Below, in pieces: positions 1 through 41,396 of a stretch of 41,396 nucleotides of DNA. Both the position numbers and the translations under genes were made by a program. Source of the stretch: a virus (lineage: Duplodnaviria; Caudoviricetes); IMG/VR virus record IMGVR_UViG_3300022177_000071, positions 1 to 41,396 of that record; one strand, given 5' to 3'. The notes beneath the pieces are model-generated. The model saw nothing but the letters and a program-made list of their open reading frames with translations. It was not told the DNA's origin and made no database searches. Positions within the stretch are counted from its first letter, which is position 1. Every line of letters begins with the position of its first letter.

Positions 1-1200
1 CTACATCATGCTGTCAAATAACTTATTAATGCTTTCTGCAGCTTCTGTTTTAATGTCATCTGTGACATGGGTGTAGATGTTCATTGTAGTCGCTATGTCT
101 TTATGACCAAGTAGTTTCTGGACGGTTTTAACGGGGATATTAGCCTCAAACAACCTTGTAGTATAGCTGTGCCTTATTGAATGGTATTTCATGTCTCTCA
201 TGCCCATTTTAGAGAGTACTGACTTGAAATTGCGAGGGAGCTTTTTAGGATCTATAGGTTGACCATTTTTCTCACAGAACAAGTAGTCATTGTCTATAAA
301 CGTATCATTGTCCTTTTTGAACTTGTCTTGATCTTTCAAGTGGACCTTAAGATCCTTCATGATGTTAGAGGGGACAGGAACAGTCCTATAGCTGCTTTCA
401 GTTTTTGGCGATTGCTCGAGTAGAGTGGTGGTACGCTTACGATCCTTGTCAATTAGAGCCACTATCTTTAGTGCCTTGTTTACTGACAAGGTGCCATTGA
501 TGAAGTCAATATCAGTCCACTTAAGAGCTATCAGTTCACCAAGTCTTAGACCAGTACCAAGGTTGAGCTTGAATGCTAACTCAAACTTATGACCTTTGAT
601 TGCTTTTAGGAAAGCTTCTTGTTCCTCCCTGGTAAAGAAGTCAATGTCTTCTTCCTCTTTGTCCCTTTTTTCTTGTTTAGGCAACTTCGCTGCAGAGCAG
701 TAGTTCTTAACTACATATTCATGTTCTACAGCACCGTTCATACAGCAAGTAAGGAATTTCTTGACCGTAGCAAGGGTAGATGGGCTCGTACCATTTGCGC
801 TTAGGTCGTTAAAGTACCTTTGGAAGTCTACAGCTCTTAGTTCAGAAAGTTTTGTTTTTCCTAGCTTAGTACCTTCAACGTAGTTTCGAAGGATTCCCTC
901 ATACCTTTCAAAACTAGATGGTTTCAAGTCATTGACACGGAACTCAAAGAGCCATAACTCAAACCAATCCTGCAGTGTGATTTTGTCATCAACTGTAATT
1001 AAGCCTACGTTACTTTTGTACTCTAGCTCCTGTTTCTTCCTTAGTACCTCATCCTTGTTATAACCTGCTACTGATTTTCTTACTAATCTACCCGTTTTGT
1101 CACGTCCGATTGTAACCATAGCACGGTAATAGGGCTTGTTATTTCTTTGCTCAGTGTAGAGTGTGCCTTCTCCATTAAGCTTGGATCTTTTCTTTGCCAT
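1..1200 (-). CDS. int: Tyrosine recombinase, phage integrase
   Basis: 399 aa; TGLRLGELIAL, HSIRHSY and LLGHKDIATTMNIYTH motifs; N-terminal arm-binding region (NGEGTLY). Confidence 0.97.
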   Translation of the reverse strand: MAKKRSKLNGEGTLYTEQRNNKPYYRAMVTIGRDKTGRLVRKSVAGYNKDEVLRKKQELEYKSNVGLITVDDKITLQDWFELWLFEFRVNDLKPSSFERYEGILRNYVEGTKLGKTKLSELRAVDFQRYFNDLSANGTSPSTLATVKKFLTCCMNGAVEHEYVVKNYCSAAKLPKQEKRDKEEEDIDFFTREEQEAFLKAIKGHKFELAFKLNLGTGLRLGELIALKWTDIDFINGTLSVNKALKIVALIDKDRKRTTTLLEQSPKTESSYRTVPVPSNIMKDLKVHLKDQDKFKKDNDTFIDNDYLFCEKNGQPIDPKKLPRNFKSVLSKMGMRDMKYHSIRHSYTTRLFEANIPVKTVQKLLGHKDIATTMNIYTHVTDDIKTEAAESINKLFDSMM

Positions 1201-1274
1201 GGATTACCTCCTTCGTATTAATTATTTTAATCCTATTTTTGTCCGATTACTACAACAATATTATAACAGTAATA

Positions 1275-1288
1275 CAAACACATGTTCG
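1275..1288 (-). promoter_or_regulatory. Putative LexA (SOS) box upstream of int
   Basis: Minus strand CGAACATGTGTTTG, one mismatch to the Firmicutes CGAAC-N4-GTTCG consensus; TGtTATAAT extended -10 just downstream toward int. Confidence 0.65.
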
Positions 1289-1324
1289 ATTATGATGTAA
1301 AAAAATATAATCGTACTACTTTTA

Positions 1325-1774
1325 TTAATAAATTGGTGCAAACTCAATACTTGTTTCTGCAACAAATAACTCCTTAGCAATCTCCTCTACTGAATACCCT
1401 TCGAAGGTGGAGGAGCTGATCCGGATGTCTAAAAGCTTCGTAGCAAAATAATTTGCTTGTCTTTCAAGCTTACCTTTATTAAGCAGTTTGCTCGAGTAGG
1501 TTGCAATGTCTATATCGGGATGGAGTATAGCATGGCCAAGTTCATGAGCTAGAACGTACTTCTCATAAAGATAAGGGAGGTCGTTACTAATAAATATTAT
1601 TTCCTGGCCAAGATAACTCCTGATATAAATAGCTTCAGTGTTTCTAAGAAGGAAGCTATTTGGGTCTATATGGCAAATTTCTATATCAAGGGACCTGCAA
1701 ATTTCTGCAGGATCCCTTGAGTTGCAGTATTCTTCAATACCTTCTACGTAGTTATTTATCCAATTAAAATTCAT
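1325..1774 (-). CDS. ImmA/IrrE family metallopeptidase (anti-repressor protease)
   Basis: VLAHELGHAILH zinc motif plus ERQANYFA; adjacent to integrase. Confidence 0.9.
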   Translation of the reverse strand: MNFNWINNYVEGIEEYCNSRDPAEICRSLDIEICHIDPNSFLLRNTEAIYIRSYLGQEIIFISNDLPYLYEKYVLAHELGHAILHPDIDIATYSSKLLNKGKLERQANYFATKLLDIRISSSTFEGYSVEEIAKELFVAETSIEFAPIY

Positions 1775-1832
1775 GTGCTAACCTCGCTAAGTTAGTGTTT
1801 TAAAATACTTATTATGTGGTATACTTCTTAAT

Positions 1833-2288
1833 ATGGAGGGGATAGCTATGATGTACTCACAATCCATTCAAAACAAGGTTGAGAGTTTGAAGTTGTTAGG
1901 AGTTAGATTTGCATACATTGTCGCTCCAGTCATAGGATTTATTGTTACAAAATCCCTGAATAAAAGGAATCTTTTCGATGAAATATTTATATCAAATGTA
2001 ATCAATCTATCAGGTATATTAGCTGGATTTCTTTTTACCTCCATGGGGATCATGATCTCTCTACCTGATAATAAATTTACGGCTCAATTATCAAAGAGTG
2101 GTTATCTAAAGATTGTTTATAGAACAATGACTGTAGGCATATTGTCATTTTTAATAGCTATGATTATAGGCATGTTCAGGGTAGACCCCAATTACACAAG
2201 CTTCTTTTTCATAATTGGCGTATCTGAAACTTTTTTGAGCTCATACTATTTGTTCAGGATAAGTCACTTTTCAAGTATTTCTAAATAA
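1833..2288 (+). CDS. Multi-pass membrane protein (about 4 TM), accessory gene
   Basis: Four hydrophobic segments; own TGgTATACT extended -10 near 1817-1825; start may be ATG 1848/1851 after GGAGG. Confidence 0.75.
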   Translation: MEGIAMMYSQSIQNKVESLKLLGVRFAYIVAPVIGFIVTKSLNKRNLFDEIFISNVINLSGILAGFLFTSMGIMISLPDNKFTAQLSKSGYLKIVYRTMTVGILSFLIAMIIGMFRVDPNYTSFFFIIGVSETFLSSYYLFRISHFSSISK

Positions 2289-3162
2289 TATCTAAAGAGC
2301 CCTTAAGGGCTTTTTTTATTTCTCCAATAGCTTCCATGTTTATTAGTTGAGTATCATCTATAGGTATGTTCACACTTTTAACAAGTATCTTTTGTATTAG
2401 CTCCATAGTAATACTTTCTTCCTGGTTATCAAATCCGGATAATTCAAACTTCTCTATTCCAATGACTTTATCTTTTATTTTTCTAAATATCCCTTTAGTA
2501 TCTTCAGTTATAGGCATAGTCTGCAAATCTATACTAACCTTTGCTCTTCTTAAGGATGATTGGGATAATAAGAATGCCTTATCAAGCTCCAATAGTTCCT
2601 GCCCTAGGCTAGAAGTATCATCAAAGATTATGTTTAAGTTAGTGATGTTTTGTACTCTGTTAATTTTACGCTCTATTTTGTCATCAATTACTAGATAAAC
2701 GTTTATTTCCTCTATCATTTCATTCTTTATGTGTTCTCTCAAAAATGCTTGAAAGTGTCCTCTAAACTTTGGAGCCTTAGAATTACTTATTACTGAACAA
2801 TATAAATCATTTTTGCAAAAATAAAAATAAGTATAGTTTTCCAAAGTAAATCCGATGGATTCTAACGTAGAATCAAGGATGTCATCGATATGTTTCCCTT
2901 TTATTCTCTTCAAAGGTCCATTTTTTAAGTCCTCAACTTTTGAGATTATACCAAATAAATAGTCATCATTGGATTCAACTATTTCAATATTAACTCTTGA
3001 TTCATTGCTTTCGTTGTAAGAAACTTCATAAGGGTCTACTGGAAACTTTGTTTGATTTATAATCTCAACAAACATTTTTTTAAGCTGTTCCTCAGATTTA
3101 CCTATTCTTTTTACTGGGAGGAAAGAAAAATCTATAGAATAAAACTCAACCTTTCTCTGCAT
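2281..3162 (-). CDS. Hypothetical soluble protein (293 aa), accessory
   Basis: Long AT-rich ORF with GGGAGGG RBS, co-oriented with the HsdR-N gene; family not recognised. Confidence 0.8.
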   Translation of the reverse strand: MQRKVEFYSIDFSFLPVKRIGKSEEQLKKMFVEIINQTKFPVDPYEVSYNESNESRVNIEIVESNDDYLFGIISKVEDLKNGPLKRIKGKHIDDILDSTLESIGFTLENYTYFYFCKNDLYCSVISNSKAPKFRGHFQAFLREHIKNEMIEEINVYLVIDDKIERKINRVQNITNLNIIFDDTSSLGQELLELDKAFLLSQSSLRRAKVSIDLQTMPITEDTKGIFRKIKDKVIGIEKFELSGFDNQEESITMELIQKILVKSVNIPIDDTQLINMEAIGEIKKALKGSLDII

Positions 3163-3178
3163 GCCGACCCTCCCATCT

Positions 3179-4255
3179 TTACTTAACCTGATTAGCTCTA
3201 TTGATCAGCAAGCTTGACAACTTATAAATATCATTTAAGCTTTCCAGACTATACTTAACATATTCCTTTATCTCATTCGGTATTATAATTGACTTGTTAT
3301 TATCTTTTATATTCAAACGACAGATCCAACGAGTTACCTTACCATCTACAATTACTCCGAAGTAGTTCACAGTATCTTTATAGGATAGCCTTGAAAGGTC
3401 AATAGTTTCCCTCAGGATCGATTTTATTATGTAGTAGGATTCAATCTCTTCATCAGTTGTATGAACCTTATTCAGAGCTTCAGTATCATCATCAGCAATT
3501 TCCTCATCGGGAACTACTTCCGGAATGGTATCTTCCTTTTCGTCACTCTTTAGAGCAGTCTGGATTTTCTCATTTACCAGGTCATTTATATATGCTGTAA
3601 GAGACCTTTTAAGTATGGGCTTATATCTATCGACTATATTCTGAGTTTTAACTCCATCATAAACACCACGGCCAATTATATATCTGGTAAAGTCATCAGT
3701 AGGGTTAGTAAACTCTTCTTTGAGGATCCCACGCATTATTCCCATATATTTTAGCTCAGCAGCTGAATCAATTATATGGTTTAGATCAAAATTGTCTTTA
3801 TGGAATTTTTTAAGCTCTGGAATTTGAGCATCTTTAAGATCTATCATATTGATTTCTAAGAAGGGTTTTTCATCCATCTTATTAGGTGCATCTAGATCAG
3901 TATAAAACCTATAGATAAGACCATTAGTAAGGATAGCAAATTTAGCTTTAGTTGTACCAAAGTATCTGAATAATTGCGAGTCATGTTTTGCAAGCTCTTC
4001 CTTGATAGATTTGCATTCTATAAGAATAACTGGCTCTTGATTCTTTAGGATAGCATAGTCTATTTTTTCACCTTTTTTAATCCCGACGTCAGCAGTATAC
4101 TCCGGAGTGAACTCAGCTGGATTGAATATGTCGTAACCAAGAATTTGAAACAAAGGCATGATGATAGAAGTTTTGGTGGCTTCCTCTGTTTGGATACCAC
4201 CCATTATTGATTCTGTCCTCTTAGCAAAGCTCCTGATTTGTTCTTCAAAATTCAT
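3179..4255 (-). CDS. Stand-alone type I restriction enzyme HsdR N-terminal domain protein (PD-(D/E)xK nuclease)
   Basis: EEATKTSIIMPLFQILGYD...PEY...GEKIDYAI...LIECK...QLFRYF...ILTNG motifs; no helicase, HsdM or HsdS. Confidence 0.85.
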   Translation of the reverse strand: MNFEEQIRSFAKRTESIMGGIQTEEATKTSIIMPLFQILGYDIFNPAEFTPEYTADVGIKKGEKIDYAILKNQEPVILIECKSIKEELAKHDSQLFRYFGTTKAKFAILTNGLIYRFYTDLDAPNKMDEKPFLEINMIDLKDAQIPELKKFHKDNFDLNHIIDSAAELKYMGIMRGILKEEFTNPTDDFTRYIIGRGVYDGVKTQNIVDRYKPILKRSLTAYINDLVNEKIQTALKSDEKEDTIPEVVPDEEIADDDTEALNKVHTTDEEIESYYIIKSILRETIDLSRLSYKDTVNYFGVIVDGKVTRWICRLNIKDNNKSIIIPNEIKEYVKYSLESLNDIYKLSSLLINRANQVK

Positions 4256-4462
4256 CTTGATTCCTCCTTAGTATATTTAGTTATTTTTACTACAGCTTAA
4301 CGGACTACCAAAACTGTCAATCTGTTGATGCTGACCAAAAACAGCTTCACGGCTGCTTGAATCTCTGAATCTGTTTAGAGTAGCAGTAAACAGCCTCATA
4401 GTTGTCGCAATCTCTTTAATATAACTGAGATGTCGGCTTAATTGGGTCCTCTGATATAAACC

Positions 4463-4500
4463 CAAAAAAGAAAGAGACTCTGTTCAACACAGAGTCTCTT
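4463..4500 (-). terminator. Intrinsic terminator
   Basis: 12-bp stem AAGAGACTCTGT/ACAGAGTCTCTT (4472-4483/4489-4500) followed on the minus strand by TCTTTTTT. Confidence 0.85.
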
Positions 4501-4558
4501 GGTAGTGTCACCCGTCGGTGACTTGTCATTATTGTAGTGGTGAATTACTCACCTTGTA
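4463..4558 (-). ncRNA. Putative small RNA of repeated hairpins downstream of the pemK-like gene (candidate RNA antitoxin, possibly the pemK RNA motif)
   Basis: Own promoter (4564-4592); two ACAA-6bp hairpin-ACUAC units (4534-4557, 4502-4526); intrinsic terminator. Confidence 0.7.
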
Positions 4559-4563
4559 CAATA

Positions 4564-4592
4564 ATAATACCCTGTGTTGAGTAAGAAGTCAA
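4564..4592 (-). promoter_or_regulatory. Sigma-A promoter for the small RNA
   Basis: TTGACT (4587-4592), 17 bp, TATTAT (4564-4569), directly after the pemK-like stop codon. Confidence 0.75.
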
Positions 4593-4595
4593 CAT

Positions 4596-5351
4596 CTATA
4601 GAAAATATTTTCTAGCCTGCGCACTTATTGTATCCATAGTCGAAGTAGACAAACTGACTCCATACAATGGCGATTTTGTTTTAGTAGGTTCCAGGATCCT
4701 CATTTTGCTAATTGTAGTTATTTGATTCAAAAGAGCGCAACTACCTGGTTTTAAGCTTTCTGATTTATCGATGCAGTCCTTGCAGTACTGTAGTTCAGCA
4801 TTAAGCTCGCGAGCTTCCTTTCTTATATTCTCCTTCTCAGTATCTTCAGCTGAAATAAATCTCTCCTGAAGTTCCTTAACACGATCCGTTATCGAGGCCA
4901 TCATAGTTTTTATTTTCAGATTGAGTGCATTATACATTTCGTTTCCTAAGTACAATTCATATTTATGTAAATCCAAGGGATCCACCCCGTCTTTTACTGA
5001 TGATAGGGGCATTACTGTGAGAACCGGTGAGGATTTGTCGTCATCTTTATTCAATACAACACAATAATGAGCACCACCGTGTTCGCTACCAACATTGAAT
5101 CCCAAGCTTACGTATACTATGGTGCCATAATTATAAACTGGAAGATATCTAGGACTAAATCCTTTTTCTCTATTTAGCATATTTCTATAGTCTTTGAGCC
5201 AATAAGTAAGATTAACGCAGCGCTTATAATTAGATTCATATGAAGGACTAGATTCGTCTAGTAATTGGTCCAGAAACTCATCTAGTTTTTTAATAACATC
5301 TTCTTTGAATTTTAAGAAATCTTCCCGATTGTCCTTTAGCTTATAATTCAT
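4596..5351 (-). CDS. PemK/MazF-fold endoribonuclease toxin-like protein
   Basis: YGTIVYVSLGFNVGSEHGGAHYCVVL, LTVMPLSS and NQITTISKMRI motifs; N-terminal extension and coiled-coil insertion. Confidence 0.85.
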   Translation of the reverse strand: MNYKLKDNREDFLKFKEDVIKKLDEFLDQLLDESSPSYESNYKRCVNLTYWLKDYRNMLNREKGFSPRYLPVYNYGTIVYVSLGFNVGSEHGGAHYCVVLNKDDDKSSPVLTVMPLSSVKDGVDPLDLHKYELYLGNEMYNALNLKIKTMMASITDRVKELQERFISAEDTEKENIRKEARELNAELQYCKDCIDKSESLKPGSCALLNQITTISKMRILEPTKTKSPLYGVSLSTSTMDTISAQARKYFL

Positions 5352-5367
5352 TTCGACCCTCCATTTT

Positions 5368-5817
5368 TCATTTCTTATACTTATAACTTAGCAACTTCAG
5401 CTGGCCTAGAAGCTCATTGGCAAATTGGATCTTATCCTCATCAGATAACTTATCTATATCGAAGCCACCAAAACCCATTATGACTTCCTGGGATAGGAGG
5501 AAGGATATTGCTTCCTCTGGGGTGGTGAACTCATGAATATTTTCAAAACGGGTATTACTCTTATCTTTCTTAATAGCAATATCATCATACCCAGCTAGAT
5601 TTAAGAGAATGTTTGTATTTATGTTATAGGCTTTGCTAATCATCTGAAGGGTCTCAATTGTCGGAACAATAGGCGAGCTCGAGCGAGGATCTTTTGCTTT
5701 TTCGAGAATTGACAAGTATGTATGACTAACACCAACCAAATTTGCAGCATCCCTTAATGAGAGTCCCATTTCAGAACGCTTTTCTTTTAATATAATCCCT
5801 AATTTCTGAAGATTCAT
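5368..5817 (-). CDS. CI/ImmR-like XRE-family prophage repressor
   Basis: N-terminal HTH (LSLRDAANLVGVSHTYLSILEK); divergent from cro-like gene; no S24 autoprotease domain, consistent with ImmA cleavage. Confidence 0.88.
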   Translation of the reverse strand: MNLQKLGIILKEKRSEMGLSLRDAANLVGVSHTYLSILEKAKDPRSSSPIVPTIETLQMISKAYNINTNILLNLAGYDDIAIKKDKSNTRFENIHEFTTPEEAISFLLSQEVIMGFGGFDIDKLSDEDKIQFANELLGQLKLLSYKYKK

Positions 5818-5898
5818 ATAAAAACCTCCCTTTAATTACATTGTAATACATATTTTACATATTGCTAGAAATAATACAATTATTTATGGTAAACATAC

Positions 5899-5927
5899 TT
5901 GACACAATGTAAAGCTGGTGCTACAAT
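5899..5927 (+). promoter_or_regulatory. Early lytic promoter
   Basis: TTGACA, 17 bp, TACAAT with TGn extension; overlapped by operator 5908-5925. Confidence 0.85.
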
Positions 5928-5951
5928 GAAAATGTAAAGGGGGTGTTACAA

Positions 5952-6143
5952 GTGTCAAACATAGTCAGAGAGTTAAGAGCTAGGAATAAAATGAGTCAGG
6001 AAGAACTTGCACAAAAAGCAAATACCACTAGACAGACTATAAGCAGGATTGAAAAAGGCGAAAACCCAAGCTTCGAAGTAGCTCTCGGTATATCAAAAGT
6101 GTTTAAAGTGTCGGTAAATGATATTTTTTTGCCCAAAACGTAA
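5952..6143 (+). CDS. Cro-like XRE HTH regulator
   Basis: MSQEELAQKANTTRQTISRIEKG HTH; GTG start after AAAGGGGG. Confidence 0.88.
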   Translation: MSNIVRELRARNKMSQEELAQKANTTRQTISRIEKGENPSFEVALGISKVFKVSVNDIFLPKT

Positions 6144-6222
6144 AACATGTATTACAAAACAAGAATGAGTACATTAAAAATACCCTAACTCAGGGATAAA
6201 ACACATGAAGGGAGTGAGAAGA

Positions 6223-6381
6223 ATGAGAATACAAGGTAAAGGCCTAGATCTAATAGAAGAGTACGCAGAGCAGAAAAGGGACGCATACACAATGCTCCTA
6301 TGCCAGTGCTTAAGAGAAATAAGAGAAATAAAAGAACTACTTGTAAAGCAGAATAATGACTCCGGTAATAGCAGCGATTAA
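6223..6381 (+). CDS. Small hypothetical protein (52 aa, below ORF-track cutoff)
   Basis: AAGGGAGTGA RBS, ATG 6223, open to TAA 6381. Confidence 0.55.
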   Translation: MRIQGKGLDLIEEYAEQKRDAYTMLLCQCLREIREIKELLVKQNNDSGNSSD

Positions 6382-6534
6382 AGAAGCTATAACCCCTGCG
6401 GTAGTCAATAGAAGAATGATCAGATTATACTTTTTCTGCTTAATTCTTTGTTCTTCCAGGTATCTGATGATCTTTGTTGAATCATCCAGAGCTGAATATC
6501 GTAGTGCTTCTATTTGGTCTTTGGTTAGTCTCAT
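6337..6534 (-). CDS. Small protein with C-terminal TM helix (antisense accessory gene)
   Basis: AAGGAG RBS; hydrophobic C-terminus. Confidence 0.6.
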   Translation of the reverse strand: MRLTKDQIEALRYSALDDSTKIIRYLEEQRIKQKKYNLIILLLTTAGVIASLIAAITGVIILLYK

Positions 6535-6602
6535 GTCAGTTTCTCCTTTGTTTTGTATTTACTGAATTACCAAATTATTTAACACCAGGGAGGTAAGAGT
6601 TA

Positions 6603-6830
6603 GTGGAGAGAACAATATTAACTCAAGAACAAGTAAATCAACTTGTTAGTCTATTAATAGGTCTGAACCCTTCAGAATGGGATGCGCTAAAGGTAGCCGT
6701 TGATAAAGAATTTGACTCAGCATACAGTAAATTGACATTACAGGACACCGAGTCACTTAAATATCGAATAAATTATGAAATACAAATATCGCCTGAAGAG
6801 TTTATGAGATGGTTTATAGCTAATCCTTGA
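6603..6830 (+). CDS. Hypothetical phage protein
   Basis: GGGAGGT RBS, GTG start. Confidence 0.65.
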   Translation: MERTILTQEQVNQLVSLLIGLNPSEWDALKVAVDKEFDSAYSKLTLQDTESLKYRINYEIQISPEEFMRWFIANP

Positions 6831-7200
6831 TAAATTGCTCCATGAAATCATATGGGCTGGGGAATTGCCTTTTTATAGTATTAAGCAATTCTGTCAACAG
6901 AGCGATATAAATGGCTTCGTGGATTGTTAGGATATTCTTCTTGGTGTTTGGTACAACGTGCATAACTATAGCGTTAGGGAAATCACCACGATAAACTACT
7001 ATACTCACATTCTGATCTGGCATACGGATAGCAAATGCATTATCAGTGTCAAAATCAGGGCCTTCAGGACCTTTAAGATCAAGTTCTATAACTAGATCAT
7101 CATTAATTTCTTCATCCAAGTACTCCCACTGCAGTTTTCCTGAAGAAGTTTTCTTGATCAAGGATTTTAAGAAGTTTATTGTTAACAGTTCATCATTCAT
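6820..7200 (-). CDS. Hypothetical protein (antisense accessory gene)
   Basis: AAGGAGG RBS; start overlaps the stop of the upstream minus-strand gene (ATGA). Confidence 0.75.
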   Translation of the reverse strand: MNDELLTINFLKSLIKKTSSGKLQWEYLDEEINDDLVIELDLKGPEGPDFDTDNAFAIRMPDQNVSIVVYRGDFPNAIVMHVVPNTKKNILTIHEAIYIALLTELLNTIKRQFPSPYDFMEQFIKD

Positions 7201-7628
7201 CTAGGTTTTTCCTCCTTTGATAGTCGCCCAATTAAGTAGGCTAGGTGTAGGTTGATTTTATGGCCATTCAAATGTTGATAATCAGACTTCAAGTATCTAA
7301 GAATTATAAAGTTGATTTTAAGCAGCTCTATATAAGTAAAGACAGTCTTGTATTCTGCTAGAAAGGAGTATACGTCAACTACAATGTCACTAACCAGTTC
7401 TCGGCTATGACCAATATTATCAATTGTTGATTTATGGCCCTTAAACTTTTCAATATACACATTTTTTCCCTTATTATAGTTTTCTGCAGTGGACATAAAT
7501 TCAAGTTTTTTATCAATATTTTCAGTCCTAATAAAAACAAACAAAGTCAAAATGAACCCCAAGATGGAAGTGATGGATGCAGCAAGGATAAATAGTGAAT
7601 TGTTGGCTAATACCTCTATTGTATTGAT
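7197..7628 (-). CDS. N-terminally membrane-anchored hypothetical protein (start uncertain)
   Basis: Frame stays open upstream of TTG 7562 through a TM helix to ATC 7628, 6 nt after GGTGA. Confidence 0.6.
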   Translation of the reverse strand: MNTIEVLANNSLFILAASITSILGFILTLFVFIRTENIDKKLEFMSTAENYNKGKNVYIEKFKGHKSTIDNIGHSRELVSDIVVDVYSFLAEYKTVFTYIELLKINFIILRYLKSDYQHLNGHKINLHLAYLIGRLSKEEKPR

Positions 7629-7753
7629 ATATAATCACCGTCCTTAAAGGTATCAAGTTGAATTTCAGCAACCAATAAGCTTCCAATTCAATTGTATCAT
7701 AAGAAATAATTCGAAAACAACAGAAAAGAACTAATTCAGGTGGGGGAGAGTAA

Positions 7754-8056
7754 ATGGAAAATAAGCTATTAACTAAAAGAGAGTTGGCCGAGAGGTGGCA
7801 AGTATCTGTAAGAACAATTGACAACTGGATCAAGGAAGGGATTGTATCGATTTGCGAAAAAATACCTGTACCTAGATTTACGGAATCTTATGTACAAGAA
7901 ATGGAAGGCATAAAACTTGATAAGTTTTCACCAATCCAAATGAGAAAACTTGAAATTGAATTAGCAAGAATAAGGAAAGAAAATGAGCAGTTAAAAGCTA
8001 GTTTACTAGTAATACTAAGAGAAAGCAGCAAGGTTCTTGAAATGGCAAAGGAGTGA
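7754..8056 (+). CDS. Excisionase-like HTH protein
   Basis: LLTKRELAERWQVSVRTIDNWIKEG winged HTH plus coiled coil. Confidence 0.75.
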   Translation: MENKLLTKRELAERWQVSVRTIDNWIKEGIVSICEKIPVPRFTESYVQEMEGIKLDKFSPIQMRKLEIELARIRKENEQLKASLLVILRESSKVLEMAKE

Positions 8057-8060
8057 TAAT

Positions 8061-8978
8061 TTGAACGATATTCAGCAGATAAAAAGCAGTAAATCTCTAC
8101 TGGAAAGCGAAGCGATCATCAAGAGCAATGAAAGCTTAGTCGGAATGAGTGTCTGGAATATAGGCAACGAGCTAAAGACCATTAGAGACACTCAGAGCTA
8201 TAAAGAAAAGAATTACAGCTCATTTGAGGAGTATGCAGAGAATGAACTGAGATATTCCAGGCGCCACACTTATAGGTTCATTGAGATAGCAGAAAACTAT
8301 TCTGTGACATCGATGTCACAAATAGCAAACATAGGAATGACTAAGCTTTTATCTTTAGCGCAGGTTTCTGAACCTGAGAGAGAGGAGTTTATAGCCACTC
8401 AACCAATAGACGAGATGACTACAAGAGAGCTGCGAGAAGCTATCAAGGCAAAGAAAGATCTTGAAAAGCAAGTAGAGGAGCTTAAAAGCAAGCCACCAAA
8501 GTTAGAGATCAGAGAGATTGAGAAGGTTCCTTCAGATTATATTGAGATGAAAAAGAAGATGGAGCAGCTGAAGAGAGAGCTGCTTGAGAAAGAACACGAT
8601 CTTGAGGTTACAAGGAATGAGAAGAGCTTTTTAGAACGCAAAGTAAAATTGAACGACTCTGAGGCCAGGAAGTATAAAGAGCTGAAGGAGCAGATAGAAA
8701 ATCTCAGTAAGCAAAAGGACGACTTAGGCAGGCAGATAAAGGCGAGAACTGAACTATCTGGCTTGGTAGTAAGGATTGAGAACATCCTAAAGACTGAGCT
8801 TGCACCAATAAGATACAGCCGGGCTATAAGCGAGGCATCAACCGATGAAACTGTAATTAGAAATCTCTCAGAGATCGTTGACAGAGTTAGCCAGTGGTGT
8901 CAGGAGATGGAGAGGTATATCCCGAGTAAGTATAACTTTGTAGAAATAATTGATAGCGAGGTGATCTACAATGACTAA
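8061..8978 (+). CDS. DUF3102-like HTH plus coiled-coil protein
   Basis: IGNELKTIRD...YSSFEEYAENELRYSRRHTYRFIEIAE and MTTRELREAI motifs; TTG start after AAGGAGTGA. Confidence 0.7.
   Translation: MNDIQQIKSSKSLLESEAIIKSNESLVGMSVWNIGNELKTIRDTQSYKEKNYSSFEEYAENELRYSRRHTYRFIEIAENYSVTSMSQIANIGMTKLLSLAQVSEPEREEFIATQPIDEMTTRELREAIKAKKDLEKQVEELKSKPPKLEIREIEKVPSDYIEMKKKMEQLKRELLEKEHDLEVTRNEKSFLERKVKLNDSEARKYKELKEQIENLSKQKDDLGRQIKARTELSGLVVRIENILKTELAPIRYSRAISEASTDETVIRNLSEIVDRVSQWCQEMERYIPSKYNFVEIIDSEVIYND
8303..8320. repeat. Perfect 18-bp palindrome inside the DUF3102-like gene
   Basis: TGTGACATCGATGTCACA equals its reverse complement. Confidence 0.9.
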
Positions 8979-9528
8979 TGAATTGCAGGTAGTGCAGCAG
9001 AATCTTGAAGGAATGGATTTTCAGCAGATACAAGCCATCATCAATAAAAGCATGGCGATCCAAAATCAACAGCTGCATAAGTTCCTCCAGGACCTAAAGG
9101 AAGACCATGAAAAGCTAACTGAGGAGATGCAAATAGTTAAAAGCAGAAGTGAAGATCTTAGGGAAATGGAGATCAAAAGGCACAGAGTGACAGAGCACAT
9201 GTTCGGCTTTGTGAGCCTTAATGATTTAGGTCAATGCTTCCAGGTTTCGATTGGATCGAAGACAATGGGAAAATTGCTTAGAGTAGTCGGACTTGCGAAA
9301 GCTAAGCAGAGCAAAACTGAACCCTTGAGAAGTGCGATCATAGATGGTTATGCAAAATCATTAATGTACAATGACCATCCAACGTACCAATGGAATCCGG
9401 AAAAGTGCATAGACAAAATCGAAAGATGGCTGAACGGACAAGGCTTGATAGATAAGTTTTATGCAATAGAGGATGAGTCTGAGTTAGCAGAGTTTATTAA
9501 GTCGCTTGATGAGACTTACACACAATAA
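8971..9528 (+). CDS. Hypothetical protein, possible antirepressor-like DNA-binding C-terminus
   Basis: Coiled coil then VSLNDLGQCFQVSIGSKTMGKLLR; overlaps upstream stop. Confidence 0.55.
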   Translation: MTNELQVVQQNLEGMDFQQIQAIINKSMAIQNQQLHKFLQDLKEDHEKLTEEMQIVKSRSEDLREMEIKRHRVTEHMFGFVSLNDLGQCFQVSIGSKTMGKLLRVVGLAKAKQSKTEPLRSAIIDGYAKSLMYNDHPTYQWNPEKCIDKIERWLNGQGLIDKFYAIEDESELAEFIKSLDETYTQ

Positions 9529-9544
9529 CAAGGAGGGATTAGAG

Positions 9545-9769
9545 ATGCGCAAGGAAGTTAAGAGGAGTATTGAGTTCAAGGCTTATTCAAATGAAGGAAG
9601 AATGATTGAAAAGGAAGTTAAAGAAAGAAATATATGTTTTATTAATATACTATCAAGTTTTGCAATTGAGCATAGAATGACACTTCAAGAAATTTATGAG
9701 TGTGTTGATGAAGTAGCAAGTCTGTATTATACAGATGCTGTCATAGAAAGAGGAGAGGCTGAGCGGTAA
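9545..9769 (+). CDS. Hypothetical phage protein
   Basis: AAGGAGGG RBS before ATG 9545. Confidence 0.6.
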   Translation: MRKEVKRSIEFKAYSNEGRMIEKEVKERNICFINILSSFAIEHRMTLQEIYECVDEVASLYYTDAVIERGEAER

Positions 9770-9776
9770 CTCAGCC
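9757..9776. terminator. Hairpin between convergent genes
   Basis: GGCTGAG-CGGTAA-CTCAGCC, 7-bp stem; no clear U tract. Confidence 0.45.
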
Positions 9777-9781
9777 AAGTA

Positions 9782-9994
9782 TTAGCCCCTATGACAGGAT
9801 CTGCTACACCAGAAGCAGCCATCGAAATCTTTATAGGGATGTTTTAGTTTTGCTCTTTTTATAGCTTCATTACAATCTGTACAGAAACCAATATACTCCC
9901 TATTAGCTTCACTAGGTAAGTATGTACACTTACCTGTATGAATTTCATGTCGCCCGTTACGATCAGTATTTACATTGAAGTAGTAATGTTCCAA
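9782..9994 (-). CDS. Small Cys/His-rich protein (70 aa), antisense accessory gene
   Basis: GGAGGTG RBS then TTG 9994; HEIH...C...C..C...DGCFWCSRSCH; TGaTATAAT upstream near 10033-10041. Confidence 0.75.
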   Translation of the reverse strand: MEHYYFNVNTDRNGRHEIHTGKCTYLPSEANREYIGFCTDCNEAIKRAKLKHPYKDFDGCFWCSRSCHRG

Positions 9995-10059
9995 GGTTTC
10001 ACCTCCTTCCGTTGTGTGTCCTTTCAAATACATTATATCAATACAAAGGAGGAAGTTAA

Positions 10060-10287
10060 GTGGTAATTGGAAAGAAAATAGAAAAATTGAGAAAAGATAG
10101 GAAATTAAGCTATAGGAAATTAGCTGAATTAAGTGGGATACCATCTCATAGTCATATAAGAAACATCGAGAATGGAACAGTATCAGACCCTGCGTTAAGT
10201 ACAGTTATTAAACTGGCAAAAGGACTCGGAATAAATATATCTGAATTACTGGAGGATGTAGAAATAGCAGAAATAGCAAGGAGGTAA
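10060..10287 (+). CDS. XRE-family HTH regulator
   Basis: LSYRKLAELSGI...HIRNIENG...P.LSTVIKLAKGLG. Confidence 0.85.
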   Translation: MVIGKKIEKLRKDRKLSYRKLAELSGIPSHSHIRNIENGTVSDPALSTVIKLAKGLGINISELLEDVEIAEIARR

Positions 10288-10290
10288 ACC

Positions 10291-10521
10291 ATGTCAATAA
10301 GAGACCTGACTCAGGTATTTAAGGAGCAAAACAAAGAAATCGCTAAGAAGACTTATACAGTCAAAGAATTATCTGAAGCGTTGAATATAAGTGAAGGTAA
10401 AGCTAGACAACTTACTCATGCAGAAGGGTTCCCAGTGCTTGTACTTGGCAGAACAAGGCTAACGATCATTTCAAAGCTTGATAAGTGGCTGGAGGAGAAC
10501 GTGGGGGGCGACTTCCTATGA
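10291..10521 (+). CDS. Excisionase-like (HTH_17-type) DNA-binding protein
   Basis: YTVKELSEALNISEGKARQL...FPVLVLG...LDKWL. Confidence 0.8.
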   Translation: MSIRDLTQVFKEQNKEIAKKTYTVKELSEALNISEGKARQLTHAEGFPVLVLGRTRLTIISKLDKWLEENVGGDFL

Positions 10522-10790
10522 AGATCTACACGACAGGCGAAGTATCAAAGATCATTGGTACTTCAACTGTAACAGTCAGAAATGAGATAGAAAGAGGCAA
10601 TCTGATCGCTTTCAAGGGAGGTACGGACTATAGGATCACCCAGGAAAGGCTAGATGAATACATGGGCCTTGATAGAAACTGGGAAAAGGAGAAAGAGAGG
10701 CTGCTAAAGAAAATAGAGGCGCAGCAAGAGATCATTAATAAGTTTATGGCAATGGCAAAAGAGATGCTGGAGGTTAGCTATGAGGATTAA
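10518..10790 (+). CDS. Excisionase-like (HTH_17-type) DNA-binding protein
   Basis: YTTGEVSKIIGTSTVTVRNEIERGNLIAFK...YRI; ATGA overlap with upstream gene. Confidence 0.78.
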   Translation: MKIYTTGEVSKIIGTSTVTVRNEIERGNLIAFKGGTDYRITQERLDEYMGLDRNWEKEKERLLKKIEAQQEIINKFMAMAKEMLEVSYED

Positions 10791-11319
10791 TCCATTGAGA
10801 CTTATAAGCATATGGTTTATGACTATCCTGATCACTATAATTCTCACTGCAATGGTTGTTAATGCAGCCGGGGAAGATCCAAAGGCAGTACAGTATGAAG
10901 TTATAACTTATGAGGATTACATGAATCGATATGAAGCCTCAGAATCGCCTAGAAATGATTTTAAGGTCGAAGACGAGGAACAGGTCGAACAGCATCGAAC
11001 AATCGCCAAGGCGGGGCAGAGCAAGTCAGAGACATATAAGGTTACAGCATATTGTCCCTGCGAAATATGCTGCGGCGAATGGAGTGATGGTTTCACTTAC
11101 TCCGGGGATCTCGCCCATGAGGGAGCGACAATAGCTGCTGATCTGTCTAAGCTCCCACTGGGGACAGTAGTTGAGATTGAAGGCCTTGGCCAGAGGGTTG
11201 TCCAGGATATCGGCGGTGTTATTAACGGAAATGAAATTGATCTTTTCTTTTATAGTCATCAAGCAGCGCTAGAGTTTGGGGTGCAATATTTGGAGGTGAC
11301 AATGGTCAATGAAGAATGA
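10780..11319 (+). CDS. Secreted or anchored 3D-domain (peptidoglycan lytic transglycosylase-like) protein
   Basis: N-terminal signal/TM; VTAY, TIAAD...LPLGTVV, DIGG...IDLF motifs. Confidence 0.85.
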   Translation: MRINPLRLISIWFMTILITIILTAMVVNAAGEDPKAVQYEVITYEDYMNRYEASESPRNDFKVEDEEQVEQHRTIAKAGQSKSETYKVTAYCPCEICCGEWSDGFTYSGDLAHEGATIAADLSKLPLGTVVEIEGLGQRVVQDIGGVINGNEIDLFFYSHQAALEFGVQYLEVTMVNEE

Positions 11320-11551
11320 GTGGATGTACTTCACATTTGGATCAAGAGGTCATGTGTACGAGGCCGGATACGTAAAAATCAAAGCTGAAACCGTCAAAGA
11401 GGCCCAGGAGAAGTTTATAAAGAGATACGGGGCTAAGGCCTGGAAAGGTAAATATATCGCTTATGCTTTTCCTTACAATCAGGAACAGTTCGAGTATTAT
11501 GACCAATTTCGACGAGGACCGTATTCTATATGTCATGAGGTGATTGAATGA
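11309..11551 (+). CDS. Hypothetical phage protein
   Basis: YFTFG motif; coupled in early operon. Confidence 0.65.
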   Translation: MKNEWMYFTFGSRGHVYEAGYVKIKAETVKEAQEKFIKRYGAKAWKGKYIAYAFPYNQEQFEYYDQFRRGPYSICHEVIE

Positions 11552-11796
11552 TCGACATCCTATTTGCTATTATTATCGGTTTAACTTGGATGGGTTTAGC
11601 TGACTTATCAGTTACAGTGGCCTCCCTAAGTAGAAAGGCTGATCTCATTGATAAACATATTGAGGGACGGTTTGAAATTATATTAGAAATGCTTGAAATC
11701 GATGGCGAACGTATAAAGAGTCTAGAAAGGTGGCGATTCGATGAACTCAATAAAGAAATTGATCAGCGGTTACACACTAAGAGAATGGATGGTTAA
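11548..11796 (+). CDS. Hypothetical protein with N-terminal TM helix
   Basis: GAGGTG RBS, ATGA overlap. Confidence 0.6.
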   Translation: MIDILFAIIIGLTWMGLADLSVTVASLSRKADLIDKHIEGRFEIILEMLEIDGERIKSLERWRFDELNKEIDQRLHTKRMDG

Positions 11797-11811
11797 GCAA
11801 ATGCTATTTGG

Positions 11812-12009
11812 ATGGAGGAGCTTGATATGAAGGAGGAAGTATACGGCTTTTATCGTGGAGATGTGTTTATAGCCGAAGGGACTTTGAAGGAAATTGCTGA
11901 AGAAACCGGGTTAAAGGTAAGTACTCTGAAGTGGTACCAGACACCATCTGCGAGGAAGAGAAGGAAACTGGCAACAATATTCAAGCTGGAGGATGACAAT
12001 GCCGAGTGA
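11812..12009 (+). CDS. Small HTH-like phage protein
   Basis: YGFYRGDVFIAEGTLKEIAEETGLKVSTLKWY. Confidence 0.7.
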   Translation: MEELDMKEEVYGFYRGDVFIAEGTLKEIAEETGLKVSTLKWYQTPSARKRRKLATIFKLEDDNAE

Positions 12010-12175
12010 ATTAGAGATGCGGATCCAAAGAGGAGACAAGGAGGAGCTGAATAAGGCTTTTCAGGAAGTTATAAATGTGCTAAGTGAAGCACCTCAGCCA
12101 ATAGAAAAACGTATAGCAAACACATTATTTGTTATGCAGGTCCAGGATTATATTTTGGAGGAGGTGAGAAAATGA
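11993..12175 (+). CDS. Hypothetical phage protein
   Basis: GGAGG RBS; overlapping neighbours. Confidence 0.55.
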   Translation: MTMPSELEMRIQRGDKEELNKAFQEVINVLSEAPQPIEKRIANTLFVMQVQDYILEEVRK

Positions 12176-12414
12176 TAATAGTCAGTCAGGACAAAAGCAT
12201 TATTTCAACAGATCCCAAGGTGATTGAAGTAGGGTTTGGTGCAGAAAAATTCAACGTCAAAGTCGATGGAAGAGTGTTTGGAGTTTATGCAGAGTACGAG
12301 ACAGCGTTAGCAGTATTAGATGAAACAGTATCAAATCTGGCTAATGATGCTAGTTTCTACTTCATGAAAAAGAACAAAGACAAGTGCAACTTGTTAGAAG
12401 ATCATGAGCAATAA
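12172..12414 (+). CDS. Hypothetical phage protein
   Basis: GGAGGAGGTG RBS; MIIVSQDK start. Confidence 0.65.
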   Translation: MIIVSQDKSIISTDPKVIEVGFGAEKFNVKVDGRVFGVYAEYETALAVLDETVSNLANDASFYFMKKNKDKCNLLEDHEQ

Positions 12415-12478
12415 AAAAGGCCCTCTTTCGAGGACCACAACCACAATTATAATACCACAAATTAAGGAGGAATAGCAA

Positions 12479-13087
12479 ATGGCAATGCAATGGACACCTG
12501 AAGAAGCAAAGACGATGATCAATTTTCATAATAAATATTCAACTAGAGAACCAATGCCAGAGGTAGAACCTTATAACGAAGAGGAAGAAGTGTGGCAAAT
12601 TAAATCCGATGCTGAAGCTGAATGGTTAATAGACAAGGTCAATGAAGATCTAATTGAGATCAACAGATTTGAACTTTCTCTGACCAATAAAATTGAAATT
12701 CTTAAAGAAAGGTTAGAGAAGGTCAAAAAAGAAAAAGAAATTAAAATTACAAGAAGAGACAGCTACCTTCTAAGGTATTTCGAAGAGATCCCTGAGGAGC
12801 TCAAGAAAAAATCAAAGACCATGGAAAAATACAGATTACCTTCCGGAGAGATCATCAAGAAGTACCAAGCTCCGGAGTTTAAGAGAGACAATGATGTTTT
12901 AGTCAAATGGTTGAAAGAGAACAAGATGAACGGCTTTATCGAGGTAAAGGAATCTCCAAAATGGGCAGATCTAAAGAAATCCACAAAGACTATAGGTGGA
13001 AGCGTAATTTTAGAAGAGACTGGCGAAATAATCGAAGGCGTTGAAGTGATAGAAAGAGCGCCAACGTTAGAATTTAAGGAGGATTAG
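12479..13087 (+). CDS. Gam-like host-nuclease inhibitor / DNA end-binding protein
   Basis: WQIKSDAEAEWLI, coiled coil, YRLPSGEI, IEVKESPKWADLKK, ETGEIIEGV. Confidence 0.75.
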   Translation: MAMQWTPEEAKTMINFHNKYSTREPMPEVEPYNEEEEVWQIKSDAEAEWLIDKVNEDLIEINRFELSLTNKIEILKERLEKVKKEKEIKITRRDSYLLRYFEEIPEELKKKSKTMEKYRLPSGEIIKKYQAPEFKRDNDVLVKWLKENKMNGFIEVKESPKWADLKKSTKTIGGSVILEETGEIIEGVEVIERAPTLEFKED

Positions 13088-13090
13088 GAG

Positions 13091-13903
13091 ATGAACGAGT
13101 ACAGTGAAACTAACTCAATGATGCTGATCGAAGGATTAAGCCTAAATAAAATCAGTGGAGCTATGAAGAGCATCTCTGATTTTCAAATGGTAGTCAAAGC
13201 AACACTACAGGAAGACCTCGACTACGGAGCATCTTTCAAGGGCTCCAAGAAGCCCAGTTTGTTGAAGCCAGGAGCTGAAAAGATACTAATGCTACTAGGA
13301 ATATCAAGTGAGTACGAGATAATCGAGAAGATACAGGACTATCAAGAAGGGTTCTTTGCATACACGATCAAGTGTACGTTACTAAAGGGAGATATACCAA
13401 TAACAGAAGGTCTGGGGCACTGCAATAGCAAGGAGAGGAAGTATGAAGGCGAGAACCAGGACAAGTATATGCTAGGAAATACCTGTCTTAAAATGGCCAA
13501 GAAGAGAGCTCAGGTAGATGCAGCCCTAACTGTGGGAAGCTTATCTAATATCTTTACTCAGGACCTTGAGGATATGGTGCAATTTGAAGCTGAGGAGCTT
13601 AAGACTATGACAAAGCAGGAAGCAGAAGCATTAAAGCTTGGGTTTGGCAAGCATAAGGGAAAGACTCTTGCCCAGATATTTATTGAAGCTCCAGACTATA
13701 TTGAGTGGCTTGCAGATAATGCCAATGACGCGAAGATAAAGACTGCAGCAGTGATGACTTTATCTAGTAAAGAAGCTACTAAAGCAGAAGAAGCTACTAA
13801 AGCAGAAGAACCAGCTAAGCAAAGGACTACAGCTAAGAAATCAGAACAAACTAATGATAATGAGTATATACCGCCGCAAGAAGAACTACCATGGGGGAAA
13901 TAG
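13091..13903 (+). CDS. Putative single-strand annealing/recombination protein
   Basis: KPSLLKPGAEK and NTCLKMAKKRAQVDA motifs; C-terminal FGKHKGKTL...PDYIEWL module; lies between gam and initiator. Confidence 0.55.
   Translation: MNEYSETNSMMLIEGLSLNKISGAMKSISDFQMVVKATLQEDLDYGASFKGSKKPSLLKPGAEKILMLLGISSEYEIIEKIQDYQEGFFAYTIKCTLLKGDIPITEGLGHCNSKERKYEGENQDKYMLGNTCLKMAKKRAQVDAALTVGSLSNIFTQDLEDMVQFEAEELKTMTKQEAEALKLGFGKHKGKTLAQIFIEAPDYIEWLADNANDAKIKTAAVMTLSSKEATKAEEATKAEEPAKQRTTAKKSEQTNDNEYIPPQEELPWGK
13771..13806 (+). repeat. 18-bp in-frame tandem repeat (EATKAE x2)
   Basis: AGAAGCTACTAAAGCAGA twice, with a degenerate third copy. Confidence 0.85.
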
Positions 13904-13937
13904 GGAGGGGTGAATACCCCTCTTAGGAGGTGAAAGG

Positions 13938-14792
13938 GTGAAAGATGCTTACTACTTTAGTCATGACTCAAATGCTCGCAATGATACGAAGATCTTAGCG
14001 ATGAGATCAGATTATGGGATTGCAGGATATGGGATGTACTGGATCATTATTGAAACATTAAGGGATGAGTCAGACTATAAATTGCGCCTAAAACCATACA
14101 CTATAAAAGCACTTGCAATGCAGATGAGTTTGGATACTGAAACAGTAAATAAGTTTATAGATGATTGTATCAATCAATATGAGTTATTTGAAATCGCAGG
14201 AGATTATTTTTGGAGTGAGTCTTTATGTAGGAGGATGGAAAAGGTACAAGACATTAAAGATAAGCGAAAACAAGCCGTTAGTAAGAGATGGGATAAGCAA
14301 AATAATGAGGATGATATACAAGTGAATTACAAAAGTAATACAAGTGTATTACAAAACGATACAAAGGAAAGGAAAGGAAAAGAAAAGAAAGGAAAGGAAA
14401 GTAAATTAAATAATAATAAAGAAGAGTACGTGGAGAACGCACAAAAAGTATTAGATTTTTATCATAGATATTTGCCTATGCTTCCATCAGTAAAAAAGCT
14501 CACTCCTCAAAGGATCACTTATATCAATAAGAGGATAGAGGACAACAGCCTAGAGGAAGTAGAAGCAATGCTAATAGAAGCGTCAAAGTCTGATTTTCTG
14601 ACAGGTAAATCTAAAGATTGGAAAGCTACCTTAGACTGGTTAATGAATCCGAATAACTTCGTAAAAGTGCTAGAAGGCAATTACGCAAATAAGGAGGGAT
14701 CCAATGGAAAGTTTGGAAAGCATGATATCAAGAATAATGAGTCAAATTGGCCAGACCTCAGTCACATCTACTTTGATCCAAACAGAGTATGA
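13938..14792 (+). CDS. Phage replication initiator (DUF4373/Lin1244-like N-terminus)
   Basis: YFSHDSNARND...GYGMYWIIIE; C-terminal WKATLDWLMNPNNFVKVLEGNY; precedes DnaC-like gene. Confidence 0.85.
   Translation: MKDAYYFSHDSNARNDTKILAMRSDYGIAGYGMYWIIIETLRDESDYKLRLKPYTIKALAMQMSLDTETVNKFIDDCINQYELFEIAGDYFWSESLCRRMEKVQDIKDKRKQAVSKRWDKQNNEDDIQVNYKSNTSVLQNDTKERKGKEKKGKESKLNNNKEEYVENAQKVLDFYHRYLPMLPSVKKLTPQRITYINKRIEDNSLEEVEAMLIEASKSDFLTGKSKDWKATLDWLMNPNNFVKVLEGNYANKEGSNGKFGKHDIKNNESNWPDLSHIYFDPNRV
14316..14405. repeat. Iteron-like repeats and purine tract, putative replication origin
   Basis: ATACAAGTG(A/T)ATTACAAAA at 14316 and 14338, partial copy at 14359, then (G/A)GAAA pentamers. Confidence 0.65.
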
Positions 14793-15504
14793 GTGTGAGT
14801 TCTGTAAAGATGAGGAATGGATATATGATCTAGATACCAATACAGCGAAACCTTGCAAGTGTAGAGAGGCTAAGCTCTATAAAAGGATCATTGAGAGCTG
14901 CGGGATCACGGAAAGCTTCCTGCAGAAGAACTTTGACAACTACATTCCAACAAGCAAGCAGACAGAGTCGCTTTATAAGACAGCTATTGACTATGCAAAC
15001 ACTTTTGAATGGCTCAAGAAAACCAAGTGCAATAGTTTGGCTCTGCTAGGCCAGGTAGGAAGTGGCAAAACTCATCTTACAATCGCTGTTGCTAACGAGT
15101 TGATGAAGAAGAATATTGGAGTAAGGTACATGCAGTATCGAGAAGATATCCCGAAGATCAAGAGAGTTGTGACTAGTGACGAGGATTATTCCAGGGAGAT
15201 CAACAAGTACAAGAATGCTGCAGTTTTACTCATAGATGACTTATACAAAAATGCAGTCGTTAGTACCCCAAATGGAGAGTATCTTAACGAAGCTGACAAG
15301 AGGATAATTTTCGAGATTATTAACCATCGGTACTTCAAGCAACTTCCGATCATCGTCTCTTCTGAGTATCCAGCTATAAAGCTACTGGAATTTGATGAAG
15401 GAATAGGTTCAAGGATAGTTGAAATGTGTAACGGTCACTTGTATGAAGTCAAGGGTAAAGAGAATAACTTTAGGATGAGGAGGCAAGGATATGGAGGAGT
15501 ATAA
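14704..15504 (+). CDS. DnaC/IstB-like AAA+ helicase loader
   Basis: CEFC...CKC zinc motif, Walker A GQVGSGKT, Walker B LLIDD. Confidence 0.9.
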   Translation: MESLESMISRIMSQIGQTSVTSTLIQTEYECEFCKDEEWIYDLDTNTAKPCKCREAKLYKRIIESCGITESFLQKNFDNYIPTSKQTESLYKTAIDYANTFEWLKKTKCNSLALLGQVGSGKTHLTIAVANELMKKNIGVRYMQYREDIPKIKRVVTSDEDYSREINKYKNAAVLLIDDLYKNAVVSTPNGEYLNEADKRIIFEIINHRYFKQLPIIVSSEYPAIKLLEFDEGIGSRIVEMCNGHLYEVKGKENNFRMRRQGYGGV

Positions 15505-15961
15505 AACTGTGATGGATGAGGATATAGAGCAATATATCGTTAAGCAGAGTAAGGGTGTTGTGAGGCTTAGGATCCCTGGTGTTCCTATAGCTAAAGGCAG
15601 ACCTAGATTAGGTAAATATGGGACTTATACTCCAACTAAAACAGTTAACTATGAGAATCTGGTTCAGTATTGCTACATGGATCAGGCAGAGGGGGTCAAG
15701 TTGGCGGGTCCGTTGAAGATGGAGGTAATACTGTTTTTTCCGATACCCAAAAGCTACAGCAAAAAACAAGTGGAGCTGATTAAAGCTCAGGGCATGATCT
15801 ATACAAAAAAACCTGATGCCTCAAATTGTCTAAAGGCGATTGAAGATGCACTGAACAACTTCGCATATGACGATGATAGTCAAATATTCGATACTAGAGT
15901 GCTTAAGTTTTATACCCTGGGTGATCCAAGAGCTGAAGTTTATATTGAGGAGGTTGAATAA
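15491..15961 (+). CDS. rusA: RusA family Holliday junction resolvase
   Basis: PIAKGRPR, KPDASNCLKAIEDALN, YDDDSQI. Confidence 0.9.
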   Translation: MEEYKTVMDEDIEQYIVKQSKGVVRLRIPGVPIAKGRPRLGKYGTYTPTKTVNYENLVQYCYMDQAEGVKLAGPLKMEVILFFPIPKSYSKKQVELIKAQGMIYTKKPDASNCLKAIEDALNNFAYDDDSQIFDTRVLKFYTLGDPRAEVYIEEVE

Positions 15962-15963
15962 TT

Positions 15964-16386
15964 ATGAATCAGGTATCGCTTATAGGGCGCTTAACTCGAG
16001 ATCCGGAGCTTAAATATATCCCACATTCAGGGACTGCAGTAGCGACATTCACTTTAGCGGTAGACAAAGGGCTATCAAAGGACAAAAGACAAGAAATGGA
16101 ATCTAAGAATCAACCGACTGCTGACTTCATCCGCATAGTAGTCTGGAACAAGCAGGCTGAGAACTGCGCTAACTTCTTAGTAAAGGGCAGATTGGTCGGC
16201 ATAAGCGGCAGGATCCAATCAGGCAGCTTCGATGATAAAGATGGTAAGAGGGTATTCACTACAGACGTGGTCGCTCAACAGGTAAGCTTTCTAGAGTGGG
16301 GAGATAAAGCTGACTCAGGCAGCAGTATGAATGATTATGATATGGATGGATTTCACCCAACTGACGAGAGGGACATCCCATTCTAA
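15964..16386 (+). CDS. ssb: Single-stranded DNA-binding protein
   Basis: MNQVSLIGRLTRDPEL OB fold; acidic DIPF tail. Confidence 0.95.
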   Translation: MNQVSLIGRLTRDPELKYIPHSGTAVATFTLAVDKGLSKDKRQEMESKNQPTADFIRIVVWNKQAENCANFLVKGRLVGISGRIQSGSFDDKDGKRVFTTDVVAQQVSFLEWGDKADSGSSMNDYDMDGFHPTDERDIPF

Positions 16387-16405
16387 TATTTGATGGAGGA
16401 GTTAT

Positions 16406-17203
16406 ATGAGCAAGTATGAAGGCATATCACCACTATTAAGGAAATTAGATCTTTTAAGGGAAGGTGAAGAATATACACTCTGCATTACAAAGCGAAATAA
16501 GATCAGGAAAAAGAAGATTAAGATATTGAAGTGCTATGATAATTACTACTTGGTTGTGACAAAAAATGGCTGGAAAGAAAGCATATTGAAAGGCGACATT
16601 ATGACAGAAGATTGCTATATTGAGGGCCTAGACATTAAAAACAGAGCAAGGGAAGCATTGTCCGAATTAGAAGCGAAAACCAAGGAGGATGAAAGCGTGA
16701 AGATAAAGAAAGATCAATGGGATAAGTTAATTGAGGATGGTCTTGAGTGGTTACTAAGAAACCCAGAAGAAGATTTAGATATTATTAAGCTAGGGAAAAG
16801 CCATAAGAGTGAGCTAAGCTATTATTTAAGAGCAAAGCTGAAGGAAGACATAGAACAAAGAGGCAAGGATAATGGATACAATATCACCATTGATGAGCAA
16901 AGCAGGCAGCTCGTTTATCATCCTGGAGAAGAAGAAAACAAAGCTGATGCAGTAATAGAGCATATTGTGACAGAAAGTGAAATTAAAATGGCAAAAGGCT
17001 CAGAAGTCGAAATAGATGAAATATCAGTAAACGAACCTGAAGTACTTTTGGATCCAACACCAGAAGAATGCCAATGCAAGTGTGGCAGATCTAAAGGTGA
17101 TGATATATTAATCAGACTTGAAGGACTAACTATAAAAGACCTACTACGATTGACAGGTGAAGGAGTCGTATTCGATATTATCGTAAGAAAACAAGTAAGT
17201 TGA
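16406..17203 (+). CDS. Hypothetical phage protein
   Basis: 265-aa ORF with GGAGGAG RBS. Confidence 0.7.
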   Translation: MSKYEGISPLLRKLDLLREGEEYTLCITKRNKIRKKKIKILKCYDNYYLVVTKNGWKESILKGDIMTEDCYIEGLDIKNRAREALSELEAKTKEDESVKIKKDQWDKLIEDGLEWLLRNPEEDLDIIKLGKSHKSELSYYLRAKLKEDIEQRGKDNGYNITIDEQSRQLVYHPGEEENKADAVIEHIVTESEIKMAKGSEVEIDEISVNEPEVLLDPTPEECQCKCGRSKGDDILIRLEGLTIKDLLRLTGEGVVFDIIVRKQVS

Positions 17204-17215
17204 ATGGAGGAAATC

Positions 17216-17356
17216 ATGGTATGCCTTATGATTCCATTCAATTGCTTCAAAGAAAAAATTCTGATCACCAAAGAGTACGACGGCAAGGGTAAAATGGAGA
17301 TAATTGATAATAAGTATGTCATGGTACTGATCGATGACGGCAATGAAGTGCAATAG
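17216..17356 (+). CDS. Small hypothetical protein (46 aa)
   Basis: GGAGG RBS, ATG 17216 to TAG 17356, fills gap in operon. Confidence 0.5.
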   Translation: MVCLMIPFNCFKEKILITKEYDGKGKMEIIDNKYVMVLIDDGNEVQ

Positions 17357-17381
17357 AACATTTATTCAAGGGAGGAGTTCA

Positions 17382-17837
17382 ATGCCGGATGAGATAATCA
17401 AAAGCTATCAAGAATTATGCGATGAAATTGAGATCTGGAAAAGCAGAGTAAGAGCTTATCAAGCTGAAATTAGAGCTCTGAACCAGCTTGCTAGTATATA
17501 TGGTCCATCAGATATTAGTGGAATCGACTATTCAAAGCCCAGGGTAAAGAAAACATCAAACATTGGATTTGAGGAATATTTATTAAGGTTATACCAGATA
17601 GAAGCTCATATCAAAGTATATGAAGCAACTATCGAGATGATGAAGCAGTCAAAAGAGGATATTGAAAAAAAGATAGAAGCTATGTCCGGTGTTGATAAGA
17701 AAGTTGTATATCTTAGAGATATTAAGGGTATGACCTTGAAAGATATAGCTGATCAACTAGGCTATAGCCATCAGTACATTAAAGAGATATCAGCTAGAAA
17801 TAAACCTACTGAATACATACCGACAAAGCCAAAATGA
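17382..17837 (+). CDS. Late transcriptional activator (ArpU/RinA-like, sigma region-4 type HTH)
   Basis: IDYSKPRV motif; C-terminal MTLKDIADQLGYSHQYIK; last early gene before packaging module. Confidence 0.75.
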   Translation: MPDEIIKSYQELCDEIEIWKSRVRAYQAEIRALNQLASIYGPSDISGIDYSKPRVKKTSNIGFEEYLLRLYQIEAHIKVYEATIEMMKQSKEDIEKKIEAMSGVDKKVVYLRDIKGMTLKDIADQLGYSHQYIKEISARNKPTEYIPTKPK

Positions 17838-17876
17838 TGTGCTATGATAGTATTAACCAAAAATATAAAACTAAGC

Positions 17877-17915
17877 AAATCCCGTTGATTGTAACTCGAC
17901 GGGATTTTATTATGC
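17877..17915 (+). terminator. Terminator-like hairpin ahead of the packaging operon
   Basis: AAATCCCGTTGA-TTGTAAC-TCGACGGGATTT then TATTATGC. Confidence 0.7.
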
Positions 17916-17945
17916 CATATACCATAAAAGAAAGATGGTGAGGAT

Positions 17946-18158
17946 ATGTATATTACCTATAGGTGTCTTGTATGCGGTACTGAGTTTATCATGCCAACAG
18001 AGACACTTTGCATAGCAGAGAAGGAAGGAAGATACATAGCCTGCCCTCTAGGACACAAACATGTAGTAATAGCAGGCAGATTTGACGATCTTAAAGAATG
18101 TATGGAAAAGCAACATGTCTATAAGAGAGAGGGCGGGAGGATGCGTCAAGTAAAATAA
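17946..18158 (+). CDS. Small zinc-ribbon-like protein
   Basis: CLVC...CPLGH. Confidence 0.65.
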   Translation: MYITYRCLVCGTEFIMPTETLCIAEKEGRYIACPLGHKHVVIAGRFDDLKECMEKQHVYKREGGRMRQVK

Positions 18159-18168
18159 GAAAAGGCAG

Positions 18169-18612
18169 GTGAGCATTGTGAAGCTTACAGTAAAACAAAA
18201 GGCATTTGCTGATTACTACATTGAGCTGGGCAATGCCACTGAAGCAACTAAGAAAGCGGGATATAGCCACAAGACAGCAAACAGGATTGCAACAGAAAAC
18301 TTGTCAAAACTTGTCATTCGCGAGTATATCGACGAAAGACTCAAACAAATAGAGGATGATCGTATTGCCGACGCTGCTGAAGTTCTCAAATACCTAACAA
18401 GTGTATTGCGTGGAGAATCAGAGTCTGAAATTGTCGTCGTTGAAGGAACTGGTGACGGCTGCTCTGAGGCAAGACGTTTATCGAAAACTCCTGATGAAAA
18501 GGAGAGATTAAAAGCGGCAGAGCTTCTTGCCAAAAGATATGGGATCCTGACTGAGAATTACAACATCAGGGACGTCACACCAGTGGTGATCAAGGATGAC
18601 ATATCAGAATAA
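18169..18612 (+). CDS. terS: Terminase small subunit
   Basis: LTVKQKAFADYYIELGNATEA...AGYS, ERLKAAELLAKRYG. Confidence 0.92.
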   Translation: MSIVKLTVKQKAFADYYIELGNATEATKKAGYSHKTANRIATENLSKLVIREYIDERLKQIEDDRIADAAEVLKYLTSVLRGESESEIVVVEGTGDGCSEARRLSKTPDEKERLKAAELLAKRYGILTENYNIRDVTPVVIKDDISE

Positions 18613-19861
18613 GAGGGTCATCTCACTGCAACAGACGGTCGGCAAAGGCTATGCGCAGTTCTGGCATTTCAAAGGCAGATATAGAGTAGTGAAGGGTTCG
18701 AGGGCGTCCAAGAAGTCAAAGACGGCAGCGCTTTGGTATGTAACGAAGATTATGGAGCATAAGGGTGCAAATCTATTAGTAATTAGAAAGACCTTCAGGA
18801 CATTGAAAGGTTCCTGCTACACTGAGCTTAAATGGGCCATAAAGAGATTAGGCGTAGAGGAATTTTGGGACGTCCCAAAATCAGAGTTGGAAATGACTTA
18901 CCTTCCAACAGGGCAGAAGATATATTTCCGAGGCCTTGATGATCCGCTTAAGGTCACATCAATTACAGTAGAAGTAGGATCTCTTTGCTGGCTTTGGATA
19001 GAGGAAGCCTACGAGATCATGAAGGAAGAAGATTTCGACATTCTGGATGAGACCATCAGGGGCCAAGTCGAGGAAGGGCTATTCAAGCAAGTGACTCTGA
19101 CCTTTAACCCGTGGAACGAGCATCACTGGATAAAGAAGAGATTCTTTGACGCTCCTCCTGATCCGGACATACTGGTTATGACCACCAACTACTTATGCAA
19201 CGAATGGCTGGATGAAGCAGACAAAAAGGTATTTGAGACAATGAAGAAAAACAATCCCAGGCGTTACCGCGTTGCGGGCCTTGGTGAATGGGGCATTGTA
19301 GAGGGTGTAGTATTTGAAAATTGGGAAGAGGGATATTTTGATCACACATCCGATGAATTTAAGAAGCAGCATCCAGGGATAAAGTCTGCTTTTGGACTCG
19401 ACTTCGGGTATACAAACGATCCTTCTGCACTTTGGTGCGGGCTTGTCGATCTACAGAAAAAGGAGATATTCGTCTTTGATGAGATGTATCAGCAGGGAAT
19501 GTCCAACGAGGCGATATACAAAGAGATATATGAGATGGGATACGCGAAGGAACGGATAAGAGCTGACTCTGCTGAACCAAAGTCGATAGACAGACTCAGA
19601 GAGCTTGGACTCGTAAATATGAAGGCCGCAAGAAAAGGGAAGGACAGCGTAAATCACGGCATTGATTATATTCAGGACTTTAAAATCATAATTCATCCCC
19701 GGTGTGTAAACTTTATAACTGAAATAAGCAATTACACCTGGGATACAGATAAATTTGGACGACGTATAAATAAACCTATAGACGACTTTAACCACCTGAT
19801 GGACGCAATGAGGTATGGGATGGAAGAGTTTAGCATGGGCGAGATTTTCAGCTTTGATTAA
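18596..19861 (+). CDS. terL: Terminase large subunit, PBSX family
   Basis: KGSRASKKS, WIEEA, TFNP, GLDFGY, NHLMDAMRY. Confidence 0.95.
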   Translation: MTYQNKRVISLQQTVGKGYAQFWHFKGRYRVVKGSRASKKSKTAALWYVTKIMEHKGANLLVIRKTFRTLKGSCYTELKWAIKRLGVEEFWDVPKSELEMTYLPTGQKIYFRGLDDPLKVTSITVEVGSLCWLWIEEAYEIMKEEDFDILDETIRGQVEEGLFKQVTLTFNPWNEHHWIKKRFFDAPPDPDILVMTTNYLCNEWLDEADKKVFETMKKNNPRRYRVAGLGEWGIVEGVVFENWEEGYFDHTSDEFKKQHPGIKSAFGLDFGYTNDPSALWCGLVDLQKKEIFVFDEMYQQGMSNEAIYKEIYEMGYAKERIRADSAEPKSIDRLRELGLVNMKAARKGKDSVNHGIDYIQDFKIIIHPRCVNFITEISNYTWDTDKFGRRINKPIDDFNHLMDAMRYGMEEFSMGEIFSFD

Positions 19862-19872
19862 TAGGTAAAGGG

Positions 19873-21378
19873 GTGACGCCGTTGTTTTTCAATTATTCAG
19901 ATTCAGGAATAATCAATAACATGATAGCAAACGGAGCTAAGACAGCTTTAACAGACATCCAATTTCTGGAGCTTGAGATTGCCAAGTGGAAGAGATCAGA
20001 TAAAAGAAAGTCTCAAATATCTGGCGAGAGATACTATAGAGGTTTACACGATATACTTGAGCGTAAGAGAACCATAATAGGTGTAGATGGACTATTGCAG
20101 GAAGTCGAGAACTTACCAAATAACAGAATAGTCGATAATCAGTACGCTAAGATGGTGGATCAAAAGAAAAACTATCTTCTGGGGCAACCTTTGACCTTTG
20201 GCACCGAAGACAAGAACTATGAGGATGCCTTGAATGAGGTGTTCAATATGAGGTTTCATAGGACACTTAAGAATTTAGGTGAGGATGCCCTTAATGGTGG
20301 GATAGGATGGCTGCATCCTTACTATAACGAGCAAGGCGAACTTAAGTTCAAGAAGTTTGAGCCCTATGAGATACTACCATTCTGGAAGGATGCTGAGCAT
20401 ACAGAGCTGGATTACGCAGCCCGTGTATACGAGGTCCAAGTGTATGAAGGCAGGCAGGAAAAGACCGTTGAAAAGGTGGAGGTCTACACTAAAAACGGGA
20501 TAGATCGCTACGTGCTTATTAATGGATCTCTCATACCAGATGTTGAGGAACCTTCAAGTAACTACCTGATGATCGAGGACGAGGATGGAGTGTTGCAGGG
20601 GTTCAACTGGGAAGGCAAGATACCTCTCATTCCTTTTAAGTATAATAATAAAGAGATCCCGCTGATCACTCGAGTGAAATCTCTTCAAGATGGAATCAAC
20701 ACGATGTTGTCTGACTTTGAAAACAATATGCAGGAGGATGCAAGAAACACGATCCTTGTAATTGAGAACTATGATGGAACGAATCTGGCAGAGTTCAGGC
20801 ATAACCTTGCAACGTATGGTGCTGTTAAGGTCAAGAGCGTTGATGGAGCTAAGGGTGGTGTTACTACCTTGACTGTGACGGTGGATGCTGACAATTATAA
20901 GGCCATCATAGAAATATTCAAGAAGGCTCTTATAGAAAACGCAAGAGGATATGATGCCAAAGACGATAGAATGAATGGCGAGCCGAACCAGATGAATATC
21001 CAGAGCATGTACAACGACATCGACCTTGACGCAAATGAAATGGAGACAGAGTTCCAGGCATCCTTCGAAGAGCTATTATGGTTTATCAATGCGCATCTAT
21101 TCAACAAGGGGAAGGGAGATTTTACAGGCACGGATATTGAGATCATATTCAATCGAGATATGATGATGAACGAGTCTGAAGTAATAGACAATTGCTCCAA
21201 ATCAGTCGGGATCCTATCCAATGAAACAATCATAAGTCAGCATCCATGGGTAGATGATGTCGATAGAGAGATACAGCGAGTTAAGGATGAGAAAAAGGAA
21301 GCTATAGAGGAGTATAGCAATGCATTTGCACCGGTAATGCCTTCTGGAATGGATGGCGGTGAAGGTAATGAAGAATAA
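19873..21378 (+). CDS. Portal protein, SPP1 gp6-like
   Basis: 501 aa after terL; YYRGLHDIL, IPLIPFKYN, SNETIISQHPWV. Confidence 0.92.
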   Translation: MTPLFFNYSDSGIINNMIANGAKTALTDIQFLELEIAKWKRSDKRKSQISGERYYRGLHDILERKRTIIGVDGLLQEVENLPNNRIVDNQYAKMVDQKKNYLLGQPLTFGTEDKNYEDALNEVFNMRFHRTLKNLGEDALNGGIGWLHPYYNEQGELKFKKFEPYEILPFWKDAEHTELDYAARVYEVQVYEGRQEKTVEKVEVYTKNGIDRYVLINGSLIPDVEEPSSNYLMIEDEDGVLQGFNWEGKIPLIPFKYNNKEIPLITRVKSLQDGINTMLSDFENNMQEDARNTILVIENYDGTNLAEFRHNLATYGAVKVKSVDGAKGGVTTLTVTVDADNYKAIIEIFKKALIENARGYDAKDDRMNGEPNQMNIQSMYNDIDLDANEMETEFQASFEELLWFINAHLFNKGKGDFTGTDIEIIFNRDMMMNESEVIDNCSKSVGILSNETIISQHPWVDDVDREIQRVKDEKKEAIEEYSNAFAPVMPSGMDGGEGNEE

Positions 21379-22693
21379 TGCATATTGGCAAGAGAGGATG
21401 GTCCTACTTGAAGGGGCTCTATTAAGCAAAGGGCAGAAGTATCTTCAGGACATTGAGCGGGAATACAGAACTGCTGCAATAAGCATTGAGAAGGATATTG
21501 CTCGATGGTATCAACGTTTTGCAGACAATAACTTAATTAATATGGCAGAGGCTAAAAGACTTCTTAACACTAAAGAGCTTGAGGAGTTCAAATGGAGTAT
21601 TTATGACTACATCAAGTATGGAGAAGAGAATGCTCTAAACGGCCGATGGATGAAGCAGCTTGAAAATGCATCAGCACGAGTGCACATTTCTCGCCTCGAG
21701 TCATTAAGACTGCAGATGCAGCATCAGGTCGAGGTCCTATACGGTAATCAAGTGGATGATATTGACAAGCTGATGAGAAAAGTCTACCAGGATGGGTATT
21801 ATCATACAGCCTGGGAAATACAAAAGGGATTTAATATCGGTTGGAGTCTTCACGCTATCGAAAAAGGGAAACTCGACAGGATCATAAGTAAGCCTTGGTC
21901 GGCAGATGGGAAAACCTTCAGTCAAAGGCTATGGGACAACCAACTAAGTCTCATTACTAACCTCCAGACAGATTTAACGCAATCAGTGATCACAGGCAAG
22001 AACCCTAAAGACCTGATTAATGGGATGGCCGCAAGACTAAATAAAGACAAGAATAAGACCGGCAGGTTGGTAATGACAGAGGCTGCAGCCTTCTCATCTG
22101 CAGCACAAAAGGATTGCTACAATGATCTTGACGTCGAGAGATATGAAATAGTGGCCACGCTCGACAATCACACATCAGAGATATGCCAGGACCTTGATGG
22201 TGAGGTCTTTGACATGAAGGACTATGAGGTCGGCTCAACAGCTCCTCCATTCCATCCTTGGTGCAGAACTGTGACAGCTCCATATTTTGATGATAACTAC
22301 GGTGAGCGTATCGCACGGGATTTAGCTGGGAAGACTTATTATGTACCAAGTGACATGAAGTATAAAGAGTGGAAAGAAGCTTTTGTGGATAATGGAAGTA
22401 ATAGCATTAATTTGATTATTGGAACCAAGACAATTACGGATATTACTATTTCAGGAGTTTCGAACCATGCAACTCAAAGGGCATTTGAAAGAGGTATTAC
22501 CAATAAAGATATTGTTAATGCTTTGCAAAATCCACTCAAAATTGGTAAAATAAAACAAAGCACTAATGGTGTAAACCAAGAGTTTCTTGGTGAAGTAGCA
22601 AGGGTTCATGTCAATCCTGAAACGGGTAAAATAATCACTCTTTGGAAAACAAGTTCGAAAAAACTGAAGAAGTTGAAAGATGGTGGGAAATAA
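21368..22693 (+). CDS. MuF/SPP1 gp7-like minor head protein with C-terminal toxin-like extension
   Basis: ATLDNHTSEICQDLDG and PPFHPWCR MuF motifs; extra ~100-aa basic domain (SNHATQRAFERGIT...VNPETGKIITLW). Confidence 0.85.
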   Translation: MKNNAYWQERMVLLEGALLSKGQKYLQDIEREYRTAAISIEKDIARWYQRFADNNLINMAEAKRLLNTKELEEFKWSIYDYIKYGEENALNGRWMKQLENASARVHISRLESLRLQMQHQVEVLYGNQVDDIDKLMRKVYQDGYYHTAWEIQKGFNIGWSLHAIEKGKLDRIISKPWSADGKTFSQRLWDNQLSLITNLQTDLTQSVITGKNPKDLINGMAARLNKDKNKTGRLVMTEAAAFSSAAQKDCYNDLDVERYEIVATLDNHTSEICQDLDGEVFDMKDYEVGSTAPPFHPWCRTVTAPYFDDNYGERIARDLAGKTYYVPSDMKYKEWKEAFVDNGSNSINLIIGTKTITDITISGVSNHATQRAFERGITNKDIVNALQNPLKIGKIKQSTNGVNQEFLGEVARVHVNPETGKIITLWKTSSKKLKKLKDGGK

Positions 22694-22902
22694 TGAAAAT
22701 TGACTTTAGTCCTGAACAGGTGAAATTATTGGAGAATCTGGATCTAAGTTTTGATATTGATGATGATCTTTCGGATGATGACATTGATGAATTGGATGAC
22801 AAGGTTTCCGATTATTTTTCATCAAATTGTATAAGCTCTGATGAGGTTACTGAAGAAGGCATAGTCTGTGAAAGCATCATGGACTTAATAGGTGAATTAT
22901 AA
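22693..22902 (+). CDS. Small acidic protein, candidate cognate immunity protein
   Basis: TAATG coupling to muF; strongly D/E-rich 69 aa. Confidence 0.6.
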   Translation: MKIDFSPEQVKLLENLDLSFDIDDDLSDDDIDELDDKVSDYFSSNCISSDEVTEEGIVCESIMDLIGEL

Positions 22903-22946
22903 GATTGTGTTAGTAGAGAACCTGCTAAAGAGGTGGTGATCAAGGT

Positions 22947-23207
22947 ATGAAGGCGAGGTATGTAGGGGCTACTATAGGAGTGATGACGTTAACCTCAAAC
23001 AAGATATATGATATACTCAGGGTTGAAGAGGACATGTTCAGAGTTGTGGATGATGATCCCAACGAACCAGAAGGATATTTGTACGATCCTGTAAATCCAG
23101 GGAACGTATCAGGCACAGTATTTGGGAAGTGGGAGATAGTCGAAGATGATGAAAATGGGATACTCCGTAGAACAATCGATAGATTGACCACATCCGCTCA
23201 AAATTAA
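22947..23207 (+). CDS. Small protein, candidate orphan immunity protein
   Basis: 86 aa between muF and scaffold; IYDIL...FRVVDD...GYLY. Confidence 0.55.
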   Translation: MKARYVGATIGVMTLTSNKIYDILRVEEDMFRVVDDDPNEPEGYLYDPVNPGNVSGTVFGKWEIVEDDENGILRRTIDRLTTSAQN

Positions 23208-23220
23208 ATACCACAAATCA

Positions 23221-23254
23221 AAGCACTTGCACAATGCAGGTGCTTTTGTTATGC
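23221..23254 (+). terminator. Intrinsic terminator
   Basis: AAGCACTTGCA-CAA-TGCAGGTGCTT then TTGTTATGC. Confidence 0.75.
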
Positions 23255-23283
23255 AAAATATCAGGCAATAAAGGTTTAAATAT

Positions 23284-23346
23284 CGTCTGTTTGGTATTTA
23301 AGACGTTAAATCAAAAGACAAATGACGTGGACTGAACCACGCTAAA
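23284..23346 (+). promoter_or_regulatory. Structured leader of scaffold gene (GP20-type RNA motif candidate)
   Basis: Hairpins CGTCT..AGACG and CGTGG..CCACG, each followed by (T/C)TAAA. Confidence 0.5.
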
Positions 23347-23371
23347 ATAATGTATTTGAAAGGAGATAAAT

Positions 23372-23950
23372 ATGAAAAAAGAAGATTTTGTAAAACTGGG
23401 ATTACCAGAAGATATGGCAGAAAAAGCAGCACAAGCTTCAACTGAAGAGCTTAAAGGGTTTATTCCTAAGACGAGATTTGACGAGGTCAACGATGCTAAG
23501 AAGAAGCTGGAGGATGACATCAAGTCAAGGGACCAGCAGCTTGAAGATCTAAAGAAAATCGATGCTGAAGGGCTCAAGGCTAAGATCGAGAAGCTTCAGG
23601 GTGATAATCAAGCAGCCAAGGCAACCTATGAGGCAGAGCTCAAGCAAATAAAACTTGATGCTGCAGTTGAGAAGGCGCTGTTAGGTGCAAACGCGAAGAA
23701 TGTCAAAGCAGTAAAAGCGCTTTTAGATCTAAGTAATGCAGAGCTTGAAGGAGAATCAGTCAAAGGTCTGGAGGACCAGCTTAAGAAGCTTCAGGAAGCA
23801 GAGGACTCAAAATTCTTATTCAATACTGATTCTGGTAAAGGGAAATTTAAGGGCTTCGTTCCAGGAGAGAAAAAGGACGGTACCCCGGGATCCGGAGGAA
23901 CTGGAGGGACCTTAGCAGACGCTATAAGGGCAAGATTAGAGGGCGAATAA
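23372..23950 (+). CDS. Capsid scaffolding protein (GP20 family)
   Basis: FIPKTRFDEVN, coiled coil, AKNVKAVKALLD, FLF. Confidence 0.9.
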   Translation: MKKEDFVKLGLPEDMAEKAAQASTEELKGFIPKTRFDEVNDAKKKLEDDIKSRDQQLEDLKKIDAEGLKAKIEKLQGDNQAAKATYEAELKQIKLDAAVEKALLGANAKNVKAVKALLDLSNAELEGESVKGLEDQLKKLQEAEDSKFLFNTDSGKGKFKGFVPGEKKDGTPGSGGTGGTLADAIRARLEGE

Positions 23951-23971
23951 AACTAGAAAGGTGGAATAATA

Positions 23972-24928
23972 ATGGCAGTTACACTATTACAGGCGAAGTT
24001 AAACGTACAAGACGATCTTCAGATGGGAGTTATTGATGAGTTTGCGAAATCAAGCTTCCTGTTCAACAATATCACTTTTGATGATGTAGTATCACCAACC
24101 GGAGGAGGAGCAACTCTTACTTACGGTTACACTAGACTGATCACTCAGCCTACAGCAGCATTCAGAGCAATAAACAACGAGTACCAAGCACAGGAAGTTA
24201 CAAGACAAAGATACACCACTGACCTTAAGGTATTTGGTGGGTCTTTTGAGATCGACAGAGTAATAGCTAACATGGGTGGTATCGTCAGCGAGGTGGACCT
24301 TCAAATCAAGCAGAAGGCTAAAGCAGCTGCAGCACTTTTCAATGATACGATCATCAATGGAGACAGCGCAGTTGACGCTAACGCATTTGATGGACTTGAG
24401 AAGGCTTTGACTGGCTCCTCCACTGAGTACACTCCCGGAGCAGCTATAGACCTTTCTACTTCTGCATTGGTGGATACAAACTACAAGGTATTCCTCGATA
24501 CTCTTGACGAGTTTCTAATGGGCCTTGATGGTACTCCATCAGCTATCATGGGCAACACTAAGCTTATCGCTAAGATAAGAGCGGTTGCAAGAAGAGCAGG
24601 GATGTACATGATCAAGCCAAATGAGTTTGGACAAAATGTCGAGTTTTACGGAGTAACTCCGCTTGTCGATCTAGGTGCAAAAGCTGGATCCAATAATCCT
24701 GTTGTTGGAGTAGACGTTGCAACTGGCGAGACTTCTCTATATGCTGTAAGACTTGGTATGGACGGCTTCCATGGAGTGTCTATGTCCGGAGTAGCTCCAG
24801 TAAGCATCTGGCTGCCTGACTTCAAGACTGCCGGAGCAGTTAAGAAGGGTGAGGTTGAGATGGTTGCAGCTGTTGCCCTTAAGGCTACTAAGGCAGCTGG
24901 AGTCTTGAGAAAAATCAAGGTTCAGTAA
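23972..24928 (+). CDS. Major capsid protein
   Basis: 318 aa after scaffold; INGD...FDGL motif. Confidence 0.88.
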   Translation: MAVTLLQAKLNVQDDLQMGVIDEFAKSSFLFNNITFDDVVSPTGGGATLTYGYTRLITQPTAAFRAINNEYQAQEVTRQRYTTDLKVFGGSFEIDRVIANMGGIVSEVDLQIKQKAKAAAALFNDTIINGDSAVDANAFDGLEKALTGSSTEYTPGAAIDLSTSALVDTNYKVFLDTLDEFLMGLDGTPSAIMGNTKLIAKIRAVARRAGMYMIKPNEFGQNVEFYGVTPLVDLGAKAGSNNPVVGVDVATGETSLYAVRLGMDGFHGVSMSGVAPVSIWLPDFKTAGAVKKGEVEMVAAVALKATKAAGVLRKIKVQ

Positions 24929-24950
24929 TTAAAGAAAGGAGCATTGCTCT

Positions 24951-25523
24951 ATGGCAAGAATATATTCTGTAAATCAAAACCATAACTGTGACTATGGTGT
25001 TGACTTCTATTATGGCGCTGCTGCTGTGCCCGATGCTGAAACTGTTCTGCTTGCGTGGTTTACTGCTAAGGGCTATACAGTAGTTGCTGGTTCTGATACC
25101 CTGTCCCCTTGGGATTATCTTCCTGTATCGGAGCTAATAAAGTTTGCACCATACATCGGCGTCGTTCCTGCTGGCATGACTAAGGCGGCTCTTGTAGCTG
25201 CTTTTGAGACCGCTTTGATCACGCTGATGAAAATCGAGATAACTGAGTTCGATGCACTTCCCGATGTAGACGGCGGGACTGTTGCGGAACCTGTATATGC
25301 AGATGCGGCTGCAGTAAAAGCAGCTCTTCCTACATCTGTAACTGCAACCTTCGATGATGGCATCAAAGCTACTGTCCCGGTCGCAGCTTGGGTCGATACT
25401 GATACCTATGATAAAGAGGCTGCTGCAAAGTACACCTTCACTGCTACCCTCGGCACGTTGCCACTACCTTTTGCGAATACTGCTGCGGTAACTTCTACTG
25501 TAGAGGTCGAGGTGAAAGCCTAA
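24951..25523 (+). CDS. Putative head decoration protein with C-terminal Ig-like (Big-type) domain
   Basis: LPTSVTATFDDG...VPVAAW...YD...YTFTATL; N-terminus resembles the next gene product. Confidence 0.65.
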   Translation: MARIYSVNQNHNCDYGVDFYYGAAAVPDAETVLLAWFTAKGYTVVAGSDTLSPWDYLPVSELIKFAPYIGVVPAGMTKAALVAAFETALITLMKIEITEFDALPDVDGGTVAEPVYADAAAVKAALPTSVTATFDDGIKATVPVAAWVDTDTYDKEAAAKYTFTATLGTLPLPFANTAAVTSTVEVEVKA

Positions 25524-25759
25524 TGGCTAAGGTAAAAGCCCCAAACACTGAATATAACGGAATATCAGCAGGAGTAAAGTTTACTCAAGGGATCGGTGAA
25601 TGCACTGATCCCTACCTGCTTACGTGGTTCAAAGACAAAGGATATGATATAGAGGAAACAATGGAGGAATCGTTTATCATGGATGTCGAGGTGGTCAAGG
25701 ATCAACTCGATGATTTGGAAAAGACATCTCCTCCTAAAACTAAACGTGGTAGAAAATAA
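25523..25759 (+). CDS. Small head-associated protein
   Basis: TAATG coupling; position after capsid. Confidence 0.65.
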   Translation: MAKVKAPNTEYNGISAGVKFTQGIGECTDPYLLTWFKDKGYDIEETMEESFIMDVEVVKDQLDDLEKTSPPKTKRGRK

Positions 25760-25775
25760 AGGATGGTGATGAGAC

Positions 25776-26150
25776 ATGTTGAATGACGTTACAGCAAGAC
25801 TTGCATCCTTCGGGTATATCGTAGAAAGCGCGGATGCTTGGGTGCTGGATTTCATCATCACTAAAGTACAGGATTACATCAAAGCGGACTGCAATGTGAG
25901 TGAGGTACCTGAGGGGCTGTATTCTGTTGCAGTTGATATGGCTGCAGGTGAGTTCTTATTGTCTAAGAAATCCTCCGGCCAGCTTCAAGGATTTGATCTT
26001 TCTGCGGTTGAGAAGCAGATCCAGGAGGGGGATACGAACGTTGTGTTCGATGTGACCTACTCTCCCGAGAAAAGACTCGACGTGTTTATCAATTACCTCA
26101 TCAATTATGGCAGAGGGTCCTTTGCGGCATACAGGTGTTTAAAATGGTAG
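25776..26150 (+). CDS. Head-tail connector (adaptor) protein
   Basis: Position; YIKADCN..EVPEGL and IQEGDTNVVF. Confidence 0.75.
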   Translation: MLNDVTARLASFGYIVESADAWVLDFIITKVQDYIKADCNVSEVPEGLYSVAVDMAAGEFLLSKKSSGQLQGFDLSAVEKQIQEGDTNVVFDVTYSPEKRLDVFINYLINYGRGSFAAYRCLKW

Positions 26151-26503
26151 ATACGCACTCCTCCCTGCTAAAGCTTTGGAAAGACCGCTGTACGGTCTAT
26201 ACAAAAAAAGAAGTCGTCAGTCAAATCAATAAAAGGACGACCTTCACGGATGAGGTGTTCTTGTCAAACGTACCTTGCAAGCTGTCTTTTGAGTCATTAA
26301 GTACTACTAATCAGGCTGATAATGCAGCAACTATAGTTCAAAAAGCGAAACTATTTCTCTCCCCGGATGTAGCCATCCCTCCAGGATCTAAAATATCAGT
26401 CAATAGAAATGGGTTGGTGATCGATTATGAACAAAGTGGGGAGCCTGGAATATTCAATAATCATCAGGAAATTCCACTTGATATTTTCAAGGGGTGGGCA
26501 TAA
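26144..26503 (+). CDS. Head closure protein
   Basis: PCKLSF, KLFLSPDVAIPPGSKI, HQEI; synteny. Confidence 0.7.
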   Translation: MVDTHSSLLKLWKDRCTVYTKKEVVSQINKRTTFTDEVFLSNVPCKLSFESLSTTNQADNAATIVQKAKLFLSPDVAIPPGSKISVNRNGLVIDYEQSGEPGIFNNHQEIPLDIFKGWA

Positions 26504-27015
26504 TGGCAAAATGGGGCAAGGTAGATTACAGACAATTCGAGAGACTTAAGAAGGAAATGGAGAAACTTGAACAAGTTGCAAGGCAGGAGTTCTTTGAAGC
26601 TGCAGCAAAGGAGCTTGCAGCTAGGCTATTAGGTAAAGTTATTAAAAGGACTCCAACTCTCAATCCTATATACTGGTCGGATGGGTACAAGGGCGGAACT
26701 CTAAGGCGGGGATGGACCGCTGACAGCCATAGACAAGCTGAGCTTTCAGCAATCTTTAATGGTGATGCAGGGGCAAAAGCATTTGTGGATAAACTGGCGG
26801 TAAGAAAAGTCGGGGATATGTATGAAATAGAGATAGTCAACTCCGTGGAATATGCTTCTTACGTGGAGTACGGCCATAGGACAAGGGATCATAAAGGCTG
26901 GGTGCCAGGTCAATTCATGCTCACGATATCAGAACAGGAACTGGATGCTCAAGCACCTAAGATCTTGGAAAAGAAGCTTATGAAGTACCTGGGAGGGATT
27001 TTTGATGGTAAATAA
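26503..27015 (+). CDS. HK97 gp10-like neck protein
   Basis: RTP...GGTLRRGW, NSVEYASYVEYGHR. Confidence 0.85.
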   Translation: MAKWGKVDYRQFERLKKEMEKLEQVARQEFFEAAAKELAARLLGKVIKRTPTLNPIYWSDGYKGGTLRRGWTADSHRQAELSAIFNGDAGAKAFVDKLAVRKVGDMYEIEIVNSVEYASYVEYGHRTRDHKGWVPGQFMLTISEQELDAQAPKILEKKLMKYLGGIFDGK

Positions 27016-27430
27016 AATAATAGATGGTATATCCATTAAGCTCAATCAGGTATTTGGCAGTGGATACAAGATATACAGTGAGAGCATTAAGCAAGGTCTA
27101 AAAGAGCCTTGCTTTTTCATTATAGCCCTCAACCCATCTGAAGAGAGCGTGCTAAGCACTAGATTTTTTAGACAGTGTCCATTTGACATCCACTACTTCC
27201 CGGTGGGTCCAGACAGCAACGCTGAGATGCAGGCTGTCGCAGAGAGCATGTATATGGCTATGGAGTGGATAGAAGTTGAAGCTAATATAGTCAGAGGAGT
27301 CCAGATGAATCATCAGGTGATCGATGGTGTGCTACATTTTTTCGTGCAGTACAATATGCACATAATCAAACCGGTAGCACCAGCTGATTCAATGGAGACT
27401 TTGGATTTTATAAATGGTATAGAGGAGTGA
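27005..27430 (+). CDS. Tail terminator-like protein
   Basis: IKQGLKEPCFFI, DGVLHFF; precedes sheath. Confidence 0.7.
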   Translation: MVNKIIDGISIKLNQVFGSGYKIYSESIKQGLKEPCFFIIALNPSEESVLSTRFFRQCPFDIHYFPVGPDSNAEMQAVAESMYMAMEWIEVEANIVRGVQMNHQVIDGVLHFFVQYNMHIIKPVAPADSMETLDFINGIEE

Positions 27431-27434
27431 TGAT

Positions 27435-27632
27435 ATGGCGTCTAAGAAAAAAGAAGAGGTAAGAGCCTCAGAGGAACAGAGGATCGCTTTTACCAAAGGG
27501 CAGATAGCCTCCTCCAGGATGTATCAGCATAATAGGGATGTAGTCAATGTAGTACTCAAAGATGACCAAACCTACACGCTGGTCGAGGTAGACGAGCTCA
27601 TAGAAAATTTTATGAAAGAGAAGGTGAGATAA
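27435..27632 (+). CDS. Small tail-region protein
   Basis: GAGGAG RBS; conserved-type position before sheath. Confidence 0.65.
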   Translation: MASKKKEEVRASEEQRIAFTKGQIASSRMYQHNRDVVNVVLKDDQTYTLVEVDELIENFMKEKVR

Positions 27633-27633
27633 T

Positions 27634-28950
27634 ATGGCATTAGGCGGCGGAACATTTGTCACTCAAAATAAAGTGTTGCCTGGCTCTTATATCAACTTCA
27701 TAAGCGCAGCAAGAGCATCAGCTACTCTGGCAGACAGAGGAGTCGTTGCAATGCCTATGGAGCTTGACTGGGGGCTTGACGAAGCAGTATTCACTGTCAC
27801 AGCTGAAGATTTCCAGAAAGATTCACTAAAGATCTTCGGTTATGACTATACACACAGCAATATGAAGGGCTTGCGGGACATGTTCAAAAGTATCAAGCAT
27901 GCTCATTTTTATAAGCTTATGAAAAATGGAGTTGCAGCTTCAAACACCTATTGTACCGCTAAGTACAAAGGACTAAGAGGTAATGATCTAAAGACAGTAG
28001 TAGCGGTAAATGTTGACGATATAACTAAAATGGATGTATCGACTTACTTGGGGACTACTCTTGTCGATAAGCAAACAGTACTGCCGAATACAGATAATAT
28101 TCTGGATAATGACTACGTGATCTGGAAGACCAATGTTGTAATGACAGAGACTGCTGGGCTTGCTTTGACTCTGGGCAGCAACGGAGATGCATTGACGGGT
28201 ACAGAATATCAGGCAGCACTTGATGCGCTTGAGGCATTCAGCTTTAACGCAATAGGCTGCTTATCAACAACTGCTGAGATCATCGACCTGTTTGTCCAGT
28301 ACACTAAGAGATTGAGAGATGAAGTTGGGGTAAAATTCCAGGCGGTAGTTTATAAGACTGCAACAGCAGACCATGAAGGAGTAATCTCTGTTGAGAACAC
28401 TATCCTTGATAGTGGACCTGCAGCTTCATCCTTGGTATTTTGGGTCGCTGGAGCTCAGGCAGGATGCGCAGTGAACAAGAGTCTCACAAATAGAGTTTAT
28501 GATGGCGAATTTACAGTTGATACAAATTATAAGCAGTCTGAACTCGAAACTGGGCTGACGGATGGAAAATTCATGTTCCACAAGGTTGGTGATCAAGTGA
28601 GAGTACTTGAGGACATCAATACATTTGTCAGTGTAACTGACGAAAAGTCTAAAGATTTTGGAAGCAATCAGACTATCAGAGTGCTGGATCAGATTGCAAA
28701 TGATATCGCAGCACTGTTCAATTCGAAGTATTTGGGAAGTGTACCAAATGATGCGGATGGAAGGATAAGCCTATGGAGCGACATTGTATCGCATCATCAG
28801 CAGCTTCAAGCCATAAGGGCGATTGAAGACTTTGTTCCTGAGAACGTTCAGGTTGCAGCAGGAGTAACTAAAAAAGCGGTAGTGGTCAATGATGTGGTTA
28901 CACCGGTCAACGCCATGGCTCAGCTTTATATGACAGTTGTGATCGAATAG
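27634..28950 (+). CDS. Tail sheath protein (XkdK-like)
   Basis: MALGGGTF..QNKVLPGSYINF, VRVLEDINTF, NQTIRVLDQI. Confidence 0.93.
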   Translation: MALGGGTFVTQNKVLPGSYINFISAARASATLADRGVVAMPMELDWGLDEAVFTVTAEDFQKDSLKIFGYDYTHSNMKGLRDMFKSIKHAHFYKLMKNGVAASNTYCTAKYKGLRGNDLKTVVAVNVDDITKMDVSTYLGTTLVDKQTVLPNTDNILDNDYVIWKTNVVMTETAGLALTLGSNGDALTGTEYQAALDALEAFSFNAIGCLSTTAEIIDLFVQYTKRLRDEVGVKFQAVVYKTATADHEGVISVENTILDSGPAASSLVFWVAGAQAGCAVNKSLTNRVYDGEFTVDTNYKQSELETGLTDGKFMFHKVGDQVRVLEDINTFVSVTDEKSKDFGSNQTIRVLDQIANDIAALFNSKYLGSVPNDADGRISLWSDIVSHHQQLQAIRAIEDFVPENVQVAAGVTKKAVVVNDVVTPVNAMAQLYMTVVIE

Positions 28951-28970
28951 GAGAGGGGGTTGTGAGATAG

Positions 28971-29438
28971 ATGAGCAATATAATGAACTCTAAAGATGCT
29001 ATCAGCGGTTCTCTTGCGAAATGCTTTGTAACTCTTGACGGGAATCGTTATGAGTTTATGCAAGCTATAAACCTTGAAGCAAGCATCGAGAAGAATAAAG
29101 TAGAGGTCCCGATACTAGGCAAAACAGGTAAGGGCAATAAATCTACGGGCTGGAGAGGAGCTGGCAATGCGACTTTCCATTATAACACCAGCATCTTCAG
29201 AAAGCTCCTTAAGAAATACAAGGACACCGGTGAGGACTTCTATTTTGACATCCAGGTGACAAACGAAGATCCTACATCAATCGTAGGAAGACAGACAATT
29301 ATCCTAAAAGATTGTAATCTGGACGGAGGGGTCCTTGCTAAATTCGATGCAGATGCAGATTACCTGGAAGAGACAATAGACTTCACTTTTGAGGATTTTG
29401 AAATGCCTGAAGAGTTTGGTCTTTTGCCGGGGATGTAA
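28971..29438 (+). CDS. Tail tube protein (XkdM-like)
   Basis: NEDPTSIVGRQ...LKDCNLD, FTFEDF; follows sheath. Confidence 0.9.
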   Translation: MSNIMNSKDAISGSLAKCFVTLDGNRYEFMQAINLEASIEKNKVEVPILGKTGKGNKSTGWRGAGNATFHYNTSIFRKLLKKYKDTGEDFYFDIQVTNEDPTSIVGRQTIILKDCNLDGGVLAKFDADADYLEETIDFTFEDFEMPEEFGLLPGM

Positions 29439-29443
29439 TATAG

Positions 29444-29480
29444 CACTCGGGCCACTTTCGGCCTGAGTGACTTACTTTTT
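29444..29480 (+). terminator. Strong hairpin after tail tube gene
   Basis: CACTCGGGCC-ACTTTC-GGCCTGAGTG followed by an imperfect U tract. Confidence 0.55.
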
Positions 29481-29496
29481 GAAAGGATGAAGCTAT

Positions 29497-29925
29497 ATGA
29501 CGAGTCTATCCGCCTTTTTAGCACAAAATGCGATAAAGGTCGAAAATGTAAAATATGTTGCATCCAAGAGATTTCTTGATGATGCAGGAGACCCTGTGGA
29601 ATGGGAGATTAAATGCATAACTTCCACTGAAGATGAGAATCTTAGAAAGACATGTACGAGCCGTGTTCCAATACCAGGAAAAAAGAATCAATATACTCCG
29701 GAAACCGATTTTAATCTATATCTGGGGAAGCTGGCAGCAATGTGTACGGTCTTCCCAAATCTTGACGATGTAGAGCTGCAAAATTCTTACGGAGTCATGG
29801 GATCAGATGCACTTCTTAAGAAGATGCTTAACCCTGGTGAATATTCGGATTATTTACAAAAAGTACAAAAAGTAAATGGCTATGACACTGGGTTTGACGA
29901 ACTGGTGGAAGATGCAAAAAACTAA
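29497..29925 (+). CDS. Tail assembly chaperone (XkdN-like)
   Basis: VFPNLDDVELQNSYGV, LNPGEY, ends EDAKN. Confidence 0.88.
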   Translation: MTSLSAFLAQNAIKVENVKYVASKRFLDDAGDPVEWEIKCITSTEDENLRKTCTSRVPIPGKKNQYTPETDFNLYLGKLAAMCTVFPNLDDVELQNSYGVMGSDALLKKMLNPGEYSDYLQKVQKVNGYDTGFDELVEDAKN

Positions 29926-30110
29926 TAGGTGAAGGTGATTTTGAGTCAAACTATGCTTATTATTGCCTTCACAAGTTCAATATGCTGCCTTCAGACTTTT
30001 TGAAACTTGACAGATATGAACGCGCGTTTATAGTCGCAGCTATAGATACCAGGCAGAAAGAAGAAAAAGAGAAGGCTGAGAAAACACCTAAAAGAGGTAA
30101 GGGCAGGTGA
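29916..30110 (+). CDS. -1 frameshift extension of tail assembly chaperone
   Basis: Slippery AAAAAAC at 29916-29922; -1 frame open for ~62 codons to TGA 30110. Confidence 0.8.
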   Translation, partial: KKLIGEGDFESNYAYYCLHKFNMLPSDFLKLDRYERAFIVAAIDTRQKEEKEKAEKTPKRGKGR

Positions 30111-30114
30111 GAAA

Positions 30115-31842
30115 ATGGGAACAATAAGATCTGCTATTCAAATATATGATGGCATGTCTCCAGCATTTAGAAGTATGAATAACGCCATGAATATGGTTCT
30201 AAGCAGCTTTGAGGCTGTGCAAGCCGCATCGGGCAAAGCTATCGACAACAACAGTATAAAGGCCGCCAGAGATGAGCTCAATAAAGCTGAGATTGCAATA
30301 AGTCAAATAGAGCAGGAAATACAACAAGCTGAGGCTGCACAAAAGGGATTCAATTCTCAGTTGAATCAAGGCTCAGGATTAATGGGCAAACTCAGAACTC
30401 TTGCCATAAGTGCAGGAGCTGCCTTCAGTGCTAAACAAATCATAGACTTAGCCGATACAATGACTTCTACTAATTCAAGGCTCAATCTTATAAATGATGG
30501 GCTACAAACCACTTCAGAGCTTCAGGATATGATTCTCGCCTCAGCCAATAGGTCCAGAGCCTCATATATGGATACTGCGTCTGTCGTTTCAAAGCTGGGA
30601 GTACTTGCCGGAAACGCCTTTAGCTCCAATGAAGAAATGATTGCCTTCACAGAGCTCATGAATAAGAACTTTGTTATTGGAGGCTCGAGCATTCAGGAAC
30701 AAAGTGCTGCTATGTATCAGCTGACACAAGCAATGGCTGCTGGCAGGCTACAGGGCGATGAGTTCAGATCCATCATGGAGAATGCACCTCTATTGGCTCA
30801 GTCGATAGCTGAGTACATGGGCTTGTCTGTCGGAGAACTGAGAGAAATGTCTTCTCAGGGTCTAATTACAGCAGATGTAATAAAGGGCGCTTTATTTGCT
30901 TCGGCAGAGGATGTAAATGCAAGATTTGCAGAGATGCCGATGACCTTTGCACAGATAGGTACGATCTTAAGCAATACTATGCTGCAAATCTTTGAGCCGG
31001 TGATCCAGGCAATAGGCAGAGGAGCTCAGTGGATTTATGATAACTGGGCAAATCTTGAACCGGTGTTCTGGGGACTTGCTGCAGCGGTAGGAGCATACGC
31101 AGCCATAACAGCTATAAAAACAGCTATCGAGTGGCATTCCGTAGCAGCCAATCAAGCACTGGTAACAGCGATGCTAGCAAATCCAGCTTTGTGGGTAGCT
31201 ATGGCTATTGGCGTGTTGATAGGAATCATCTATAAATGGGTCCAGTCCGTAGGCGGGATACAGATTGCCTGGATGATGGCCATGGATGCTATACAAACGG
31301 CAACCGGAAACGCCAAGGTATTCGTGCTTGAACACTTGGAGAATATGATAAATGGAGCAATAGACAAGATCAACGCCTTTATTGCACTTCTTAATCAGAT
31401 ACCAGGGGTAAATATCGACGCTATCGCCCAAGTAAGCTTTGCTGCAAATGCGGCTGCGGAGAATGAAGCTGCCAAGGTTGCAAGAAGAGCAGAGATAGAT
31501 GCAGCAAGAGCAGAGGCTGAAAAAAGAAAATTGGATAATGAGGCTGGACTCGAGTGGGAAAGCCTAATGAGCAATTCTGAAGCTGTTGGTTACATGGGGG
31601 ATACTGCAGCAAATACTGCTGCTATGAAGGATTCCATGGAGACAAGTGAGGAGGAGCTGAAATACCTGAGAGAGATAGCTGAGCAAGAAGCAATCAATCG
31701 CTTCACTACTGCTGCGATAACAATAGAAATGACGAATAATAACCAAATAAATTCAGAGATGGATCTTGACGGAGTGGTAACAGCCCTTGAAGATAGACTC
31801 TGGGAGGCTGCGCAGGTCATAAGCGAAGGGGTGCATGAATAA
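30115..31842 (+). CDS. Tape measure protein
   Basis: QLTQAMAAGRLQGDEFRSIMENAP tape-measure motif; Ala-rich with hydrophobic segments. Confidence 0.92.
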   Translation: MGTIRSAIQIYDGMSPAFRSMNNAMNMVLSSFEAVQAASGKAIDNNSIKAARDELNKAEIAISQIEQEIQQAEAAQKGFNSQLNQGSGLMGKLRTLAISAGAAFSAKQIIDLADTMTSTNSRLNLINDGLQTTSELQDMILASANRSRASYMDTASVVSKLGVLAGNAFSSNEEMIAFTELMNKNFVIGGSSIQEQSAAMYQLTQAMAAGRLQGDEFRSIMENAPLLAQSIAEYMGLSVGELREMSSQGLITADVIKGALFASAEDVNARFAEMPMTFAQIGTILSNTMLQIFEPVIQAIGRGAQWIYDNWANLEPVFWGLAAAVGAYAAITAIKTAIEWHSVAANQALVTAMLANPALWVAMAIGVLIGIIYKWVQSVGGIQIAWMMAMDAIQTATGNAKVFVLEHLENMINGAIDKINAFIALLNQIPGVNIDAIAQVSFAANAAAENEAAKVARRAEIDAARAEAEKRKLDNEAGLEWESLMSNSEAVGYMGDTAANTAAMKDSMETSEEELKYLREIAEQEAINRFTTAAITIEMTNNNQINSEMDLDGVVTALEDRLWEAAQVISEGVHE

Positions 31843-32489
31843 TGGCTTATACTGTTTATTTAGGCAGGACGGCACTGCCGGTAACACCTGCTAAAATACA
31901 AACTAAAATAAAAAACCAGAATAAAACGGTCACCCTTATCAATGAGGGGGAAGTTAACCTTCTAAAGAGCCCTGGACTATCAGAGATCAGTTTCTCCATG
32001 ATGGTGCCTTATGTTTGGTATCCTTTTGCTTCTTATCCTGATGGATTTAGACCAGCTGACTATTATCTTGGCCAACTCGAAGAATTTAAGTTGAGTAAAA
32101 AGCCTTTCCGCTTCATATGCTCAAGAACTTCTCCAGCTGGGAGACTAATATTTGACACTAATCTAAATGTGTCTCTGGAGGATTACAAGATTGAAGAAGA
32201 TGCCTCTGAAGGGCAGTCATTGACCATATCGGTCATGCTTAAGCAATTCAGGGGTTATGGCACAAAAATGGTCAAGATAGAGAGTGCCGTTGCTAAGGTG
32301 CAGAAGGAAAGACCTGCTGAGTCTTCTCCAAAGCCTAAGACATATATAGTACAAAGTGGAGACACCCTTTGGAACATATCGAAAAAGTTACTTGGAGATG
32401 GCACGAAATACAAAGATGTGGCTACCAGGAATAGTATAGCCAACCCTAATTTAATATATCCTGGCCAAGTATTAACTATCCCGGGTTAG
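31842..32489 (+). CDS. LysM-domain tail tube initiator (XkdP-like)
   Basis: C-terminal LysM YIVQSGDTLWNIS...NPNLIYPGQVL. Confidence 0.9.
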   Translation: MAYTVYLGRTALPVTPAKIQTKIKNQNKTVTLINEGEVNLLKSPGLSEISFSMMVPYVWYPFASYPDGFRPADYYLGQLEEFKLSKKPFRFICSRTSPAGRLIFDTNLNVSLEDYKIEEDASEGQSLTISVMLKQFRGYGTKMVKIESAVAKVQKERPAESSPKPKTYIVQSGDTLWNISKKLLGDGTKYKDVATRNSIANPNLIYPGQVLTIPG

Positions 32490-32500
32490 GTGGTGAGTAG

Positions 32501-33457
32501 ATGATAGATCTTCTTATCCAGAATGGGAGCAATATTTATCAACCAATAATCGAAGGTGCCATAAAATGGAGTACCGAGAGGAAAGGACAACCAGGGAAAC
32601 TGACCTTTTCAGTAGTTCCTGATGGCATAATAAACTTTCAAGAGGGGAATCCGGTCAGACTTACAGTTGATGGCAAGAATGTTTTCTATGGATTTGTTTT
32701 CAAAAAGGAACGCAGTAAAGACAGAATGATCAACGTTACTGCTTACGATCAGATGCGATACCTGAAGAATAAAGATACCTATGTTTATTCTAACAAGACT
32801 GCATCTGAGTTGATAAAGATGATTGCAGAGGACTTCAAGCTACAAGTAGGTGAGTTGGAGGATACACAACACAAAATCGCTTCCAGGATAGAAGACAATA
32901 AGAGCCTTATGGAGATGATCCAGAACGCTTTGGACATTACCCTTCAAAGTACTGGCAAGCTTTATGTCCTTTATGATGATTTTGGGAAACTGACACTTAA
33001 GAACGTTGAGTCTCTTAAAATAGATCTACTTATCGATGATGAAGCCGCTCAAGACTTTAAGTATTCCTCATCAATTGACGGCCAAACCTTCAATAAAATA
33101 AAGCTGTCGTATGAAAATGAGGAGACAGGCAAACGCGAAATATACATTGCCCAGGACAGTTCGAAAATAAATACATGGGGAGTGCTGCAGTATTATGAAG
33201 GCATAGATGATAAGTTGAATGGTAAAGCAAAAGCTGATGCTCTTTTAAAACTTTATAACGTGAAGCAACGAAGTCTTACGATCTCAAATGCTTTTGGGGA
33301 TGCAAGAATCAGAGCTGGCTCTTCAGTACCGGTAAGTCTTAACTTAGGTGATATCATTGCGAATAGTTTTTTAATTGTTGACCGAGTCAGCCATTCTTTC
33401 ACCCATGATGATCATGTAATGGATCTTAGCTTAAGGGGAGGGTTGATAAATGCCTAA
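32501..33457 (+). CDS. Baseplate hub protein (XkdQ-like)
   Basis: TAYDQMRYLKNKDT, WGVLQYYE; synteny. Confidence 0.85.
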   Translation: MIDLLIQNGSNIYQPIIEGAIKWSTERKGQPGKLTFSVVPDGIINFQEGNPVRLTVDGKNVFYGFVFKKERSKDRMINVTAYDQMRYLKNKDTYVYSNKTASELIKMIAEDFKLQVGELEDTQHKIASRIEDNKSLMEMIQNALDITLQSTGKLYVLYDDFGKLTLKNVESLKIDLLIDDEAAQDFKYSSSIDGQTFNKIKLSYENEETGKREIYIAQDSSKINTWGVLQYYEGIDDKLNGKAKADALLKLYNVKQRSLTISNAFGDARIRAGSSVPVSLNLGDIIANSFLIVDRVSHSFTHDDHVMDLSLRGGLINA

Positions 33458-33824
33458 CATGTTGGAAACTATCAAGCAAGTGGCTGTAGAGGCCGTTAAA
33501 GCCTCAAATCCAGTTGCTATAATATTTGGCAAGGTAACTCAAGAATCCCCTCTTAAAATAAACATAGAGCAAAGACTGACGTTAGATGCAGAACACTTAA
33601 TATTGAGCAGTCTTGTTCAGGATTTTTCCGTCGATGTAACTCTGGACCACTCAACCGATGCAACTTCAGGCGGTACAGGAGAAAGTTCATTTTCAAGCCA
33701 TAGTCATACCGTAGCAGGTAAAAAGACTATGGTTTTTCATTTCGGACTTAAAGTCGGCGAAACCGTGATGCTATTACAGATCCAAGGCGGCCAGAAATTT
33801 TTAATATTAGATAGAGTGAGGTGA
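33450..33824 (+). CDS. Baseplate spike (XkdR/DUF2577-like)
   Basis: GKVTQESPLKI, HSH, LKVGETV...GGQKFLILDR. Confidence 0.82.
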   Translation: MPNMLETIKQVAVEAVKASNPVAIIFGKVTQESPLKINIEQRLTLDAEHLILSSLVQDFSVDVTLDHSTDATSGGTGESSFSSHSHTVAGKKTMVFHFGLKVGETVMLLQIQGGQKFLILDRVR

Positions 33825-33828
33825 TGTC

Positions 33829-34230
33829 ATGATCCCAGTTGTAAACGATGATTTTACAAATGATTTTGAGTACGACGAGGAAATATCAAGGACATTTAAG
33901 CTGGATATCGACATGAACTCCATAAGAGGAAATATCGACGATTTAGAGGCTGTCAAACAGTCCATATACCTCATTCTAAGCATTGAAAGATATAGACATA
34001 TCATATATTCCTGGAATTACGGTGTAGAGCTGGAGGACCTTTTCGGGATGCCAGTGAGCTATGTCCTGCCTGAGCTTAAGAGGCGAATATCTGACGCACT
34101 GTTGCAGGATACAAGGATCCAGGGTGTAAGTGATTTTGTTTTTAATGTTGATAAAAGCAAAGTTGCTGTAAGTTTCAAAGTCGGCACAATATTTGGTGAG
34201 CTCCAGGTTGAAAAGGTGGTGAGTATATAA
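33829..34230 (+). CDS. Baseplate wedge protein (XkdS/DUF2634-like)
   Basis: EAVKQSI...ERY...YSWNYGVEL, DALLQDTRI. Confidence 0.85.
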   Translation: MIPVVNDDFTNDFEYDEEISRTFKLDIDMNSIRGNIDDLEAVKQSIYLILSIERYRHIIYSWNYGVELEDLFGMPVSYVLPELKRRISDALLQDTRIQGVSDFVFNVDKSKVAVSFKVGTIFGELQVEKVVSI

Positions 34231-35285
34231 TGTACGAGAGTGTAACTTTTGAATTAGTTTTACAGCGGATGCTTGACCGGGTCCCCAATACTGTGGATAA
34301 GCGTGAAGGATCAATCATTTACAACGCATTAGCTCCCGCAGCAGTTGAACTACAAAATATGTACATTGAGCTTGATACTATACTTAATGAGTCCTTTGCT
34401 GATACACAGTCAAGGACTTATTTAATTAAAAGAGCAGCTGAGAGAGGCTTGACTCCAAATCCAGCCACAAAGGCAATTCTAAAGGGTGTATTCAATATTG
34501 ATGTACCTATAGGGTCGAGGTTCAGCTTAGAGGATCTCAACTATGTAGTAACTGAAAAAATAGACGCGGGTCAATTCAAATTAGAATGCGAGACTGCCGG
34601 AAGTATAGGCAATGGCTACCTTGGAGCTTTGATTCCTATATCGTACATCGCAGGTCTTACTAGTGCAGAGCTGACTGAGATTTTGATCCCTGGTGAAGAC
34701 GAGGAGGACACTGAGGCTCTCAGACAGAGATATTTCGACTCATTGGATGCTCAGGCTTTTGGTGGGAACGTCGCGGACTACAAACAGAAGACAAAGGCTC
34801 TTCCGGGAGTAGGAGGGGTCAAGGTGTATCCAGTCTGGGATGGTGGAGGGACAGTAAAGCTAGTTATAGTCGATTCCACCTTTGGAGTACCGAGTGGAAC
34901 ACTGATAACCTATGTTCAGACGGCTGTTGATCCGGTAGTCAATACCGGAGAAGGGATAGGATTTGCCCCTATAGGCCATGTGGTGACTGTTGAGGGGGCA
35001 ACTGCAACTACTGTGAATATTAGCACCACAATAACCTATCAGGAGGGTTGGAGCTGGCTGGAAATTGAGCCCTATGTCAATGAAGCTATAGATAATTATT
35101 TTATTGAACTTGCTGAGAACTGGGAAAGCGAGTCTGCAATTATTGTAAGGATAAGCCAAATCGAAACGAGACTTCTAAACCTTGCCGGCATTCTCGATAT
35201 AGCAGACACAACGCTTAATAGTGCGGCATCAAACCTAACCCTTGATGCTGACAGCGTTCCTGTGAGGGGGGTTATTAGTGGATAG
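34230..35285 (+). CDS. Baseplate J-like protein (XkdT-like)
   Basis: DKREGS, GEDEEDTEALRQR, GGNVADY, GGGTVK. Confidence 0.92.
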   Translation: MYESVTFELVLQRMLDRVPNTVDKREGSIIYNALAPAAVELQNMYIELDTILNESFADTQSRTYLIKRAAERGLTPNPATKAILKGVFNIDVPIGSRFSLEDLNYVVTEKIDAGQFKLECETAGSIGNGYLGALIPISYIAGLTSAELTEILIPGEDEEDTEALRQRYFDSLDAQAFGGNVADYKQKTKALPGVGGVKVYPVWDGGGTVKLVIVDSTFGVPSGTLITYVQTAVDPVVNTGEGIGFAPIGHVVTVEGATATTVNISTTITYQEGWSWLEIEPYVNEAIDNYFIELAENWESESAIIVRISQIETRLLNLAGILDIADTTLNSAASNLTLDADSVPVRGVISG

Positions 35286-35820
35286 AAGCTTGATTGAATA
35301 TCTACCACAGGTCCTACGGGAAGTAAGAGAATATAAGGCTTTAATGGAGACAGAGCAGTCTGAAATAGTCGATCTATGGGATGCTTTAGAGGGTGCTCTA
35401 AAGGACCAGTTTATAACTGAGGCTACTATCAACGGGGTACTCAGATTAGAGAAGATCCTAAAGATAGCTCCCAAAGCGACAGACAGCCTGAACGATAGGA
35501 GATTCAGGATACTGGCCAGACTTAACGAGCAGCTGCCATACACTTTTAGAGGGCTTGAGGAGAAGCTTAATGCTCTATGTGGGGTTGACGGTTATACAGT
35601 AGAGCTTACTCATGGCAGCTACACTTTGAAGGTTAGGATAGAACTCGTAGTTAAAAAACAGTTTGATGAAGTAGATCAGCTGCTTAAAAGGATCGTCCCT
35701 GCGAATCTCATAATTGATATAGACCTGAGGTATAACCAACATATGACTATTGGCGATTACACTCATGAATACTTGGGTGGGTTTACTCACTACAGCTTGA
35801 GAAATGAATCACTTGAATAA
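35278..35820 (+). CDS. Baseplate protein (XkdU/DUF2313-like)
   Basis: DQFITEAT, LNDRRFRI, IVPANL; follows baseplate J. Confidence 0.82.
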   Translation: MDRSLIEYLPQVLREVREYKALMETEQSEIVDLWDALEGALKDQFITEATINGVLRLEKILKIAPKATDSLNDRRFRILARLNEQLPYTFRGLEEKLNALCGVDGYTVELTHGSYTLKVRIELVVKKQFDEVDQLLKRIVPANLIIDIDLRYNQHMTIGDYTHEYLGGFTHYSLRNESLE

Positions 35821-35841
35821 TTTAACTAATGGAGGTGGATT

Positions 35842-36807
35842 ATGGCTACAAATACTCCAAATTATAATCTTAAAAAACCAGATTTGATTGATTTTTACGA
35901 TATCCAGGACCAGAACGACAACATGGACCTGATCGACATCGCCCTGAAAGGCTTGGAGGATGGCAAGGTAGCTAAGGTTACAGGCAAAGGCCTCTCAACT
36001 GAAGATTACACTACTGCTGAGAAAAATAAGTTGGCAGGGATAGAAGCAGGCGCCACAGCAGATCAAACAGCATCGGAAATCAAAACACTTTATGAGAGCA
36101 ATGCGAATACCAATGCTTATACTGATACTGAGAAATCGAAATTGGCGGGCATACAAGCAGGAGCACAGGTGAATGCAGTAACTTCAGTCGCAGATAAGAC
36201 AGGAGCCGTGACTCTTGCTAAGGCTGATGTTGGGTTAGGCGCTGTAGAAAATTATGGTATAGCAACACAAGCAGATGCAGAAGCTGGGGTGAGTGATGCT
36301 AAATATATGACCCCTTTGAAAGTGAAACAATCAATAGACAAAAATAGTGGGAAAACATTAATAAGTTCAGTGACACTTGCTACAACAGCTGCAAAGGTTG
36401 ACTTCAATATCCCAGCAGGGTTCAGAGAAATTGAAGTGTATTTGACAAATATAAAAAGCACAACAGGAAATTACTCTTTACAAATGGTAATAAATGATGT
36501 TACAACAGGCAATTACACTTCTTATTATAATATAAATGCGACAGCATATTCCCAAACATCCTCTAAAATGTACATTTCAGGTGCAGATATAAGAAGCGAC
36601 ACCAATTTTATAGGCAAGGTTAATATATTAACATCACAACCATTTTCAACCACTGTATCTGGAAGTAGTCATACAACGTTTTCTATTGGTGGTGGAATGA
36701 TGACATATAATTCAGGAGGTACAACACTGACAAAAATTAGTTTCTCAATATATACTGGATTATTGTTTAGTGCAGGAAGCAAATTTGAAGTTTGGGGGAT
36801 AAAATAA
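35842..36807 (+). CDS. Tail fibre / receptor-binding protein
   Basis: TPNYNLKKP N-terminus, GKGLSTEDYT, two EKxKLAGIxAGA repeats, MTPLKVKQ, beta-rich C-terminus. Confidence 0.8.
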   Translation: MATNTPNYNLKKPDLIDFYDIQDQNDNMDLIDIALKGLEDGKVAKVTGKGLSTEDYTTAEKNKLAGIEAGATADQTASEIKTLYESNANTNAYTDTEKSKLAGIQAGAQVNAVTSVADKTGAVTLAKADVGLGAVENYGIATQADAEAGVSDAKYMTPLKVKQSIDKNSGKTLISSVTLATTAAKVDFNIPAGFREIEVYLTNIKSTTGNYSLQMVINDVTTGNYTSYYNINATAYSQTSSKMYISGADIRSDTNFIGKVNILTSQPFSTTVSGSSHTTFSIGGGMMTYNSGGTTLTKISFSIYTGLLFSAGSKFEVWGIK

Positions 36808-37028
36808 TGAAAAACTATGAAATAGATGTGAATGGAAAGTGGGAAATACAGGATAATGTCAGACTATTAATTGAACCAAGTGAAAGCTATTTGCTTCAAA
36901 TTGCAGAAGAAAAAAGACAACAAGAAGAAGCAGAAGCAAACAGACCATTATCAGAAATGGAACTGTTGAAACAACAAATGGAAGAACAGAAAGCATTGAT
37001 AAATGCAATGTTGGGGGTGAGCGAATAA
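36807..37028 (+). CDS. Small tail fibre-associated protein
   Basis: TAATG coupling to fibre gene; C-terminal coiled coil. Confidence 0.6.
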   Translation: MKNYEIDVNGKWEIQDNVRLLIEPSESYLLQIAEEKRQQEEAEANRPLSEMELLKQQMEEQKALINAMLGVSE

Positions 37029-37480
37029 TGTTTACATTTGATGAAAGATTGGCCAAGGCCGTAGAGTTTAACAAGCAATTTGTGGCCAGCAGGAAGGCTG
37101 CACAGATAGCCACAAGGGACCTCATCAAGTCTGAGGCTCTGGATCCAGAGGAGATCACGCAGCTGGTTGAAGTGTACCCAGCCTTTGAAGCAGGGAAGGC
37201 TTATGCAGTCGGGGAGATTCTGCGATATGACGAGAGGCTGTACAAGGTAGTACAATCTCACACAAGCCAATTAGACTGGACCCCGGATAAAACACCGGCA
37301 CTGTTCTCTCCGGCTATACCGGTCGGAACCATTGCAGAGTGGACCCAGCCAACAGGAGCACATGATGCCTATAAAATTGGAGACAGGGTAACATCTAACG
37401 GCAAGACTTATGAGAGCTTGATTGACGCCAATACTTGGAGCCCTGCAACGTATCCGGCAGGCTGGAAAGAGATTATTTAG
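37028..37480 (+). CDS. Protein with two CBM5/12-like carbohydrate-binding modules
   Basis: AYAVGEILRYDERLYKVVQSHTSQLDWTP and WTQPTGAHDAYKIGDRVT...YESLIDANTWSP...W. Confidence 0.75.
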   Translation: MFTFDERLAKAVEFNKQFVASRKAAQIATRDLIKSEALDPEEITQLVEVYPAFEAGKAYAVGEILRYDERLYKVVQSHTSQLDWTPDKTPALFSPAIPVGTIAEWTQPTGAHDAYKIGDRVTSNGKTYESLIDANTWSPATYPAGWKEII

Positions 37481-37494
37481 ACGGGGGTGTGCCA

Positions 37495-37743
37495 ATGGAG
37501 GATATGTGCAAGGAAAAACACAGGCAGATTGACGAGAGATTAGAAAAGAATGACGACCGATTAAACAACCACTCAGACCGGATCAAGACACTGGAGAATT
37601 ACCGAAGTGCTAATGAAGTAGAAATACGAAATTTAGTGGAACAAATCAAAAACCTTGTTGGTACACTAAAATGGATGATAACAAGCCTTGTCGCAATGCT
37701 GGCAGGGTTTTTTATTTGGTACATCCAGACCATTGGGAGGTGA
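37495..37743 (+). CDS. XhlA-family lysis/membrane protein
   Basis: RLNNHSDRIKTLE coiled coil plus C-terminal TM; precedes endolysin. Confidence 0.8.
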   Translation: MEDMCKEKHRQIDERLEKNDDRLNNHSDRIKTLENYRSANEVEIRNLVEQIKNLVGTLKWMITSLVAMLAGFFIWYIQTIGR

Positions 37744-37747
37744 TGTA

Positions 37748-38404
37748 ATGCAAGTAGTAAAGAACATGCTGCCATTGACAAAGTATAAGCTGAAAGCGCC
37801 TCACTCGATGAAACCTGAAGTTATAGTGGTACACAATACAGCAAACGATGCGACTGCAAGAAACGAGATAGCTTACATGATTAAGAATGACAACCAGGTA
37901 TCATATCATTATGCAGTAGACGATAGAGAAATCGTGCAAGGTATCCCAGAGAATCGCAACGCATGGCACGCAGGGGACGGAGGCTCAGGTGAAGGCAACA
38001 GAAAGGGCATAGGCATTGAGATATGTTTCTCTAAGTCAGGTGGAGCCAGATTTATAAAGGCTGAACAGCTGGCAGCCAAATTCATAGCTTATAAGCTTAA
38101 AGAGTATGGCTGGGATATCACCAAGGTAAAGAAACACCAAGACTACTCCGGCAAGTATTGTCCTCATCGTACACTTGATATGGGCTGGGAAAGATTCCTG
38201 GATATGATAAGAGCGGAGCTGGGTGATGTAGGGTTAAGCCTAATCATTAATGGCAGTGCTCGAACAGTGGCAGGGTCCATTAAGTCAGACATCAGCTATA
38301 TCAAAATTGACGGTAAAGACATACCCGCCAGGATCCTTGGAGAGACTTTGGGGTTCAAAGTAGGATGGGATCAGTCGAAGAAAGCGGTGATCTGGAATGA
38401 CTGA
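37748..38404 (+). CDS. Endolysin, N-acetylmuramoyl-L-alanine amidase (Amidase_2)
   Basis: IVVHNT, SYHYAVD, AWHAGDG, IGIEIC, KHQD..GKYCP; short C-terminal binding domain. Confidence 0.93.
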   Translation: MQVVKNMLPLTKYKLKAPHSMKPEVIVVHNTANDATARNEIAYMIKNDNQVSYHYAVDDREIVQGIPENRNAWHAGDGGSGEGNRKGIGIEICFSKSGGARFIKAEQLAAKFIAYKLKEYGWDITKVKKHQDYSGKYCPHRTLDMGWERFLDMIRAELGDVGLSLIINGSARTVAGSIKSDISYIKIDGKDIPARILGETLGFKVGWDQSKKAVIWND

Positions 38405-38702
38405 TAACATGAACATACCAGAGATGAGAAAAGCTTTAGGAATCAAAACAAAGAAAAGGACTAGGACCGATAAAAAGGCATTCTGGTCCTTTATGATTTG
38501 GTGCTTCGTAATTCAAATCATTACCCTCTATATGGCAATACTTATGCAGAGCGAAACACTCCTTGGTATATTTGCTGTGGAGGCCGTAGCTGGTCCAGTG
38601 TTTGTCTATAAGTTCTATCTGGAGTATAACAAGGAGATCAATCTAAAGCACATGGATATGAATTACGTTATAGACTACGATGAGATAAACGGGATTAGGT
38701 AA
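38397..38702 (+). CDS. Two-TM membrane protein in lysis cassette
   Basis: Basic N-terminus and two hydrophobic segments. Confidence 0.65.
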   Translation: MTDNMNIPEMRKALGIKTKKRTRTDKKAFWSFMIWCFVIQIITLYMAILMQSETLLGIFAVEAVAGPVFVYKFYLEYNKEINLKHMDMNYVIDYDEINGIR

Positions 38703-38715
38703 AGGAGGAAATAAA

Positions 38716-38991
38716 ATGATAGACTGGAAACAAAAGTTATCGAGCCGAAAGCTGTGGGTTGCATTGATTGGGTTTATATCAGCAATGATGTTTGCATTCA
38801 ACTTTGCTGAAGCTGATGTTGAAAAGGTTGCATCGGTAATAATGGCAGGGTCAACATTGATAGTGTATATCCTATCTGAAGCTCATGTGGATGCTAATAG
38901 AGACAGCAATGTCGGGAACACTTATAACACTTATTACCCTGAGGGGTTTCTTGATACAATTGAAGAGGATGAAGATGAAGCCCTGGAGTGA
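38716..38991 (+). CDS. Putative holin
   Basis: MIDWKQKLSSRKLW, two TMs, YILSEAHVD, acidic tail. Confidence 0.8.
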   Translation: MIDWKQKLSSRKLWVALIGFISAMMFAFNFAEADVEKVASVIMAGSTLIVYILSEAHVDANRDSNVGNTYNTYYPEGFLDTIEEDEDEALE

Positions 38992-39006
38992 TCCGGGGCT
39001 TTTTTT
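38978..39006 (+). terminator. Late operon terminator
   Basis: AAGCCCTGGA-GTGA-TCCGGGGCTT followed by a T run. Confidence 0.85.
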
Positions 39007-39067
39007 GTTGCGCAAAACAATATATTTTGAAATTAAGGTTGCGCAAAACACATAAATAGGGTAAAAT
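39007..39067 (+). promoter_or_regulatory. Promoter with duplicated palindromic operator
   Basis: GTTGCGCAAAACA at 39007-39019 and 39038-39050; TTGCGC, 17 bp, TAAAAT (39039-39067). Confidence 0.65.
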
Positions 39068-39107
39068 AGTTACATAATACGTGAAGCGCAATTAAAGGAG
39101 GGAGTCT

Positions 39108-39728
39108 ATGTTAAGTAATTACTACATAAGCAAAGAAATATCATCAAGCAATATGTCACAGATTGTTGCTTCAATTTCAAGGTCATATGAAGTTGTTGAG
39201 AATATTAAGAGTGAATTCCCTATTTTGAGTGGGCCTATGCTTAGTAATTCAGTATCAATCCTGAAACAAACTTTGGTACAACATGAGTTGATTAGAATGA
39301 TTGAGAAGGGGTTTATTGAAGGCGTAAATTATAAAGTTTCCAATAATAAGCAAAGTAATTACCCATTCCTTGAGATTTATAATAGTTCATTCATTGTTAC
39401 TTTAAGTCATGTACAAGTAGAGTCTCAACTCCCTAGAAAAGCTATTTATCGCAATGAAAGAGCTGCTAATAATCAATTGTCTATTTTCTCTGAGGACAAT
39501 GCTGATCCTAGCAGATTATACTTTATACTTACTCATGGGCATAACGGAGTTAGACCTGATTTCATTTGTTTGGGATTACCCGATGAAAACAATGAGTTTT
39601 GGCGTGAACGAATTAATCTATTAGATAGAAAAATATTAGTACCTTCTAAACAAGAAGAGGAAGAATCTTTAGTAACCTTAACACAGTATGCAAAGGAAGT
39701 GTTAAAAATTGAAGAAAACAATAAATAA
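39108..39728 (+). CDS. Hypothetical protein, candidate toxin partner of downstream XRE-peptidase
   Basis: 206 aa, AT-rich, AAGGAGGG RBS, overlaps next gene. Confidence 0.7.
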   Translation: MLSNYYISKEISSSNMSQIVASISRSYEVVENIKSEFPILSGPMLSNSVSILKQTLVQHELIRMIEKGFIEGVNYKVSNNKQSNYPFLEIYNSSFIVTLSHVQVESQLPRKAIYRNERAANNQLSIFSEDNADPSRLYFILTHGHNGVRPDFICLGLPDENNEFWRERINLLDRKILVPSKQEEEESLVTLTQYAKEVLKIEENNK

Positions 39729-40860
39729 AAATAAGAGAACCCCTTTTGAAGATAAGTTAAAAGAAGCTAGAATTGCTAGAGGGTATACATTAACCGAATT
39801 AGCAGAAAAAATTGGTGTATCAAGGCAATCTGTTTCCAAGTATGAATCAGGGCTTAGCGTTCCATCAGCTCCAGTATTTAGTGAAATCGTAAAAGCATTG
39901 GAATTCCCTCTCGCATTTTTCTACACTGAAAACAAAATTTCTAGTAAGCAAGAAGGGCCTATTTATTTTAGGAGCCTAAAATCAGCAGATAGGAAAAATA
40001 GAGATGTTAGTGAAATTCGTGCTATATGGATGAATAGAGTTTACAGCTTTGTGGAACAGTATATAGGGTTTCCTAAATTAAACTTACCTGATTTTGATGA
40101 TTCATTAATCAAAGATGCATATTCTCCCGATGATATAAATAAGATAGCAAATATTTTAAGAGGTTATTGGGATATAGGGGATGGTCCGATTGATAATCTG
40201 ACATTTCTCTTAGAAAAAAATGGGATTATTGTGACGCAAATTCCTATAAACGATTCCAAGATTGATGCTTTTTCTAGGTGGATTGGAGATAAGCCAATAA
40301 TTTTTCTTGGTTCAGATAAAAACTGTGCAGTTAGATCTCGATTTGATTTAGCACATGAGTTGGGGCATGCAATATTGCATAGACATCATCACCCTTCAAC
40401 TTTACAAGATGCAAAAAAGCTAATATCTATCGAAAAAGAAGCGAATAGTTTTGCCTCAGCTTTCTTACTGCCAGAAAACAGTTTTAGTTCAGAGATCATG
40501 TCCACTAGTTTGGATCATTTTATAGTACTAAAGAAAAGATGGAAAGTTTCAATACAAGCCATGATATTCAGGTGTAACGAATTGGGTTATCTATCAGATG
40601 ACCAAACGCTGTATTTGCGGAAAAAAATTTCTAAACTAAATATGAGAAAAAAAGAACCTTTAGATGATGTGCTACTCCCAGAAAGACCCTTAGCTTTAAG
40701 ACAAGGGATAGAATTACTTTTGGATAAAGGAGTACTTTCAAAAAAAGATATCAGGGATACATTCAATTTTCCTGTATCTGAATTAGAAGAGTTGCTTACT
40801 CTAGATCATGGAACTCTGAGCGAAAACGCTCAAGTAATTAACTTAAAGATAATTAAGTAA
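39709..40860 (+). CDS. XRE HTH - ImmA/IrrE zinc peptidase fusion
   Basis: LKEARIARGYTLTELAEKIGVSRQSVSKYE; RSRFDLAHELGHAILH; EKEANSFASAFLLP. Confidence 0.92.
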   Translation: MKKTINKNKRTPFEDKLKEARIARGYTLTELAEKIGVSRQSVSKYESGLSVPSAPVFSEIVKALEFPLAFFYTENKISSKQEGPIYFRSLKSADRKNRDVSEIRAIWMNRVYSFVEQYIGFPKLNLPDFDDSLIKDAYSPDDINKIANILRGYWDIGDGPIDNLTFLLEKNGIIVTQIPINDSKIDAFSRWIGDKPIIFLGSDKNCAVRSRFDLAHELGHAILHRHHHPSTLQDAKKLISIEKEANSFASAFLLPENSFSSEIMSTSLDHFIVLKKRWKVSIQAMIFRCNELGYLSDDQTLYLRKKISKLNMRKKEPLDDVLLPERPLALRQGIELLLDKGVLSKKDIRDTFNFPVSELEELLTLDHGTLSENAQVINLKIIK

Positions 40861-40997
40861 ATAAGCTTGCAACAGCTTAATCTAGCTTACCGTGCATATG
40901 ATTTTGAGCTTGCTCCCTGAATTACTCCAGGGTTTTTCATTAATGTTGTTAATTACACTAAGTAGTAGCAGACTACTAATGGAGGAGGAAGTAACAT

Positions 40998-41396
40998 ATG
41001 ATTGAATTAGGGGTTGCTTTGTCGATGCTGCTTATCAATTTATTTATAAGTAAAAATAATTTAAAACCTTCGAGTATTTACATTGGGATAAATAGCGAAA
41101 AATCCTTAATTGAGAGAGCTAAGAAAGTTATCTATTACGAGTGTCTATCAAATATTGTATCTTTTGTGTATCCAGTTATTGCTAGTGTATCGATACTTAT
41201 TAATCTTTTTACAGGTAATGGTTTTGGAATTACCAACAACGTCCTTTTAGCTATTTTACTTGCATTTGCTTTATCGTTAATTGCTATTTTATTCTCAAAA
41301 TTGTATACTTTTTACAGAGTCAAGAAAGCTATCAAATACAATAAGCTAAGAAAGTACATTGGCGAATTATGGTGTCAAGTTATTGACAACAATTAG
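40998..41396 (+). CDS. Hypothetical membrane protein
   Basis: GGAGGAGG RBS; three hydrophobic segments; unclear whether prophage or host. Confidence 0.6.
   Translation: MIELGVALSMLLINLFISKNNLKPSSIYIGINSEKSLIERAKKVIYYECLSNIVSFVYPVIASVSILINLFTGNGFGITNNVLLAILLAFALSLIAILFSKLYTFYRVKKAIKYNKLRKYIGELWCQVIDNN

What the first reader, a model, noticed from the sequence alone, without database searches (positions are those of the whole stretch)
4463..5351. PemK/MazF-fold toxin paired with a repeat-hairpin small RNA instead of a protein antitoxin
Seen: the 251-aa PemK-like gene has no small antitoxin ORF; its upstream neighbour is the phage repressor. Directly after its stop codon is a near-consensus promoter (TTGACT-17-TATTAT) driving a ~95-nt RNA: ACAA-GGUGAG(UAA)UUCACC-ACUAC, linker, ACAA-GUCACC(GACG)GGUGAC-ACUAC, then a 12-bp terminator. 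The flanks are identical while the stems differ in sequence but both pair, which points to structural repeats. Known: type III ToxN toxins share the MazF/PemK fold and are neutralised by repeated RNAs they process, but those arrays lie upstream and form pseudoknots; a pemK-associated RNA motif of unknown function has been described in Bacillota. Inference: an RNA-antitoxin system with a downstream, independently transcribed antitoxin, probably acting in abortive infection or prophage maintenance. The unpaired UAC/ACA linkers are candidate cleavage sites.
Basis: partly seen in the sequence, partly recalled or inferred. Interest (0 to 1): 0.85.

Follow-up and report, generated by a model that had tools for sequence, protein, structure and literature searches.

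The report
Sma antiphage toxin's hidden RNA partner
This prophage gene encodes a MazF-fold protein related to the likely gene of Sma, a published 'single-protein' anti-phage system, and it and nearly all its relatives are followed by a predicted ~95-base two-hairpin RNA with its own promoter, which likely acts as the toxin's overlooked RNA antidote.

Summary
Observation confirmed and greatly extended. The 251-aa protein is a MazF core with N-terminal helices and a coiled-coil insert. [quoted passage not shown] Downstream of 90 of 97 non-redundant homologues lies a promoter plus terminator defining a ~95-nt RNA (control 1 of 457 other ORFs); the SaPIpT1028 gene has it too. The RNA consists of units (ACA-like 5' end, covarying stem, A-rich tail); 50 of 90 have two or more. 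No protein antitoxin neighbours the family. In a sister prophage gene and RNA are missing together, and RNAs persist beside lost or broken toxins. It is not Rfam pemK, not pseudoknotted, and not a ToxIN/CptIN/TenpIN member. Best reading (0.7): an RNA antitoxin that binds the toxin, probably cut 5' of ACA as MazF enzymes cut. Not shown: expression, toxicity, binding. Against: cloned sma is viable in RN4220 (RNA content of the clone unknown), the catalytic Arg is His, and a model of the main clade scores the window's RNA only weakly. No description found in ten literature searches.

The parts
4596..5351 (-). Sma-family MazF-fold protein, 251 aa: two N-terminal helices (6-62), MazF core (77-136 and 204-250), coiled-coil insert (138-199)
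   Evidence: (phrog_1412, E 3.9e-50)
5358..5362 (-). Ribosome-binding site GGAGG; gene starts 16 nt after the repressor stop, so likely co-transcribed with it in the lysogen
   Evidence: sequence; co-transcription is inference
4564..4592 (-). Predicted sigma-A promoter of the RNA (-35 4592-4587, -10 4569-4564); predicted +1 at 4557, the first A of unit 1
   Evidence: same position in 90 of 97 homologues
4534..4557 (-). Unit 1: ACAA, 5-pair stem, 5-nt loop, ACUAC
4527..4533 (-). A-rich linker ending in G; predicted cut between 4527 and 4526 (G|ACA)
   Evidence: junction conserved as G|AC[AGU] in 42 of 50 multi-unit RNAs; cleavage is inference
4502..4526 (-). Unit 2: ACAA, 6-pair stem, 4-nt loop, ACUAC
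4463..4500 (-). Intrinsic terminator (12-pair stem 4500-4472 and U tract)
4528..4565 (-). P1-like helix, arms 4565-4557 and 4536-4528: pairs the -10/discriminator sequence with the RNA body, so it can form only in a read-through toxin mRNA
   Evidence: family-wide covarying counterpart
4385..5398 (.). Extent of the mobile cassette (gene plus RNA): replaced by 63 other bases in a sister prophage contig
   Evidence: run X9, one contig
5368..5817 (-). Prophage CI-like repressor (context, not part of the system)

Best explanation
The gene encodes a MazF-fold protein of the likely Sma antiphage family, and the predicted two-hairpin RNA behind it likely binds and neutralises this presumed RNase as a type III-like antitoxin. 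Shown by sequence and calls: fold, family, conserved promoter-RNA-terminator, covarying stems, no protein antitoxin, joint gain and loss. Inferred: the toxin is read from the repressor promoter in the lysogen; the RNA's own promoter makes antitoxin in excess; each unit offers an ACA 5' end like a MazF product and a stem whose shape, not sequence, is read; the toxin probably cuts the G|ACA junction into ~28-31-nt monomers that stay bound, one per active site of a MazF-type dimer; the extra helices supply the RNA-binding surface. When an incoming phage stops host transcription or degrades the RNA, the toxin would be freed and abort the infection; loss of the prophage would do the same. The P1 helix would mask the units in the toxin's own mRNA.
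For: Promoter (>=10/12) plus terminator behind 90 of 97 homologues below 85% identity, against 1 of 457 other ORFs; median length 95 nt. Two or more units in 50 of 90 RNAs against 0.5% in shuffles; period 28 nt in 38 of 50; G|AC[AGU] junction in 42 of 50; 25 of 35 single-unit RNAs still carry the junction after the stem. Stems 98% and 100% paired with two-sided changes in 7 of 8 pairs, slid controls 32-46%; G-U 67 against A-C 13, so the coding strand is the folded one. No MazE/PemI family among 99 upstream ORFs, no recurring small neighbour. Gene and RNA absent together in one sister contig and present together in other flanks. In 151 genomes all 5 intact genes have a promoter-hairpin-terminator cassette, while 4 of 7 RNA hits lie beside a broken or absent toxin: the asymmetry expected of an antitoxin. 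MazF enzymes cut at ACA or U^ACAU (PMC5408214, passages). The SaPIpT1028 homologue passes the same strict test and its RNA also starts ACAA at the seventh base after the -10 box.
Against: No expression, toxicity or binding data. The sma gene was cloned on a plasmid in RN4220 and acted on phage infection (PMC13660305, passage), so that clone was viable; whether it held the RNA, or was covered by the strain's own FS_Sma locus, I could not see. The MazF catalytic Arg column holds His here (H95; catalytic role recalled), so RNase activity is unproven. ACA and GACA are not depleted in the toxin ORFs (z -0.3, -0.2); only AGAC is (z -3.6, 1 of 7 motifs tried). A model of the main clade aligns the window's RNA in register but at 15.6 bits, E 0.79, second-ranked. 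40 of 90 RNAs have fewer than two units, and some clades lack ACA (L247, L250). Among 29 further, more distant loci only 15 pass the strict rule (22 a relaxed rule without control). Covariation counts ignore relatedness.
Confidence: 0.7

Rival explanations
1. The protein is self-inhibited (for example by its N-terminal helices or coiled coil) and switched on by a phage factor; the RNA binds it as a cofactor, sensor or preferred substrate needed for defence, not as an antidote.
For: Sma was described as single-protein and its gene could be cloned. PHROGs labels the family 'antitoxin mazE-like'. The added helices are well folded and carry invariant W51 and E62.
Against: RNAs survive loss of the toxin but intact toxins were not seen without an RNA cassette; a strong separate promoter fits excess antitoxin; the PHROG label is an automatic name for a protein with a MazF fold.
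Confidence: 0.15
2. The promoter-hairpin-terminator is a cis element of the prophage immunity region (insulator or attenuator for the downstream integrase) and only shares a cargo slot with the gene.
For: 53 of 86 downstream ORFs are integrases or recombinases; orphan copies lie before integrases (L229).
Against: In the window the next gene is a nuclease; in SaPIpT1028 the integrase is upstream; the element also follows the gene on plasmids; a sister prophage lacks it together with the gene; 1 of 457 other ORFs has it.
Confidence: 0.07
3. The RNA is a type I (antisense) antitoxin or otherwise controls toxin translation or mRNA stability, P1 being the real switch.
For: P1 covaries (90.4% paired, 5 of 8 pairs with two-sided changes; >=8 pairs in 65 of 90 against 11 of 90 for the spacer control) and can form only in read-through mRNA.
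Against: Longest perfect complement between RNA and own mRNA averages 7.8 nt, equal to the cross-locus control; the RNA lies on the same strand as the gene.
Confidence: 0.05
4. The adjacent repressor (or another protein) is a type II antitoxin.
For: 27 of 99 upstream ORFs are HTH/S24 repressors.
Against: 72 of 99 are not; the repressor stays when the cassette is absent, and the cassette recombines within the repressor gene.
Confidence: 0.03

Closest known systems
[quoted passage not shown]
   Same: PT1028 ORF005 aligns to this family over 209 columns, probability 99.2, E 1.9e-19, 26% identity; same layout with a variable central insert and the GxHx motif; expressed in lysogeny, acts against non-helper phages.
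   Different: Published as one gene. Here the window's gene and ORF005 itself carry a downstream RNA cassette, so the system is likely two-part. That ORF005 is Sma is inferred (only PemK-domain CDS among 19 of 22 scanned).
Type III TA families ToxIN, CptIN, TenpIN, AbiQ (PMC5086642, passages)
   Same: MazF/Kid-related fold; short repeated RNA units, often with a fractional last copy; predicted cut in an A-rich linker.
   Different: There the repeats lie upstream in one operon, separated by a terminator, and fold as pseudoknots. Here the RNA is downstream with its own promoter, has simple hairpins with no pseudoknot signal, and the toxin is of the MazF/EndoA lineage.
AbiF with RCd22/AbiFr (10.1101/2025.04.15.648962, abstract and section 6; PMC12737573, passages)
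   Same: Prophage-borne, ~100-nt RNA with two copies of a motif and a terminator that neutralises a toxin by direct binding.
   Different: HEPN/Abi_2 toxin, RNA upstream acting also as attenuator, Rfam abiF motif not matched here.
Type II MazEF / PemIK (EndoA, S. aureus MazF, Kid)
   Same: Core fold: Z 13.7, rmsd 2.1 over 111 residues to 4mzm; conserved E90 and S117.
   Different: No protein antitoxin; 70-residue N-terminal extension and coiled-coil insert; His in place of the catalytic Arg.
Rfam RF02913 pemK RNA
   Same: Bacillota element named after PemK genes.
   Different: 61-nt three-way junction of other sequence, typed cis-regulatory, upstream of a short canonical pemK in L166; no match in the window even at E 10.

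Membership tests
Sma (FS_Sma) | Full-length homology to SaPIpT1028 Sma | tested here: met
   hhalign 99.2%, 209 columns to PT1028 ORF005; identification of ORF005 as Sma is inferred
Sma (FS_Sma) | MazF-like core with variable central region, no protein antitoxin gene | tested here: met
   description in PMC13660305
Sma (FS_Sma) | Match to the DefenseFinder FS_Sma profile | not testable with these tools
Sma (FS_Sma) | Antiphage activity | not testable with these tools
   needs phage challenge
Type III TA, ToxIN/CptIN/TenpIN | Repeat array upstream of the toxin, one promoter, terminator between | tested here: not met
   RNA is downstream with its own promoter
Type III TA, ToxIN/CptIN/TenpIN | Pseudoknotted antitoxin monomers | tested here: not met
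   loop-tail pairing 2.94 against 2.90 permuted, p 0.28, 96 units; only Watson-Crick/G-U pairing tested
Type III TA, ToxIN/CptIN/TenpIN | Toxin of the ToxN, CptN or TenpN family | tested here: inconclusive
   Pfam gives only PemK_toxin; top structural rows are MazF/Kid, ToxN not listed, which does not exclude it
Type III TA in the wide sense (RNA binds and inhibits protein toxin) | Repeated structured RNA units stably linked to the toxin gene | tested here: met
Type III TA in the wide sense (RNA binds and inhibits protein toxin) | Toxicity, direct binding, rescue, processing | not testable with these tools
   bench work
Type II MazEF/PemIK | Adjacent protein antitoxin gene | tested here: not met
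   0 of 99 upstream ORFs; no recurring small ORF in 109 loci
Rfam pemK RF02913 | Score above 34.8 bits | tested here: not met
   positive control rang elsewhere in 4 of 5 host genomes
Type I TA | Extended complementarity of RNA to toxin mRNA | tested here: not met

The most novel reading that the evidence does not exclude
Sma and its more than 1,000 relatives (50%-identity clusters at E 1e-10) form an unrecognised class of RNA-antitoxin systems that arose within the MazF lineage apart from ToxN: inverted gene order, separate promoter, hairpin product mimics, a -10-box helix that hides the antidote in the toxin's own mRNA, and orphan RNAs that give phages immunity to a rival's toxin.
Probability: 0.55. 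Interest if true: 0.88.

Novelty: new variant of a known kind. Interest (0 to 1): 0.8.

Why it matters
It would explain how a published 'single-protein' defence RNase is kept silent and triggered, and it predicts that clones ending at the stop codon lose the antidote (the -35 box overlaps or abuts the stop). It adds a large family of RNA-neutralised toxins, found in gut, staphylococcal and streptococcal prophages, a SaPI and plasmids, that searches requiring upstream repeats could not find. It shows how a MazF-type enzyme could swap a protein antitoxin for an RNA one, and it is directly testable with cultured S. aureus phages and SaPIpT1028.

Tried and rejected
Rfam: no gathering-level match to the RNA in the window or in 44 homologous or orphan loci; weak E-value hits were terminators or chance. 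Rfam pemK rejected. PADLOC and NCBIfam gave nothing for the protein; single-sequence PDB search nothing. No RNA holder was listed among public runs, which says nothing on expression. Pseudoknot, antisense and motif-avoidance tests were negative apart from AGAC. The main-clade RNA model does not detect the window's RNA significantly. The metagenome scan with P0002 returned only the window's own stretch and two S. aureus-type loci, so there is no covariation from near relatives of the window. The tree is the quick version and was used only to see that the window is outside the main clade. Ten paper searches showed no report of an RNA behind Sma/PemK-like phage genes; the library lacks most subscription papers, the Sma paper and the Weinberg 2017 supplement. 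Earlier scan findings held nothing on this system.

Full report
Setting. The window is a 92% complete provirus record. The finding lies in the immunity region: integrase 1200-1, ImmA-like gene, cargo genes, an HsdR_N nuclease 4255-3179, the gene in question 5351-4596, the repressor 5817-5368 and a divergent cro-like gene.

Observation. The two units share both flanks, 2 matches against 0.08 expected; the predicted RNA folds at z -5.4. The seventh base after the -10 box is the first A of unit 1, so the transcript would begin with the same end that a cut before unit 2 would make.

Protein. AlphaFold2 on 43 sequences gave mean pLDDT 91.5: two N-terminal helices, a MazF core and a coiled-coil hairpin at 138-199. 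Best matches are MazF and Kid (Foldseek E 4e-6; Z 13.7, rmsd 2.1, 111 residues). The profile aligns EHGGAHY to EQGGVRP of Bacillus EndoA, putting His95 at the Arg and Ser117 at the Thr that I recall as catalytic. The family is large: 1,047 clusters at 50% identity with E up to 1e-10, 110 cultured phage records of Staphylococcus and Streptococcus and 17 plasmids.

Identity. Citing papers describe Sma/FS_Sma as a one-gene MazF-like antiphage system of SaPIpT1028, expressed in lysogeny, whose homologues differ in the length of a central region (passages of PMC12829572, PMC13660305 with its supplement, PMC12409344, PMC13689060, PMC12948488). The original paper is not held. PT1028 ORF005 is the only PemK-domain gene among 19 of 22 CDSs scanned and aligns to the family at probability 99.2 over 209 columns. 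I infer that it is Sma and that the window's gene is a distant member (24% identity).

The RNA across the family. Of 161 loci, 155 had a full gene and enough downstream DNA; they collapse to 97 below 85% identity. A promoter of at least 10/12 plus a terminator 55-120 bases on follows 90 of 97, against 1 of 457 other ORFs and 0 of 148 with free downstream space; median length 95 nt. The seven misses show hairpins and a terminator by eye, and five of them match the RNA model at 20-81 bits. Of 29 further, more distant loci 15 pass the strict rule, PT1028 ORF005 among them, and 22 a relaxed, uncontrolled one. The unit is A-Y-D, one or two bases, a G-C-closed stem of free sequence and loop length, and an A-rich tail: A-Y-D at -5 to -3 in 116 of 144 hairpins. 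Fifty of 90 RNAs have two or more units (0.5% of shuffles), 35 one, 5 none; period 28 in 38 of 50, 31 in the window; junction G|AC[AGU] in 42 of 50. On 50 hand-picked two-unit RNAs the stems are 98% and 100% paired with two-sided changes in 7 of 8 pairs; slid controls give 32-46% (relatedness not corrected). The window's ACAA-G register recurs in S. aureus phage B236 and in PT1028, and its ACUAC tail in L175 and L197. The model built from the main clade found 26 RNAs behind the gene or beside it in 43 other loci but gives the window only 15.6 bits, E 0.79: the window is tied to the family by position and architecture, not by a significant score.

An unexplained helix. The -10 box and discriminator pair with a stretch of the RNA body: at least 8 pairs in 65 of 90, against 11 of 90 for the spacer and 23% across loci; 90.4% paired, 5 of 8 pairs with two-sided changes. 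In the window the partner encloses unit 1 only, and the family test scored it 5. As the 5' arm lies before the predicted start, the helix can form only in read-through toxin mRNA, where it would cover a unit's tail. Its role is inference.

No protein antitoxin. Of 108 loci 99 had an upstream ORF by my rule: 27 repressors, 9 ImmA-like, one HicB-like, none MazE/PemI; 53 of 86 downstream ORFs are integrases. Clustering ORFs of 30 aa or more within 1.2 kb gave only repressors, recombinases, ImmA, antisense shadows and clusters of at most 8 loci.

Gain and loss. One contig of a sister prophage joins 4384 to 5399 over 63 other bases, and runs X3 and X5 carry 4390-5529 at about 96% identity between other flanks. 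In 151 sampled genomes the RNA model hit 7: three beside intact genes, one beside a broken gene, three (one weak) with no gene; the two other intact genes have divergent cassettes. Of 26 exact pattern hits in viral contigs 19 lie behind the gene (two broken or partial beyond contig ends) and 7, one lineage, are a decayed copy without -10 box or gene. Genomes may be incomplete.

Mechanism. MazF enzymes cut at ACA or U^ACAU, and type III toxins cut their repeat RNAs into monomers that block the active site (passages of PMC5408214 and PMC5086642). A prophage RNA with two motifs neutralises AbiF by binding (10.1101/2025.04.15.648962, abstract and section 6). By analogy the units here are likely product mimics. 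Tests for pseudoknots and antisense pairing were negative, and ACA is not avoided in the toxin genes. The strongest doubt is the viable sma clone in RN4220.

Novelty. The protein family and probably its antiphage role are known; the RNA is not in Rfam 15 and ten searches found no description. Weinberg 2017 has no pemK passage in the main text and its supplement could not be read; supplements and subscription papers that I could not see may bear on this. Verdict: new variant of a known kind, interest 0.8.

Noticed in passing
window 39108-39728 and 39709-40860 (+): RosmerTA pair at the far end of the prophage: PADLOC RmrT E 4e-36 and RmrA E 5e-150.
   Followed up: no
window 3179-4255 (-): Stand-alone HsdR_N / PD-(D/E)xK nuclease, phrog_4225, in the same cargo slot; kept in the sister contig that lacks the toxin cassette.
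   Followed up: partly
L130:2836-2937: A second RNA copy (58.8 bits) lies directly upstream of the toxin gene as well as the usual downstream one.
   Followed up: partly
L229, L231, L232 (around 1501-1610): Orphan RNAs with intact promoter and no toxin; by eye the L229 RNA equals that of L026. Possible immunity decoys or remnants.
   Followed up: partly
L231:290-400 and L025:1635-1750: Abi_2 genes with a similar upstream promoter-hairpin-terminator element, abiF-like by position but below Rfam gathering.
   Followed up: no
L238:1489-2200 and L250:1456-2250: Short relatives without the coiled coil, with Arg kept in the GGxHP/GGNRP motif in L238 and L245, also have downstream repeat RNAs of other sequence, so the RNA link may predate the insert.
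   Followed up: partly
phrog_1412 annotations in RefSeq phages: The family is labelled 'antitoxin mazE-like' although the fold is MazF.
   Followed up: yes
L252:8453-8991: PT1028 also carries a TscA/TscT pair.
   Followed up: no
L161-L166: Rfam pemK hits lie mostly in conjugative-element-like regions before excisionase or HTH genes; only L166 of five precedes a pemK gene.
   Followed up: no
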